Below are positions 1 through 64,000 of a stretch of 64,000 nucleotides of DNA, piece after piece (position 1 is the stretch's first letter; each line of letters starts with the position of its first letter). Origin of the DNA: Bdellovibrionales bacterium (lineage in GTDB: Bacteria; Bdellovibrionota; Bdellovibrionia; Bdellovibrionales; UBA1609); contig CBDHDF010000011.1 of assembly GCA_965261545.1 (NCBI GenBank), forward strand, positions 544,001-608,000. The letters are read 5' to 3'. A model generated the notes under the pieces. The model did no database searches. It was not told the origin of the DNA and was given only the letters and a program-made list of their open reading frames with translations. The position numbers and the translations under genes were made by a program.

Positions 1-482
1 ATTGAGGGGGTGGTCATTCATCTCTATAAGTATAAAAACCCAAAGACTGGGGAGTTCTCTGTTTTGGCCACTAATCTTCCGCATGGCTCCTTGGACAAGA
101 AGGATATGGTTGCTCTTTACTCTCGTCGTTGGGAAATAGAAACGACATTTCGTGATTTTACATCGACAATGAAAATGGAGCAGTGGCACTCAACAAGCCT
201 TAATGGAATATTGCAAGAGCTGTATTCTTATTTTTGGCTCTTCAATTATACAAAGATTCAAATGAGCATAAATGAGGATGAAGACAGTGTGAATCAGTTG
301 GTAAAAAATGACTACAAAAAACCTAACTTTAAACTGATTCTTGATTTCATAATGTACAATTGCGCGTATTGCCCGCACTGGTTGCACCCATTACCCTCAC
401 TTTCCCTATTTCAATGCGTCATTGATGATTTTCCTTCCCATTTCTGGGGAAAATTTTAGTTAATTTGTAATCCTATTTCTTC

Positions 483-1235
483 CTATTTTAGGGAAAAGTC
501 CTGGTCAAGTTTTGTTCCCTGGATTTTTCGATAACTCTCTCCTTTAAGTAAAATTTTTATGGCGGTATGCTTCAAACGGTCGATGATAGTATCTGCCAGC
601 ACCTCATCATCAATAATTTCTGACCAATGCGTTATTGGCAGTTGAGTGGTAATAACGGTGGACCTATCGGAACGAAACTTTAAAATATCGCAGAAGTCTG
701 TGGATTCACTTTGGGAGAACTTCCTTAATCCAAAGTCATCAAAAATTAACACTTGGGGGCGGCCCAGACGACGCAAGTAGTTCAAATACCTTCCTGAGTG
801 CCTTTCCAGGGCCAAGGTTTCTAGAAATATGTTGATGTCTATAAACAGTGTGGAGATTCTGGATTGACAACACTGGTGTCCCAGGCTCTGGGCCAAGAAG
901 GTTTTACCCACCCCCGTTGGCCCTTCGACAATGATAGACCTTTGCTCCTTAACCCATGATAAAGTTTGAAGCCTATCCACCTCTCTTTTACTAATAGACC
1001 TTTTGGCATGGTGGTCAAATGCCTCACCTCTGACCTTGTGAGGCAGCTTTGAGGTCTTGAGAAGTCTTTGGCTGAATTGGATTTTCCGAGCCTCCACTTC
1101 TGCAAATAACAGCTCGTTCAATAGATCCAATGCTTGAGTCTTGTGGCTTGTGTTATCCAGCGCCACTTCAAGGCTGTCTAACATTCCATAGAGCTTCAAC
1201 TCATGCATGTGGTTTTTGATTTGTACTTCATCCAT
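483..1235 (-). CDS. istB: IS21 helper ATPase IstB
   Basis: Walker A GPTGVGKT, Walker B LIFDDFG, C-terminal LADTIIDRL..GESYR; lies downstream of istA. Confidence 0.95.
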   Translation of the reverse strand: MDEVQIKNHMHELKLYGMLDSLEVALDNTSHKTQALDLLNELLFAEVEARKIQFSQRLLKTSKLPHKVRGEAFDHHAKRSISKREVDRLQTLSWVKEQRSIIVEGPTGVGKTFLAQSLGHQCCQSRISTLFIDINIFLETLALERHSGRYLNYLRRLGRPQVLIFDDFGLRKFSQSESTDFCDILKFRSDRSTVITTQLPITHWSEIIDDEVLADTIIDRLKHTAIKILLKGESYRKIQGTKLDQDFSLK

Positions 1236-2749
1236 CTGGCACCTCCTTGGGGCTTTGGTTATTTGGATTTTCGTTATGTCGCAAATAAGGGTTGCCTTGT
1301 TTACGATCTATTTTCTCGTTCACCTTTTTTATTTTTTGCCCTTTATAGAAATGGAGTTGTTGCTGAAAATATCTAACCCTCCTTTTCTCCCACTGCTTGC
1401 AGTCCTCAAGGGCTTTGATAATGAGAGGAAGGACTTTTCCTTGCCCTCTTTCTGGATTTCTTTGTGACAGGAGCTTACAAAGCCCTAGCTCTTCTGAGAT
1501 TTTCAATGGTCCCACCCTGAAAAAGCTCCTCAATGAAGTTTTCAAGCTCTTTACAAATCATACTTGCTTGAATAAGAATGTTCTGGGGAGTGGCCTCCTT
1601 GTAGGCGCGACTGGGCTCCGGGAGGTGTTCGTTTTTGGTGATGTACTCTCCGAGTTTACCTTTGGTCCTCTTGTGGCGAGCGAGGAGCTGTTTTTGAAAG
1701 TAAATCTCCACACTCTCCACTCCAATTTTTACATCTACATACTCCCCTCGGTGCTGAAACGGAGCCGAGTAGAAGTTGGATTCAACGCTCACATGACAGT
1801 CTTGGTGGAGTTTTTTCTTCTCCCAACGTCCCCACCGGTAGGGAAAAGAAGGCAAGGGTTTTAAAGTTTTTACCTCTCGTTGAAATTTTTCATTGCGAGA
1901 GACCTTAAATCTTGTGTGAGGGCGAGCATTTATCTTCTCGCACACCTCCCTTAAAGCCTTATTAATTTGATCCAGACTGGTGAAGGTCTCTCGTCTGTAC
2001 ATAAACCTGAGGGCCCTTGTAACGAGCTTCACGGCATTCTCAGTAAGGCTTTTATCCTGGGGACGACGAACTCGAGCGGGAACAGCCACCGTGTCATAGT
2101 GTTCCAAAAGCTCTTGGTAGGATTTATTCAACTCTGGATCATACAAATGGGGTGTGTTCACTCCAGTCTTTAAATTATCAGGAACAACCACTCTCGGAAC
2201 CCCACCGTAATATTCAAACATCAGAACGTGAGCGTGAAGAAAATCTTCACTAGATTCGCTCAAAGAGCCATAAGCAAAAATACGCTGAGAGAAACATAGA
2301 TTTGAGCAAAATATATGGGCCTTATGAATATTAAGGTCTTCATCGATCCACTCTGGCTGAAATCCTGCGTAATCAACCTCAACTTGGTGGCCTGGCTGAA
2401 AATCACGCAAGGTAATAATCCTTTTGCCAGCTTTTGGAAATTGCTTATGAAACTCCCTCGTAAACTGGGGGTAGCTAATGACCTTCAGAAATTTTTCCTC
2501 CCAAACGTCACTTAAACAATGCCTATCCTCAATCTCCTTCTCAATAATCTTCCAATCTATACCGTAAGACCAAGGGGGAATTTCTCTTTGGGTCTTCCAA
2601 TCCTTGGGGTCTGTTAAAAGACCACGTCTTATCTTTCTAAGAGTCTTGGTGCAGCATTTCATGCGGCGACTGATTTCTCGGTCGGGAATATTTGCCTTTA
2701 TTAATGATTTTATTTTTGTGTAACGCTCATGATCCATCTTTGTTCTCAT
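1228..2749 (-). pseudogene. istA: IS21 transposase IstA with frameshifted C-terminus
   Basis: rve/DDE motifs (VEVDYAG, VVPDNLKTGV, RPQDKSLTE). ATG at 2749 follows AGGAGG. Main frame stops at 1475; residual coding in another frame runs to 1228 and overlaps the istB start. Confidence 0.8.
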
Positions 2750-3545
2750 TTCGACCTCCTTGGTTAAAGATTGGAGGTCTTTATAGAACATCAATGACGC
2801 TATGCTAAGGGGAATCAGTCATGCCAATCAGTGCGGGCAATGCCATGGTTCGCCGGGCGAACTGAGATAAGATAGGGGGTTAGAGTCCCCCGAGAGGAAG
2901 GTCAACCGACCACTTCTCTCCCCAAGCCGTGCGCTGTCGGCCGTGAGGCCGAAGCGATGTATCGGTAGGGGTGTGTGTGGGCCAAATAATTGAGCGTCGA
3001 AAATGCCGAACTCTGGAGTGCGGAGGCTGTCATGGTAGCCGAACGCAACATACCCACCAGCGCTATGGTGAGTTGGTGGGTGACTCCACGGCGTCGTAGA
3101 AACTGGCACATACATGAATCTTATCTCGGGACCTCGGGAGGTCTTTATTTAACCCCGTCATGTGCGACGGGCGACATGGGAAAGGAGGTAACCGTAACCC
3201 ATGAACGAAATAAAGAAATCGGATCCACTCATAGTAGCGATGAAGAGGACGAACAAAGGGCCTACAAGCCCAGCGGAGTCCTTGGAGCGAAGGGGTGGAA
3301 CTGAAGGGAACTCAATCCGTCAAAGCATCTGCCGAACACAGAGTTGGGAAAAGGTGTCACAGGCGACGGAGCGAGTCCGTATAGCAGCAAAGAGAAAGGA
3401 TGGTAAGCTCACTTGCTTGCTTCACCATGTATCTGTGGAAGCCCTCCACTTGGCTTACCTCTATTTGAATAGGGGAGCCAGTGCGGGAGTGGACCATTTA
3501 ACATGGAAGGAGTATGGCGAGAACCTCGTGCAAAACCTGTTCGAT

Positions 3546-5180
3546 TTACATCGTCGGGTCCACACTACTCCCCGGACACAATGGCAAACTTTTGGAGGTT
3601 GGCACAACGTGTCGAACTACAATTTCACTTGCCTTAATGTTCACCTCAACCTCCTTCACCAGTAGCCTTACAATCTCCTTTTTTTGCTCAAAACTCAATA
3701 CCTTTAAATTGGCACTCACTTTTTTTTGGAATTCTTGGAGTTGATCTACAAGCTGTAGTTGTTGTCCTTCTTGCCTTTGCTCATACTCTAAAGATTGCTT
3801 TTCATTTTCAAGTTGCTTTATTTTTCCTCTTATTTTTTTTAATCGTGACTCTATTTCTGATAGATTTAGAGTTCCATTTTGATAAAGATCCAAGAGACGT
3901 TCCTTTTCATGTGTTATTTGACGAATCTCCTGAGCCTTTTTTACAATTAATTTTTCCAATGATTGTTGTTCACCTTTTTGCTCATGAATTCTACTTGTAT
4001 ACTCATCTATAACTGTCTGAGGATTTTCAAGTAATTTAACTGTTTGTTCCCAAACTAAGTCATCTAAAACTTCAACTCTTACGGGATGAGATGAGCAAAC
4101 TCTACCTTTAGCTGGCCACCTATAACCATCTTGTCCCATGCAGCGATAATAACAAAGCTTATACCTTGAGTGAGAAGCAGGTTTGCCATAGATCGAATAA
4201 CCACACTCTTTGCATCGTAAAAGACCACTTAACAAATACTCATATTTTTTATTATTCCGAGAGGAAAGTTTTTTGTTAGCTTCCAATTGGCTGGACGCAT
4301 CTTGAAAAGTTTTTGAAGAAATTATAGATGGAACGGGAATATATATCCAATCCTTTTTATTTCGATTGGAAGAACTTGATTTATGTTTTTTTGGATAAAA
4401 ATTATTGTCTCTTGCGAACTTGGTTGGACGCAACCTTTCTACCTTGATAGTCTTTCTAAAAGCAGCTTGTCCATAATAAGCGGGATTTTTAAGCATACAC
4501 AAGATAGTTGAACGCCCCCAAATACCTTGTTGTCTTCTAGTAGGCACCCCCCTTATATTTAATTCCTTTGCAATTGCTCTAATACTTAGTTTGTTTCGGC
4601 AATACATTTGAAAAATATTTTTAACAACTTTAGACTCTTCTGGATGGATTTCATATCGTGCGTCAGCGGAGTCTGTTTTCAGAATATATATATAACCATA
4701 GGGGGCTCCACATAAAACGCTAACAAAGCCCTTAGAAGCCTTTTGAAGTTTACCCCTTCGACTTCTTTCCATAATTTTTTCTCTTTCATATTCTGAAATG
4801 ACTCCTTGTATTTGTAGCAAAAGCTGATCTTCGGGTGAATTTGTAATATCTCTATTAGAAAAAATAATTTCAACACCTAGCCTCTGAAATTCTTCAATTA
4901 GAATCAATTGATGGGCATATTTACGAGCTAATCTGTCTGGACATAACACAAGTACCTTTGTAACCTCCCCAGAAAAAGCTTTGTCGCGAAGAGAGTCTAA
5001 AGCAGGACGAACAAGGGTGGCGCCACTCACACCATTATCCATAAATATAAGATCCTCCTCTACACAAAAATTGTGTTCCTTAGCGAAATCGTGAAGACTA
5101 GAAATCTGTGAATCAATGGTTCCCTCTTGAGCTTGTTTATCTGAGGACACTCGACAATAAAGAGCTACTGATGTTTCCAT
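3546..5180 (-). CDS. Large serine recombinase (resolvase + recombinase + zinc ribbon + coiled coil)
   Basis: YCRVSS catalytic motif, DRLAR, EYEREKIMER, PYGY, LLSGLLRCKECG, YYRC. The stop codon lies outside the element, in intron DNA. Confidence 0.95.
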   Translation of the reverse strand: METSVALYCRVSSDKQAQEGTIDSQISSLHDFAKEHNFCVEEDLIFMDNGVSGATLVRPALDSLRDKAFSGEVTKVLVLCPDRLARKYAHQLILIEEFQRLGVEIIFSNRDITNSPEDQLLLQIQGVISEYEREKIMERSRRGKLQKASKGFVSVLCGAPYGYIYILKTDSADARYEIHPEESKVVKNIFQMYCRNKLSIRAIAKELNIRGVPTRRQQGIWGRSTILCMLKNPAYYGQAAFRKTIKVERLRPTKFARDNNFYPKKHKSSSSNRNKKDWIYIPVPSIISSKTFQDASSQLEANKKLSSRNNKKYEYLLSGLLRCKECGYSIYGKPASHSRYKLCYYRCMGQDGYRWPAKGRVCSSHPVRVEVLDDLVWEQTVKLLENPQTVIDEYTSRIHEQKGEQQSLEKLIVKKAQEIRQITHEKERLLDLYQNGTLNLSEIESRLKKIRGKIKQLENEKQSLEYEQRQEGQQLQLVDQLQEFQKKVSANLKVLSFEQKKEIVRLLVKEVEVNIKASEIVVRHVVPTSKSLPLCPGSSVDPTM

Positions 5181-5505
5181 TTTTAACCTCCATTATTTTC
5201 TGTTGTTTTACTTTCTGCTTTAATTGTTTCTTTATTTTTGGAACAACAACTTCGTATGTCTGTTGAATCCGTGTGGTTTGGTCGCTTTGATAGACACTTT
5301 TTAGCTGAGCTGTCCATGGATTTTGATGTTTTGTTTGGTGGGCCATTATCATTCCTTTGACTATGGTTCGAAGCTAAATGGGAAGAATCCTCAGGTGGAT
5401 GCCAACGATAGTGAGCATATTTACGACCACTTGCATAAAGTGAATGATTATATATATTTATGGAAATTTCAATGGAAAAGTTGTCTATTGTGTCCGAGGA
5501 GTAAC
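3564..5505 (-). mobile_element. Minimal large-serine-recombinase integrative element (1,940 bp)
   Basis: AC core at 3564-3565 and 5504-5505. 28-bp inverted arms (TACTCCCCGGACACAATGGCAAACTTTT / reverse complement TACTCCTCGGACACAATAGACAACTTTT). Precise removal restores the RT frame. More AT-rich than the host intron. Confidence 0.92.
5137..5352 (-). CDS. Small hypothetical protein overlapping the LSR start
   Basis: 71-aa ORF overlapping the LSR ATG, an arrangement consistent with translational coupling. It resembles from memory small ORFs found upstream of similar recombinases; not verified. Confidence 0.5.
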   Translation of the reverse strand: MIMAHQTKHQNPWTAQLKSVYQSDQTTRIQQTYEVVVPKIKKQLKQKVKQQKIMEVKNGNISSSLLSSVLR

Positions 5506-6697
5506 GGGTGCTTACAAAGGGCAACCTGTCTTGCGGGTAGAAATACCCAAGTCAGACGGGGGCACAAGACCCTTGGGTGTCCTGGCCTTGGAGGACAAGA
5601 TTGTCCAGAAGGCCGTTGTAGACAGCATCCTCTCTCCCATCTACGAGGAACATTTCCTCGGTTATAGCTACGGATTCCGTCCAGGGCGTGGAGCGCATAA
5701 TGCGTTGGATGCTCTGGCTTACGGAATAGAGCGTAGAAAGATCAGCTACATATTGGATGCGGATATAAAATCCTACTTCGATAGCGTGGATAGAAAGACT
5801 CTAATTCGCTTTCTAAAACACCTCATCGGAGATGAGAGACTCATTCGTCTCTTTGAAAAGTGGCTCAAGTGCGGAGTGCTATCTCAAGGCGTCTTAGAAG
5901 ACACAGGGAGAGGGACCGTTCAAGGTTCAAATATTTCCCCTATCTTCGCCAACATATATTTACATTATGTGTTGGATTTATGGATGCAGAAATGGCGCAA
6001 GGACCATGCCACAGGGGACATGATATTTGTTCGCTACGCCGATGACTTTGTCGTAGGCTTTCAATACAAGGGGGAAGCTGAACGCTTCCTCAATGATCTG
6101 AAGCGCAGGCTTAAGGAGTTTTCTCTAGAAATACATCCGGGGAAAACTCGCCTCATAGAGTTCGGTCGATTTGCAAATGCAAATTGCCGCCGACGAGGTC
6201 TTGGTCACTCCGAGACTTTTGATTTCTTAGGATTCACTCACTTTTGTGTGCGCACGAGGAAAGGAGGCTTTAGGATAGGGCGTAAACCCATATCCAAGAG
6301 AGTCTGCCGGACCTTACAGCACCTGAAGCTGAGTCTGAGAAAACGAGTCTACACGAGGGACCTAGCGGAATGTGCAAAGTGGTTGGGTTTGGTCATCAAA
6401 GGCTGGCTCAATTATTTTGCGGTTCCAGGAAGTACGGTGTACCTACGAAAATTTATTTGCGCAATCAGGAGTGCTTGGATGAAAGCCATCCGACGACGCT
6501 CACAGCGTGGACGGAGATTCTCGTGGAAGAGGTTGGATAGAATGATTCGTCTATTCTGGCCTCGTATATCCATACGCCACCCGTGGCCAACAGATAGGTT
6601 CGCTATGCGGTACCACCTGAAGTAGGAGCCGGATGCTTTAACGAGCACGTCCGGATCTGTGCGGGGGGTGCGTGGCAACACGCATTCCTACCGTAAC

Positions 6698-6835
6698 CAA
6701 CTGGTGCGGGCAATGCCATGCAACTGGTGCGGGCAATGCCATGCAACTGGTGAGGGTAATGCCATGCAACTGGTGAGGGTAATGCCATGCAACTGGTGAG
6801 GGTAATGTCATGCAATCGGTGAGGGCAATGCCATG
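6698..6835 (+). repeat. Six tandem 23-bp IS21 terminal repeats (consensus CAACTGGTG[AC]GGG[CT]AATGCCATG); a seventh unit at 2825-2847
   Basis: Read directly. Units abut with no spacers, lie against the IS21 end and resemble the opposite end (353-400). Confidence 0.95.
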
Positions 6836-7053
6836 CAATTTTACATTCATAATGGATAGCATCCCCCTTTTTGTTGCGGGGCTCTATCAGAAATTTAGGA
6901 AGCAGATAAAGTTGCTGATGAAGATTTCAATGGAGAAGAGGAGGCACTTCAAAAGAAGCTATGAAAGGTCTATCAAAAGGGCTGGGAGTTCTTTTAAAAG
7001 AAATAGCTTAACGCAGAGGCAGAGGGGTGTGGTGGCTTAAGGAAACGGCATTG

Positions 7054-7154
7054 GTTCCTTGCCTATTGTCTTGATATCCATTTTGCCTTCTCCTTTCAGG
7101 ATGATAGTTCATCCTAATATGATTCGGCAGTTACACAAAATAGTTTACAGGCTC
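7054..7154 (-). mobile_element. Left-end fragment of an IS256 copy into which IS-A copy 1 inserted
   Basis: Near-identical to 10026-10126 and 25844-25944. Contains IRL and the first codons MDIKTIGKE. Confidence 0.9.
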
Positions 7155-8335
7155 CAAAAAAATGGAAATTCCAATCTCATCAAAGGGTTCATGTGTTTAG
7201 GTTCCCATACTATATTACCCCCTTTTTTTATTTTTTTTAACTTGGGATATTCGAGAAATACCAGCATTGGGATGAAATATGAAAAAAAATGGAAACCCAA
7301 GTCTGCACCAAGAGGGCATGTATTTAGGTTCCCATACTATATTACCCTAACCATAGTCTCGTATTCCAGCATTTCTCAACGCCTTAGAGCCCTCTTATAA
7401 GGGGACCTTATTTATTAAAAAACTTAGTTGTCAAAACGGTCACCGTATTCAATGGCAAACCTGTTCATGGCTGGCTTCCAGTTGTGTAATGGTCGTGTCC
7501 ATCGCTTAGAGGCCATTTTTATCGCTAAATATACAACTTTTAAAGCCGACCGATCACTGGGAAATATCTTACGATTTCTGATCGCCTTGCGGATCACGCT
7601 ATTTAACGACTCTATGGCGTTTGTGGTATAAAAAATCTTTCTGATTTCATCCGGATAATCGAAAATAGTGATGAGATTGTCCCAATTCCTACGCCAAGAC
7701 TTTTCAATATTCGGATACTTTGAAGACCACTTGGTACAAAATTCCTCAAGGGCCTTTTCAGCTTCTGTCAGAGTCGTAGAGCCATAAATGGACTTGAGGT
7801 CTTGGGCGACAGCTTTCATATTCTTGGAAGGAACATAGCGAAGGGAATTGCGGACCATATGGACAATGCACAGTTGTACTTTAGACTTGGGAAAAGCCGC
7901 TGAAATGGCTTGAGGAAAACCTGTAAGACCATCTACAGAAAATATAAATACGTCTTTCAACCCTCGATTTTGCAGCTCAGTCAAAACACTCAACCAAAAC
8001 TTTGAACCCTCATTTTCAGAAATCCATAGGCCCAACAAGTCTTTCTGACCCTCCTCTGTAATACCAAGAGCTAGGTAAATCGCCTTATTAATAACTCTCT
8101 TGTCTTGATGGACCTTCACCACGATACAGTCCAAAAATACGATAGGGTAAGTGCTATCCAAGGGGCGGTTCTGCCAAGCCGTAACTTCATCAATAACAGC
8201 ATCCGTCACGTTGGCTATCACTGAGTGGGATATCTCTGCACCATGGTAAAGGTCTTTGATAGCTCCTTGAATATCCCTGGTCGTCATTCCCCTCGCATAG
8301 AGGGTCAGAATACTGTCTTCAAAGCCCTCAAGACG

Positions 8336-9752
8336 CAATGCCGTTTCCTTAAGCCACCACACCCCTCTGCCTCTGCGTTAAGCTATTTCTTTTAAAAGAA
8401 CTCCCAGCGCTTTTGATAGACCTTTCATAGCTTCTTTTGAAGTGCCTCCTCTTCTCCATTGAAATCTTCATCAGCAACTTTATCTGCTTCCTAAATTTCT
8501 GATAGAGCCCCGCAACAAAAAGAGGGATGCTATCCATTATGAAATCAAGAATCAGTTTAAAGTTAGGTTTTTTGTAGTCATTTTTTACCAACTGATTCAC
8601 ACTGTCTTCATCCTCATTTATGCTCATTTGAATCTTTGTATAATTGAAGAGCCAAAAATAAGAATACAGCTCTTGCAATATTCCATTAAGGCTTGTTGAG
8701 TGCCACTGCTCCATTTTCATTGTCGATGTAAAATCACGAAATGTCGTTTCTATTTCCCAACGACGAGAGTAAAGAGCAACCATATCCTTCTTGTCCAAGG
8801 AGCCATGCGGAAGATTAGTGGCCAAAACAGAGAACTCCCCAGTCTTTGGGTTTTTATACTTATAGAGATGAATGACCACCCCCTCAATAACCATTTGTGA
8901 ATACCAACCTGGGCCATTAAATAAATTTACGATGGGGATAAAAGTAGAGCCTCGCTTACAACGCGCAATAAAGAAGTTACTGGCTTGAGCATGGGCCTTA
9001 ATAATCTCTGTAGATAAATAAAGCCTATCGTAGAGAGTTATGCTATTACTCTCAAAACTACCTATCATTTGAATAGCATTGGCGATTTCGTTGAGAGCGG
9101 GAGAAAAGCAAAGATTCTTTGTCACACCCGATAAAACGTCATAAGCATGAGATAGATACATACGTAAGAAATGAGTTTCCATCTCATTTGGGCAAGGGTA
9201 CCCACAATAACCCTCCTTTAAAAGATCTTTAGAGCGAGGAAGTGCTAATTGGTCGCCATCTATGGCATAGATATAAAAACCATGAAACGTTTTTCTCAAT
9301 GGTTCGTAGTCTGTAATCAGAGATTCAAAGATATCTTTGAAAAATAGGTAAGAAATACTTTGACGTATCTTGCTGAGACTGCTTTTGACTGGCATGAGAA
9401 GCAGGTCACCAAAATGAGTCCATACCGTCTTAAGAGCGATTTGGTAGCCTTCGTAATTTGTTCCGGAAATAAGATAGATAATGGTAAAAAAGAAAATTTG
9501 AGGATTAAATTTTCGATTCCTTTTTTGTTTTTCTGGATCGACAAGGTGCTCTGGCTTGAAGGAAGAATCAAGTTTTGGTAGAATAAAATGGTCATCTGTG
9601 ACGCGAACTCGTCATTTGGGGGCTTTCGAGATCAATATTGGATTGCATGTGACTTACTCCTTGGTTGAGGGTTGGGTGTAAAATAAAACAAGTCTTATTC
9701 TTGTCGATTTATCTAATGATTTCAAGAGATTTTTCTTAAGGAAACGGCATTG
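8336..9752 (-). mobile_element. IS4-family IS-A copy 2, complete (1,417 bp)
   Basis: Perfect 18-bp IR CAATGCCGTTTCCTTAAG at both ends. 10-bp TSD CCTCAAGACG at 8326-8335 and 9753-9762. Confidence 0.96.
8349..9395 (-). CDS. IS4-family transposase (true N-terminus probably further upstream)
   Basis: AIDG, YDRLY and YSRRWEIETTFR motifs. The frame stays open upstream to about 9611. Confidence 0.9.
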   Translation of the reverse strand: MPVKSSLSKIRQSISYLFFKDIFESLITDYEPLRKTFHGFYIYAIDGDQLALPRSKDLLKEGYCGYPCPNEMETHFLRMYLSHAYDVLSGVTKNLCFSPALNEIANAIQMIGSFESNSITLYDRLYLSTEIIKAHAQASNFFIARCKRGSTFIPIVNLFNGPGWYSQMVIEGVVIHLYKYKNPKTGEFSVLATNLPHGSLDKKDMVALYSRRWEIETTFRDFTSTMKMEQWHSTSLNGILQELYSYFWLFNYTKIQMSINEDEDSVNQLVKNDYKKPNFKLILDFIMDSIPLFVAGLYQKFRKQIKLLMKISMEKRRHFKRSYERSIKSAGSSFKRNSLTQRQRGVVA

Positions 9753-10126
9753 CCTCAAGACGAGTCTTGCCTTTGGGAATGACTTGGGGCTCAAAGGAGG
9801 CACTTCGGTCACGGGGGACCTGAAGCTCCACCTCGCCTTTCTCTCCCTTTATGGTCTTTCTACTGTAACCATTGCGAGTGTTGGATTTGCGGGTCTCAGA
9901 CTTCTCATGCCTCTCATAACCTAGGTGATCGTCCATTTCCGCATTAAGAGCTGTCTCTAAAACAACCTTCATCAGTTGATCCGTTATGTCGGATAAATCC
10001 TTTTGGGTCTTGACCTTCTTCGCTAGTTCCTTGCCTATTGTCTTGATATCCATTCTGCCTTCTCCTTTCAGGATGATAGTTCATCCTAATATGATTCGGC
10101 AGTTACACAAAATAGTTTACAGGCTC

Positions 10127-10228
10127 AGTTTGTGTGGCAAATCTCCAACTCTCACTCCCCCATTGAGGTATTGGAAGGCTCAATGGGGAGTGTCAGAGAA
10201 CAAAAAATGGGCCTTTCTGGACAGAAAC
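10127..10228 (+). mobile_element. Right-end remnant of the IS5/ISNCY-like element
   Basis: Near-identical to 13052-13153, including the hairpin and IRR ...CTGGACAGAAAC. Followed by TACCTA. Confidence 0.88.
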
Positions 10229-10236
10229 TACCTAAA

Positions 10237-10587
10237 CTACTTGCACTCAACTTTCTTTTGAATGTCATTGTTATGTCCAGAAATGGTTATATAAAGCCCT
10301 TTGTCACCACAATGGTACGTTTTTCTGTAGAAGCGCAGTGTATTACCAGAGACAACATCCATCCTCATGTAGTCACCATGACAGCTTCTAAATTGGCGAG
10401 CGTAGGTTGTTCTCCATCCTTGACTTCCGCCACCCTCGTCATAACAATTTGTCTTAATCACCACCGCAGCACGATTGTTAATGCGTATGTATCCCCAGTC
10501 TCTTGGATCTTCCAGATGCCCCAAGGCCACAGTGGATATCAAGCCAAAAACAAGAATCATAAAAATCATACGAATAAATGAAAGCAT
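10237..10587 (-). CDS. Small secreted 4-Cys hypothetical protein (paralog of 34512-34883)
   Basis: Signal-peptide-like N-terminus, AGGAG RBS before ATG 10587, and a clear paralog with a conserved frame. Confidence 0.85.
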   Translation of the reverse strand: MLSFIRMIFMILVFGLISTVALGHLEDPRDWGYIRINNRAAVVIKTNCYDEGGGSQGWRTTYARQFRSCHGDYMRMDVVSGNTLRFYRKTYHCGDKGLYITISGHNNDIQKKVECK

Positions 10588-10680
10588 ATTTTTTCTCCTT
10601 TCCTTTTTCAATTTAATAAATTACAAAATCACGAATTTTAAGTCATGCGTGAAATCATATTATTATTTTTTATGACCTTA

Positions 10681-10708
10681 ATTATATATATTTCTTGATT
10701 CTTGTGAA
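10681..10708 (-). promoter_or_regulatory. Putative sigma70 promoter TTCACA-N16-TATAAT
   Basis: Same motif and spacing are conserved upstream of the paralog (34965-34992). Confidence 0.6.
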
Positions 10709-11006
10709 TAGGAAAAAAGGGGGGTAAGAAAAGATCTTTATTTTAGTCTAGCTATCCATGTCGCGTCCTTAAGACCCCGAATTCTACAAGAATGGTAACG
10801 AGGATCAAGGTTAAGATCTAGAATTTGCTCTCAGAACAAATACAGTGGCATTTCAGACCTCTTTGGGGTTGAGAAAAACCAAAGTTCTCGTTACTAGTAG
10901 TAAAGTTCTCGTTACTAGTAGTAACGATGTCTTAGCTTAATGAACAAAAAAGGTAACATTCATGGGGGCGCCTTGCTTCCCCACCCACGCCCATGAATCT
11001 TATCTA

Positions 11007-13153
11007 GTTCCTGTCCAGGGAAGAAAGTTAAGTAGTTTTAAGTATTTACATGCCTTCCCTTTAGATTTTATGCTTTAAAATGGAGTCCATCAAACATAAT
11101 CCGTGTAAATTCAGTTACTTACATAAAACGGAAAAATAAAATAAGTTCCCCCCCCCCTCTCTTGACGAACCTTTCACAGCCCCTCCCTTTCAGTGACTTA
11201 TGTGGCTATCAACTGGTTACTTGATATGAGAGGAAGAGTTGGATCAACCTGTGTTTCCACCGTGGTGATTTCAAACCTCCTTCAGGGAAATAACATTACG
11301 TTGCGCATCAACTTCAAAAAATACTTGACGTGTTTTTTCAGAGAAATAATTTTTGATATTTTATTCTTCATTTATTTTTTATGTAGGTTTTAGGAGGCGT
11401 GGGAACCTCTCTATGAGGTAGAATTCTTATCCATGTTCTCCGAGAACCTCTCTGATTTTTTTCTTCTTAAAAGACATCCTTGCTCACTTTTTTCCCTCAA
11501 AAAAACGTATGTTAATATAAAAATTAAAGAGAAACTTTCACCAAAGGGGGGACTATGCGCCATTTGAAGAAGACACAGTTGGGACTCTTTTCCCAATATC
11601 CTAACCACCAACTCAGTACAGAATTGCAGCAAATTAATAACATCATTGATCGCCATCCAGAGTTTGCCCATATGGTTCATGAAGACCTTGTTAAAGAAAA
11701 GAAAGATTCTGGTGATATTGGTATGACATCGGAGCAAGTTCTCAAGGTGGCTATTCTTAAATCCATAAGAGGTCTTTCCTATCGTGCGTTAGCCTTTAAT
11801 CTTGTCGATTCAGTATCCACCAGAGCTTTTCTGGGCCTTGAATTGGAAGAAAATTACGCTCACTCCACCTTACAGGACTTGATTGTTCAAATAAGTGAAG
11901 AAACTTGGGGAATTATTAGCGCCTCTTTAGTTTCAGATGCAAGAGATCAAAAGATTGAGCCGTGTAAGAAAATGAGATTGGACAGTACAGTGACGAAATC
12001 AAATATTCATCATCCAACGGATGCATCCCTTTTATATGACTGCATAAGAGTTACAGAAAGAGAATTTAAAAAAGTTCGTAAAAATGTCATGAAAGATTTT
12101 TGGCGACTTATTTCAAGAGAAGATCTTAAGAGAGCAAAAACCTTGCTTTACAAAATTAATAATTCCAAAAATGATGCGGAAAGACTACCTTGCTATAAGG
12201 AGCTTTTAAAAATCGCTACCAAATTGAACAAAGGATTACCTGATACCATCAGAAAGATAAAAAAAGAACAAAAATGTGTGAAGATGAATGCTTTGAAAAA
12301 GAGTCTAAAACAGTTAGAAAATGTTGCCTTCTACCTGGAAAAAATCATCTTTCAAACTCAAAAAAGAGTTATTGAGGGGAAAAAAGTATCTTCTGAAAAA
12401 AAGGTCCTATCCATCTTTGAACCGCATACAGACATTATTGTAAAGGGGCAAAGAGAAGTCGAGTTTGGGCATAAAATCTTTTTGACCTCAGGGCAAAGCA
12501 ACATGATTTTAGATTGTCAGATCCCTGATGGCAACCCCGCAGACTCTGATATGTTTTTAAAAGTTATGAATTCAGTGACACAAACCTATGGGGCTTGCCC
12601 TGTAAAAGTAAGTGCAGATGGTGGGTTTGCTTCAAAAGAAAATCTTGAAGAGGCCAAAGAGATGGGGGCTAAAGATGTTTGCTTCCCAGAAAAAAAAGGA
12701 ATGAAAATATTAAAGATGGTTAAAAGTGCTTGGGTCTTTAAAAATCTTCTCAATTGGAGAGCCGGAATAGAGGCTGTTATTTCATTCCTTAAGAGATGTT
12801 TTGGTATGAGAGTTGCTTACTGGAAAGGGCATGATGGTTTTAAGAGGTATGTAAAGAATGCCGTTTGTGCCTATAATTTTGTTGTCTTGGCAAGACATGA
12901 ATTATCAACTGTCACCTAAATTTATCCATTAGGAATAACAGCAATGGACCAGGTCGAAGGTGCTAAAATCTTCCAAAGGTAGGGGTGCGTCTTCAAATCG
13001 AAAAAACTAGGGCGCAAGTCGCTTAAAGACCTTTTTCCCCTTAATCTGTAGAGTTTGTGTGGCAAATCTCCAACTCTCACTCCCCCATTGAGGCATTGGG
13101 AGGCTCAATGGGGAGTGTCAGAGAACAAAAAATGGGCCTTTCTGGACAGAAAC
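11007..13153 (+). mobile_element. IS5/ISNCY-like insertion sequence, complete (2,147 bp)
   Basis: IRs GTTCCTGTCCAG / CTGGACAGAAAC. 6-bp TSD TATCTA at 11001-11006 and 13154-13159. Confidence 0.88.
11555..12919 (+). CDS. IS5/ISNCY-like DDE transposase
   Basis: RLDSTVTKSNIHHPTDASLL, EFGHK, SADGGF and RAGIEAVISFLKR motifs. Confidence 0.9.
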   Translation: MRHLKKTQLGLFSQYPNHQLSTELQQINNIIDRHPEFAHMVHEDLVKEKKDSGDIGMTSEQVLKVAILKSIRGLSYRALAFNLVDSVSTRAFLGLELEENYAHSTLQDLIVQISEETWGIISASLVSDARDQKIEPCKKMRLDSTVTKSNIHHPTDASLLYDCIRVTEREFKKVRKNVMKDFWRLISREDLKRAKTLLYKINNSKNDAERLPCYKELLKIATKLNKGLPDTIRKIKKEQKCVKMNALKKSLKQLENVAFYLEKIIFQTQKRVIEGKKVSSEKKVLSIFEPHTDIIVKGQREVEFGHKIFLTSGQSNMILDCQIPDGNPADSDMFLKVMNSVTQTYGACPVKVSADGGFASKENLEEAKEMGAKDVCFPEKKGMKILKMVKSAWVFKNLLNWRAGIEAVISFLKRCFGMRVAYWKGHDGFKRYVKNAVCAYNFVVLARHELSTVT

Positions 13154-13803
13154 TATCTAGGCCCCCACTTCTTTGCACGAAGCAACTCGGTGGACAGCTT
13201 CGCTGGTCTATATAATTGGCCTCTTTTAGTTACTCTTGTTAGCTGACAATTAAAATGCCCCACCGTCGCCAATGAAAAGTGGCCACTTTTCAGAGGAGGA
13301 CCTATGGTGATTTTTGGCATTGTCAACCGAGACGCATATAATCAATTGATATTACTCATAAAAAGGCTCCGAGCTGATAAGAACTCCTTTTGGGTTCTTG
13401 TCGACCTGGAAAGGGGCTCCGTGTTGGAGAGTCCTTCCATGACAGCCTATTCAGGTTCCATATTTGTCATTTGTAGACTGTTTCTGGATTTCAATGAGGT
13501 TAAATATATAGTCAAGAAAAGCCTGTTTAGGCTGTGCCCATTTTCTAAAGTATTTAAATTCCACAAGATTCCAACATTTGCCTCAATTTTCATGGAATTT
13601 CTTTCTAAAGACAGGCTTCCCTTAAAGCCGTCGCCAATTAAAATGTCCCACTTTCAATATGGAGGTTGTCGCCAATGAAAAGTGACCAATCTTCAGGGAG
13701 TGTTCAAATACTAGACAATGAAGTCTCTTCTTCTGATATAGATACTAAGCTCACAGAGTCCCTCCCTCTTGCAACTCAAAAGGTTAGCAATGAGGAGGAT
13801 CTT

Positions 13804-15270
13804 ATGATTAGTCAATACACTTTCGGCCGCATTCGTGACCTGAGTCACAGTGGTAAAAATAAGACAGAAATATCTCGTGAATTAGGGATCAATCGTAAGA
13901 CGGTGCGCAAGTACTGTGAGTCCAACACCCCACCGAAGTACAAGGCGAGGTCCAAAAGAACTCGCCCAGATCCCCTTAATGGATATATGGATCGGGTGAA
14001 GTACTTTTTGAAGTTGAACCCAAGTAACACCGCCCGTGAAATATATGAGCTATTAGTTGAGGAGGGTTATCGTGGGAGTGAGAGAACGGTTCAGAGAAGA
14101 GTTTGTGAGATTCTTGGTTCTCGCCCCAAGGAGCGTTTTTTCAGCCAAAGATATGATCCTGGAGAACAGGCTCAGTTTGATTTTAAGGAGAAGGTTGCTT
14201 TACCATTTGCCGATGGTGTTCAGATCGTTCATCTCCATTTTGGAACATTGCCTTGTAGTGGCACCTGTTGGGTTCGTGCCTACCCCTTTCTTGTCTATGA
14301 GTGTTTCATCGATGGGGTGCATGCTTTTTTTGAAAAGATAGGTGGGATGAGTGCGAACATCCGTATTGATAATTTATCTCCCTGTGTGAAGAAAGTTCTT
14401 AAAGGAAATCAGCGAATTTACACCCAATCTTTTGATCGAGCCATCCAATACTATGGATTTAAGGTTCTTCCCTGCCGCGCAGGGAAGGGCTCTGACAAGG
14501 GAGATGTGGAGCGTGATATTCGAACCTTCAGTTCTCGGATAAAAAATATTGTTAGAAACAAAGGAATTGTTTTTAAAGACTGGGATCATTTGAATCAGTT
14601 TTTAGAGTCTTATATGGATCAGCATCAGAGTGACTCCACCAAATCTCGCTTTGAGGAGGAGGCCAAAGTTCTTAAGCCTTTGCCTCCACGAGATGAAGAT
14701 ATTCTCTGTAAGGTGAATATTTGTCAAAGTAATGGTTATGGGACTTTGAGAATAGGTAAAACCACATATTCCATACCTGATGAGGTGATCCAATCTCCCT
14801 GTAAAACCGTACAGGGTCCCTATCATGTCACGATCTATCGTGCAGGAGGGAAGCAAGAAATTGTCGCTCGCCATCAAAGAAAACCTGATGGGGAGCATAG
14901 TCTTCTTCTTGAACATATCCTTCCTTCTTTAGTTCGTAAGCCGCAAGCCATGGTAAGATGGGCTCACCGATCCATTCTTTTTCCAACAAATGTGTTTGAA
15001 AATTTTTATCAATACCTCAAGCAACAAGATTCAAGCCGTGCCGAGCATGAATATTTAAGAGTTATCAACTTGATTCAGCATGTGAGTTGGCAGGACTTAT
15101 CTACAGCCATGGAGCTTCAATTAGAAAGTCGTGAGATTTTCGACTTTAAATCCATAAAAGATTTGCTCTTAGGCAATCCCACCAAAATTAATTTGAATGA
15201 CCAACAAAAACCACTTCAACCTAGATTGTCTCAATATGACAGTCTTGTTCCAAACATAGGAGGTTCTTAA
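13804..15270 (+). CDS. istA: IS21 transposase IstA
   Basis: N-terminal HTH (EISRELGINRKTVRKY), PGEQAQFDF, IDNL, DKGDVE. GAGGAGG RBS before ATG 13804 (ORF track starts at 13666). Confidence 0.93.
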   Translation: MISQYTFGRIRDLSHSGKNKTEISRELGINRKTVRKYCESNTPPKYKARSKRTRPDPLNGYMDRVKYFLKLNPSNTAREIYELLVEEGYRGSERTVQRRVCEILGSRPKERFFSQRYDPGEQAQFDFKEKVALPFADGVQIVHLHFGTLPCSGTCWVRAYPFLVYECFIDGVHAFFEKIGGMSANIRIDNLSPCVKKVLKGNQRIYTQSFDRAIQYYGFKVLPCRAGKGSDKGDVERDIRTFSSRIKNIVRNKGIVFKDWDHLNQFLESYMDQHQSDSTKSRFEEEAKVLKPLPPRDEDILCKVNICQSNGYGTLRIGKTTYSIPDEVIQSPCKTVQGPYHVTIYRAGGKQEIVARHQRKPDGEHSLLLEHILPSLVRKPQAMVRWAHRSILFPTNVFENFYQYLKQQDSSRAEHEYLRVINLIQHVSWQDLSTAMELQLESREIFDFKSIKDLLLGNPTKINLNDQQKPLQPRLSQYDSLVPNIGGS

Positions 15271-16052
15271 TGAATCACGAAGAACTTATAGGTTCTCTTA
15301 AAAAACTCCGACTTCCAGCGATGGCGGATGAATATGTTGCAACGGCTAGAGTTGCCGAAAAAACAAAAAAGACGTATGAACAGTATTTAGGTATACTCGT
15401 TCAAAATGAGCTTGCTGACAAGCATTCCCAGAGAGTGAAAAGATTGCTTAAGGGGGCCAAGCTTCCTCAACTTAAATCACTCCAAACTTATAACTTCCAG
15501 AAAAGAACGGGAGTGACAGCTCAGCAAATTAATTGGATGGCAGAGGGAGAGTGGGTCAGAAAAGCCTGTAATGTTGTGTTTTACGGAAGCTTTGGAATGG
15601 GGAAAAGTCATTTGGCCATGTCCCTAGTTCGTTCACTCTGTGAACAAGGCTATCGATGTTTATGGGTCACCACTCATGAACTTATTGAAACAATGCGTGA
15701 AAGCAAGAAAGAACTCTCATTGAATGCTCTTTTTAAGAAATTAGACCGTTTTGATCTTATTGCTTGTGATGAACTTGGCTATACAGCTTCCTGCACAGAG
15801 GGGGCAGATCTTTTCTTTCAATTCATATCTCAGCGATATGAAAGGAAAAGTCTCATGATCACTACAAACTTAACATACTCTGAATGGGATAAGGTGTTTC
15901 TTAACCCTATTACCACCGCTGCTGCTGTTGATCGAATCATTCACAACTGTGAAACCCTCAACATTGAAGGAAAAGAAAGTTGGAGAACCGAATCGGCAAA
16001 AGCCAAGTCTAAACAGAGCAAAGAGGAAAGTTCAACCAAAGAAGTTCATTAG
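15270..16052 (+). CDS. istB: IS21 helper ATPase IstB
   Basis: GSFGMGKS, LIACDELGY, AAVDRIIH. Overlaps the istA stop (TAATG). Confidence 0.95.
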   Translation: MNHEELIGSLKKLRLPAMADEYVATARVAEKTKKTYEQYLGILVQNELADKHSQRVKRLLKGAKLPQLKSLQTYNFQKRTGVTAQQINWMAEGEWVRKACNVVFYGSFGMGKSHLAMSLVRSLCEQGYRCLWVTTHELIETMRESKKELSLNALFKKLDRFDLIACDELGYTASCTEGADLFFQFISQRYERKSLMITTNLTYSEWDKVFLNPITTAAAVDRIIHNCETLNIEGKESWRTESAKAKSKQSKEESSTKEVH

Positions 16053-16080
16053 AGATCCCCACTTTTGGGGAAGGAACTCG

Positions 16081-16176
16081 CCAGTTATCCACAAAATTTA
16101 TCCACAGCAGCACTGCGTTGCTAGACATCGGGGTCACAGCCGCAGTGTCGCCATGGATAAATTTATGGATAACTGG
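16081..16176. repeat. Long imperfect hairpin containing DnaA-box 9-mers
   Basis: Arms CCAGTTATCCA..AAATTTATCCA..CACTGCG / CGCAGTG..TGGATAAATTT..TGGATAACTGG. TTATCCACA at 16085 and 16098. Confidence 0.85.
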
Positions 16177-16554
16177 CTTTTACCGTACTATTTGCTCGTC
16201 ACTCTCGCGGAGCTTTAGACATTAGCTGCGCCAAGGAATCCTGAAAAATACTCCATTTACCTCTGCCATAGGGCTGAAGGATGCATTTGGGGTCATGCCA
16301 AAAGTGGTGGGCAGAAAATCATTCCTCAGAATCTTGTGGCATAGTCCGAGTTAAATGATGAGCAAAATAAAGACACTTGACTAAACTCTGAACGAAGAAT
16401 AACTAAATCAGTACATCATCAACTGGCCGTTTTTCATTGGCGACGGCTTCTAAAAATGGCCAATTTTAATTGGCGCCTAACAACTCTGGACTTTTGATTG
16501 TATTTTTGTCATGTATGATTCCGATACAATAAAGGATAAAGCAATAACATTATT

Positions 16555-16743
16555 GGAAGGTGATAAGATGAGTGACCGTTGAATAGATTGGTAATTTTAA
16601 TTCCGTGAAGTAACATGGTCTTGAGCTTTGGATCGAACCCACGCATGTACCTGCACTCTGAGTGTATGGACGTATAGTAAGTTGACTTATTTTCGCTTTA
16701 GAATTTATGGCAAAATCCCAAGGCTCTAGTTTTATCACCTTCT
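16555..16743 (+). ncRNA. Candidate IS110 bridge RNA
   Basis: 14-bp closing stem (16555-16568 / 16730-16743) encloses two stem-internal-loop domains. Lies directly upstream of an IS110 recombinase RBS. Confidence 0.6.
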
Positions 16744-16770
16744 TTTTTTCTAACAGAAAGGAGGAGTCAT

Positions 16771-17068
16771 GTGGATATTATTTATAGTTCTGTTTGTGGA
16801 ATAGATGTTCATCAACATATGTTGATGTGTACGATTGTCAAAGTGGAAGACGGTAAGAAGAAGTTTTTCACAAAAGAGTTCAAGAATTTTCCAAAAAATT
16901 TTCCTAGAATGCGCTCTTGGATGAAGCCACATAAGGTTGAGAGAGTTCTTTTTGAGAGCACAGGGATTTATTGGAATTCTTTATACGATGATTTGACAGA
17001 AAAAGGTTATGAAGTAGATGTTATCAATGCCTTTCATGTCAAAAATATTACTGGTAAAAAAACTGACG
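16771..17068 (+). pseudogene. IS110-family DEDD recombinase, N-terminal fragment truncated by IS21-c
   Basis: GIDVH, FESTGIYW and KKTD motifs. Strong AAGGAGGAG RBS. Confidence 0.9.
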
Positions 17069-18011
17069 TGTTGGACCCGGAGGGGCGGAGAAAACCATCC
17101 ATTTGTGGGCTAACAAAACCATCCATTTAGGGTGATCTGACAAGATGGGCTCACCCTACATTTAATTTTTTATCTTGACAAGTCGGTTTGAAGCTTCCTT
17201 CAATCGGTAGCTTTTTCCCTCAAATTTTAATAGTTGGCTACAGTGGAGAAGGCGATCCAGGATGGCAGAGGCCACGGTATTATCGCCCAAACACTTTCCC
17301 CAATCTTCAATAATACGATTGGAGGTAATAAGAGTGCTTTTTCTCGCTGAGTATCGATCCAGAATGATTTCCTGGAAGTCATCACAAGCCTCTGGTGGGA
17401 TGCGCTTTCTAAGAAAAAGATCATCAATGATCAATAGGTCCACATGGATGAGTTGGGTGTAGAACCTCTTTCTGCGCCCCAGCTGCCTGGCCTCAAAGAG
17501 ATTTTCAAAGAGCTTGTGAGCTTCCTGATACAAAACCTTGTAATTTGATATGGAACAGACCTTGGTGGCTATAGCTTTTGCAATGTGGCTTTTTCCAGTT
17601 CCAGGGGAGCCAATAAGCAAGGCTCCCTCCCCCTGCTTGATGAACTTCAAGTTCATTAATTCCAAGATCATTGGTTTCGGTATTTTTGGGTTAAAATTCC
17701 AGTCAAAGCCAGTGAGGGTGGACTCTTCCGTGAGCTTGGATGCTTTGAGGAGTCTCTCACATTTTTTGCTTTTCTTGAAATCCTTTTCATCCTGTAAGAG
17801 CAATGAGAAGGTCTCTTGGAAGTTTTGTTGGTTCTGTGTGTGTTGGTAACTTCGAGCCTCAAATGTTTCAAACATGCCTATAAGCTTAAGGCTTTTGAGA
17901 GTCTCTTGTATTTCTGTAGGTGACATTGGCATTGTGACTGCTCCTTTCCTCTAGAAGAGGGGTTGGGGGGTGGATTAAGTAAGGTTGGTGCTAGGCTGAG
18001 GGTGTAAGGGT
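17069..18011 (-). mobile_element. IS21-c remnant (one end, istB, last codons of istA)
   Basis: TG terminus followed by repeated AAAACCATCCATTT. Cut at the IS-A IR at 18012. Confidence 0.8.
17162..17932 (-). CDS. istB: IS21 helper ATPase IstB
   Basis: GSPGTGKS, LLIIDDLF, SAILDRLLH, GKSYRL. Confidence 0.95.
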   Translation of the reverse strand: MPMSPTEIQETLKSLKLIGMFETFEARSYQHTQNQQNFQETFSLLLQDEKDFKKSKKCERLLKASKLTEESTLTGFDWNFNPKIPKPMILELMNLKFIKQGEGALLIGSPGTGKSHIAKAIATKVCSISNYKVLYQEAHKLFENLFEARQLGRRKRFYTQLIHVDLLIIDDLFLRKRIPPEACDDFQEIILDRYSARKSTLITSNRIIEDWGKCLGDNTVASAILDRLLHCSQLLKFEGKSYRLKEASNRLVKIKN

Positions 18012-20238
18012 CAATGCCGTTTCCTTAAGAAAAATCTCTTGAAATTATTAGATAAATCGACAAGAATAAGACTTGTTTTATTTTACACCCAACCCTCAAC
18101 CAAGGAGTAAGTCACATGCAATCCAATATTGATCTCGAAAGCCCCCAAATGACGAGTTCGCGTCACAGATGACCATTTTATTCTACCAAAACTTGATTCT
18201 TCCTTCAAGCCAGAGCACCTTGTCGATCCAGAAAAACAAAAAAGGAATCGAAAATTTAATCCTCAAATTTTCTTTTTTACTATTATCTATCTTATTTCCG
18301 GAACAAATTACGAAGGCTACCAAATCGCTCTTAAGACGGTATGGACTCATTTTGGTGACCTGCTTCTCATGCCAGTCAAAAGCAGTCTCAGCAAGATACG
18401 TCAAAGTATTTCTTACCTATTTTTTAAAAATATCTTTGAATCTCTGATTACAGACTACGAACCATTGAGAAAAACGTTTCATGGCTTTTATATCTATGCC
18501 ATAGATGGCGACCAATTAGCACTTCCTCGCTCTAAAGATCTTTTAAAGGAGGGTTATTGTGGGTACCCTTGCCCAAATGAGATGGAAACTCATTTCTTAC
18601 GTATGTATCTATCTCATGCTTATGACGTTTTATCGGGTGTGACAAAGAATCTTTGCTATTCTCCCGCTCTCAACGAAATCGCCAATGCTATTCAAATGAT
18701 AGGTAGTTTTGAGAGTAATAGCATAACTCTCTACGATAGGCTTTATTTATCTACAGAGATTATTAAGGCCCATGCTCAAGCCAGTAACTTCTTTATTGCG
18801 CGTTGTAAGCGAGGCTCTACTTTTATCCCCATCGTAAATTTATTTAATGGCCCAGGTTGGTATTCACAAATGGTTATTGAGGGGGTGGTCATTCATCTCT
18901 ATAAGTATAAAAACCCAAAGACTGGGGAGTTCTCTGTTTTGGCCACTAATCTTCCGCATGGCTCCTTGGACAAGAAGGATATGGTTGCTCTTTACTTGAA
19001 TTCGTGGCCATTTTTATACACAACATTTATAGACTATCTTTATATTTTTTCATAACATGCCCTTCTCCTTCTGAAAAATCATTATTTTTTTAGAAAATTC
19101 TCATAAATTACTATTGCCTCCCTTTATTTTGTTGTGTATAAATTATACACAACACTAGTGAGAGGGGAAATATGAGTTACATCAGAAAAATAAAAAAAAT
19201 GGAAAAACATATTTAGCAGAAGTAGAAGGTAAGAGAATTAATGGAAAAGTAGTACAGAAACATATTCGTTACATTGGGAAAGAGGTAGATGAAAAAAAGG
19301 TAATATCGATATCATCTGATGACCTTCAAGTCAATGAGGTGAAAGTATATGGACCATTATTGGTTTTAGATAGTATTTCTAAAAAATTAGAACTACAAAA
19401 TATGTTGGGGTCTTACTCTAATGAAATATTAAGTATGGTATATGCCCACTGTCTAAACTATCAGAGCCTAAATAATATGCCTGAATGGTTTGAGAGAACA
19501 GATTTAAATAATATATTGGATTTAGATGGTTTAACAGAATATCGGTTGCTAACATCTCTAGATACTTTAACTGAAAGTAAGATAGAGTCTATTCAGAGGA
19601 ATGTATTTAATGTTGCCAAAAGAAAATATAAGCTGTCTTTGCGAGGAATGGTGTATGATGTTACTAATACATATTTATATGGGAAAAAATGCACAATAGG
19701 AAAGCTAGGTCATAGCAAAGAAGGAAAAAAAGATAAACCGCTTATTCAAGTAGGTCTATGTGTAACTCAGAAAGAAGGGGTTCCTGTTTTCCACAAGACA
19801 TTTGATGGAAATATTGCCGACAGCAAAACCCTATCTGGCCTTGTACAAGAATTCTCTCACTATAATCTCCGCTCAGGTCTTCTTGTGTATGATAGAGGAA
19901 TTCCTTCTGGAGAAAACCTAAGAGAGGTCAAGAAATTGGGGTGGAACACGCTATGTGGAGTTCCAATGAACAGTAAAGAAAAAAGCACAGTCCGAGAGGT
20001 TATAAATGATGGTGGGATAAAAAATGTTTCAAATATGATCCCATTAGAGAAAAGAGTATTCTCATAGGTGTTCGTGGTTTTTTTCTAATTTTAATTCCGA
20101 ATTAATGGAAATACTTTTCAAGCCTCCTTTTTTACATAGAGGGAAGTGGGCGATTTATAAATATTTATAGATGGTATTTTGAGAAATGGACGCAGATTGA
20201 CATTTGATATCCACGACAAGCCATGTGTTTTAAGAGAC

Positions 20239-20703
20239 TTAATTGTGTAACGAAAGAACTGTGGACTTTTGGGAACAACAGAATTTAAATTTCTTTCCAC
20301 TTCCGCATGGACAGGATTGATTTCTTCCAATTTTTTCGCTTTGGTCATTTTTCTGCTGTGATGCAGACATATCTTCAGTTACAATTTTTTTTTGCTTTTC
20401 ATCTTCCAAATCCTCATCCAAATTATCAAAAAGAATATCTCCTAGATTCTGGTGAAAGTAACGATTTTTAAATTGAGATATGAGCATCATAAAAATACAT
20501 GTAAGAACCAAAAGTGTGAGTGAAGCAAAAAACAAAGAAGATGCTTGCATCTGAGTTAATGGGAGGATGAGTGCCAGTAAATAACCAAATCCAAATACCA
20601 ATAAGGAAATAAGAAGAGATATAAAGGATCCCAAAGAAAGTAATATTAAAAGTCCAAAAATCATTGCTATTTTTTGCTCCTGTCGAATACAATGAATCCG
20701 CAT
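20239..20703 (-). CDS. Membrane protein with C-terminal SEC-C zinc-binding motif (IS passenger)
   Basis: Hydrophobic N-terminal segments, an acidic linker, then IGRNQSCPCGSGKKFKFCC. Confidence 0.85.
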   Translation of the reverse strand: MRIHCIRQEQKIAMIFGLLILLSLGSFISLLISLLVFGFGYLLALILPLTQMQASSLFFASLTLLVLTCIFMMLISQFKNRYFHQNLGDILFDNLDEDLEDEKQKKIVTEDMSASQQKNDQSEKIGRNQSCPCGSGKKFKFCCSQKSTVLSLHN

Positions 20704-21605
20704 AGATACAAGTGAGTTATCTACAGACTTAATGATTCTCGCGTTAGTATCTTAATAGGTCAAGATTAATTGGAGGAAATTTTTATTTTTTAAACGCAGG
20801 GGGCAAATATGAGCACGGAAGCTCAAACACTTAAAACGATCAAAAAATGTTTCAAGAAAGTTATTCCTGAAAAGGACTCTCGGGCAACCATTCCACCTCT
20901 TGAGTTTATTGTGGCTCTTGTCTTGTCATTCCAGGGAGACTCTAAGACATATTCAATAGAGGGAATTAGGAGGTTTATGATAAGTCATTTAGGATTAAGA
21001 ATTGAAAGACACAGCTTCTGGGAAAGACTCTCTAGAAAAAGATTAAAAGAGCTTCTGAGTAAACTGGTTGAAATGCTCATGATAAAGCTATCTCATGGAG
21101 CTTTTCATGGGAGCAAAGCCATATTATTACAACTGGGAGTCTCAGACGTTCTTCTTGTTGACTCAAGCACAATAAGCCTTTGGGATGGAGCATCTGAGAA
21201 TTTTCCAGGGACAAGAACAAACGCAGGAATTAAATGGCACGCTTGTTTCAGTTTATTCAGTGGTATAATGACTTGGTTCGAATTAACTCCGTCTTCCACT
21301 AACGATAGGAAGTGCTTTCCTGATATAAAGGAACTCGTTGGAAAATTAGTCATCTTTGATTTGGGATATTGGGACTATGGCTTATTGTCATCTATTCATG
21401 AAGCTAAAGGATTTTTCTTGTCTAGAGTGAAGTCAAATGCCTCTATTCTTATTGATGCTGTTGTTGAAGGTTTGCCAGATTACTATGTTGGAAAAGAGTT
21501 CTCTGATATTAAACTCAAGAAAAAAAACGATGTTGTTGAATTTATAGGCAGTGTCTTGTCCAATGGTAAATGGGTAAGTTTGAGAATTGTAGGCTTCTGG
21601 AATTC

Positions 21606-23330
21606 CCTGAATTTCTGCCCAGAAGTATACACCAGGTTTCTTAAGGGCGTATCACATGGTTTTTGAGAACATTTGAGTCTACTGATCGTAATATTCTTTC
21701 TTGATGTTTACTTAAAGTCACAGATCTAATAAATTTATTTTTCTTTTTATTATCACAAAAATAAACATTGTACATATCCTCTAAATCTTCAATTGCTTTT
21801 TCTGACGATATATCTATGCCTTTAGATTTTAAGTTTAATTTTAAAATTGATAGTATAAGATAAGATAAATAGCATATAAACACGTGAGTCTCCACACGTT
21901 TTTTTAATCTAAATCGAATAGGCCTTAACTTTGATACTCCCTTAAGAGTACGAAATGCTTTTTCTATAATATCTTTATCATAATAAAGTCTTACCATATC
22001 TTCATCAGGTATATTTTTAGTACAAAAAATACATGAGTATCCATCAAATTCTTCAGCATTTTGAAGTACGAATTCTCTTAATCTTCCTGTAGAAGTTAAA
22101 TATTTATCAAGACCGATCAAAATTTCTTTATTTTCATTTATTAATTTCTGAGCTTCCACAATTTTGTTTCTTCTAGATTCTTTAATCTCTATTCTCTTAG
22201 TCTCATTATAACAAATGGCTAATTTTCCTTTAATCGATCCAAATTTGTGTGGAATTCCTTTGACATAAATAACATTTCCATTTATTTGAACCATGTTAGA
22301 AAATTGATCCATAGACCCCTTCTTCAACAATTTTCTAATGGCATTCTTTTCTTTTTCTCTCATTGTTAATCCACAAAGTGTTTTCCAGCCCATTTTACCT
22401 ATAGAATTTAGGTTTTTTTCAGAGGTGATGCCTCGGTCATATACAAATAAACCTGAATTCAATCGGTACTCACTAAAACTATCTGAAAGAGACATTAAGG
22501 TTCTACTGTCATGAATATTTCCCTTGAAACTTTTATGAAAAACTGGGATGCCTTCTTTTTGAGTTGTTGCTAAACCTATTTGTATGAGGTCATTTTGACG
22601 TTTGCCATCTTTACTCTTTCCTTTCTCTCCAAAACCACATGTTTTTCCATGAAAATAAGTATTTGTTACATCGTAAACAATTCCTTTTGAATTTAATTTA
22701 TATATCTTCTTTACATTGTTAAAGATATTTCTTTGATATTCATGTATCTTAGATTCATTTAGATTATCCATGGCTGAGACTAAACGATTTTCTGTTAGCT
22801 TGTCTAAACCTAAAAGAAGATTTAAATCTGTACGCTTATACCATGATGGCATTTTGTGAACACTCTTATAATCCATACAATGAGCATAAACCATACTTAA
22901 TATTTCATTAGAATATTCTCCTAGAATATCTGGAAGATTAATCTTCTTCGCAATACTATGAAATACAAGAAGTGGGCCATAAATTTTTACACTATCAACT
23001 TGAAGATCTTTTGATGAAAGAGAAATTACTGTTTCACCGTCGACTTCTTTGCCAAGATAACGAATGTGTTTTTGCACAGACTTACCATCAATCCACTTAT
23101 TTTCAACCTCAGCTAAATAAACTTGACCGTTCTTTTTCTTTATTCTTCTTATAAAACTCATTTCACCCCCTTTGTCATGGTGTATATTTTATACACCATT
23201 TTTGAGAAAATGAAAATAGATTTTTTATTAAAATCTAAGAAAAAATTGAATTTTCCCTTTGAAAATGAGATTTTTTCAAAATTTTTGAAGAAGAATAATC
23301 CTGGTGTATATTTTTAACCATGAATTCAGG
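21606..23330 (-). mobile_element. IS1634-family element IS1634-b, complete
   Basis: Ends CCTGAATT... / ...AATTCAGG, flanked by duplicated GGAATTC. TSD is 5-7 bp; ends are ambiguous by 1 nt. Confidence 0.88.
21641..23161 (-). CDS. IS1634-family transposase
   Basis: YDVTNTYF, YDRG, IEKAFRTLK..LRPIR and HVFICYLSY motifs. Homologous to IS1634-a. Confidence 0.93.
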   Translation of the reverse strand: MSFIRRIKKKNGQVYLAEVENKWIDGKSVQKHIRYLGKEVDGETVISLSSKDLQVDSVKIYGPLLVFHSIAKKINLPDILGEYSNEILSMVYAHCMDYKSVHKMPSWYKRTDLNLLLGLDKLTENRLVSAMDNLNESKIHEYQRNIFNNVKKIYKLNSKGIVYDVTNTYFHGKTCGFGEKGKSKDGKRQNDLIQIGLATTQKEGIPVFHKSFKGNIHDSRTLMSLSDSFSEYRLNSGLFVYDRGITSEKNLNSIGKMGWKTLCGLTMREKEKNAIRKLLKKGSMDQFSNMVQINGNVIYVKGIPHKFGSIKGKLAICYNETKRIEIKESRRNKIVEAQKLINENKEILIGLDKYLTSTGRLREFVLQNAEEFDGYSCIFCTKNIPDEDMVRLYYDKDIIEKAFRTLKGVSKLRPIRFRLKKRVETHVFICYLSYLILSILKLNLKSKGIDISSEKAIEDLEDMYNVYFCDNKKKNKFIRSVTLSKHQERILRSVDSNVLKNHVIRP

Positions 23331-24057
23331 GGAATTCCTCCGAAAAACGCTATCATTGGTATTGCACGAATTTAGATGTGGCAGCGGAGTCCATATATCC
23401 AATTTATCGTTTACGTTGGCAATGTGAACTTATTTTCAAATCTTGTAAGAATTCTTTGAATGCAAATCAGATCACCTCAAACGATCAAAATATCATAGAG
23501 AGTCTTCTTCTTGCTTCATTAGCGGCTCACCTCACATCAAGTGTTGTTTTGAGGATAGGAAGAACTAAACTCAATAAGGAACAAAATGACTCCACATCGT
23601 TTCAAAGAGTTGCTAAGGTTACCGTCTTATTAGCCTCTGATTTTATCAAATATCTCCTAAGCTCATCTCAAAAGTATTTAAATATTTTGATAGAGAAGAT
23701 CAAGATATTCTCCCATGAAATTTATGACACAAACTACCGACGGCGAAAAACATCAATGAATATGGCTAAAAAGGTCTTGCTATGAAAGAATAAAAAACCA
23801 CGAACACCTATGAGAGTATTCTATATAAAAAAAGTAGACTATTCATTTAACAGAGTTAAAGGAAAGTTGGCTATTTGTTATAATGATCGGAAAAGAGTTG
23901 AAATACAAGAGTCTCGTCATCGTGAGATACAGCATGCTCAAAAATCATTATCTAAAGGGAAACCTATTAAGGCATGTTTAGAAAAGTATTTTACCCCCTC
24001 AGGAAGGATAAGGAAAAATATATTGGAGAGTGACGAAGAGATTGATGGATATTTTTG

Positions 24058-25944
24058 GGGACTGTAAAAATAATTGTGTAACTGCAATTTTTTTCTTAAA
24101 TCTTAAAGCCACTTATGTGGCTCCACTCCTGGTAAAAAGCACAGTCCCATATTATTCGTCAATGTATAATTGACATTTTTTCCTTCAAGCGATTTTGTCA
24201 GTCACAATGCATTATAAGTTAATGGGGAGGGGACATCTTCGCTGGTCTATATAATTGGCCTCTTTAGTTACTCTGGACTTTTGATTGTATTATGGAGCCG
24301 TAATGGGATCATATCAGAACTGGAAAGAACTCAAATAAATAATTATCATCTTGGTTGAAAAAAAATCAGCAATGGCTCTCTCAAAAAAATGGAAATTCCA
24401 ATCTCATCAAAGGGTTCATGTGTTTAGGTTCCCATACTATATTACCCCCTTTTTTTTATTTTTTTTAACTTAGGATATTCGAGAAATACCAGAATTGGGA
24501 TGAAATATGAAAAAAAATGGAAACCCAAATCTGCACCAAGAGGGCATGTATTTAGGTTCCCATACTATATTACCCTAACCATAGTCTCGGTATTCCAGTA
24601 CTTCTGTCAACGCCTTAGAGGGGCTTTTAAGCCCCCTTAAAGGCAGGTGGTGGACCTTATTAAAAAACTTAGTTGTCAAAACGGTCACCGTATTCAATGG
24701 CAAACCTGTTCATGGCTGGCTTCCAGTTGTGTAATGGTCGTGTCCATCGCTTAGAGGCCATTTTTATCGCTAAATATACAACTTTTAAAGCCGACCGATC
24801 ACTGGGAAATATCTTACGATTTCTGATCGCCTTGCGGATCACGCTATTTAACGACTCTATGGCGTTTGTGGTATAAAAAATCTTTCTGATTTCATCCGGA
24901 TAATCGAAAATAGTGATGAGATTGTCCCAATTCCTACGCCAAGACTTTTCAATATTCGGATACTTTGAAGACCACTTGGTACAAAATTCCTCAAGGGCCT
25001 TTTCAGCTTCTGTCAGAGTCGTAGAGCCATAAATGGACTTGAGGTCTTGGGCGACAGCTTTCATATCCTTGGAAGGAACATAGCGAAGGGAATTGCGGAC
25101 CATATGGACAATGCACAGTTGCACTTTAGACTTGGGAAAAGCCGCTGAAATGGCTTGAGGAAAACCTGTAAGACCATCTACAGAAAATATAAATACATCT
25201 TTCAACCCTCGATTTTGCAGCTCAGTCAAAACACTCAACCAAAACTTTGAACCCTCATTTTCAGAAATCCATAGGCCCAACAAGTCTTTCTGACCCTCCT
25301 CTGTAATACCAAGAGCTAGGTAAATCGCCTTATTAATAACTCTCTTGTCTTGATGGACCTTCACCACGATACAGTCCAAAAATACGATAGGGTAAGTGCT
25401 ATCCAAGGGGCGGTTCTGCCAAGCCGTAACTTCATCAATAACAGCATCCGTCACGTTGGCTATCACTGAGTGGGATATCTCTGCACCATGGTAGAGGTCT
25501 TTGATAGCTCCTTGAATATCCCTGGTCGTCATTCCCCTCGCATAGAGGGTCAGGATACTGTCTTCAAAGCCCTCAAGACGAGTCTTACCCTTGGGAATGA
25601 CTTGAGGTTCAAAGGAGGCACTTCGGTCACGGGGGACCTGAAGCTCCACCTCGCCTTTCTCTCCCTTTATGGTCTTTCTACTGTAACCATTGCGAGTGTT
25701 GGATTTGCGGGTCTCAGACTTCTCATGCCTCTCATAACCTAGGTGATCGTCCATTTCCGCATTAAGGGCCGTCTCTAAAACAACCTTCATCAGTTGACCC
25801 GTTATGTCGGATAAATCCTTTTGGGTCTTGACGTTCTTCGCTAGTTCCTTGCCTATTGTCTTGATATCCATTCTGCCTTCTCCTTTCAGGATGATAGTTC
25901 ATCCTAATATGATTCGGCAGTTACACAAAATAGTTTACAGGCTC
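24058..25944 (-). mobile_element. IS256-family element, complete (1,887 bp)
   Basis: 27-bp imperfect IRs (GGGACTGTAAAAATAATTGTGTAACTG / GAGCCTGTAAACTATTTTGTGTAACTG). 8-bp TSD TATTTTTG at 24050-24057 and 25945-25952. Confidence 0.95.
24669..25871 (-). CDS. IS256-family (Mutator) transposase
   Basis: RNGY, VPRDR, VDGLTGF, QLCIVHMVRN and YTTNAIESLN motifs. Confidence 0.97.
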   Translation of the reverse strand: MDIKTIGKELAKNVKTQKDLSDITGQLMKVVLETALNAEMDDHLGYERHEKSETRKSNTRNGYSRKTIKGEKGEVELQVPRDRSASFEPQVIPKGKTRLEGFEDSILTLYARGMTTRDIQGAIKDLYHGAEISHSVIANVTDAVIDEVTAWQNRPLDSTYPIVFLDCIVVKVHQDKRVINKAIYLALGITEEGQKDLLGLWISENEGSKFWLSVLTELQNRGLKDVFIFSVDGLTGFPQAISAAFPKSKVQLCIVHMVRNSLRYVPSKDMKAVAQDLKSIYGSTTLTEAEKALEEFCTKWSSKYPNIEKSWRRNWDNLITIFDYPDEIRKIFYTTNAIESLNSVIRKAIRNRKIFPSDRSALKVVYLAIKMASKRWTRPLHNWKPAMNRFAIEYGDRFDN

Positions 25945-26790
25945 TATTTTTGCCTTTTCTGCACAAAAAATATTCAAAACAAAGAAATGATAAAACTATA
26001 CTTTGATAAAGATATAGTAGAAAAATCTTTTCGTACTTTGAAGGGAGTATCTAATTTGCGTCCAGTACGTCATTGGCTTTCAAATAGAGTTGTTGCACAT
26101 GTTTTTATCTGTTATTTATCTTATTTAATACTTTCTATCCTGAGGATGCATTTGAAAGATATGGATATTTCTCCTTTAAAGGCTCTTAAAGATTTAGAAA
26201 GTATGTATAGGGTTTATTTATATGATAAAAGGAAAAAACATCAATTTATTAGAACAGTCATTCTTAGTAAACGCCAAAAACTAATTTTAAAATCTGTAGA
26301 TAAGAATTTAATTAAGGAGTGTTGTGTATAAAAACGACCACGAAGTCAAGTCTTTACTCTCGTCGTTGGGAAATAGAAACGACATTTCGTGATTTTACAT
26401 CGACAATGAAAATGGAGCAGTGGCACTCAACAAGCCTTAATGGAATATTGCAAGAGCTGTATTCTTATTTTTGGCTCTTCAATTATACAAAGATTCAAAT
26501 GAGCATAAATGAGGATGAAGACAGTGTGAATCAGTTGGTAAAAAATGACTACAAAAAACCTAACTTTAAACTGATTCTTGATTTCATAATGGATAGCATC
26601 CCCCTTTTTGTTGCGGGGCTCTATCAGAAATTTAGGAAGCAGATAAAGTTGCTGATGAAGATTTCAATGGAGAAGAGGAGGCACTTCAAAAGAAGCTATG
26701 AAAGGTCTATCAAAAGGGCTGGGAGTTCTTTTAAAAGAAATAGCTTAACGCAGAGGCAGAGGGGTGTGGTGGCTTAAGGAAACGGCATTG

Positions 26791-27561
26791 CTGTAGGAGT
26801 AGACGGCACTTGTATGTTAATGGTTGAAGATGGTTGGCGAGAAGCCATGGTGGGAACAATTAGTTTATATGACAATAAGGGAAGTCGCATGCATACGATT
26901 CAAGTAGGAGCAACACCAGAGTATGGTAAGGGTAAATTTTATTCAAGATTTGAGAAGGAGTTGACTCAGGTAAAAGAGAGACACCCTAAGTCTACCTATA
27001 TTGGTATTGCAGATGGAGCCAAGTCAAATTGGGATTATTTAAAGAGTAAAACAGATAATCAGACCATTGATTTTTGGCATGCATCAGAGTACTTGGGGAG
27101 GGCTGCGGGGGCTATGTTTGCTGGTGACAAGAAAAAATCTGAACGTAAGGAGTGGCTTGATAACGCATGTCATAATCTTAAGCATAATATAGGGGCAGCG
27201 ACCCGCTTACTCAATGAGCTCAAGGGGTTTAAAGACACTCATCGACTGAGTCAAGCCAAGAAAGGGAGTTAGTGTCTGCCATTACATATTTTGAGAATAA
27301 TAAGTCTAAAATGAGATATGCACAAAATCAGGAGAATAACTTCCAATTGGCTCAGGTGTTACAGAGGCAGCATGTAAGACATTAATAAAACAAAGGCTTT
27401 GCAATTCTGGGATGAGGTGGAAAGAGAAAGGAGCAGCTTCTGTCATTTCTTTACGATCTTTAAGCCATACGGACTGTCGATGGGGTCAGTTCTGGCAAAA
27501 AATTGATCAATATGGGTATCCCGTGGCTGCATAAATACTACAGTATATCGTTAGCACACCC
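26791..27561 (+). pseudogene. ISKra4-like transposase C-terminal remnant with element end
   Basis: VDG, GWREAMVG, IADGAKSNW, DFWHASEYL, then frameshifted IGSGVTEAACK..KQRL..SGMRW to a stop at 27534. Probable end ...TTAGCACACCC. Confidence 0.75.
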
Positions 27562-27588
27562 TCTTTGCACGAAGCACCAATCAACTCG

Positions 27589-27652
27589 TAGGTCCTCCTC
27601 TGAAAAGTGGCCACTTTTCATTGGCGACGGTGGGGCATTTTAATTGTCAGCT
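27589..27652 (-). repeat. Orphan 64-bp copy of the IS21-b left end
   Basis: Reverse complement of 13241-13304; lacks the terminal TGTT. Confidence 0.92.
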
Positions 27653-27843
27653 TTTTGGGATAAATTAACTCCACATCAGAAAAAAGTTATAGAGCTAATG
27701 GGGGTGCCGTTATCAAAATTCTCTAAATGATATGGTGTATTATTTGATTGCCGCCCAGAACTGTAGGGAAGAACTTTTTTCATTTTTTACTGCGGAATGT
27801 AGGTTATGTTTTAACGAAACTTTGGGTGACTATCTTTTTACTT

Positions 27844-28788
27844 TTATGCCTTTCTCCAGTAAAGCCTCTCAGGGAGTTGAGCTAAATCATCTATGAGGCA
27901 CCACTCATGGGGCTTAAGGTAGGCCTTTAAGTTCTCAAGATGATGATGATAGAGTTCAATGATCTGAATGTTTATTTGATCGAAACTTGCCACAGTTTCA
28001 TTCCACAGGGACTCTCCAACAATAGCTTTAAGCTCCTCCATACTCTGACACCCTTGAAGCCCCCCTTTTTGAATCTTGTTGAGCCTTTTTGTCAAATAAG
28101 CTCCAAAGGAGTTTAAGTAGCCTGATTTTAAATCAGAAAGAACCGTCTTTTTCTCATAGTTGCGCACGTCAAAATCGAGCAAGTCATCACTGCGCTGAAA
28201 AAGGAGGCCAAGCAGAGTTCCCTGTTCAGTGAGAATGGAGTGTAGTACTGAATCGTACCTTTCGTGACAGAGAAAGGGAGCGCACATGCACCACTTGAAA
28301 AGCGAAGCTGTCTTGAGGTTATGAACTTGGTCTAAATTCTCTAGACTCACACTCCAATCACTGACAAGGGAATCCTGTATCCATTCTCCCTCCAAAAGGT
28401 CGCCAATCATCTCTGCTGTGTATTGAATTAAGCGCAGGTTGCCGTGGCGAGAAAGACGTATCATCACTTGGGCCAGTAGATAATCACCGGCGAGAACGGC
28501 ATACTCAGGGGTGTACTTATGCCAAGCAGCCTTCTTATTGCGACGCAGTGTGGAGCGATCCATGAGATCATCGTGCAAAAGAGAGGCATTGTGGATAAAC
28601 TCAATGGCTTGACAAAGCAACTGGATTTGCTTATCTGTGAGCTTCAAGGGCTTAGAAATTCTTTGAATAAGCTGGGAGCGTAGGCCCTTGCCATGGGAAA
28701 AAAGGTCTTTGTAAAGAGCATTAAGCTTAGGCAAGTAGGATGGAAAACTTTCTGCTTCGTATATCTTTGTTTTCATCTTAATCTTCAC
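27844..28788 (-). CDS. Polyprenyl diphosphate synthase
   Basis: ASLLHDDLMD..RR, KTASLF and FQRSDDLLD (two DDxxD motifs). Confidence 0.92.
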   Translation of the reverse strand: MKIKMKTKIYEAESFPSYLPKLNALYKDLFSHGKGLRSQLIQRISKPLKLTDKQIQLLCQAIEFIHNASLLHDDLMDRSTLRRNKKAAWHKYTPEYAVLAGDYLLAQVMIRLSRHGNLRLIQYTAEMIGDLLEGEWIQDSLVSDWSVSLENLDQVHNLKTASLFKWCMCAPFLCHERYDSVLHSILTEQGTLLGLLFQRSDDLLDFDVRNYEKKTVLSDLKSGYLNSFGAYLTKRLNKIQKGGLQGCQSMEELKAIVGESLWNETVASFDQINIQIIELYHHHLENLKAYLKPHEWCLIDDLAQLPERLYWRKA

Positions 28789-28810
28789 CTCATCCTTACA
28801 CTCACATAGA

Positions 28811-29761
28811 CTAGTGACGTGGATTCACCTTTAATCTAAAGCGACCTAGTTTTATTTTTATATCCATTTGCACCAATCTTTTGCGAGGATCATCAGTTAA
28901 CCATATTAAGATATCGCCAGTGGGTTTGAACCTTCCCTCCACATCAAGTTTTGGTTGCAAAACAATAGTGTTTAAAGTGCCTATCGCAGTATGAAGCTTT
29001 TCCTTGCGAAGAATCTCTGCGGTAAAAATTATGTTTTTACCTTTCTTAGCAACTTTGAATACCCAGGTCTTGTTAAGGCTCAAGTCCAAGGATCTCAAAT
29101 AGTACATGGCACTCACAATGTTTTGAGAAAAGGGCTCAATATTCCAATCTTTTTTCTTTACTCTTACTTTTCCATTTTTTATCCTTTTTTCTTCCCTGTA
29201 GTGACCTTTGAGATTTTTCCAATCAAAATATGTATGAATTTTGCGCTTTTTACCCTTGGTTTTCATATGAATATTCAATTTGTAAGGAGTCATTGTTTCA
29301 TAGTCCATATAGGTTTCCGCAAAATCGTCCACAGAGTAAAAATAGGAAAAAAAACCTTTGGATTTAAGAGTTAACACAAAGTGATAGAACTTGCTCCCAT
29401 TTATTTTTACAAAGGGACGAACTTCCATGATAAATTGGCCCACTTTCATATTGAAATAAGTCACATCAAGAGCTGTTCTCTCTCCAACAATAAAAGGGTC
29501 CACCAATGGCCTTCGACCATGGAGTTTATGGACTTTTTTCTGAGTGGAGTTTCTTTGTTTAGTTAAAGTCGTTTTTTTGATTGAATCCATTTTTTTGGTG
29601 GAAACAGCCCTTTTTGTTAAATTGAAGGCCTGCCCAAGAGCCTTTTCACACCATAAAAAGGTGGTCATAGAACTCCCATAAACTCCCACCACAATCGCAG
29701 TCACAGTCAGCACGTGCTTCAACCTCAATTTCATTGCCGTCTCATTTTTACAGTTTTCCAC
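28811..29761 (-). CDS. DUF3108-like exported protein
   Basis: PFIVGE, S.MYYLR and C-terminal IWLTDDPRKRLVQ..KIKLG pattern. Confidence 0.7.
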   Translation of the reverse strand: MENCKNETAMKLRLKHVLTVTAIVVGVYGSSMTTFLWCEKALGQAFNLTKRAVSTKKMDSIKKTTLTKQRNSTQKKVHKLHGRRPLVDPFIVGERTALDVTYFNMKVGQFIMEVRPFVKINGSKFYHFVLTLKSKGFFSYFYSVDDFAETYMDYETMTPYKLNIHMKTKGKKRKIHTYFDWKNLKGHYREEKRIKNGKVRVKKKDWNIEPFSQNIVSAMYYLRSLDLSLNKTWVFKVAKKGKNIIFTAEILRKEKLHTAIGTLNTIVLQPKLDVEGRFKPTGDILIWLTDDPRKRLVQMDIKIKLGRFRLKVNPRH

Positions 29762-29828
29762 TACTTAAGTTTCTACTCAATAAAACGCAAATAATCAAGC
29801 GCTGAGAGGGGACGAACCAGCCCGTTTT

Positions 29829-32516
29829 TTATAACAGTTCCTTGGCTTTTGTGGCGAGGGCTCCCCGGGTGGCAAGCTCTGTGATCAAGAGAGTGGATAA
29901 GACACAAACAATGAGGCTGATCATGGGTGTGATAGGCTCGTAAGCCCAGAAGCTTTCAAAAAGAATCTTTGAGATCAAGAAACTCACCAAAAGACCCACA
30001 GCCAAACCGAGAAGACTTGCCAGAAGCGAAATAATACCAAGTTGCCATAGAAATTGATAGCGAATGTCCTGAAAGCGAGCCCCAAGAACTTTTAAAAGTC
30101 CCATATCTCTACGACGACTTTGAGCTTGATAGTGAGTGATTAGGAAGATAACCATAAATCCTGTCATGAGAGATAAAGCTGTCATGAACTGTAGAGCCCA
30201 GGTGATTTGATTGGTAATATCCTTAAGGCGATGAACAATTCTTGAAACATCAACAATAGAAACATTGGGAAATTTTCCTACAATTTTATTTTGAAGATTC
30301 GTCTTCAATGAAGCGACAAGTGGAGGCAGTGTACCTAAAAATGTTTTTGGGGCCGAAGTTAAAACACCTGGCTGAAACTGAATAAAAAAATTAGGCTGAA
30401 AAGAGGTCCATTGGACAGACCGAATATTAATCACCTTCCCCATGACTAAAGCACTCTGAATATCAAATGTCATCGTGTCACCTATATTTAAATTCAGTCT
30501 TCTTGCAAAGCGCTTTTCTAGAGAAATCTCAGGGAACCTGATGCCAATCTCATGGAGATTGGAGTCTTTGACAGAGCGTTCTCTCTGGGAATCCATATCT
30601 TTGGAATTCATGCTCTTGGAATCCGTAGGCGCCAAAGAGGTTTTCGCTTCATAGATTCCCGAAAACGGTTTTCCGCGTATGATTTTCTCTGATTGGATGA
30701 GGTCATTACGGTAGGAGAGATTGTATCCACGATTTCTTGCACGCATTTCACGCTCTTCTTCCAGACTCATACGTTGGTCGTCCTTAGCCCCCATGCTCTT
30801 GCTAAAGGCCACACCATTGACGGATTTGAGGCGAGCTCTGACTAGAGGAGAAATTTTTTGAAATTTAAGGCTCTCATCTTGAAGGAATTTTTTTATTTCA
30901 GGAAGCTGCTCCTCCTGGATATCGAATAAAAACAAACTGGGTAATTTTGACTTTTCAGGGCTTTGAAGCTCAATCTGTAGAGAGTGCCGTATCTGGGGGA
31001 TCAAGTTAAGAAGAACCATTCCCATAGCTATGGATAAAAAGGAAGAAAGAGTGCTCAAGGGATTTCGAGTGAGGTGGCGTAGAGCCCACCTCAGGCTTAA
31101 AATCTTTGATGGTTCGCAAGTGCCCAAAAGCTTAAACACCAGCCATGCACTGAGTGTAAGAATCAGGCCAGCCCCAAAAAAGAGACCGATAAATAAAGAC
31201 CCCATTCGCCATGAATGAGAGAGCCATACAGAAAGATACCAAAAGAGAAAAGCTCCAGGAAGGAAGGCTACAAAGTAAATCCAAGTATGAGGTGATGGCT
31301 GCACAACCTGTGTGAACAATAGGGAAGGTTTCAGCCCTCGAAGTTGCATGAGCATAGGTAGACAAGAGCAAACACAACCCAGTGTTCCTATCAGGGCCCC
31401 CATCAACAAAGACGACGGATGCACGCTAAATTCAATGGGAAAGGGAAGTAAGCCCTTTGTCACAAAATTCAAAATGGGTAAAATTCCCCAAGATAAGGCA
31501 CCTGCAAGAAGAGAGCTTACGAAACCCAAAGTGACAACTTGCAGGAGGTAAAGAAAAAATGCTTGTCTGTGGGAAACACCAAGACTAATGAGAATGGCAA
31601 TCTCTTTGATTTTTCGTCGAAGGTACGAACGAAATAAAAATCCTGTTCCCATAGAGGCTAAAAAGAGAGCTACGAGGGAAGAGAGACCCAAAAAATCATT
31701 AAGGTAAGACAGTAGCCTTGCCATTTGTTGGCTGACATTCTTATGAGTATAAACTTGAACATCGGGGTTATCTATGGCCTGAAAGACCTTTTGTTTTAAT
31801 TCATTGATCTGTCTTGGAGATATTGGCATTTTAAAAAGAGTGCTGTACCAAGCAAGACTTCCCGGCTTTAAAAGATCTGTTTTATGGATTTGAGAAAGCC
31901 CTATATAGATCCTAGGAGCCATGTTTGTTGTAAAGCCAGCAGCCGAGTCATTGCTGACCGCATGAGCCACTTCAAATTCGCCTTCCCCAATTTGAATCCT
32001 GTCGCCAATATTTATTTGTAACTGAGTGAGAAGTTCAGGATACACCCAAGCAACGGGGCGATCATAAAGAGCTTGAAAGTCCTTAGTATCTGCAAACTTA
32101 TTTTTTTCAAGTTCTAGCTTGCCGTAAAAAGGAAAACCTTTTTCAATAGCTTTGATTTGTATCAGGCGAGATATTCCTTGCTGGCTTGCAACCATGGAAA
32201 ACATTTCCACCATGTTGGTCTTCAACAAAGGACTTTGCTTTAACAAAGAACCTTGCTTCAATAAAGGACTGTGGTCATTTTCATAGTTTTTGGTGACGAA
32301 ATTTAGCTCCTCACTCTTAAGGGGCCGCCTAGAAGAAAGACCAAAGTCCGCACCGAGAATGGCTTTTGACTTGGTATAGAGAGTCTTATCTATGGAGTCA
32401 CGAAAACCATCTAGAGCCACAAAACCTACAAGTCCTAGAGTGAGATTAATAATAAAAAGAAGGGAAAAACGCCTGTCATTGAAAAGCTCTTTTATGATGT
32501 ATGAAAACAGAATCAT
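29829..32516 (-). CDS. ybbP: FtsX-like ABC transporter permease (YbbP family)
   Basis: FPFYG, PSLFLFDIQ and RSVQWTSFQPNFF motifs; two FtsX transmembrane modules. Confidence 0.88.
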   Translation of the reverse strand: MILFSYIIKELFNDRRFSLLFIINLTLGLVGFVALDGFRDSIDKTLYTKSKAILGADFGLSSRRPLKSEELNFVTKNYENDHSPLLKQGSLLKQSPLLKTNMVEMFSMVASQQGISRLIQIKAIEKGFPFYGKLELEKNKFADTKDFQALYDRPVAWVYPELLTQLQINIGDRIQIGEGEFEVAHAVSNDSAAGFTTNMAPRIYIGLSQIHKTDLLKPGSLAWYSTLFKMPISPRQINELKQKVFQAIDNPDVQVYTHKNVSQQMARLLSYLNDFLGLSSLVALFLASMGTGFLFRSYLRRKIKEIAILISLGVSHRQAFFLYLLQVVTLGFVSSLLAGALSWGILPILNFVTKGLLPFPIEFSVHPSSLLMGALIGTLGCVCSCLPMLMQLRGLKPSLLFTQVVQPSPHTWIYFVAFLPGAFLFWYLSVWLSHSWRMGSLFIGLFFGAGLILTLSAWLVFKLLGTCEPSKILSLRWALRHLTRNPLSTLSSFLSIAMGMVLLNLIPQIRHSLQIELQSPEKSKLPSLFLFDIQEEQLPEIKKFLQDESLKFQKISPLVRARLKSVNGVAFSKSMGAKDDQRMSLEEEREMRARNRGYNLSYRNDLIQSEKIIRGKPFSGIYEAKTSLAPTDSKSMNSKDMDSQRERSVKDSNLHEIGIRFPEISLEKRFARRLNLNIGDTMTFDIQSALVMGKVINIRSVQWTSFQPNFFIQFQPGVLTSAPKTFLGTLPPLVASLKTNLQNKIVGKFPNVSIVDVSRIVHRLKDITNQITWALQFMTALSLMTGFMVIFLITHYQAQSRRRDMGLLKVLGARFQDIRYQFLWQLGIISLLASLLGLAVGLLVSFLISKILFESFWAYEPITPMISLIVCVLSTLLITELATRGALATKAKELL

Positions 32517-33289
32517 AGAGTTCGACCAGCCCTCATTTCAATTTTTCGTTTGCACCTAGCAGCAAAGCCCTCGTCATGGGAAACCAGGACCATAGTCATG
32601 GAATGATCTTCCACTAGGGCAAATAAAAGGTCCATGACCTTGGTTCCAGTACGAGTGTCTAGGTTCCCACTGGGTTCATCAGCCAATAAGATTTTAGGCT
32701 GAGCCACAAGGGCTCTTGCAATAGCCACCCGTTGATTTTCTCCACCACTGAGTTGGTGGGGCATATGGGTTCTACGATCCAAAAGTCCCACCTTGCTAAG
32801 GACTTCGTAAACTTTTTCTCCAATGGAAGTTTTGCCCTCCCCTCCAGAGGCTGTGGCATTCTCACTTATGGAGTTCTTGCTTATGGAATGATTCTCACCT
32901 ATAGAATGATTCTTACCCATGGCAGCTTTGCCTAAAATCTCCAAAGGAAGACGAATGTTTTCTTCTGCCGTAAGGTGGGGCATAAGGTGAAACTGCTGAA
33001 ACACAATACCAATGTGATGGGCTCGAAAGCGTGAGAGTTCACGCTCTGTCATAGAGGTGATTCGGTGACCATAGATATCGATGGTTCCCTTTGTGGGGGC
33101 ATCAAGCCCTGCGAGCAAGGATAAAAGAGTGGTCTTGCCACTACCTGAGGGACCGACAATGGCTAATGTTTCTTTCTCCTCCATGGAAAAAGTAATATTC
33201 TGCACGGCCGGAATCAAAACTGTGCTTTGTTGAAAATCCCTTGAAATATTCTTAACTTCTAAAATCATGGTTACAGCCACCTTTTCCAT
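32513..33289 (-). CDS. ybbA: ABC transporter ATP-binding protein (YbbA-like)
   Basis: GPSGSGKT, LSGGENQRV, LADEP. Sits between tesA and ybbP. Confidence 0.88.
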   Translation of the reverse strand: MEKVAVTMILEVKNISRDFQQSTVLIPAVQNITFSMEEKETLAIVGPSGSGKTTLLSLLAGLDAPTKGTIDIYGHRITSMTERELSRFRAHHIGIVFQQFHLMPHLTAEENIRLPLEILGKAAMGKNHSIGENHSISKNSISENATASGGEGKTSIGEKVYEVLSKVGLLDRRTHMPHQLSGGENQRVAIARALVAQPKILLADEPSGNLDTRTGTKVMDLLFALVEDHSMTMVLVSHDEGFAARCKRKIEMRAGRTL

Positions 33290-33387
33290 AAAAACCAGTG
33301 AAAGATCAGTTTCCAGGCCTAAAAATCCGATCTAATTTGGGTTTCACGATAATCCTGGAGAATAGTCTTTCCTCTCTAAAGCCGCAC

Positions 33388-34257
33388 TTATAGAAGCTTT
33401 TCCACATAGGGCATGAGATATTTAAAGGCCGTTTGAGCGATGATTTTATGTCCTTTTTCATTGGGGTGAATTCCATCGGGCAAATTGAGCTTTTTCACAG
33501 TACCCACACTTTCTAGCAAAAATGGAATAAAGCCAATTTGGTGCTTTTGAACAAGATTCTTAAAGATATTCTCAAACTTTTGACGATACTCTTTACCGTA
33601 ATTGTAGGGAAGTTTCATTCCCGCAAGAACGACCTCCATTTTGTAAATCTTGGCAAGCTCAATAGTTTTATGGAGGTTTTTCTGAGTGACTGCTGTATCA
33701 AAACTTCGAAGTCCATCGTTGCTTCCCAGTGCCAAGAGTAAGATTTGCGGCTTGGCAGCAACATACCACTTAAGCCTTGAAATGGCACTGGCCGTGGTGG
33801 ACCCACTGATTCCAGCATTGATGACTTGAATGGACACTTTCCTTTGGCTTTGTCCTAGAATTGGGCTTGGAACTGATCCGGAGATTGGATTTTGCCATTG
33901 GTTTTTGTTCTGGTTTTGTCCTCGATTTTGTTTTTGTCTGGAATTTAGAATCTTTTGAGTTCTTTTTTGAAGATGGGCTTCTAACAAAGTGGGATAAGCA
34001 TCTTTTTTAGCAACACCATAGCCCTCGGTGAGGGAGTCACCGAGAATGAGTATTTTAATTTTTAGATGTTTTTTAGAGTCGAGAGTAGGGGCATTTCCAG
34101 GTGCATCAAAAGTGGGAGCCGATGCAGTGGAACCAAGCACAGATTTGGGTGGGAGGGGAAACCATCCGATCCGTAAAGTGAGTGCAGTCACCATGACGAG
34201 ACAGAAAATCCCACCGAACACAGTACAAGCTGTGAAAATCATTCGCTTTTTATTCAT
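33388..34257 (-). CDS. tesA: GDSL/SGNH arylesterase (TesA-like)
   Basis: GDSL, NAGISG, GSND and DGIHPN motifs. Confidence 0.9.
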   Translation of the reverse strand: MNKKRMIFTACTVFGGIFCLVMVTALTLRIGWFPLPPKSVLGSTASAPTFDAPGNAPTLDSKKHLKIKILILGDSLTEGYGVAKKDAYPTLLEAHLQKRTQKILNSRQKQNRGQNQNKNQWQNPISGSVPSPILGQSQRKVSIQVINAGISGSTTASAISRLKWYVAAKPQILLLALGSNDGLRSFDTAVTQKNLHKTIELAKIYKMEVVLAGMKLPYNYGKEYRQKFENIFKNLVQKHQIGFIPFLLESVGTVKKLNLPDGIHPNEKGHKIIAQTAFKYLMPYVEKLL

Positions 34258-34511
34258 GAGATTTTGTATTCATAAAGCCACCTCTTGTAAAGAAGAAAAT
34301 ACTTTGAAAAGTACTGGGTGACACTCTATACACTCTGCATAAAATCAAAATATTAACCAAAGTAACCAAAGGGGGGGGGCATTTTTTTGCTTCTGCTCCC
34401 CCTCTTAGGGATATTTCAATTTTTCTGAATATTTCAAGTCTCCACTAGCTTTTTCCACGAAAAGTTGGAGAATGAGGGGAGATAGCCAACTTTTTTCTAT
34501 GGCCTGTTGCC

Positions 34512-34883
34512 CTACTTACACATAAATTCCTTCTTGATGTCATCAGCGGGTCCCGACAGGGTGATATAAAGTCCGTTGTGACCACAGTTGAAATTTTTCC
34601 TGTGAAAACGCATTGTCTTACCAGCGACAACATCGACTCTCATATAGTCACCATGGCAACTTCTAAATTGACGGACGTAGGTTGTTTTCCATCCTCGACC
34701 TCCACCACCTTCATCATAACAATTGGTCTTAAGTATAGTTCCAGAGCGATTGTCAATGCGTATATATCCCCAATCTCTTGCTTCTTCCCTTGCATCTCCC
34801 TCATCTTCCCCCTGTCCCAAAGCCATAGTGGATATCAAGCCAAAAATAACAATCATAAAAGTCATACGAATGAATGAAAGCAT
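34512..34883 (-). CDS. Small secreted 4-Cys hypothetical protein (paralog of 10237-10587)
   Basis: Signal-peptide-like N-terminus. Shares RDWGYIRI, KTNCYDEGGG, RQFRSCHGDYMR and GLYIT. GGAGG RBS. Confidence 0.85.
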   Translation of the reverse strand: MLSFIRMTFMIVIFGLISTMALGQGEDEGDAREEARDWGYIRIDNRSGTILKTNCYDEGGGGRGWKTTYVRQFRSCHGDYMRVDVVAGKTMRFHRKNFNCGHNGLYITLSGPADDIKKEFMCK

Positions 34884-34964
34884 ATTTTCCTCCCTTTTTA
34901 AGTTTAAAGATTATGGCTTCCAGGCCATGTGTTGGTGTTTGTATTATTATTTTTTATAGTTCCA

Positions 34965-34992
34965 ATTATATATATTTCTTTATTCTTGTGAA
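34965..34992 (-). promoter_or_regulatory. Putative sigma70 promoter TTCACA-N16-TATAAT
   Basis: Conserved with 10681-10708. Confidence 0.6.
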
Positions 34993-35097
34993 TAAGAAAA
35001 GAAGGAATAGGGAAAGGTTTTGACTTTGGTCTATATAATGAACCCCATGTGGTCCTTAGCTACAAAGCGGCTCAATAGGCACATAAGATCTTTTTTT

Positions 35098-36888
35098 GTA
35101 ACTGCTCGCACCCCAATGCCGTTTCCTTAAGAAAAATCTCTTGAAATTATTAGATAAATCGACAAGAATAAGACTTGTTTTATTTTACACCCAACCCTCA
35201 ACCAAGGAGTAAGTCACATGCAATCCAATATTGATCTCGAAAGCCCCCAAATGACGAGTTCGCGTCACAGATGACCATTTTATTCTACCAAAACTTGATT
35301 CTTCCTTCAAGCCAGAGCACCTTGTCGATCCAGAAAAACAAAAAAGGGTAACTGCTCGCACCCCTTCTACACCAGACTTTTAGCCTAAAGACCATTTTTA
35401 TACTAAAGTATTGATTCTCAAGCCTCCCCATTTAATAATTCTTTCGTGAATACAAGAAAACAATCCTTACGAAGCGAAATTGAAAACCTCCAGAAGGAAT
35501 CTAAGAAGATTCTTTCTGACAAGAGTATCCCACGAGAGACTAAACTATTTATTCAGTCCATGCTGACCATTCTCACAGTTGTAGTGATTTTATTTTTGGA
35601 AAAAAAGACTCGTAAAAACTCCAGCAATAGTGGGCTGCCCCCTTCTCAGAACTCTGGTAGCAATGGGAACCGCAATAAGGAAGGGGCTGAGGAAGACAGC
35701 AAGAAAGGATCAAGGCTCGATAACAGTAAGGACACAGAGAGCAAGGAAACAGTCTCTCCATCAAATTGCTCTAAATGTGGGGCCGATTTGAAGGAAACTG
35801 AGATGAAAGGCTCCGAAGAGCGTAAAAAAATTGATATTCTCTATGAGATAAACACCCACACTGTCACCTCTGAAATCAAAGAGTGCCATGAATGTGGTAC
35901 AGAAAACAAAGGCCCATTCCCAGAGGGCATAGATGGACCGATCCAATATGGTATTGGAATTAGGGCCTCAATTATTAATTTTATTGTCATTTAAATGATG
36001 TCTCTCCAGCGTGTTGGTGAACACTACAAGGGTCTCGTTGGCCGCTTTATCTCACCCTCAACCATGTTGAAGTATATTTCTCAACTGAGCGAATCTCTTC
36101 AAGAGTGGGAACAATGGGCAAAACAACAAATCCTTGAGTCTGTGGTCATTCATGTTGACGAAACCTCCATGAGAGTCAATAAGAAGAACTACTGGATTCA
36201 TACTTATAGCTGTGGTGATCTTACATTGCAGTTCATCCATCCTTCCCGTGGAAAAGATGCCATCAAAGATATTGGCATATTGGACAGGTATGGAGGTATC
36301 TTGGTACATGACTGTTGGAGTCCCTATTTTTCTTATACAGATATGCTTCATGCTCTGTGTGTTGCCCATCTTCTTAGGGAATTGAAATTTGTGGAGGATA
36401 GCTCTGGTTCGAAATGGGCCACCAATCTGAAAAAACTTCTTCAGGAAGCTGTTGAATTGGTCCAAAAAAGAAAATCTAAGATATTGACTCGAAAAGAGTA
36501 TCAAACTCTTCAGAGGAGGTATAGGAATATTCTCACAAGGGCTTTAAAGGAGCTTCCTCCCTTTCCAGAGAAGAATGGTAAAAAAGGACGAGTGAAACAT
36601 ACAGATGCTCAAAATCTTTGGCTCCGCTTTAAAAAATATGAAGCAGAAATCCTTCTCTTTGCCAAAGTGAAAGAGGTGGACCCAACCAACAACAGAGCCG
36701 AGCGAGACTTGAGAATGAATAAGGTGAAAAAGAAAGTATCAGGTTGCTTCAGGACAGCAAAAATGGCAAAGCACTTTTGTCGGATTACCAGTTATGTCAA
36801 GACTATGAGAAACAAGGGGTTCTCTTCCTTAGAGGCCATCAATATGGCTCTCAAGGGAGAAATTCCTATGTAAGGTGCGAGCAGTTAC
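35098..36888 (+). mobile_element. IS66 composite: IS66 IRL (35098-35113) + IS-A left end (35114-35347) + full IS66 (35348-36888)
   Basis: 15-bp IR GTAACTGCTCGCACC at 35098 and 35348, inverted at 36874-36888. 8-bp TSD CTTTTTTT at 35090-35097 and 36889-36896. Confidence 0.9.
35446..36873 (+). pseudogene. Single-ORF IS66-family transposase with in-frame TAA at 35992-35994
   Basis: KNSSNSGLPPS, zinc finger, HVDET, VHDCW, LCVAHLLREL and TNNRAERDLR motifs. The two ORFs are in the same frame. Confidence 0.9.
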
Positions 36889-36906
36889 CTTTTTTTTTGC
36901 CAGAGG

Positions 36907-37917
36907 CTAGTGGGAGTGTTGTCCCTGGTAAGCATTGCGACGTGAGAATTCGTCCAGAAAAAGTTGATAGGTTTCCATTTTACTTTTTGCCCACCTGGGA
37001 GCCATAAGCTCTTCGTGACGACTGGCCACAGCAGCCAACCTATGGACAGCAATCTTTGGAGAAAGGTGCTGCAAAAAGAGAATAGTTCTATCAATATATT
37101 CTTTACGACCAAGGGGAGAGAAGTCACCTTGAAGGTATTGTTCTCCAAGAGGTGTGCCCTTAAGAACATGGAGGTTGTGAAGTTTCACATTATCCACAGA
37201 GAGGCTTGACACCAATTTGGCTGCTTCCACTAAGTCCTTTTTGGTTTCCCCAGGAAAACCGAAAATTAAATGAAGCCCCAGGTCAACATCGCACTGACGC
37301 TTGATCTTATAAATGGCATCTATGGATTGCTGGCATGTATGCCCACGCCTCATCCACAGTAGTTGGTCGTCATCAAAGCTTTGAACTCCCAACTCCACGG
37401 CGAGAAAAGTTTTTTTGGAATACTCATTCCATAGATCCAAAACGGCATGTGAAAGACAATCGGGGCGAGTTGCCACGACCATGCCGACAACATCTTCACA
37501 CTCCACAGCCACTTCAAAATACTTTCTTAACTGAGTTGTGCGTGTAAATGTATTTGTGTAGGCTTGGAAATAAACCAGAAATTTTTGGGCCTTAAACCTC
37601 TTTCGAATGGTTCCCATGGTCTTGCCAATTTGGTCTTTCAACTCCATATCCCGACGCTCAGGGTAAGCCGCCGAACCCCAAACATCGCAAAATATGCAGG
37701 TTTTCATTCCCTTTAAACCCTCACGATTTGGACAAGTTTGAAATACAGAGACGGGAATCTTATAAACTTTCTGACCAAACTGACGATGATAGAATTGACT
37801 GATAGGATAGTAGGGCAAGCCTTGCCACGAATTGGAATTCTTGGTGCCCATGATAGGTGGTTCTGACTCTTTACACTCATGGTCCGGGCCATTTATCATG
37901 TATGTTCCATACCCCAA
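36907..37917 (-). CDS. Radical SAM protein, TIGR01212 (YhcC-like)
   Basis: TCPNREG..CIFC, YFQAYTNT, TRPDCL and VKLHNLHVLKGT motifs. Confidence 0.92.
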   Translation of the reverse strand: MGYGTYMINGPDHECKESEPPIMGTKNSNSWQGLPYYPISQFYHRQFGQKVYKIPVSVFQTCPNREGLKGMKTCIFCDVWGSAAYPERRDMELKDQIGKTMGTIRKRFKAQKFLVYFQAYTNTFTRTTQLRKYFEVAVECEDVVGMVVATRPDCLSHAVLDLWNEYSKKTFLAVELGVQSFDDDQLLWMRRGHTCQQSIDAIYKIKRQCDVDLGLHLIFGFPGETKKDLVEAAKLVSSLSVDNVKLHNLHVLKGTPLGEQYLQGDFSPLGRKEYIDRTILFLQHLSPKIAVHRLAAVASRHEELMAPRWAKSKMETYQLFLDEFSRRNAYQGQHSH

Positions 37918-37954
37918 AAGTGAAAAATACCTACCTAGTTAAAAGCTTACCTAG

Positions 37955-39529
37955 TTAAAAGCTTATGGACACACGACTCATAAAGCCAAGGCTCAGGTCG
38001 GTTTCAAAACTATTGCTTCCCCCTTGAAAAGCCTGTCCTGGAGCAAAGAATCCTAAGCTATTGACCCAAACCAAATGCGGTCTGAAAAACTTAAAGTTCA
38101 CATCCAACTCGTAACCAAGGCCCTTTGATGTATTGGCATTAAGGGGATCCTCATTCAACCACCCTGTGGTCAAACCAACATCCACAAGCCAAGACTCTGT
38201 CATACGATAGGTCACCTTGGGGGAAAAGTAGATGGTATTGCTAATGGCCTCCACATCCGCTAAATTCACCTCCGAAGTTAAGTCATTCCGCCCCGTTACC
38301 AAAGCTGTTCTCAAATAATCCACTCTCCCCAAGGGGTGGTTAAACATAAGAAATGCAATGTCGTAGTTGCGATCAAAAATAAAACCTTCGTATTGATGGG
38401 TTGTCACGGGGTCATCTCCAGAGGCATACCCAAAGTCAATACGACCGGCCCACTTGGAATCTTTACTTTCAAAGGGCTTTTCCAACTCAATGGCAAGACC
38501 TTTCCCTGAAAGGCCAATGCTGCGCCCTGTGATGTCATCTTGAATACCCGTGGATCCACTTTGGGTGGAAGCCTCAACACCCAATGTCCATGATTCCATT
38601 TGCCACTTCAAGTACAAGCTCATGGCCCTCATTGCGTACTTGTCCACCACACTTCCAGAACCATAGCCATACAGCCCCACGGAACGGGCTTGGGATGGTG
38701 GTTCTTTGGCTTCAACAGAGTTCGTCGCAAGCTCGTTATTTAAATTGACACCTCTCTCTCCTCCATTGGCATCGTTGGCGGCCCAATCAGCCTGGCGAGC
38801 ACGATAGAAAAAGCCAGTTTCTAATCCAGCCTCAGGCTTTTTGTACTGAAGCTGAATAAGCCACTCTGAAATGTCATCTGATTTATGAAGGTCTCCCTCA
38901 TTCACCTTGGCCATCATAGGAAAAATAGAAAAACTTCCCAAAACCAACTTATATCCCAGCAAATCACGGGTGTCATACCAGTGATCAAAGATACCATCAC
39001 CAGCATTATAAGTCATCCCCAACCCAAAATGCACAGGAGCCCTTCCCACAATAAATGAACCAAATTCTTGGTTGTAAGTCATATAGAGGTGAGAGACTTC
39101 TAGGTTCCCCGCCTTCTGCCTTTCAGAGACTGTGTTTAAGGATCCCTGGCCAGAAAACCCACGTCCCCAAATATCGCCCATTTGATTATTGGATGCAAAA
39201 CCTGAGGATTCTTGATTAAATATATCGAACCGGCTATAAATTGTAAGATTATCAGCCGCCACAATTTTGGGTTTCAAAACCAAGTGGTGCAAACCATAGG
39301 ACTTATTATCTCCCCCTGATATCTCAGGGTTGTTAATATGGTACCCCTCCAGTCGGTAAAATCCCGACCAATCCAGGTCTGCCCAACAGTAAGAACTCAT
39401 TGAAAAAGTGAGAAAAGCCCCCAGAGCCAATCTAAAAACCCTTGCTGTATTGGTTGTGTTTATATTGGCATTTGCATTGGTACTCTTTACGCTTATTGTA
39501 TTTATCATGTTAACCCCATATTTATTCAC
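37955..39529 (-). CDS. Outer-membrane beta-barrel hypothetical protein
   Basis: Signal peptide, alternating beta-strand pattern, GRAPVHFGLG, C-terminal Phe. Confidence 0.75.
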   Translation of the reverse strand: MNKYGVNMINTISVKSTNANANINTTNTARVFRLALGAFLTFSMSSYCWADLDWSGFYRLEGYHINNPEISGGDNKSYGLHHLVLKPKIVAADNLTIYSRFDIFNQESSGFASNNQMGDIWGRGFSGQGSLNTVSERQKAGNLEVSHLYMTYNQEFGSFIVGRAPVHFGLGMTYNAGDGIFDHWYDTRDLLGYKLVLGSFSIFPMMAKVNEGDLHKSDDISEWLIQLQYKKPEAGLETGFFYRARQADWAANDANGGERGVNLNNELATNSVEAKEPPSQARSVGLYGYGSGSVVDKYAMRAMSLYLKWQMESWTLGVEASTQSGSTGIQDDITGRSIGLSGKGLAIELEKPFESKDSKWAGRIDFGYASGDDPVTTHQYEGFIFDRNYDIAFLMFNHPLGRVDYLRTALVTGRNDLTSEVNLADVEAISNTIYFSPKVTYRMTESWLVDVGLTTGWLNEDPLNANTSKGLGYELDVNFKFFRPHLVWVNSLGFFAPGQAFQGGSNSFETDLSLGFMSRVSISF

Positions 39530-39630
39530 TTATAAAGTCATCATCTTAAAAGTTAATTATCTATAACCTATTAAAGTCAATATCCGAGTGATCCATTATT
39601 TATATTATAATCTATAAACCATCACTCTCA

Positions 39631-39909
39631 CTAGCTGCCAATACCACGACGACTCAGTTCTTCCTCGTAGTACTTTCGATACATCACTTCCCACTCCGGG
39701 CTGCCTTCAATGACATTGCGTTTTAGCCTCGACACAGAATCTCTTGCCTTGCGATCAATTTCCAGTATCTCCTGGGCAAACTTAGACATGGCTAGCTTTC
39801 CTGAACGCATGGCCTTGTCCTCATCCGAGTAGTCCACAAGGTCATCCTTCCATAAACCATCTATCACCAAATAAGCGAGGTGCTGCTGGCGATCTTCCGA
39901 GAGAATCAT
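39631..39909 (-). CDS. DUF507-family protein
   Basis: C-terminal EGSPEWEVMYRKYYEEEL; paired with the next gene. Confidence 0.75.
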   Translation of the reverse strand: MILSEDRQQHLAYLVIDGLWKDDLVDYSDEDKAMRSGKLAMSKFAQEILEIDRKARDSVSRLKRNVIEGSPEWEVMYRKYYEEELSRRGIGS

Positions 39910-40184
39910 AGAACAAATTCCTTTTTTTCCGCTAATTTTTTTTTCAACAAGGGAAACATTTTATAGCGCTGAAACGACCCTGGATTTTCTCTTTCAAGGT
40001 CATCCATCATGGAGTGAACCTCTCGATCCAGTTCCTGCTCCTTGGCAAAGTTTGCCTTGATAATTCTCACCGCTTGCTGAAAAACATCAGACTCCTTGGC
40101 CTTGAATTGAACCAGATTTCCGTCCTTTAGTTCCTTAAAAATTAAATGAACCATTCTTTGAATTTGACTCTCTGAAGCTTTCAT
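39906..40184 (-). CDS. DUF507-family protein
   Basis: EQELDREV...KMFPLLKKKLAEKKEFVL pattern; 4-bp overlap with its partner. Confidence 0.75.
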   Translation of the reverse strand: MKASESQIQRMVHLIFKELKDGNLVQFKAKESDVFQQAVRIIKANFAKEQELDREVHSMMDDLERENPGSFQRYKMFPLLKKKLAEKKEFVL

Positions 40185-40313
40185 AACTTTGACTAAATGC
40201 TCTTACAACCTTAAAGTCAAGGGTAAGAAATATCCCGTTAAGACGCAACGTGAGGAGCCCCACTGAAGTTAAAAGTCATTTTTTGTTTTTTTTGGATTTT
40301 AATCAGCTTTTTT

Positions 40314-42524
40314 TTGCTGCTTGTCATTTGTGGGGGGCTCTGGGTCTTTGAACTAAACCGGGAAATCCTTAAGAGTTCCTCTAGGTCTTGGTTTCCCCCA
40401 CCTGTGGAGTACTACTCAGCAACAACCACCTTGACAAATAAACCTGGAGATTCCCCGTTTGAGAGTCCCCCAAAAAAATCCTACCCTAGGTTTCACCCAG
40501 AGAAGCATCCACGAAAGAGTTTGCAGAGGGATCCACATCAGAGCCAAAAACATCAAGAGAACCTGAAGACTCAGGGACACCAGCTTTTTGCCCAATTTTA
40601 TAACGAAAAGCCCGTTCTTCGGCAAATACTAACCCTTGGCGAAATCCCTCTCTTTTGTTTGCAAGCCATTACCGCCATTGAAGACAACCGCTTTCTCGAT
40701 CACGGTGGTATTAATTTCACAAGCATTTTCAGAGCCACTTTAAAAAATATCATAAATATTGGGTTTGTGGAGGGGGGAAGCACGATCACCCAACAGTTGG
40801 TGAAAAACTATTTCTTGACCCCCCAAAGAACTATCAAACGTAAGCTCAAGGAGATTATCATGGCCATGCTTCTGGAGCTTCGCTTGGACAAAGATGAAAT
40901 TTTACAACATTACCTCAATGTTATTTATATGGGACAAAGTGGCCCCTTTGAAGTTCGAGGCTATGGGTCAGCCTCCCAACACTACTTTGGTAAAACCCTT
41001 GCCTCTTTGAATTTGCCCGAGTGTGCTTTGATGGCCGCCATTGTTAATAGCCCTGGGCGCTTTGATCCCTCTCGGCACTCCGAACGGGCTCGTCAGCGAC
41101 GCCACCGGGTTCTTCGCAAAATGGCAGAACTTAACATGATTGAAGAAGATGAAAGAGAACAAGCAGACAAATTCCCTTTGCCCACAGGAATTAAAAAGGG
41201 ACTTTCCCAACCTCCTTTTTACTACCTTCAAGCCGTTCGTAGGGAACTCAAAAATTTAAATATAGATTCATCCAAGGGCTTAAAAGTTTACACCCACCTG
41301 GATATCTTTGCCCAAGAATCCGCCCACCAAAGCCTCCGCCAACAAATGCCTCTCATCGAGAACTTCTCGACAGAGCAGTTGAAAAAACAAATGGAACAAA
41401 TGGAAGGAAAATTGAGAAGACAAACTAAAAATCCAATTCGTGGAAAAAAGCTCTTCCCCACCGGCCACCATGCTGAAGACCTCCAAGCTCTTCTTATCAG
41501 CATACGCTTAGATAATGCCTCCATTGTGGCCCTAGAGGGAGGACGAGGCTACAAGAAGACTCAGTACAACCGAGCTCTGGATGCCCACCGCCAAGTGGGG
41601 TCTATCATGAAACCCTTTGTTTATCTGGCAGCCCTTGAGTCCATTGATGAAAACGGACAGCCCTACACTCCCCTCACTCTTTTAAATGACACCCCCTTTA
41701 CCCATAAATACGAAGGTCAGACTTGGAAACCACAAAATTATCAAAGGGATTTTAAAGGATCTGTTCCCCTTTTTTACGCACTAAAAAATTCTATCAATAT
41801 TCCCACAGCACGTTTGGGACTTCAGGTTGGCCTCTCCTCGGTCATGGATGTGACCAAAAGGTTGGGTGTGAAATCTAAAATCATCCCTCTTCCCTCCCTT
41901 GTTCTAGGGGCCTTTGAACTCTATCCTTTGGAAGTTGCTGAAGCCTTTACCACCATCGCCCGAGGGGGAAATTTTTCTTCCATTTCAACGATTTCCAGAG
42001 TGGAGTCTCTTCAAGGGGACTTGCTCTACCAAAGAGATCTCAAAAATGAAATCAGGGTCGCTCCCGAATCTGCCGCAACCCTCATAGGCATGTTGAAGCA
42101 AACGGTGACTACAGGGACCGCAAGAAGCCTTTCCTCTTGGAGAGGTTGGACTCGGCCCACCGCAGGGAAAACGGGGACCACAAACCATACCAAAGATAAC
42201 TGGTTTGTGGGCTTTACCCCCTATGTCCTCACAGTGGTGTGGGTGGGCTACGACGACAACCGTCCCACAGGTCTGACGGGGGCCTCAGGGGCCCTTCCCC
42301 TTTGGTGGAGTTTTATGAAAAAATACGGAAGCACCTTTCCCGCCGATGATTTTCTATGGCCCGAAAATACCTCTTCCTACGAATACTCTATAGAAGACCT
42401 AGCAAAGACTGTCATTGAACTGAGTGATTACGAAAGAAAAATCCATACCCTTATTTTTCGCAAAGGTCATGAGCCAGAGCCCCACTCATCAAACAAACCC
42501 CACTCTTCCAGTGATAATGATTAA
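40314..42524 (+). CDS. mrcB: Class A penicillin-binding protein (PBP1B-like)
   Basis: Transglycosylase motifs EDNRF and GGSTITQQLVKN; transpeptidase SIMK, SIN and KTG. Start uncertain. Confidence 0.88.
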   Translation: MLLVICGGLWVFELNREILKSSSRSWFPPPVEYYSATTTLTNKPGDSPFESPPKKSYPRFHPEKHPRKSLQRDPHQSQKHQENLKTQGHQLFAQFYNEKPVLRQILTLGEIPLFCLQAITAIEDNRFLDHGGINFTSIFRATLKNIINIGFVEGGSTITQQLVKNYFLTPQRTIKRKLKEIIMAMLLELRLDKDEILQHYLNVIYMGQSGPFEVRGYGSASQHYFGKTLASLNLPECALMAAIVNSPGRFDPSRHSERARQRRHRVLRKMAELNMIEEDEREQADKFPLPTGIKKGLSQPPFYYLQAVRRELKNLNIDSSKGLKVYTHLDIFAQESAHQSLRQQMPLIENFSTEQLKKQMEQMEGKLRRQTKNPIRGKKLFPTGHHAEDLQALLISIRLDNASIVALEGGRGYKKTQYNRALDAHRQVGSIMKPFVYLAALESIDENGQPYTPLTLLNDTPFTHKYEGQTWKPQNYQRDFKGSVPLFYALKNSINIPTARLGLQVGLSSVMDVTKRLGVKSKIIPLPSLVLGAFELYPLEVAEAFTTIARGGNFSSISTISRVESLQGDLLYQRDLKNEIRVAPESAATLIGMLKQTVTTGTARSLSSWRGWTRPTAGKTGTTNHTKDNWFVGFTPYVLTVVWVGYDDNRPTGLTGASGALPLWWSFMKKYGSTFPADDFLWPENTSSYEYSIEDLAKTVIELSDYERKIHTLIFRKGHEPEPHSSNKPHSSSDND

Positions 42525-44857
42525 AATGTCTCTGTCACAGCAGGCCGCCCATCCTCATCTTCAAAAAGATCTTCCTCTTTGGCGGCTTCTTCGCTGGAGA
42601 GGCGATTCTCTTGAGACTTGCGCGGAAGATTCTCAATGACGTCTTTGTGGTAATCCTTTCCCTTCATGTAGGTCTTAATAAAGTCAAGACGCTCATTGAG
42701 TTTTTCATTGAGTAAGTCGGAATTATCCTGAGACATGCGAACTACTTTGGGAGTGATAAAGACGAGCAGATTCTTTTTTACTCGATCAATTTTTCTCCCC
42801 TTAAATAGCCAGCCCAGAAGGGGAATATCCCCAAGCAAAGGCACCTTGTTCACCTGCTCAGACTCTTGGTCTTGCATAAGTCCCCCAAGCACCGCCGTAT
42901 CACCGCTATCCACCACAATGGAAGTCTTAATGGCTCTCGTATTTAGAGTCACTGCAGCATTGGCCAACTGAGAAGCCTGAACACGATCCTGTGAAACCTG
43001 CTTCACTTGCTGGTCAATATTCATCATCACAGAATCTGTGTCTGGACTAATAAAGGGAGTGATCGTCAGCTTAATGGTCGCCTGCTTTCTTTCAATGGAC
43101 TGTACATTTCCCGTGGTCGTGGACGTAGTTGTTGTCCCCACGGGAACTTCCTGACCCACTTCAATGGTGGCCTCTTCGTTGTCCACTGCCATGATTTGAG
43201 GTTGCGAGAGAATATTGCCACCCACATGAGTTTTAAGAAAATGAATGAGGGTAAGAAGGCTTGGAATTGTGGCTGTTTTCCCTGTGGGAAGCTGAAGTTC
43301 AAAGGTCTCCCCATCTCCAAAACCAAGAATCGCTCCCGCCCCACCTAGGGGATTTGCAAAGTCGGCCAGTGTGCCTGTTCCAAAACCAACTCGCCCCAAC
43401 CCATTGCTATTGTGGTCAAACTTAAAGTAGTTGACCCCCCAGTTGGACCCCCTTTGAGCATCCATCTCCATAATGATGGTTTTCACAAACACCTGGTCTC
43501 GGGAGATGTCGAGCTTTGCCAAAAGACCCTTGACAATGGCATAGTCTTGTTTGCTGGCTGTAACCACAAGGCTGTTGGTGACTTCATCGGCGGTGATTTT
43601 CACGTCGCCACCAAAAAGGCTGGAATTTCCTGAAGAACTTGGCTGGGGTCGTCTCGAATTTCCTCCTGGACGCTTAGTGCTTTTAACATCGGCAGCAATA
43701 CCACTGAGAACATCGGCAATTTGCTTTGCCTTCACATGTCGAACATAATAGACGTAAACCCCTCCCGCATCTTCGGGGTTGAGAGGAAAATCTAGTTTTT
43801 TCACAAGTTTTTTTATGCGAATAATTCCCGCTTTATTTCCCATGACAATAATGGAGTTGGAACGGTCATCGGGAACGACAAGAGAGTAGGACTCAGATCC
43901 CGACTGCCCCCCAGCTCCTCTTGACTTTGAGCGACGGCGAAAGCGAGATGATCCGGAACGCCTCCCACTGCTACCTTTGTTTATAATTTTATCAATAATA
44001 CTAGATATTTCCTTGGCCTTGGCATGTTCAATGCGAATGACTGTCAGTTGTTCCTCAAAGCCTGGAACATCGAGGTGATCTAAGATTCCAGAGATACGCT
44101 GAATATTGGATCCATAGTCTGTGATAATAATCGAATTGGTGGGCCCATAGGCCTGCATTTCTCCTGACCGAGACTTCAGCCGACTGAGGGCCCGTTGAAC
44201 TTCTTCAGCACTGATGTATTTAAGGCGGATGATTCTTGTAATCATTTGGTCGGTGTTGGGAAAATACTCGGTGTAGGTTTCAATGCTATTTTTTTGGGCA
44301 TCCTTAGCCGACATAATTTTTAAAAACTTTCCACTGGGGACAATGGTGAGGCCATTCATGGCCAAAGCAGAGAGAAAAGCCTTGTAAGCCTCGGCCACTG
44401 TGATTTTTGATGGCGCAAGAATCGTAATTTTTCCTCGAATCTTACTGTTATCAAGGATAATATTTTTACCTGTCAGTTTATTCATGGCCTTAATGACTTC
44501 GACCAAATCCGTATTTTGAAAATCAAAACTATCTATAATATCAGGAAAATTTTCATTGGTGATATCTTCTGGATTGGCCTGAGACATATCGACTTTCGTG
44601 TTGGAAAGACTTCCCCCCTGGGAAGTTCCACTCCCCTTGGAGGGGGAGGGAGTTGAACCTTGGGAATTTTGAGCAGAAACCTCCGTCCCCGCAACCAGCA
44701 GCCAGAAGAGAAAAATAAAAGTTACTGGCTCCAAAAAAGAAAAAAAAATCCTTAATTTTTGCACGCTCACACTCCTTGTGATCCATTTGGCTTCATGCCA
44801 CCTATTGTGTTCAGTTTGTTGTATGCAGTTTAGTTCACGGCACTTATCTTGTTGCAC
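42521..44857 (-). CDS. gspD: Type II secretion secretin GspD
   Basis: N0-N3 domains and secretin signature KVPLLGDIPLLGWLF..LLVFITP. Confidence 0.95.
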   Translation of the reverse strand: MQQDKCRELNCIQQTEHNRWHEAKWITRSVSVQKLRIFFSFLEPVTFIFLFWLLVAGTEVSAQNSQGSTPSPSKGSGTSQGGSLSNTKVDMSQANPEDITNENFPDIIDSFDFQNTDLVEVIKAMNKLTGKNIILDNSKIRGKITILAPSKITVAEAYKAFLSALAMNGLTIVPSGKFLKIMSAKDAQKNSIETYTEYFPNTDQMITRIIRLKYISAEEVQRALSRLKSRSGEMQAYGPTNSIIITDYGSNIQRISGILDHLDVPGFEEQLTVIRIEHAKAKEISSIIDKIINKGSSGRRSGSSRFRRRSKSRGAGGQSGSESYSLVVPDDRSNSIIVMGNKAGIIRIKKLVKKLDFPLNPEDAGGVYVYYVRHVKAKQIADVLSGIAADVKSTKRPGGNSRRPQPSSSGNSSLFGGDVKITADEVTNSLVVTASKQDYAIVKGLLAKLDISRDQVFVKTIIMEMDAQRGSNWGVNYFKFDHNSNGLGRVGFGTGTLADFANPLGGAGAILGFGDGETFELQLPTGKTATIPSLLTLIHFLKTHVGGNILSQPQIMAVDNEEATIEVGQEVPVGTTTTSTTTGNVQSIERKQATIKLTITPFISPDTDSVMMNIDQQVKQVSQDRVQASQLANAAVTLNTRAIKTSIVVDSGDTAVLGGLMQDQESEQVNKVPLLGDIPLLGWLFKGRKIDRVKKNLLVFITPKVVRMSQDNSDLLNEKLNERLDFIKTYMKGKDYHKDVIENLPRKSQENRLSSEEAAKEEDLFEDEDGRPAVTETF

Positions 44858-44955
44858 TCACTGCTTGTACTTATTGTACTCATTGCACTCAAAGTTCTCA
44901 AGTAAATGTCAAAATTCCTACGAGAGAGAATGTCAAAACCCTAAATCATTAAGAA

Positions 44956-45936
44956 TTAATCCGAAATAGAGTACGTGTTATCTTCAATGCGACCATCGCG
45001 TTCAATACCTATTTGAACTTTATCCGACTTTTGAAGTTCTCTATAAAGAGTCATGGCCTTAGATGGACTATTGATGGGTTCATTATTCACTTTCTTAATA
45101 ATGTCACCCACCTTAAACCCCAGTTTCTCATAAATACTATTGGGCTGAATAGAAACAAAACGAAAGCCCTCCACCTTTCCCCCTGCCCCCAAATTGGGAA
45201 CCATACGTGCCTGTTTTAAAACAGAAGATAAATTATTTGTGTACTTTGTTATATCTGACCTTTTAAGGCTAAACTGATTGCTACTGGTTTGTTTGATTTC
45301 ATTACTACCACTAGGAACCACACTCTTAGAAACACTTGCATTCTTAGAGCCCAGAGCAACACCCTTGTCCTGGGGTATTTCAATGTACTCGTTCCGCCCA
45401 CTACTGAGATTTTTTAAGATCACTTTACGGCGTTCAATAGCAATAATTTTCGCCAGACCACTGATTTCTTCATGGGCACGAAAAGCTGTCGCCTCGGCAT
45501 TGGTGCGCCCTGTGGCAATGATCGTCGCTAGGGACCTAGCGGGATTTCTGTGAACAATGGTTCCCTTGAGTTCCAGGGGAAGGGAACTTAAAACAGGGAC
45601 ACCCTGGTCCGCCGGTTTTTTATCCTTAGTGGAACCTTCATCTGCCAAAGGTTCAGGGATAACACCATCTTTATTAAAGATATTTCTTTTAACAATGGCA
45701 GCATAATTGGACAAGGACTCACGAATAGAAGTCACCTTTTGGACGGGAGGCTCGGGAGGTGCATCTGTGGGTAACATCTGAGGACGAAGATACAAAATCG
45801 TAAGATCAGCGACTATATAAGCCATAAAAATAATCAGAATGTAGACATAAAACTTCTCAAAGCGACGCTGAAAACCATTTGGTGGCTCATTGGAAATCCT
45901 ATGACTGGAGGCGGAACTTTTTAGGCTCATAACCAA
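44956..45936 (-). CDS. gspC: Type II secretion protein GspC (PDZ domain)
   Basis: Transmembrane segment, RNIF, LELKGT, C-terminal PDZ; upstream of gspD. Confidence 0.9.
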   Translation of the reverse strand: MVMSLKSSASSHRISNEPPNGFQRRFEKFYVYILIIFMAYIVADLTILYLRPQMLPTDAPPEPPVQKVTSIRESLSNYAAIVKRNIFNKDGVIPEPLADEGSTKDKKPADQGVPVLSSLPLELKGTIVHRNPARSLATIIATGRTNAEATAFRAHEEISGLAKIIAIERRKVILKNLSSGRNEYIEIPQDKGVALGSKNASVSKSVVPSGSNEIKQTSSNQFSLKRSDITKYTNNLSSVLKQARMVPNLGAGGKVEGFRFVSIQPNSIYEKLGFKVGDIIKKVNNEPINSPSKAMTLYRELQKSDKVQIGIERDGRIEDNTYSISD

Positions 45937-46055
45937 AGTTTATCAAGAATCCCTCAGTGTTGGCACCTATTTAGGTAGACATAGACCAAGATCTTGGGAA
46001 TGATAGAAATCGGCCAAAAACCATAACAAAAACATTCACAGAGGGGGAAGGAGTC

Positions 46056-47390
46056 ATGGGGGATATCTCCAAAAATTTATCGCGACGAGTTATTATTGTA
46101 GACACCAATGTTATTCTTTTTGATGCCTTAGCGATCACCAAGTTCAATGATGCTGAAGTTCACATTCCCTTTACTGTGATCGAGGAGGTGGATCGCTTTA
46201 AAAGAGACCTTGGTGAAAACGGGAGAAATGCCCGTCAATTTAGCCGCTTTATTGACATTTTGAGGTCCACGGGCTCTCTTGCCAAAGGGGTTCCTCTCGA
46301 TGGCAGCACTTCTAAAGTTTATGTCACTGTGGACAACGACTTGCAGGACCTCCCCCCTGAACTAGACACTCATATCGCCGACAACAGAATTTTGGGCACA
46401 GCCATTTCTCTGCAAAATGCAGACTCCAAAGCCGATGTGGAATTGGTCACCAAAGACATAAGTCTACGTATCAAAGCGGATGTGTTTGGAATCTGTGCCA
46501 AGGACTACGAGCCAGAAAGTCATCCCCAAGAAGAATTCTATTTAGGGACCAAGGAGATTCATGTCTCCTCCCCATCCATCGATCTTTTTTACAAAGACAA
46601 GTCTTTGAAATTGGATGAAACAGCCCACCTCCACGCCAACCAATACGTTTTGTTAAAGGATAAATCCAATGCGAACCACAGTGCCATTGGACGCTACAGC
46701 ATGTCTGAAGAAAAAATTGTCTCCCTCATTCATTCACCAGAAAGTGTATGGGGAATTTATCCTCGAAATGTGGAGCAAAGTTTTGCCATAGACGGCTTGT
46801 TAAATGATGATATTTTATTTATGTCCTTGGTGGGCAAGGCAGGTACGGGAAAAACCCTCTTGGCCCTAGCGGCGGGCCTGTTCAAAACCCTCGATGAGGG
46901 ACGTTTTCAAAGGCTTCTTGTGAGCCGTCCAATCTTTCCCATGGGACGTGACCTTGGCTATCTCCCCGGAGATGTGGAGCAAAAACTCAATCCTTGGATG
47001 CAACCCATTTTTGACAATATCGAATTTCTCATGGGTTCTGACAAAAAATCCGCCGGTCGTGCCCAAGAACTTATCAACCAAGGTATGGTGAATATTGAGC
47101 CCCTCACCTATATTCGAGGTCGATCCATACCCAACCAGTACCTTATTGTGGATGAGGCCCAAAATCTCACTCCCCACGAAATAAAAACTATTGTCACTCG
47201 CGCTGGGCAGGGAACCAAGGTTGTTCTCACAGGAGACATCTTCCAAATTGACAACCCCTATGTGAATTCAACCAACAGTGGGCTCACTTATGTCGTTGAA
47301 AAATTTAAAGGTCAAAGCATAGCGGCCCATATCTCCATGAAAAAAGGGGAGCGGTCTGAACTTGCCGAACTGGCTGCAAATATTCTCTAA
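46056..47390 (+). CDS. phoH: PhoH2 (PIN + PhoH ATPase) protein
   Basis: VDTNV PIN motif, GKAGTGKT, GYLPGD, RGRS and DEAQN. Confidence 0.93.
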   Translation: MGDISKNLSRRVIIVDTNVILFDALAITKFNDAEVHIPFTVIEEVDRFKRDLGENGRNARQFSRFIDILRSTGSLAKGVPLDGSTSKVYVTVDNDLQDLPPELDTHIADNRILGTAISLQNADSKADVELVTKDISLRIKADVFGICAKDYEPESHPQEEFYLGTKEIHVSSPSIDLFYKDKSLKLDETAHLHANQYVLLKDKSNANHSAIGRYSMSEEKIVSLIHSPESVWGIYPRNVEQSFAIDGLLNDDILFMSLVGKAGTGKTLLALAAGLFKTLDEGRFQRLLVSRPIFPMGRDLGYLPGDVEQKLNPWMQPIFDNIEFLMGSDKKSAGRAQELINQGMVNIEPLTYIRGRSIPNQYLIVDEAQNLTPHEIKTIVTRAGQGTKVVLTGDIFQIDNPYVNSTNSGLTYVVEKFKGQSIAAHISMKKGERSELAELAANIL

Positions 47391-47395
47391 ATTCC

Positions 47396-48841
47396 TCATC
47401 TCTCCTCCCAGTAAACAATATGAGGGCGACCTCCGGGAGGGGGTGAAGAAGAGGGGGTCGAAGATTTGCCAGGCTTGCCGCCTGCATCCTTGCCGCCTGC
47501 ACTCTTGCCGCCTGCACTCTTGCCGCCTGCACTCTTGCCGCCTGCACTGGGAGGCGAGCTCTGGTCCTCATTTTTATCTTTTTTGTCTTCTTTTTCTAGA
47601 AGAGTGATAAGGCGCTCTTTGGTTGCCTCAAAGTCATAGACGATGGCCACAATTTCCCGGGTGCTTTGGGCAAACTGTCCCGTACTCGTCACTCTGAAAT
47701 TAAAAATATCATCAAATAAAAGAGGAATCGCCCTTTTATTAAAATCTTCAGGGTCGATCTCGGAGCCATCAGCATTGGCAATAAAATTCACAAAATCATC
47801 TTCGTCTTTAAAGGGACCGCCCGCAAGAGGGTCTTCCCTTCTTGCAAGGATCTGGGTAACAATTTCTGGGGTCATCTCTGGATCCAAGGAGAGAAGAACC
47901 TCTTGGCTGGTATGATTGACTTGGATCCCCTTGTTCCCAAAAATAGTGATGCGATTTTGAAGAAGCTCAAAAAAATTATCCTCCATGGTCGCCACCATAT
48001 GGAGTTCATCCAAGGTTTTAAAGGGGGTATTGGGAGGTAAAAAATCGTTATTGAAAGATGTAAAATCAATTTCCTCAATGTCATAGTACTCATTTTTTTC
48101 ACTGCCCCCATTGAGACTCTGGTTGTCGGCATCCATCCAATCCACCATATTGTTTATCAGTTTTTCAAAGTCAAAATCTTCATATTTGTCTGCAAACTCC
48201 TCATTATTCTGCACCTCCATATTAAAAATATTGAAAAGCTGTTTTTTGGTGGCCTCCTGCAAAGCTTTTGATGATGAGCCCAAATCGTTGATGTCTATGA
48301 GTGCCCCCTCCAGGGAAATATCTGTCACATAGGAGGAATCCATGGAAGATTCCTTCTCGGCGTCTTTAATAAGCCTCTGGTTGACAAGGTCCAAGCCATC
48401 GGGAAGAAAAGCACTGGGAGGCCATGCCAGGGGAAAGCTCCAAATGGGTTCAAGGAGGCTCTTATCTATTTGATTACCAACAGCGGCAAGAGCCTTCTTG
48501 TAAACGAGAAGGCGCAAGAGGCTGATTTCAACTCCCGATTTGGCTGCATAATAGGCTTTAAGGCGACTTACCTGCTGGGAGGCCACTCTGTACTCCACAA
48601 TGGTTTCGTAGGACACAGAAATGGCAAGAAAGGTCATAAACATAAAGAAAAATAAAACCATCAAAAGGGCGACACCACGGGGTGGAGTTTTCATGATATG
48701 AGATGTGAAGGGGAAAAGGTCTTTGAAAACTTTGGAAGTGAGAACTCTTTGAAGTTTCCCCTTGACTCTCCCCCTGAAACTCAATTTTTCGTTCCCATAT
48801 ACTTTGGTAGCATAGTGGCAGAAATTAAAAAGGTTTATCAT
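47396..48841 (-). CDS. gspK: Type II secretion minor pseudopilin GspK
   Basis: RGVALLMVL, IDINDL, DWMDAD and PFKTLDEL. True start may be near 48694. Confidence 0.88.
   Translation of the reverse strand: MINLFNFCHYATKVYGNEKLSFRGRVKGKLQRVLTSKVFKDLFPFTSHIMKTPPRGVALLMVLFFFMFMTFLAISVSYETIVEYRVASQQVSRLKAYYAAKSGVEISLLRLLVYKKALAAVGNQIDKSLLEPIWSFPLAWPPSAFLPDGLDLVNQRLIKDAEKESSMDSSYVTDISLEGALIDINDLGSSSKALQEATKKQLFNIFNMEVQNNEEFADKYEDFDFEKLINNMVDWMDADNQSLNGGSEKNEYYDIEEIDFTSFNNDFLPPNTPFKTLDELHMVATMEDNFFELLQNRITIFGNKGIQVNHTSQEVLLSLDPEMTPEIVTQILARREDPLAGGPFKDEDDFVNFIANADGSEIDPEDFNKRAIPLLFDDIFNFRVTSTGQFAQSTREIVAIVYDFEATKERLITLLEKEDKKDKNEDQSSPPSAGGKSAGGKSAGGKSAGGKDAGGKPGKSSTPSSSPPPGGRPHIVYWEER
47474..47548. 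repeat. Five 15-bp tandem units encoding (S/D)AGGK in the GspK tail
   Basis: CTTGCCGCCTGCACT repeated; read directly. Confidence 0.95.
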
Positions 48842-49881
48842 TGAGTACGGGCTCCTTGTGGAGGCTGAGCACGGCCCCTCTGACTGGGGGAAGAAGATGG
48901 AGAAGAAGAGGCTTTTTTTCGCTTCAACCTTTCGTTGTTGGGAAAGCTAATACCTGCCACCATCGTCATGGTGATTTCTTTGTCCTTATCTTTATTTTTA
49001 TTCTGCAATGTCACCTTCACCTCCACCGCCGAGGGAAATTTCCCACGGGTGACAGCATCAGCATTTTCTCCTGTTTTCCACTTCTTAATCCACTGCATTC
49101 CCTTTTCTTTTTCAGGTCCTAAGTATCTAAGTTCAAAGGCTGTTACATTTTCAAGGAGAACCGTCTTACGCCCTCCCTCGCTGACCTCGTTATCAATGAA
49201 GGGGCTCACTCGTCTCCACAAACATGGGCTAGAAATTGTTTTATCCAAACGCCCTTTGCAATCTTTAACAAAATATCCCACCTCACTTTGACGACTCAAC
49301 TTGGAATTTCTTTTCGCCCTCACGTTGCTTAAACTTGTGAAGTGAAGGGAGTCTGGATCTCCCTGAAACTGGGTGAGTTGTTTTTGTACCTTCTTTTTAA
49401 ACTTGCTCTTCAAATAAGAACAGTATTGAAGAGTATTTTTAGGAGGTGCCTTTGAACCTCTGGGAGGAGAGGGGCGAGTAGGAGAGCGACCACGGGCGGC
49501 AGGAGGACGAGAGCTTTTCTTACGAATATTTTTCTCACAGCGCTTGATGCGTTCTTTTTGGCTTTCATTATAAATATCCACATTGATATCATAGTGATGA
49601 AAAGCGAGGTTAATGTCTTTTTGAATAACCTGAAGGGCATCGCGGAGAAGACCTGATTTATCTACCATTTTTTGAATTTTTTTCTTTGAACGAATGGCAT
49701 TTGTGATGGACTGAGATGTCCAGAGTCCCAAAAAAGAAAGAAGACTGAGGGCGATGAGAACCTCAATGAGGGTAAACCCCCACCCATTAGAAATGAGTTT
49801 AAGTCGCTGAGAATTCAAACTACCCCCCTCCATTTCAATCTCACCCCCCCCCAATAGAGAAAGGCTGGTTGTAATCCACAA
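48838..49881 (-). CDS. gspJ: Pseudopilin GspJ
   Basis: GFTLIEVL prepilin motif and position in the operon. Confidence 0.82.
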   Translation of the reverse strand: MWITTSLSLLGGGEIEMEGGSLNSQRLKLISNGWGFTLIEVLIALSLLSFLGLWTSQSITNAIRSKKKIQKMVDKSGLLRDALQVIQKDINLAFHHYDINVDIYNESQKERIKRCEKNIRKKSSRPPAARGRSPTRPSPPRGSKAPPKNTLQYCSYLKSKFKKKVQKQLTQFQGDPDSLHFTSLSNVRAKRNSKLSRQSEVGYFVKDCKGRLDKTISSPCLWRRVSPFIDNEVSEGGRKTVLLENVTAFELRYLGPEKEKGMQWIKKWKTGENADAVTRGKFPSAVEVKVTLQNKNKDKDKEITMTMVAGISFPNNERLKRKKASSSPSSSPSQRGRAQPPQGARTQ

Positions 49882-50377
49882 AGTACATAGTTAAATGGTA
49901 CTCGGCCTCTTTTTTCTTATCAACTTTAAAGAAAACAGAAACTTTTCCCTCTTTCACGGATTTTGAAATAAACTCTGTGGTTTGTTTGACCATCGTAAGG
50001 AGGAGTTCATCAGCTCCCTCCTCTCTTGACACCAAAAGAGAGGAGATATCGGGCATACTAAACTCTTTGACTTTAAACTCCCAACGATACTTGGAAAAAT
50101 CCTCACCAAAATCCCCACTTTCATCGTTGATTTCGTCAAGGGGAGTGTTTTTAAATTTGACTTCCATTTCAATGGCCTTTCTTTCCAAGAAAATCGCCAG
50201 TGTTTGTTTCGTTCGAGCCTGCCTCACCCTTAATAGGTTCCCCGACCATGCCGAAGCAATGGTCACGGCAACAATGGAGAGAATCCCCAAAGACACCATG
50301 ACTTCCACAAGGGAAAACCCACACATAGGCCGATATTTTCTAATAAGGCTAAGTCGACACTTTCTAATAAAGCTCAT
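49841..50377 (-). CDS. gspI: Pseudopilin GspI
   Basis: GFSLVEVM, SGDFGEDFSKYRW and position in the operon. Confidence 0.8.
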   Translation of the reverse strand: MSFIRKCRLSLIRKYRPMCGFSLVEVMVSLGILSIVAVTIASAWSGNLLRVRQARTKQTLAIFLERKAIEMEVKFKNTPLDEINDESGDFGEDFSKYRWEFKVKEFSMPDISSLLVSREEGADELLLTMVKQTTEFISKSVKEGKVSVFFKVDKKKEAEYHLTMYFVDYNQPFSIGGG

Positions 50378-50393
50378 AAGATATTTCGCAAAA

Positions 50394-51101
50394 TTATCGA
50401 TCTAAAATCTCCTTAAGACTGATATATTTACTGACAGCCTCAGCCTTGCCTGTGAGGGGGTGAATGGCAAGAGTCCATCGAAGTTTTTCACTGTATTTAA
50501 TATGGATGGCACTTTCGTCGACGAGACCTTGGGGGAAATAGTGAATATAGGCAACTCCATCGGTCAACTTTTCAGAGAGAGAAGCGATTTCAACATCCTC
50601 AAAAACCAAGCCTCCAACAAGAGGTTTCTTTTTGGGGGTCAGGGAACGATCCACCTCAAAATTAGAGCGAGGGGCCTCTTTGTCACCCTCTTGTTCCTTA
50701 TCCCCCTTATCCTCATAGGAAGTGTGGCGACTTCCCTCAGAGAGAAGAGTGGGGCCAGAGCTTTTTTCAACCCAATACTGGTGGGGAACTTGTGATGACT
50801 CACCTGTATGCATGTCTATGACCAGTCGATAGGTCACATTTTTTAACTTCGCCCGGTAACGAATGTCTCGGCTCAAAATTCCTATTTGTCGAATGGTGTC
50901 TTTAAGTTGATTGTTTCTATTGTTAATCCGACTTAACAAAAGAGTCGAGGCTGCTGCCACAAGGGTGAGAACAATCATGATCTCAATAAGTGTCATGCCC
51001 CCCTCTCGGTGGGCATGTGGTGACTTATGAATCGCTGTCGTCGTCACCTTCCGAAGAGATATCCTTGCTGTGCCCATCTCCCCCCTCCTCTCCATCTTCA
51101 C
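50394..51101 (-). CDS. gspH: Pseudopilin GspH
   Basis: GMTLIEIM, IHYFPQG and position in the operon. Confidence 0.8.
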   Translation of the reverse strand: MKMERRGEMGTARISLRKVTTTAIHKSPHAHREGGMTLIEIMIVLTLVAAASTLLLSRINNRNNQLKDTIRQIGILSRDIRYRAKLKNVTYRLVIDMHTGESSQVPHQYWVEKSSGPTLLSEGSRHTSYEDKGDKEQEGDKEAPRSNFEVDRSLTPKKKPLVGGLVFEDVEIASLSEKLTDGVAYIHYFPQGLVDESAIHIKYSEKLRWTLAIHPLTGKAEAVSKYISLKEILDR

Positions 51102-51636
51102 CCAAGGAGATCAATTCATAAGATGAGCCACTGGGCTCATAGACAAAATCGTTATTCCAGGGGTCTTTGGGAACTTTCTTCAAATAGGGCTCAGGGCCCC
51201 AGTTGGAACAACTTCCGGGATCTGTCACTAAGGCATCCAAATCATCGGGGTAGCTTCCACAATCTGTGTAGTAGGTATCTAGAGTCTTTCCCAATTCAGA
51301 GATCAAAATTTGAGCATTTTTGATCTTGGATTTTTTCAACGAACCCGTCACTTGAGTGATCAATATACCACCAATACCAGCAAGAATGACCAACACAATC
51401 ATAATTTCGATAAGGGTCATCCCTCTTTCATTATTTTTAACCATACCTCTTGTCGTTTTGTAGACCAACGACCCCAAGGCCCTATTTACTATATTTCTGA
51501 CTCTGTTGTTCATACTGTCGATATTCTCGATTTTTTTTGCTGAACTCATCATATTTCTCTCCATTTGGCTTTTAGCTTTTTGTTTTTCGCTCTTGACCTT
51601 ATGGCATATATTAGCCCTCTCCTCGCTCCAAATCAA
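51025..51636 (-). CDS. gspG: Major pseudopilin GspG (start probably downstream of 51636)
   Basis: GMTLIEIM, NWGPEPYLKKVPKDPW and SLGEDGEEGG. Confidence 0.92.
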   Translation of the reverse strand: MIWSEERANICHKVKSEKQKAKSQMERNMMSSAKKIENIDSMNNRVRNIVNRALGSLVYKTTRGMVKNNERGMTLIEIMIVLVILAGIGGILITQVTGSLKKSKIKNAQILISELGKTLDTYYTDCGSYPDDLDALVTDPGSCSNWGPEPYLKKVPKDPWNNDFVYEPSGSSYELISLGEDGEEGGDGHSKDISSEGDDDSDS

Positions 51637-52850
51637 CCTCCTAGATTCATAAGGTCAAAAAGAGGGATAAGAATAGCAAAAACGATAACGGCAATGACCC
51701 CACCCATGACCACAATCATGGCAGGCGCAATAATGGCAGTCAGTCCCTCCACCTCTGTGCTCACCTGAAAGTCATAGGAATCACTCACTTGCGTCAACAT
51801 TCTTTCTAGTTCCCCCGTTTTTTCTCCAATATTTATCATATGCAACACCATGGGAGGAAACTGACCTGACTTTTTGAGAGGTCCTGCAATGGATTCCCCC
51901 TCACTGATATTGTCACGGGCTGTATCAATGGCGGCCGCCAATATCTCGTTACTCACTACATTGCGAACAATATCCATGGCTGAAAGCATGGGCACTCCCC
52001 CTGTGAGCAAGGTCGAGAGAGTTCGAGCAAAGCGAGACACGGCAATGAGACGAGCGAGCTTACCCACCACCGGAACAACCAAGATAAAAAAATCCCATTG
52101 CTTCCTGCCTGAGGGAGTTTCCTTCCAATTTCTAAAAAAGAAATAGCCCAATACCCCACCAATAACAAGAAGGTACCAGTAGGCGGTGAGAAAATGGCTG
52201 AGATCGATGAGTGCCACCGTAAACCAAGGAAGAGTGAGTTCAGGAGTTGCCTCAAAGACAACGACAATCCTAGGAATGACATAGATAAAAATGAGAACGA
52301 GCATTCCCAAGGAAAAAAGCATCATGATAATAGGATAAATCATGGCCGACTTGATCTTGCTACGTAGTTCATTTTGGGATTCTGTGAACTCAGAAAGGCG
52401 AATAAGAATGACATCCAAATTTCCCGACATCTCACCTGCCTCACACATGGAGATATAGATTTTGTTAAAAATCTTGGGATATTTGGCCAAAGACCGGTGG
52501 AGGGTGGCCCCTTCATTCACCATATTTTTGATCTCAGCCATGGTCTCAGAGAGCATCTCATTTTCAACTTGCTCCGACACAGCTCCCAGACTATCGACCA
52601 GGGGAATGCTGGCCTTTAAAAGGGTCGACAATTGGCGTGTCATCAAAGAGAGATCCTTGACCCCCACACTTCGTTGACTGACTGACTTAGCACCAAGTCT
52701 TTTCTTTTTAAGGGATCTATCCTTAATAGTAACCACATAGATACCTTGCTTTTTAAGGCGAAGTTTTGCTGTGCGTGAGTTATCGGCATCAATGGTTCCC
52801 CGTGTATTTTTTCCTCCAGTCGTAAGCCCTTGATATTCAAAAAGAGGCAT
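51633..52850 (-). CDS. gspF: Type II secretion inner-membrane protein GspF
   Basis: TRQLSTLL, AGEMSGNL, SAMIYP and GEKTGEL. Confidence 0.95.
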   Translation of the reverse strand: MPLFEYQGLTTGGKNTRGTIDADNSRTAKLRLKKQGIYVVTIKDRSLKKKRLGAKSVSQRSVGVKDLSLMTRQLSTLLKASIPLVDSLGAVSEQVENEMLSETMAEIKNMVNEGATLHRSLAKYPKIFNKIYISMCEAGEMSGNLDVILIRLSEFTESQNELRSKIKSAMIYPIIMMLFSLGMLVLIFIYVIPRIVVVFEATPELTLPWFTVALIDLSHFLTAYWYLLVIGGVLGYFFFRNWKETPSGRKQWDFFILVVPVVGKLARLIAVSRFARTLSTLLTGGVPMLSAMDIVRNVVSNEILAAAIDTARDNISEGESIAGPLKKSGQFPPMVLHMINIGEKTGELERMLTQVSDSYDFQVSTEVEGLTAIIAPAMIVVMGGVIAVIVFAILIPLFDLMNLGG

Positions 52851-52859
52851 GGGGAATCC

Positions 52860-54587
52860 TTACAAATCCATTTGTGTGTTTGTGAGAACTTCCTCAATGG
52901 TTGTCAAACCATTGAGAACCTTTTGAATACCGTGACTACGAAAGGGAATCATTCCATCTGTGAGGGCTTGTTTTTTGATAGCGGCACCATCTTTTCTCTG
53001 CATAATAAGAGTGCGAATTTCTTCACTGACCACAAGAAATTCTTGAATGATGGAGCGCCCCAAGTAACCCTTTTGATTGCATTCATCACAACCTACAGCC
53101 CGGCAAATATTGGCATTTTCGACATCACTCTGAATCAACTCCAAATTTTTTAATTCCGTTTCTGTGGGGGCGTGGGGCACTTTGCAGTGTGGGCAAAGGA
53201 GGCGCACCAACCTTTGAGCGACAACACCCAACAGGGAAGTTGCAATCAGAAAGGGCTCGCACCCCATGTCAATCAAACGAGGAAAAACACCCGCAGAGTC
53301 GTTGGTATGAATGGTGGAAAGCACGAGGTGGCCTGTAAGAGAAGCATTGATGGCAATCTCGGCGGTCTCTAGGTCGCGAATCTCTCCCAACATAATAATA
53401 TTGGGATCTTGACGAAGGATCGCTCGAAGACCCTGGGCAAAGGTAAGTCCAATTTTGGCGTTGGCTTGTATTTGCCCGATTCCATGGATTCTTTGCTCTA
53501 TAGGGTCTTCCACAGTGATAATATTTTTATCAATGCTGTTGATCTGAGATATCGCAGCATAAAGGCTTGTCGACTTACCACTGCCCGTAGGGCCAGTGAC
53601 CAAAAAAATACCATAGGTCTTGCCGAGGATATCGTTGACTTTGTCGAGACTATCCTGCGAAAAACCCAATTGATTCAATTCAAGAACTACATTGGATCGA
53701 TCTTGCAAACGCATGACAATGCGCTCGCCAAAGGCCGTAGGGACCGTACTCAAACGAACATCAATATCTTTACCCGCTAGCTTCAAGGGAATACGCCCAT
53801 CTTGGGGCAACCTTTTCTCAGCAATATTGAGATTGCCCATCACTTTAATTCGGGAAGTAATGGCATTTTGGAGCTTCTTCGGGGGCTTAAAAATGTCAAA
53901 CAAGATTCCATCCACACGAAATCGCACGGACATATCCTTTTCGTAGGGTTCAATGTGAATATCCGAGGCCTTTTCTTTGACAGCACGAAAGAGAAGAGAA
54001 TTCACAAGCTTAATCACAGGGGCATCATCATTGCCCGCTTCCAGCAAGTCAATGACGGGATCATCCAAATCGTATTCTTCGCTTTCGATGACATCCAGGC
54101 CCTCAAGGGCAGCCGTACTTTTTTCGTAAACACGATTGATGGCATCCTGAATTTTTTGACTGGTGGTAGTCAGAATCGTCACCTTCTTATCAAACAAAAC
54201 CCTTAGATCGTCCAGGGCCTTGTGCCTAAGGGGATTTGAAGAAAGAATCATCACGGCATCTTTGGTGAATTTGTAAGGAAGAACCTCTTGGCTCTTTGCA
54301 TAATTAATGGGAATACTTCGAACTAAATCCACGGGAATATCATTGGATGGAATATCTTTGATAAAAGGAACATCCAGGTGCTTACAGAGGTCGGCCATGA
54401 CCCCCTCCACCGTATTATAAGTTTTGTCGTCAAGGAACTTTTTAATGGGAATACCATCTTTGTTTGTAAGCCTTAACATGGACTTGAGTTGGTCCTCTTT
54501 AATGCTTGTTCCCTTGAGAAGAAGGGTTTCATAGGAGTATGTTGTGGCCATACTTCTATGGTATCCATGATTGATAAGGTATGACAA
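52860..54587 (-). CDS. gspE: Type II secretion ATPase GspE
   Basis: ASDIHIEP, RLPQDGR, GPTGSGKS, LRQDP, TGHLVLSTIH and a Cys4 zinc site. Confidence 0.96.
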   Translation of the reverse strand: MSYLINHGYHRSMATTYSYETLLLKGTSIKEDQLKSMLRLTNKDGIPIKKFLDDKTYNTVEGVMADLCKHLDVPFIKDIPSNDIPVDLVRSIPINYAKSQEVLPYKFTKDAVMILSSNPLRHKALDDLRVLFDKKVTILTTTSQKIQDAINRVYEKSTAALEGLDVIESEEYDLDDPVIDLLEAGNDDAPVIKLVNSLLFRAVKEKASDIHIEPYEKDMSVRFRVDGILFDIFKPPKKLQNAITSRIKVMGNLNIAEKRLPQDGRIPLKLAGKDIDVRLSTVPTAFGERIVMRLQDRSNVVLELNQLGFSQDSLDKVNDILGKTYGIFLVTGPTGSGKSTSLYAAISQINSIDKNIITVEDPIEQRIHGIGQIQANAKIGLTFAQGLRAILRQDPNIIMLGEIRDLETAEIAINASLTGHLVLSTIHTNDSAGVFPRLIDMGCEPFLIATSLLGVVAQRLVRLLCPHCKVPHAPTETELKNLELIQSDVENANICRAVGCDECNQKGYLGRSIIQEFLVVSEEIRTLIMQRKDGAAIKKQALTDGMIPFRSHGIQKVLNGLTTIEEVLTNTQMDL

Positions 54588-54638
54588 CTAAGTAATCAAA
54601 AGGTCAGACTTGGTCTTTCGGCTAGATAAGTATTATTT

Positions 54639-55709
54639 TTAGATTTTGTGAGTGGGTTTAGGAGCGGCGTCGGTGATAGGAAAGAACTGGATATTCAATT
54701 GGTAAATACGATCTCCCTTGGAAAACTCTCTATTGGTGGCCATGGATGTGAAGAAGCGCTTTTTAAGCTGACGAAGTTCAAATTTCATTTTCTCAAACTC
54801 TTTTTCAGTGAGAGCCAAAGTTACGGCACCAAATTCACGGTCTCTAGGTTGGTCTCGAAACAAAGACTCTAGACTAAGATAGATAAATTCTGACTGAAGC
54901 TTTCTCACAATCTCCACAGAAATTTCTTCAGACTTCTCCATGAGAAGACGCTTCTTTTTCATCTTCCCTGTGTTTGTGTCGCACACAAGCTCTCCTGATG
55001 CCAACAGATTCTCCTTAGCCCTTTTGACCATTTCTACAGTCACACGGCCTCGTAGGAGCTTTTGTAGCTCTTGGGGATGGAAAAAAATGTCCCTTTGGTC
55101 CACCATATTGTACAAGACCCAGGTCAACCAATCGGAGGCTTTGTCCCATGTTTGTCCATTGATCTCTCCTTTTTTGATTTGACGACAAACTCGAAGTTCG
55201 GCCAAGGTTTTGAGGGCCTGATTTCGTGCCAAAGAATCCTTGGCTTGGCCGTATTCGACCAAGGCACGAAACTCTTTCAATTCGCTTTTATTGAGTTGGA
55301 GAGCCTTGGAAAATTTATCCATCATGCCAGAGGAGAGATTTCTTTTGCCGTCAATAATAAGTTTTAGGTAGCTGGGAGATTTAATCCCTGCAGCCACACT
55401 GAAGATAGCATAGGAGTAGGGGCGAACCGCCCCTACATCAAGAGTTTTTTTATAATTGTAGAAGTCTTCAAGGTATTTGCGAAAATCTGTATAGCTCCCA
55501 AGGTTGGGTTTGGTGGGCTCAGTGGATTGAGTCGGCTTTGCTAAAGGCAGTTTAACTTTTTTTTGGTTTGTTTTACTTATTTGGCCCGCTTGACTCGTCT
55601 GTGTCGTTTGAACTGAAATCATCTTTTCCAAAACTCCCCTACCTTTTCCAACATTCTCCTGTCTTCCCTTCGTTTTCTTTTCACTTCCATCGGCTTTATA
55701 CTCTTCCAT
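54639..55709 (-). CDS. TIGR02147/DUF4423-family HTH protein
   Basis: YTDFRKYL, SPSYLKLIIDGKRNLS, RDREF and IYQLNIQFFPIT. Confidence 0.85.
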   Translation of the reverse strand: MEEYKADGSEKKTKGRQENVGKGRGVLEKMISVQTTQTSQAGQISKTNQKKVKLPLAKPTQSTEPTKPNLGSYTDFRKYLEDFYNYKKTLDVGAVRPYSYAIFSVAAGIKSPSYLKLIIDGKRNLSSGMMDKFSKALQLNKSELKEFRALVEYGQAKDSLARNQALKTLAELRVCRQIKKGEINGQTWDKASDWLTWVLYNMVDQRDIFFHPQELQKLLRGRVTVEMVKRAKENLLASGELVCDTNTGKMKKKRLLMEKSEEISVEIVRKLQSEFIYLSLESLFRDQPRDREFGAVTLALTEKEFEKMKFELRQLKKRFFTSMATNREFSKGDRIYQLNIQFFPITDAAPKPTHKI

Positions 55710-56048
55710 CTGTTTTATACTTTATATTTTATAAAACATTTTACAAATGATTTATTCTTCCATGAGTCCGTGCATGTGTAAAAAGCAAAGTCCTCAAAAG
55801 TATTTTTGATAGATGCAATGCAATATAATATAATATGATAACATAACGCTCTCTTGCTCCCATAAGGTCTTGTTGCAACCTCTAGAAACTTATCCACCCA
55901 GGCGAGTTGGCTGTGCATTGTGCCTTCTGGGGGGCAGTGTGCTTAGCTTGTCGTCTTGTGAACTTGACACCAAGTGCTTTATTGACACTGTTACGCAAGT
56001 AGGTAGGGTAAAGGAATAGGTATTATAAAATCCATTGAAGGGGGGCAT

Positions 56049-57038
56049 GTGGACGTCGATATTTTGGCACTTAACGAAGCCATTAAAAAGGAAAGTCAAT
56101 TTGTAGACAAAACTCTTCAAGAAGCCTCTAAGGTGATTGTCGGCCAGAAGGATATGTTAGAGGGAATTGTCATGGGCCTATTGACAGGGGGGCATGTTCT
56201 TTTAGAGGGGCTTCCAGGGTTGGCAAAGACTCTCACTATTTCTGCCATTTCCCAATCTGTGGACTTAAAGTTTCAGAGGATTCAATTTACACCAGATTTA
56301 CTTCCCACAGACCTCATTGGAACCATGATCTTTAATCCAAAAACAGGGGAGTTTGCACCCAAAAAGGGCCCCATTTTCACCAATATTGTCTTGGCCGATG
56401 AAATCAACCGAGCCCCGGCCAAAGTCCAGAGCGCTCTTCTTGAGGCTATGGGAGAAAAGCAGGTGACCATTGGAGATGAGTCTTACAAACTCGATAGTCC
56501 TTTTCTTGTTCTGGCTACTCAAAACCCCTTGGAGCAAGAGGGAACTTACCCCTTACCCGAAGCCCAGCTTGATCGCTTTATGTTTAAGGTTATTGTCTCC
56601 TACCCTGACAAAGTGGAGGAGCTTGAGATACTCAATCGCATGTCCAAGTCGGTGATGCCTCAAATTAAGCCTGTGATTCACCAAGAGGAGTTGATGAAAG
56701 CCCGGCAGAGAGTGGATGATATCTACATTGATGATAAGTTAAAGAATTATATTGTTGAAATTGTTATGGCCACTCGGAAGCCTGGCGACTATGGATTGGG
56801 TCATATTCAAGACCTTCTCAGTGTGGGCGCTTCTCCTCGGGCCACGATCAACCTCACCAAAGCGGCTCGTGCCCATGCCTTCTTAAAAGCAAGGGGCTAT
56901 GTGACGGCCGATGACATTAAAGCTGTGGCCTACCATGTTCTCAGGCACCGCCTCATTCTCACCTATGAGGCCGAAGCTGAAAGTGTGACCAGCGAAGAGA
57001 TTGTTAAAGAGGTTCTCAATCATGTTGAGGTTCCGTAA
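56049..57038 (+). CDS. moxR: MoxR-family AAA+ ATPase
   Basis: GLPGLAKT, RIQFTPDLLP, DEINRA and EGTYPLPEAQLDRF. Confidence 0.96.
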   Translation: MDVDILALNEAIKKESQFVDKTLQEASKVIVGQKDMLEGIVMGLLTGGHVLLEGLPGLAKTLTISAISQSVDLKFQRIQFTPDLLPTDLIGTMIFNPKTGEFAPKKGPIFTNIVLADEINRAPAKVQSALLEAMGEKQVTIGDESYKLDSPFLVLATQNPLEQEGTYPLPEAQLDRFMFKVIVSYPDKVEELEILNRMSKSVMPQIKPVIHQEELMKARQRVDDIYIDDKLKNYIVEIVMATRKPGDYGLGHIQDLLSVGASPRATINLTKAARAHAFLKARGYVTADDIKAVAYHVLRHRLILTYEAEAESVTSEEIVKEVLNHVEVP

Positions 57039-57043
57039 CCTCC

Positions 57044-57922
57044 ATGTCCTTGCCCCCCGAAATTCTTAAAAAGGTTAAACTCCTAGAGATCAGCACTCGC
57101 CGCCTTGTGAACAATCTCTTTGCAGGTGAATACCACTCTGCCTTTAAAGGTCAGGGAATGACATTTTCTGAATTTCGAGAATATGTGCCGGGAGATGATG
57201 TTCGCACCATTTCATGGCCTGTCACAGCAAGGGCGGGCAAGCCCTATATTAAAAAATTCGATGAAGAGCGAGAGTTGACTCTCATGTTGGTTGTGGACAT
57301 CAGCGGTTCCTCTCAGTTTGGTTCAGGGGAATATTTCAAGGGTGAGGTCATGGCCCACCTGGCAGCTCTTTTAAGCTTTAGTGCAAGCAAAAATAAAGAT
57401 GCTGTGGGCCTTTTGTTGTTTAGCGACCAAGTGGAGCACTATGTGCCACCCAAAAAAGGTGTGTCCCATGTCCATAGAATACTGAGAGACTTGTACTACT
57501 TTAAGCCTAAATCTCATGGGACTCATATTACCCTGGCTCTTGACTATCTCTACGGCGTTTTAAAGAAGCGTTCTCATATTTTTTTGTTGAGCGATTTTAT
57601 GGAGAATTCCTCTTATGACAGAGCCTTGAAGATGCTCCATAGAAAACACGATATTGTTGCCGTTGTCGTCCACGATGAAATGGAAAAAAGGCTTCCTAAA
57701 ATGGGTTTGGTGGATTTTCAAGATGCAGAGTCAGGAGAAATCATCACTGTGGACACCTCTTCGTCTATTTTTCAAAAAAGTTATAAAAGGACGGCATCCC
57801 AGACGCAGGAGCAAAGGGACCTGACTTTAAAAAGGTCCCGGATAGATCGAATTGATGTTTCTTCCCATGGAGACTTTGTTCAGCCTCTCATTTCTTTTTT
57901 TAAGAAGAGGAACTGTCGATGA
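57044..57922 (+). CDS. DUF58 domain protein
   Basis: FKGQGMTFSEFREYVPGDDVR, VDISGS and LSDF. Confidence 0.93.
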   Translation: MSLPPEILKKVKLLEISTRRLVNNLFAGEYHSAFKGQGMTFSEFREYVPGDDVRTISWPVTARAGKPYIKKFDEERELTLMLVVDISGSSQFGSGEYFKGEVMAHLAALLSFSASKNKDAVGLLLFSDQVEHYVPPKKGVSHVHRILRDLYYFKPKSHGTHITLALDYLYGVLKKRSHIFLLSDFMENSSYDRALKMLHRKHDIVAVVVHDEMEKRLPKMGLVDFQDAESGEIITVDTSSSIFQKSYKRTASQTQEQRDLTLKRSRIDRIDVSSHGDFVQPLISFFKKRNCR

Positions 57923-59007
57923 CCGTTGAAAATACAAGTGAAAGTGGAGTTGGCGCGAAGACCGAAGCTAGAAATGATACCAAGGCCGGTGCTGGTACTG
58001 ACGCCAAGGTTGACGCTGATATCAAGGCTGAAGCTGGCACTGCTGGTACTGAAACTGAACTTTCATTTCCAGCTTGGGAGTGTGAGTTTGAGAACATTGA
58101 AAGCTTTACGGTGGGAGATAAGAAAAAACTGACCTGCTACGGTAAGGAGATTCGTGAAAAAATACGTCTCCAGCCTCGCATTTTAATGAGCGATCAAAGC
58201 TTTAAGTGGTCGCTTCACCCCCTTGAAATCATTTCATCAGATTATGACCGTATCACTCTTCTCGTCACAAGTTATAAGCCAGGCCAGTTTGTCAATGTAA
58301 ATTTTATTGTTATGGGAGAAGCTCAATCCTTCCATGCTCAGCCCCCCAGTGCTCAGCCCTCTATCAAGGATCACACCGACCACGAAGTTATGACTTCGCC
58401 AGGCTTTCGTGTGAAGTCTCTGTCTTGGGAGGTTCAATCTGTTATTAAAAATAAGCAAGAACCCCGTGGCTTTGGTCCCTCTGAACCCATTTATCTCCCC
58501 ATGCCAGGGTGGGTGTGGGGGGGCTTGTTCTTCGTGGTGGCCTCTGTGATTATTGTGCTTGGCTTCAAGTGGATGAAATTTTGGAAGAGAAAAACACTGA
58601 TGGAAAGCCTAGCTTCCCACAGGACGGCGATTTCTCCCTATCGTCAATATCACCGAGAAATGAGACAAGTGATAAGAGAATACCAAAGCCCCAGTGATCT
58701 CAATCAAATTGAGAGTGGAGGTTCAGCCCAAGAATATATCCATGAAATTGATCGTATTTTTAAGCTCTATTTGTTTCGGCAACTGAAAATTCCCGCCTTG
58801 GTTTGGAAAGAGCCTCAGATCACCCTAGATATCAAGCAGCGCCACAGGGGAGTTTACAAAGAGGTGGGAAGAGAGATCAGGCAAACCTTGAGAGAGTTTG
58901 AAAAAGCTCTAAAATCTCCAGAAAAAATCAATATTTTGGATTGCAACCAATTTCATCAAATGAGTCGCCGTGTGGTGGAGCAAATTCACAAGGTGGTAAA
59001 ACCGTGA
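57919..59007 (+). CDS. Single-TM hypothetical protein of the Bat operon
   Basis: Lies between DUF58 and batA with 4-bp overlaps; one transmembrane helix. Confidence 0.75.
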   Translation: MTVENTSESGVGAKTEARNDTKAGAGTDAKVDADIKAEAGTAGTETELSFPAWECEFENIESFTVGDKKKLTCYGKEIREKIRLQPRILMSDQSFKWSLHPLEIISSDYDRITLLVTSYKPGQFVNVNFIVMGEAQSFHAQPPSAQPSIKDHTDHEVMTSPGFRVKSLSWEVQSVIKNKQEPRGFGPSEPIYLPMPGWVWGGLFFVVASVIIVLGFKWMKFWKRKTLMESLASHRTAISPYRQYHREMRQVIREYQSPSDLNQIESGGSAQEYIHEIDRIFKLYLFRQLKIPALVWKEPQITLDIKQRHRGVYKEVGREIRQTLREFEKALKSPEKINILDCNQFHQMSRRVVEQIHKVVKP

Positions 59008-60002
59008 TTGTGTGGGCCACTCCATGGGCCTTTGCTCTTCTCATTCCACTTGTCGTCCTTTGGTTTTGGACGACCTTTCGTAACAAAAAAGCTTCTGTGA
59101 CTTTTAGTCGTATCCGACTTTTTAAAGAGGCTGGTATTACATTGAGGGCAAGGCTTGCTAAACTTCCTACTTTTCTTCAAGCCCTTGCCCTTATTCTTGC
59201 CACCATCGCCCTCGCGAGGCCACAAAAGTCTGACACCAAAGTGACTCGCCACTCAGAGGGCATCGATATTATGGTGGCTCTGGATGTTTCTGATTCCATG
59301 CTTATTGAGGATATGCAACCTCAAAATAGGCTTGAGGCTTCAAAGAAAACCATTCGAGAATTTGTGATGAATCGAGTTTCAGATCGAATTGGTCTTTTGG
59401 TTTTTTCAGGGGAGTCCTACACGAGAGTTCCTCTGACCCTTGATTACCCTATTCTCTTAGATAGCCTTCAGAAGGTCTCGACAACAAGAAACATTAAAAT
59501 GGGAACAGCTATTGGTGTAGCTCTGTCCAATGCTGTGGCACGTCTCAAGGATTCCATAGCGAAGAGCCGCATTATTATCTTTCTTACAGATGGAGAAAAC
59601 AATAGTGGAACTATTGACCCTGAGACAGCTCTCGATATTGCCAAGGGTTATAGTATCAAAATTTACTCCATTGGTATGGGGCTCGATGGTCAAACTCAAC
59701 TGCCTGTTTATGTGGATGTGGGGGGAAGAAAGATAAAGCAATATCGTCCCATTCACAGCAAAATCAATGAGAAGCTTCTTGGTCGTATGGCCAGTGAAAC
59801 TGGAGGCAAATACTTTCGTGCCAATACCTCCAGAGCCCTAGAGGGTGTGTTTACCGAAATTAATGAACTGGAAACCACAAAAGTTGAGGTCAACACTTAT
59901 GTGAGATATGAAGAATTATTTACTCCCTTTCTTAAATGGGCCTTGGGACTTTACCTTTTTGCTTTTTTCTTGGGGCAAACTCTTCTAAGGCGAAAACCCT
60001 AG
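59004..60002 (+). CDS. batA: VWA domain protein BatA
   Basis: ALARPQ, MIDAS DVSDSM, GTAIG and LTDGENN. GTG at 59004 overlaps the upstream stop. Confidence 0.9.
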   Translation: MIVWATPWAFALLIPLVVLWFWTTFRNKKASVTFSRIRLFKEAGITLRARLAKLPTFLQALALILATIALARPQKSDTKVTRHSEGIDIMVALDVSDSMLIEDMQPQNRLEASKKTIREFVMNRVSDRIGLLVFSGESYTRVPLTLDYPILLDSLQKVSTTRNIKMGTAIGVALSNAVARLKDSIAKSRIIIFLTDGENNSGTIDPETALDIAKGYSIKIYSIGMGLDGQTQLPVYVDVGGRKIKQYRPIHSKINEKLLGRMASETGGKYFRANTSRALEGVFTEINELETTKVEVNTYVRYEELFTPFLKWALGLYLFAFFLGQTLLRRKP

Positions 60003-60106
60003 TTTTTCGAAGGCTTAGAAGACATCCAGTCTTTAGAAGGTCTAGAAGGCTCTAGAAGGTCTTGGAAGACCCTCAAAAAGATCTTAAATTAAAGAAGGAG
60101 AACTTC

Positions 60107-61198
60107 ATGGTTCTTAGATTTGAAAATTTATTGTACTTAAATCTACTGTGGTTGCTGCCATTTATGGTTGCTTTGTTTTTTGTCATGGGAAAGCACCAGA
60201 AGTGGCAGTGGTCTAAATATCTTAGTGGCAAGGTGATGCCCCTACTTATTTCTTCGGTTTCTACCAAGCGTCGTCAATTCAAGTTGTTTTTACAGGTGGT
60301 GATTGCAGGCTTGATGATTGTGGCCTTGGCACGGCCTCAAACGGGGCAATCTGAGGAAAAGGTGGTCAGTGAAGGCATTGAACTGATGATTTTATTTGAT
60401 ATTTCGAGGAGTATGTTGGCTGAGGACGTAAAGCCCAGTCGCCTTGAATTTGCCAAAAAAGAAGTGATAAGATTCTTAGATTTAAACATCGGTCATCGCA
60501 TTGGGCTTGTGGCATTTGCTGGTTCAGGGCTTCTCCTTTCTCCCATGACCACAGATAAAGCAGCTTTAAAAATGTTTGTGGAATCTTTAACGACGGAGTC
60601 TGTGAGTAGCCAGGGCACTGAATTTCGAGGAGCTTTAGAAACAGCGCACAAGGCTTTTGAGAGGGGAGGGGTGGACCGAGGTAAGGAAGAACCCCAAGGG
60701 TCAGCCATGAGGTCCACCATTACAAGGGCCATTCTTATTGTTTCCGATGGAGAAGATCATGAGCCCGGAGCCTTGCTGGCCGCAGAGAATCTGCTTCACC
60801 AAGGTATTCATATTTTTACTCTTGGTTTTGGAACTGAAAAGGGAGGGGTCATTCCCATCCGTGATGCCATGGGGAATGTACGAGAGTATTACAAAGATAA
60901 AAGTGGCAAGGTGATTCTCACACAAACCAAGGGCACCATTTTGCGAGAATTGGCCAAGAAGGGGGAGGGAAGTTTTCGTCATGTGACCTACGGGGGCCGT
61001 GCGATGGAGGAGTTGCATCAAGATTTAAAAAAGTTACGGCAGTCGGAGTTTGAAAGTATGTCCGTGCGGGAGTATAACGAAAAGTACCAGTGGCTTTTGG
61101 GTTTGGCTCTTTTATTAGCAGCCTTAGAGATGTTCTTAGGAGAGCGGCGGCCTCCAGGTAGAATTTGGAAGGGAAGGTTTGAAGTTGCTAAGCACTGA
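60107..61198 (+). CDS. batB: VWA domain protein BatB
   Basis: ALARPQ, DISRSM and SDGEDHE. AAGGAG RBS before ATG 60107. Confidence 0.9.
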   Translation: MVLRFENLLYLNLLWLLPFMVALFFVMGKHQKWQWSKYLSGKVMPLLISSVSTKRRQFKLFLQVVIAGLMIVALARPQTGQSEEKVVSEGIELMILFDISRSMLAEDVKPSRLEFAKKEVIRFLDLNIGHRIGLVAFAGSGLLLSPMTTDKAALKMFVESLTTESVSSQGTEFRGALETAHKAFERGGVDRGKEEPQGSAMRSTITRAILIVSDGEDHEPGALLAAENLLHQGIHIFTLGFGTEKGGVIPIRDAMGNVREYYKDKSGKVILTQTKGTILRELAKKGEGSFRHVTYGGRAMEELHQDLKKLRQSEFESMSVREYNEKYQWLLGLALLLAALEMFLGERRPPGRIWKGRFEVAKH

Positions 61199-62237
61199 AA
61201 AATTATTAAGGATTAAGGAACTATTAAGCATTGAGGAGCTATTAAGTATGAGAAAGAAAGTAGGAACTTTGCAGGCCATAGCTATTTTTGCTCTATGGGT
61301 ATGGTTTTTGGGGGTATGGTTCCTGGCGTTTTCTTGGACGCCTTGGAGTCACAACCAAGTGGCATGGGCTGAAGAAGAGGATGTCGCCGCCGTTCATACT
61401 CATGCCAAAGAAGAGGATGCTCAGCAGCCTACAGCCTTAAGAATTCCGCATACAGGAGGGGGAAACCCTTGGATTGGCTACGATCCACGTGTGGTGAGAA
61501 ATAACAACAAGGCCGTAAAAAAATTGGAAAATATCCTAGAGGAATTAGATAAAAAAGAAAGTCCTAAGGCTCCCCTTAACTTTTCGAAGTCCCTTGAAAA
61601 GGAAGATCTTCACGCCCTTATTCAAAAGGATGCCTATGAGGCTTACAAATACTTATTAAGGGCCTTGGAAAAGGAAAATTTTGATCCCAGTTTGTATTTA
61701 AATTTGGGTTTGGCTTTCGAACTCAATGGTGAGTGGGAGAAAGCCTTTCTCGCCTATGAAAAGGCTCACAAGTACTCCAAGGAGAGCCCCAAAACAGATT
61801 TCTTGTCTCTTTACAATTCTGCAAGAATTCGAGGGCACCAAGGGCGAGTGGATGAGGCTCTACACATTTACCAAAAGGCTCTAGAGATTATACCTCAATC
61901 CATTGAAGTAAAAACCAACATTGAATTGCTGACATCACAACCACCACCAAAGCCCCAGGGGAGTCAAGGTTCCAAAAATCAAAAATCACAAAGTGATAAG
62001 GGCGAGAAAGACCATCAGCAAGAGCCAAAGGATGAATCGGAGGAATCTCAAAAAGAAGCCAATAAGAAGGAGGGGCCCATTCAAAATGGCAAAGAAACCC
62101 CTCGCACCTTTGAAGGTCGTGAACTTTCAGAGGATGACGTGAGAAAGATATTGGAAGAAATAAAGAATCAAGAGCAAAAAATTCGAGCCAAAGAAAGTAA
62201 GCCCATCAAGGAGAAATCACGTGCTAAAGATTGGTAA
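61179..62237 (+). CDS. batC: TPR protein BatC-like
   Basis: TPR repeats, KTNIELL, Q/E-rich linker, C-terminal KDW. Confidence 0.82.
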   Translation: MKLLSTEKLLRIKELLSIEELLSMRKKVGTLQAIAIFALWVWFLGVWFLAFSWTPWSHNQVAWAEEEDVAAVHTHAKEEDAQQPTALRIPHTGGGNPWIGYDPRVVRNNNKAVKKLENILEELDKKESPKAPLNFSKSLEKEDLHALIQKDAYEAYKYLLRALEKENFDPSLYLNLGLAFELNGEWEKAFLAYEKAHKYSKESPKTDFLSLYNSARIRGHQGRVDEALHIYQKALEIIPQSIEVKTNIELLTSQPPPKPQGSQGSKNQKSQSDKGEKDHQQEPKDESEESQKEANKKEGPIQNGKETPRTFEGRELSEDDVRKILEEIKNQEQKIRAKESKPIKEKSRAKDW

Positions 62238-64000
62238 TGGGAAGCCCTATTTTCTTTATGCCCCCTGCGATGTATGTGATACATTTTATACATTCTTGAA
62301 ATGTTTCCCTATGATCTTTCTTATGGGAAAGTTATCGCTGGGGGCTTGGGGGGCTATACTTTTGGGACTCGCAACCACCGAGGTGATTCAAGCCCAAACA
62401 AGCTCTGGAGAAGAGGAGCAAAACAAAGTCCATGTCATAGCTTCGGTGGATGGCAACTCCGTCACTCAAGGGCAAACATTTACACTTTCTGTCAGGGTGA
62501 CCTCCAATGGGTCCGTGAGTATCAAGGAACCCAAATTGCCCCACTTAGGTGTCTTTGATTTTTTGAGCCAATCGACGAGTTCACAATTTCAAAGCTCCTT
62601 TGGTAGTGGAGGTATGCAGACGAAGAGAACAAAAATTTTTCACTACACCCTTCTTCCCAAGAAAATTGGCTCACATGTCATAGGCTCCATTGAAGTTGTG
62701 GTTTCAGGAAGGGCTTATACCACGGACTCTATAACTCTCAAGGTCGAGTCTCCAGGCTCCACCAGTTCTCAGCAACAAGGAGGTCACCCCCAAGGTCGCC
62801 CCCGGCAGGGGGGGAGGCAGGGTCATGGTCATGGGACTCAAGGTTTTCCCCAGAGAATTCCCGATCCCTTTGGCCAAATGGATGATATGTTTAATAACTT
62901 CTTTGGAGGTTCCCCGGGACAAAGAACTCCTCCCCAAAATTCTCCAAACTCCCCAACCCCTATTCCACAATCGCCATCTTTGAATACCTCTGGAGAGCCT
63001 CTTTTTCTTGAAGTTCATGTGGACAAAACCAAGGCTTATGTGGGTGAGCAAATCATGGTTTCTTGGTATATCTATACAAGGGGCCATGTACGTGATCTCG
63101 ACACATTAAAACACCCTAGCAATCAAGGTTTTTGGAAAGAAGATATCCACATTGCTCAACGTCTGAAGTTTCAGTCTCAAGTTGTCAATGGGATTCTTTA
63201 TCACAGGGCTCTTCTAGCTTCCTACGCCCTTTTCCCCCTTAAAGAGGGAGAGGCTGTTATTGACTCTTATAAAGTGAAGTGCACCTTCATTTCCAGAAAC
63301 AGCTATGGTTTTCGCCAGCCCACTCAGCTAACTAAATCAAGTGAGCCTGTCACCATTGAAGTGATGCCCTTGCCCCAGGAGAATCGACCTTCCCATTTTT
63401 CAGGAGCCGTGGGGATGTTTCAAGTGCGTTCTGAACTCGATAACTCCAAGGTTTCTACAAACCAGCCGGTTACCCTCAAAATTAAAATCACTGGACGCGG
63501 AAACGCTAAACTTATTGACCTTCCCTCTCTGAATGAAATACCAAAAGAGATCGAAGTTTACGATACAAAAGCAGACTCCAAGTTTTTCAAAAGCGGACAA
63601 GGTTATAAGGAGTTTGAGGTGATCCTCGTTCCACGAAGTTCGGGATCTTTTGTCGTTCCCTCTTTAAGTTTCAACGCCTTTGATCCTGAGGCGGGGAGCT
63701 ATTACCAAAAGAAAACCAACTCTCACATTTTGGAGGTTCTTTTAGGGGAGGATGAGGTCATGCTTTCCTCCAGTAATTTGAATCGTCAAAAAGAAAACCC
63801 TCCCCAACTCCCTGGAGTAATTGCAAGTTGGAAGTCTCAGGGTTGGGACCAGCCATACAAATGGACATTTTGGATCTTGGTTTATATGTTGATTTTTGCC
63901 TTTTTGATCTGGCGATGGAAGGTGGAGTTTGGGCGCACTCAGAAAAAAAAGGACTTGCGTCAGTGGGTCCATATCAAAACCCATGGTGTGGAGGAGTTGG
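62221..64000 (+). CDS. batD: BatD-family protein (3' end beyond window; absent from the ORF track)
   Basis: Frame read by hand from GTG 62221: ASVD, VDKTKAYVGEQI, YALFPL, FSGAVG and ITGRGN. Confidence 0.85.
   Translation, partial: MLKIGNGKPYFLYAPCDVCDTFYTFLKCFPMIFLMGKLSLGAWGAILLGLATTEVIQAQTSSGEEEQNKVHVIASVDGNSVTQGQTFTLSVRVTSNGSVSIKEPKLPHLGVFDFLSQSTSSQFQSSFGSGGMQTKRTKIFHYTLLPKKIGSHVIGSIEVVVSGRAYTTDSITLKVESPGSTSSQQQGGHPQGRPRQGGRQGHGHGTQGFPQRIPDPFGQMDDMFNNFFGGSPGQRTPPQNSPNSPTPIPQSPSLNTSGEPLFLEVHVDKTKAYVGEQIMVSWYIYTRGHVRDLDTLKHPSNQGFWKEDIHIAQRLKFQSQVVNGILYHRALLASYALFPLKEGEAVIDSYKVKCTFISRNSYGFRQPTQLTKSSEPVTIEVMPLPQENRPSHFSGAVGMFQVRSELDNSKVSTNQPVTLKIKITGRGNAKLIDLPSLNEIPKEIEVYDTKADSKFFKSGQGYKEFEVILVPRSSGSFVVPSLSFNAFDPEAGSYYQKKTNSHILEVLLGEDEVMLSSSNLNRQKENPPQLPGVIASWKSQGWDQPYKWTFWILVYMLIFAFLIWRWKVEFGRTQKKKDLRQWVHIKTHGVEEL

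Follow-up and report, generated by a model that had tools for sequence, protein, structure and literature searches.

On a contig of a Bdellovibrionales bacterium, the reverse transcriptase (RT)/maturase gene of a group II intron is interrupted by a short insertion in which a large serine recombinase (LSR) is the only gene of recognizable family. This locus raises the question of what such an insertion is: the remnant of a prophage or ICE, a switch acting on the intron, or a mobile element in its own right. Our analysis, covering the window (the whole stretch of 64,000 nucleotides presented above), the assembly from which it comes and related loci in other genomes, leads us to consider it very likely that the insertion is an autonomous, IS-sized transposable element moved by its LSR, and a member of a widespread family that integrates into conserved codon motifs in the genes of other mobile elements. 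This reading builds on the ends, the 2-bp core, the precise empty sites, the multiple copies, the target motifs of the family and the coding signal of the tail, all of them established at the level of sequence comparison.

Anatomy of the element and its host intron

The relevant features of the window are the following.

483-2794, minus strand: istA/istB of an IS21-family element
2848-6697, plus strand: host group II intron, 1,910 bp when empty, with Rfam RF02005 at 2882-3103
3354..3563, plus strand: 5' piece of the intron RT/maturase gene (start may be further upstream, at 3201 or 3240)
3536..3593, no strand: attL (intron B arm, AC core at 3564-3565, P' arm at 3566-3593)
3546..5180, minus strand: LSR, integrated form, 544 aa, its frame crossing attL
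3564..5505, minus strand: LSR mini-element, variant A, 1,940 bp counting one AC core
5137..5352, minus strand: small conserved ORF, 69-71 aa (71 aa here), overlapping the LSR start
5393..5503, minus strand: conserved coding segment Int(C), ~35-37 codons, in the LSR frame only when the ends are joined, open to 5183
5476..5533, no strand: attR (P arm at 5476-5503, AC core at 5504-5505, intron B' arm)
5506..6625, plus strand: 3' piece of the intron RT/maturase gene (RVT_1, GIIM; TIGR04416 at 296.6 bits vs. a cutoff of 300)
6698..6846, no strand: 23-bp tandem terminal repeats of the IS21-family element hosting the intron, with one more copy at 2824-2847

Two hairpins of the domain V/VI type at ~6625-6695 mark the intron 3' end. 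The 23-bp terminal repeats of IS21 are the homing target of the intron, which uses different repeat units in different copies, and two loci carry two introns within one IS21 repeat array. An IS256-family element (7424-8362) is also seen inside an IS4-like transposase gene (window 6846-9395), with a 165-bp inverted duplication of its flank.

The coordinates and general anatomy proposed in a first-pass annotation of the window hold up. The element, with a GC content of 36% vs. 54% and 49% in the two flanking intron halves, ends in inverted arms (3566-3593 and 5476-5503) of 28 nt each that are 86% complementary; the P' arm doubles as code for the last conserved residues of the LSR. An AC dinucleotide is common to attL, attR and the empty site, corresponding to the shared central dinucleotide of LSR att sites. 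Besides the LSR, a Pfam scan of the window found no Pfam-matching gene inside the element. The proposed insertion at an H-x-G-x-Y motif of the RT is likewise borne out, as taking out 1,940 bp yields a single open RT frame across H-T-G-A-Y-K (443 aa from 3354, 494 aa from 3201). A prophage or ICE origin was rejected, there being no such genes within the element and the best viral matches reaching just 28-31%; indeed, among nine viral loci no match to the LSR exceeded 31% identity.

The same annotation had pointed out that the right arm of attB repeats attP-arm sequence 4 bp closer to the core. We confirmed this match at 10 of 14 positions (at most 39 of 20,000 shuffles were as good, p ~0.002), while the left arm agrees more weakly (7 of 11 at a shift of 3). 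A precedent for the 4-bp shift is DBD2 of the SPbeta integrase, which is placed 4 bp closer on attB (PMC11722253), and the corresponding attB shift of the LI integrase is 5 bp (PMC3783163). The inner attB arms of the window site agree with attP at 2-4 of 7 positions, below the usual half of the family, and no clear single peak of a zinc-domain shift emerged across 32 family arms.

The LSR combines PF00239 (residues 5-151), PF07508 (180-301) and PF13408 (316-379), all hit above Pfam cutoffs, with a coiled coil at ~387-487, i.e., resolvase, recombinase, zinc-ribbon and coiled coil in the order that characterizes large serine recombinases. It keeps the invariant S12 and the four Cys residues and has long helices at 408-487; its structure model matches the SPbeta integrase (Foldseek E 3e-21), and it covers the aligned part of the LI integrase (profile 285-519 to chain 105-317 of 328). 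Since every domain known from the LI and SPbeta integrases is retained, the integrated form is probably active. Just three Pfam families were hit, with no match to DUF4368. Curated family models remained below their cutoffs: CcrB (139 of 900), CcrC (103 of 900), XisF (106 of 375) and the IS607 family model NF033518 (41 bits vs. 110). The small ORF reaches no Pfam family at cutoff and no Atlas hit above 0.80, and its structure model is a low-information single helix (pTM 0.30). It is present by motif in 25 of 27 elements and visible in the remaining two, and is a candidate directionality factor or regulator.

Copies in the same genome

The assembly contains four uninterrupted copies of the host intron (99.95% identity), along with five whole element copies and one interrupted copy of variant A in this intron. 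Exact junction counts are four for attB, five for attL, six for attR and zero for attP. Both att sites can be read from the sequence, as the first-pass annotation had held; the attB it predicted occurs exactly four times in the genome and is exact because four empty and five whole filled copies of the intron are available for comparison. The empty joint was found in contigs of four out of four runs, all from one sample that is possibly the source sample; the attP joint was absent among the same contigs, which show presence rather than absence, and no RNA dataset is listed as a holder. Filled introns occur at two or more insertion points, four of them sharing one IS21 insertion point, and filled and empty states both occur on both alleles of an intron SNP. 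This pattern is compatible with repeated insertion, with spread of a filled intron, or with gene conversion. All six right ends of variant A lie at one site of one intron, and one left end lies elsewhere, at an unrelated site that belongs to a repeat of a different IS and likewise has an AC core.

A sister element, variant B (97% DNA and 95% protein identity to variant A), is represented by two whole, one interrupted and two partial copies. Six of its eight mapped ends lie at a G-T-P-Q-G-x-x-x-S-P motif in the RTs of three further introns, for which empty sites exist in the genome as well, and the remaining two in a hydantoinase/oxoprolinase gene. Taken together, insertions of the two variants affect four distinct RT genes, one hydantoinase gene and one IS repeat. 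At each of two variant B copies (G000:C7:146915 and C10:793053), one flank is half of an RT site and the other is half of the hydantoinase site, the hydantoinase/oxoprolinase gene being split between two contigs at these copies; judging from the sequences, this apparent swap of flanks likely reflects a rearrangement between element copies.

The genome also harbors a second, distant LSR element (G000:C11:176683-179134, ~2.45 kb) encoding a 687-aa LSR with 23% identity. It sits at one motif of a multi-copy ISNCY transposase, an intact gene for which is found in the window at 11555-12919, and its eight full-length LSR copies compare with 46 intact copies of the host motif. A search for relatives of the host gave no match at E 1e-80 in any of 60 other genomes.

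A family that targets conserved codon motifs

An RT hit was found near the LSR in 31 of 101 related loci, many of the other 70 having flanks too short to judge. The break falls at RT residues ~209-217, the GTPQG-SP motif, in 30 of these 31 loci and in either orientation, the remaining RT being unbroken. The idea that homologues share the codon used in the window (RT residue 71) finds no support in this count, with 0 of 31 RT-flanked loci broken there. The GTPQG-SP motif is present on at least one side, in both orientations, in 18 of 25 elements with 41-61% identity and both ends mapped; seven lie elsewhere. The core usually coincides with the first two bases of the hydrophobic codon preceding S-P. 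The tails of homologous proteins (n = 119, 91 scorable) give a similar picture: 66 score as GTPQG-SP flanks at a 1% shuffle threshold, while 25 are unassigned, 18 too short and 10 without an anchor.

The targets extend beyond introns. A more distant group (35-38% identity) uses one motif of IS5-type transposases, IS5 models matching four of its five scanned flanks and the fifth, of 69 aa, matching nothing, and single cases were seen in IS1182, Tn3, ISH3-like, IS630 and IS3 transposases and in a plasmid Rep protein. These cases, as well as the copies in the own genome within the hydantoinase/oxoprolinase gene and an IS repeat, speak against a specificity for group II introns. What survives of the original description as an IS-like hyperparasite of such introns is an IS-sized, LSR-driven parasite of other mobile elements with a wider target range.

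Family members are ~1.85-2.25 kb long and consist of the LSR and the small ORF, sometimes with a ribbon-helix-helix gene; in the longer (2.2-kb) rhizobial elements this extra gene lies upstream of the small ORF (L099:3579-3854, L113:2022-2351). Among the hosts that carry names are Bradyrhizobium, Mesorhizobium, Pseudomonas, Streptomyces and Acaryochloris plasmids. Several junctions depart from strict integrase chemistry in that the cores are unequal or one base is added. Some distant relatives (L003, L005, L077 and L084) are in palindromic, REP-like flanks instead of genes. At L022, L028 and L036 both flanks resemble RT 3' halves in opposite orientation, as would result from a chimera assembled across a repeated element or from copies having recombined.

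Retargeting or decay of variant A

How the window copy came to occupy a site used by none of its RT-flanked relatives is best explained, on present sequence evidence, by retargeting: variant A would be a recently derived variant that moved from the GTPQG-SP site of the family to a new RT site. In a quick tree (without L026, L033 and L101, which were dropped for frameshifts, and with no full-length TnpX/TndX included) variants A and B come out as sisters within the clade that targets GTPQG. The two differ by 28 non-synonymous and 18 synonymous codon differences out of 538. Eight changes in variant A affect positions where 16-25 of 28 homologues agree, all of them in the recombinase or zinc domain, vs. 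just two changes at such conserved residues in variant B. The clustering of the eight has a binomial p of 0.0005, but for a set that was picked post hoc and domains that are rich in conserved sites. A plain domain contrast gave no significant excess of amino-acid change in the DNA-binding domains of variant A (Fisher p 0.13), nor was positive selection on variant A shown. We infer that the changes in these domains may have caused the move to the new target.

A live alternative, which we regard as rather less plausible, is that variant A is a decaying passenger. A single insertion at a look-alike site would then have spread with the intron (by retrohoming in trans), with IS21 or by gene conversion, and the changes at conserved residues would represent damage. 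Such a history would accommodate the confinement of all six right ends to one site in one intron, the common IS21 insertion point of four filled introns, and the very fact that the eight changes strike well-conserved positions. It fits less well with the intact frame of variant A, with 18 synonymous differences from variant B and none that is disabling, with the clustering of the changes in DNA-binding domains, with the left end found at an additional, unrelated site likewise bearing an AC core, and with the 4-bp-shifted match of the new right attB arm to attP. Variants A and B, 28 residues apart and using different att sites, offer a natural pair for studying how LSR specificity changes.

An LSR gene split at the attachment site

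The attP site lies within the LSR gene. Because the LSR frame runs over attL, the last residues of the integrated protein are read from intron DNA, and homologous LSRs end in the same manner, with a conserved stretch followed by a target-read tail. When the element ends are joined, the LSR frame continues through Int(C) and is open for at least 30 codons in 34 of 35 elements, vs. 12 of 70 for the other two frames (just 1 of 50 in the closer clade). The first ~35 codons of this tail are conserved without gaps or indels. Beyond the att arm, pN/pS is 0.58 with no in-frame stops in 19 elements, vs. 0.79-1.33 and 15-37 stops in the other five frames, these codon counts overstating independence because the compared elements are related. 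The ratio is 0.36 in a less saturated subset of 10 elements and 0.49 in nine IS5-targeting elements, and the constraint at 0.58 is weaker than in the LSR body (0.30). Variation of the tail is codon-periodic (entropy of 1.16, 0.87 and 1.46 by codon position). This coding signal argues that the tail added to the LSR on joining of the ends would be a genuine coding segment. It may also control the direction of recombination; a C-terminal element of the SPbeta integrase SprA has been linked to directionality (PMC11722253).

A natural long form, with the tail fused to the LSR, was seen in none of 119 homologues and none of 27 hits of one profile search, and 36 further profile hits included no LSR-sized protein except a repeat-like one of 643 aa. 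These searches used proteins clustered at 50-90% identity, which could hide long forms behind integrated ones. The lack of a fused protein would be expected if the segment beyond attR were not part of the LSR at all, serving instead as a DNA or RNA element (a promoter or an accessory binding site) or as a separate peptide, with the in-frame join as a by-product. A sigma-70-like match inside the segment (5472-5444, minus strand, 9 of 12; 10 such sites vs. 5.4 expected) points the same way, and the integrated LSR may already be complete, because it spans the aligned part of the LI integrase. We nevertheless judge this explanation unlikely in view of the codon-periodic variation and the freedom from indels and stops in 19 elements, of the same frame being open in a second, distant clade, and of the lack of a common start codon for a separate peptide, the sequence upstream of the segment being whichever target was hit.

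Intron mobility and a proposed mechanism

The first-pass annotation had further suggested a reversible switch on intron mobility, whereby excision of the element would be a regulated restoration of the maturase. Precise restoration of the RT frame upon excision and the coexistence of filled and empty alleles would suit such a role; we nevertheless hold it to be quite improbable, as the assembly contains no attP, RT might come in trans from the four copies of this intron that are intact, the empty copies may never have been filled, and intron control is not the specialty of the family, because transposase genes and a metabolic gene are also hit.

Under the preferred reading of an autonomous element, and following the chemistry of serine integrases, recombination of attL with attR would excise a 1,940-bp circle, and recombination of attP with attB would reintegrate it at motif-bearing sites. 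Because the crossover lies inside the LSR gene, the integrated and circular forms encode different LSR ends: the integrated copy would make a short LSR ending in a few target-derived residues, and the circle an LSR with the conserved extra segment. This difference could most simply serve to control direction, and the small ORF might then act as a directionality factor. Conserved motifs in other mobile elements would provide many near-neutral landing sites travelling between cells. The intron is, on this reading, a host and not a beneficiary. A fully specified version, in which a direction switch is built into the gene structure (the long integrase of the circle integrating, the integrated short form together with the small ORF excising) and variants A and B represent a natural retargeting between RT motifs, is put forward tentatively, as a possibility that we would not favor outright.

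Relation to known systems

TnpX and TndX use a circular intermediate. The present element resembles the transposons Tn4451/Tn4453 (TnpX) and Tn5397 (TndX), as well as the multi-targeting LSR clade of Durrant et al. 2022 (PMC10083194), in being a non-phage element that an LSR delivers to several related sites via a 2-bp core; like them, variants A and B use multiple targets. It differs from them in lacking DUF4368, a domain reported in 63% of the multi-targeting clade (PMC10083194), in carrying no cargo or mobilization genes, and in having codon motifs in RT and transposase genes as targets. The terms reverse transcriptase, group II intron and maturase do not occur in the available main text of PMC10083194, and reverse transcriptase is likewise absent from its supplements as searched by term, the files of which may be incomplete.

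With the large serine integrases of phages (SPbeta SprA, LI/A118, phiC31, Bxb1) the LSR shares domain order and fold, a near-palindromic attP and, putatively, an inward-shifted outer motif in one attB arm; unlike them, it is accompanied by no phage genes, enters several targets in both orientations, and has its crossover inside the integrase gene. The latter feature, attP within the integrase gene and a split on integration, recalls the archaeal suicidal integrases (SSV1, pTN3, pT26-2; PMC8371274). However, those enzymes belong to the tyrosine recombinases and are described by Badel et al. 2021 as exclusive to archaea, and their split separates the catalytic part (PMC8371274), whereas here a bacterial serine recombinase keeps all known domains in the long piece and loses only ~35 conserved residues. 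Helper-embedded PICIs (PMC10111431) are alike in that their integrase clade has time and again made targets of genes belonging to other mobile elements, which it does not restore, but they are larger satellites in prophage late genes, and the words "serine" and "intron" are absent from the available text of that source. Members of the IS607 family have a short serine transposase with an N-terminal DNA-binding domain and no terminal inverted repeats (PMC6188088), in contrast to the 28-bp inverted ends of the window element.

A search of the full-text literature by title and abstract start, with most subscription journals outside its scope, found no published description of the family, and the available text of PMC4048246, PMC4853749 and PMC12884075 held nothing relevant to it. 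The element defines a minimal class of mobile elements that occupy, as their niche, conserved coding motifs belonging to others. Should the tail prove important, it would amount to a novel means of controlling the direction of an integrase, paralleled in the archaeal suicidal integrases; all database proteins examined are the integrated form, and mining of these LSRs would therefore yield clones without the conserved tail. Overall, the element works like transposons of the TnpX/TndX type and shares its gene architecture with the suicidal integrases without being one of them.

Follow-up and report, generated by a model that had tools for sequence, protein, structure and literature searches.

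How serine integrases choose their direction is an open question, also for elements that carry no obvious regulator. In the integration-dependent immunity of mycobacteriophage BPs, recombination at attP changes the C-terminus of a protein and with it the behaviour of that protein. The "suicidal" archaeal integrases of the SSV type (SSV1, pTN3, pT26-2) have the recombination site inside the recombinase gene itself, and the pieces left by integration are inactive (PMC8371274, in the part of the text that was accessible). For the large serine integrases, the accessible part of PMC12286644 reports that verified RDFs bind the junction between DBD2 and the coiled coil (DBD2-CC), most of them adding a strand there; that the extra C-terminal strands of SCCmec LSRs could block this RDF site; and that 4 of 11 predicted RDFs were inactive. 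The locus described here represents a family of compact, IS-like large serine recombinase (LSR) elements that insert into the RT genes of group II introns and carry attP inside the 3' end of the recombinase gene.

The window analysed is a 64,000-nt stretch of DNA from a Bdellovibrionales bacterium, and coordinates refer to it unless a contig is given. It contains a host group II intron at 2848-6697 on the + strand (Rfam RF02005 at 2882-3103; RVT_1), whose RT gene is split into 3201-3565 and 5506-6625 by 1,940 bp, made up of an element of 1,938 bp (3566-5503) and an AC core. This 2-bp crossover core (AC on the + strand, GT on the - strand) is present at 3564-3565, downstream of the LSR gene (left junction GTCCAC/AC/TACTCC), and again at 5504-5505 at the upstream junction (right junction GGAGTA/AC/GGGTGC), with one copy in the empty site. 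Deletion of 3566-5505 in silico yields an intact 495-aa RT with a single terminal stop, and the corresponding joint (3563->5504, a skip of 1,940 bp) is present in all four sequencing runs of one sample. The genome holds four empty (1,910 bp) and four filled (3,850 bp) full-length copies of the intron, a count that leaves out a ninth 5' end without a paired 3' end. The element is bounded by terminal inverted arms of 28 bp that are 86% complementary (inverted repeat I1, at 3566-3593 and 5476-5503, both listed on the - strand), and the upstream end is identical in all copies. The 2-bp core, the inverted att arms that flank it and the precise empty site are all as in other large serine recombinases.

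The intron is itself lodged within the 23-bp terminal repeats of an IS21 element (istA/istB), giving a triple nesting of IS21, intron and LSR element at 483-6846. Filled introns occupy two or more distinct repeat units, so either the broken intron can perhaps still be mobilised in trans or the element hit the same site twice. More transposase-like ORFs lie nearby (10-459, 7424-9395 and 11555-12919), and repeated elements are very abundant in the genome. Two further, distant LSRs are also encoded there (C11:177120-178706 and C11:892901-894394, 23-25% identity), one of which is present about seven times, in near-identical form, within a different repeated element. None of 60 relatives of the host matched the element at 1e-40, and among 400 genomes of the phylum a match was found in one.

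In its integrated form the LSR gene occupies 3546-5180 (- strand) and encodes 544 aa. The protein scores above cut-off for Resolvase (PF00239), Recombinase (PF07508) and Zn_ribbon_recom (PF13408); residues Y8, V11 and S12 of the N-terminal catalytic region are invariant across 40 homologs, and the structure model matches the solved integrases of Bxb1, phiC31 and LI, which are named in the PDB entry titles, together with one that we take to be the SPbeta integrase. The attP arm at 3566-3593 lies within the 3' end of the gene and encodes a family-conserved ..LCPGS. The initial annotation had pointed out that the LSR lacks a stop of its own, and ORF reading confirms that the integrated protein ends in VDPTM, within intron DNA. 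An alignment of 120 homologs holds up to the PLCxGS-like motif (scored in 112 of the 120) and then gives way to unrelated tails, which differ even among members of single 90% clusters. As judged from the alignment, the missing stop is a family-wide trait.

The excised circle, it had been claimed, would encode a single protein of 645 aa in 1,938 of its 1,940 nt, with the stop placed 2 nt before the LSR ATG; recomputation returns the same frame. The suspicion that the 106-codon open frame past attP is non-random is upheld as well (P = 6.6e-4 from base composition; 28 of 20,000 dinucleotide shuffles open), the computed stop spacing being 15.0 codons rather than the roughly 14 first estimated. Also as described earlier, a small ORF overlaps the extension in the +1 frame. 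This ORF, at 5137-5346 on the - strand, encodes 69 aa from its second ATG (71 from 5352) and overlaps the LSR start. The spacing of the stop deserves less weight. The TAA (5185-5183) stands directly behind the Shine-Dalgarno-like GGAGG of the LSR (5187-5191, - strand; GGA GGT TAA), and many distant relatives also stop just before the ATG in frames unconnected to attP; the exact 2-nt spacing on its own is therefore weak evidence. Neither the extension nor the small ORF has a significant match in Pfam or NCBIfam, and the best ESM Atlas match (0.80) is to hypothetical proteins and serves as a lead only. The RNA fold of the upstream region is ordinary (z -1.26).

A 97%-identical copy of the element, variant B, is found at other sites in the genome (G000 C7:146915-151829, C10:10001-10146, C10:793053-794990 and C11:871157-873094), where it targets the RT motif of other introns. 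Where its ends are regular, variant B has the identical 645-aa circle frame; each of the seven differences upstream changes an amino acid of that frame, a number too small to weigh. An extra A in two variant-B upstream ends would put the circle out of frame. Flanks seem to have been exchanged between the C7 and C10 copies, and left and right cores are frequently mismatched.

The relatives of the element allow the circle frame to be scored beyond a single genome. Both arms were resolved at 55 of the 96 loci examined; the other 41 are cut by contig ends, lack the motif or have an arm score below the cut-off. (Ten plasmid loci and three additional MAG loci were treated apart; in nine of these the arms and the LSR-frame left-end peptide are readable.) The LSR is open through the arm end in 54 of the 55 elements, the junction codon is a stop in none of the 55 (one of them incomplete), and in 55 of the 96 loci the LSR frame runs on across the in-silico attP, without a shift, into a left-end peptide of at least 18 codons. 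The extension spans 18-31 codons in the far clade (47/47), 30-32 in the mid clade (three elements) and 56-106 in the near clade (five elements, including variant B), which forms one well-supported group in a quick tree. The peptide consensus is DSxNAKDNFEFERx in the far clade and YSxxTIDxFS..H.LY..GRK...RW in the near clade (in alignment A6, 2 of 12 peptide rows are misplaced). Had the open frame been fortuitous, homologous circles should run into stops at random positions soon after attP, a check put forward at the outset; when they were scored, a stop fell within codons 1-18 in 0 of 47 distant elements, versus 31 and 44 of them when the two remaining forward frames were read. The proposal of a state-dependent C-terminus is supported across the family and proves more general than the window copy alone. 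The claim that the whole circle is one ORF survives in part: it holds in the near clade, where five of seven elements stop no more than 9 nt from, or overlapping, the LSR ATG, and in two alphaproteobacterial plasmid copies, but not in 50 of the 55 circularised elements, which stop after 18-32 codons, 230-542 nt ahead of the ATG. In a separate alphaproteobacterial clade, the long left-end frame of L183 and L187 ends 3 nt before the LSR ATG; in L184, of the same clade, the left-end frame is interrupted and the LSR is annotated short.

The flanks of these elements point to a common target. Of 110 flanks, 102 were long enough to score, and 89 of the 110 carry one half of the RT motif PQGxx-x-SPLL, always divided at an identical position; the window copy is inserted at a different RT position. 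In using this conserved RT motif as attB, the family is parasitic on group II introns. Insertions at the RT motif PQG..SP are seen in L001, L016, L022, L024, a subset of L028-L100, L179 and L180. Both flanks are often the same half of the motif, a pattern that points to inversions, to swapped flanks or to chimeric assembly. The order on complete plasmids of Bradyrhizobium elkanii and Mesorhizobium is an RT half, a ribbon-helix-helix gene, the LSR and an RT half. In the far clade (for example L029, L034, L047 and L060), the peptide stop often falls, by eye, at or just before a TTGACA-like hexamer, with a TATAAT-like sequence about 17 nt further on; this pair precedes the ribbon-helix-helix gene, a gene that the near clade lacks.

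A protein that reads through the junction is represented in relatives of the element. The far-clade peptide profile matched 428 proteins, and among the 150 matches listed one, P0191, joins an LSR C-terminus to the peptide, the remainder being host read-throughs. P0191 is a 107-aa fragment from a distant relative, encoded on a 27,862-nt contig; used as a query it returned 26 proteins, one of which, P0304, is a full-length LSR of 582 aa with the peptide, on a 2,568-nt contig. By the sequence of these two proteins, the junction exists in assemblies, and its source could be a circle, a tandem copy or a misassembly. For the near clade, no junction-form protein was present among 17 matches or the 112 scored homologs. 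The circle joint of the window element was found neither in contigs from four runs of one sample, in which rare forms are dropped, nor in the genome, and the attP-junction DNA pattern had no match in 188 loci or in viral contigs.

Whether the peptide is maintained as a protein can be judged from the pattern of substitution. (The pN/pS values are uncorrected Nei-Gojobori proportions, and related elements are not independent, so that p-values are overstated.) For codons 9-18, past the arm, pN/pS was computed over 23 disjoint pairs of far-clade elements. It is 0.37 in the LSR frame, versus 1.32 and 1.28 in the two alternative forward frames and 1.07, 1.33 and 0.58 in those of the reverse strand. 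In the arm itself it is 1.94, which argues for constraint at the level of DNA, as expected of a protein-binding site. In the near clade, codons 9-27 range from 0.38 (three disjoint pairs) to 0.58 (15 pairs), versus 1.1-1.9 in other frames. Among representatives of less than 75% identity, 0 of 29 have a stop in codons 1-18, versus 20 and 26 in the other frames, and beyond the arm change is biased to the third position (entropy 1.18/0.98/1.55 by codon position). Two other sources of this selection were considered and ruled out: read-through from the host RT, whose frame enters one base off in insertions with the PQG half upstream of the element, and an internal start, as an in-frame start codon lies within codons 1-9 in only 5 of 55 elements. 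Because in-frame starts are rare and RT enters out of frame, attP is the sole constant in-frame source of the peptide. Taken together, these comparisons indicate that the head peptide is selected as protein, and that only about the first 35 codons of the extension are conserved as such. In the window this head lies at 5399-5503 on the - strand (YSxxTIDxFS..H.LY..GRKY..YRW in alignments A2 and A4), its first 8 or so codons being the att arm. A functional, circle-only head is very likely.

The same data bear on the view that the open frame is a by-product of constraints on the DNA (the att arm, a promoter, the overlap with the small ORF) and that the junction protein is functionless. This does describe the arm codons, with their pN/pS of 1.94, and the amino acids of the tail (1.26, see below). 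One weak promoter-like site is situated inside the head (5472-5444, 9 of 12) among the 10 that a promoter scan returned, versus 4.9 in shuffles, and the absence of a circle joint for the window element in the four runs of one sample is in keeping with it too. Beyond the arm, however, the low pN/pS and third-position bias speak against a by-product, as do the 29 divergent representatives free of early stops and the closure of the small-ORF shadow frame in 21 of 23 far elements. For the head, the substitution patterns largely refute this view, and for the extension as a whole it is very improbable.

The remainder of the long near-clade extension is of another kind. Its last 70 or so residues (in the window about 70 codons plus the TAA, 5183-5398, - strand) are not conserved as protein, pN/pS being 1.26 over the 26-codon overlap core versus 0.47 in the small-ORF frame, yet they are kept stop-free. 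In the window tail, T is used at 0 of 7 sites where it would make a stop, versus 9 of 19 safe sites. The shadow frame of the small ORF is open in four of five near-clade elements versus 2 of 23 in the far clade, and stop-making T sites are used at 4 of 38 positions in the near clade versus 51 of 169 in the far clade (within the near clade alone, the comparison of stop-making with safe T, 4/38 versus 26/118, is not significant, p=0.16). Synonymous recoding leaves the shadow frame open in 0.0006-0.14 of trials for six loci, excluding the window copy and L027; variant B, which stands in for the window copy, gives 0.00055. Two near-clade tails close early, those of L022 (56 codons) and L027 (57 codons). 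Read-through ORFs from a search that covered proteins of at least 82 aa number 17, of which nine (94-116 aa) end in GG plus 2-5 residues, three are of 84-88 aa and five of 56-80 aa, some of the short ones perhaps being cut by contig ends. We conclude, with moderate confidence, that the tail is probably selected for an open frame and not for a domain.

A frame kept open up to the start codon would suit a translational role, in which the one-ORF circle and stop-restart coupling lead to repeated LSR synthesis or shield the transcript across attP. The five near-clade stops at or over the ATG fit this role, as do the nine read-through ORFs with GG endings and the similar endings of L183 and L187; no terminator-like site is present in 3450-5620 (0, versus 1.4 in shuffles). 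But 50 of the 55 elements stop hundreds of nucleotides ahead of the ATG, coupling has no need of a head selected as protein, and the position of the stop follows from its Shine-Dalgarno context. As the function of the extension, a translational role is unlikely.

Structure models suggest what the head might do instead. The final confident strand in the model of the 544-aa LSR is 519-524. Most solved LSRs align to about residue 525 and three phiC31 chains to 560; in these models the canonical LSR fold is complete before attP. In the model of P0304 (pTM 0.39), a disordered linker with a pLDDT below 50 is followed by a strand at the circle-only residues 563-568 (block pLDDT 72), a part of the protein that none of the solved structures reach. 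The small ORF is conserved across clades as a strand plus a helix. Its residues 1-47, modelled with LSR residues 310-538, score 0.77 versus 0.02 for the best of three controls (of 157 solved pairs 116 pass the mark for this score, as do 2 of 215 mismatched ones; the mark holds only roughly here); the runs share at least 90% of contacts, and the pLDDT of the partner is 71-72. The modelled interface on the LSR comprises 371-397, 484-509 and 518-528, where residues 9-20 of the small protein would pair with LSR strand 518-528 and its helix would sit at the base of the coiled coil. Binding at the DBD2-coiled-coil junction with an added strand, as in verified RDFs, is thus what the model predicts for the small protein, although the high score may reflect likeness to solved integrase-RDF complexes. 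On these models, the small ORF is probably an RDF. The strand of the small protein, LEYxFDRL, resembles the far-clade circle peptide NFEFERxL when judged by eye, a possible mimicry.

These models suggest a mechanism. In the integrated state, the enzyme would have the whole canonical LSR fold, a short tail taken from the host and a free edge strand, and the small protein could bind the DBD2 edge strand and the coiled-coil junction, acting as an RDF to bring about excision. In the circle, the ORF would cross attP and the enzyme would gain the selected peptide of 18-35 residues with its beta strand, which most likely pairs with the same DBD2 edge in cis and excludes the RDF, so that attP x attB integration would be favoured. 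In the near clade, to which the window element belongs, the open frame probably carries ribosomes across the start of the RDF gene and links them to re-initiation at the LSR; the amino-acid sequence of the tail seems to matter little. The suggestion in the initial annotation that the two isoforms could set directionality receives indirect backing from the P0304 strand model, the small-ORF complex and the accessible part of PMC12286644. We consider it somewhat probable that the strand present only in the circle form fills the RDF site in cis, so that the state of the DNA sets direction. A fuller version can be put forward tentatively: the circle enzyme would be integration-only, an RDF-mimicking strand would block the site, and the frame would cross the RDF gene and return ribosomes to the LSR start, all in the absence of a regulator and in a widespread IS family living on intron RT genes.

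The head might alternatively serve folding, stability, synapsis or the recognition of attB (the RT motif), the integrated form being weaker or short-lived and transposition thereby kept low. Evidence of selection on the head would be identical in this case, and host-derived tails, being random, could destabilise the protein. However, the canonical fold is already complete before attP, the model places an RDF-like partner on the free edge strand immediately upstream of the junction, and the small-protein strand resembles the far-clade peptide by eye; we consider such a role doubtful. For the idea that a C-terminal strand blocks the RDF site, the family is a natural and genetically separable test case. 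For LSR mining there would be a practical consequence: genome annotation records the integrated form, host-derived tail included, and cloning that ORF would omit the native C-terminus of the circle.

The element can now be set against related systems. Membership in IS607 was rejected (NF033518, 41 bits versus a cut-off of 110; a protein of 544 aa with LSR domains), as was membership in the SCCmec Ccr group (CcrB, the best NCBIfam match, 138.9 bits, and CcrC, 102.5, versus a cut-off of 900). In CcrA/B/C the extra C-terminal strands are permanent, as far as the accessible text goes, whereas the strand of the present element is added only by excision. The multi-targeting elements described in PMC10083194 (Durrant et al. 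2023) are, in the accessible part of the text, mobile elements that, like the present one, encode an LSR and accept relaxed targets or a whole gene family; that part and eight supplementary files mention no RT or intron-gene targets and, for the terms used, no att sites inside an LSR gene. The accessible parts of PMC13137831 and PMC9203015 likewise hold no description of an att-in-LSR arrangement or of RT targeting. A search of the literature, with most subscription papers and the IS databases outside its range, found no description of the arrangement. In phage BPs the truncated protein is the repressor, and integration is carried out by a tyrosine recombinase; here the recombinase itself gains a tail. 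With SPbeta SprA/SprB, Bxb1, phiC31 and Listeria LI/A118 Int, the element has in common three domains, the fold and a 2-bp core between inverted arms, and, as with large serine integrases and their RDFs, the modelled small neighbour sits at the DBD2-coiled-coil junction and adds a strand. Unlike them, it is about 2 kb long and has no phage genes, its attP sits within the 3' end of the recombinase gene itself, and circularisation appends a selected peptide to the canonical C-terminus. An att site inside the recombinase gene, with a gene that differs between episome and integrated form, is shared with the SSV-type integrases in so far as these are described in the accessible text, but membership in that group was rejected, since the enzyme is a serine and not a tyrosine recombinase and its canonical fold ends before attP. 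The element is a real, family-wide variant of att-in-gene switching, a theme in which an att site inside the recombinase gene itself was already known from the SSV type.
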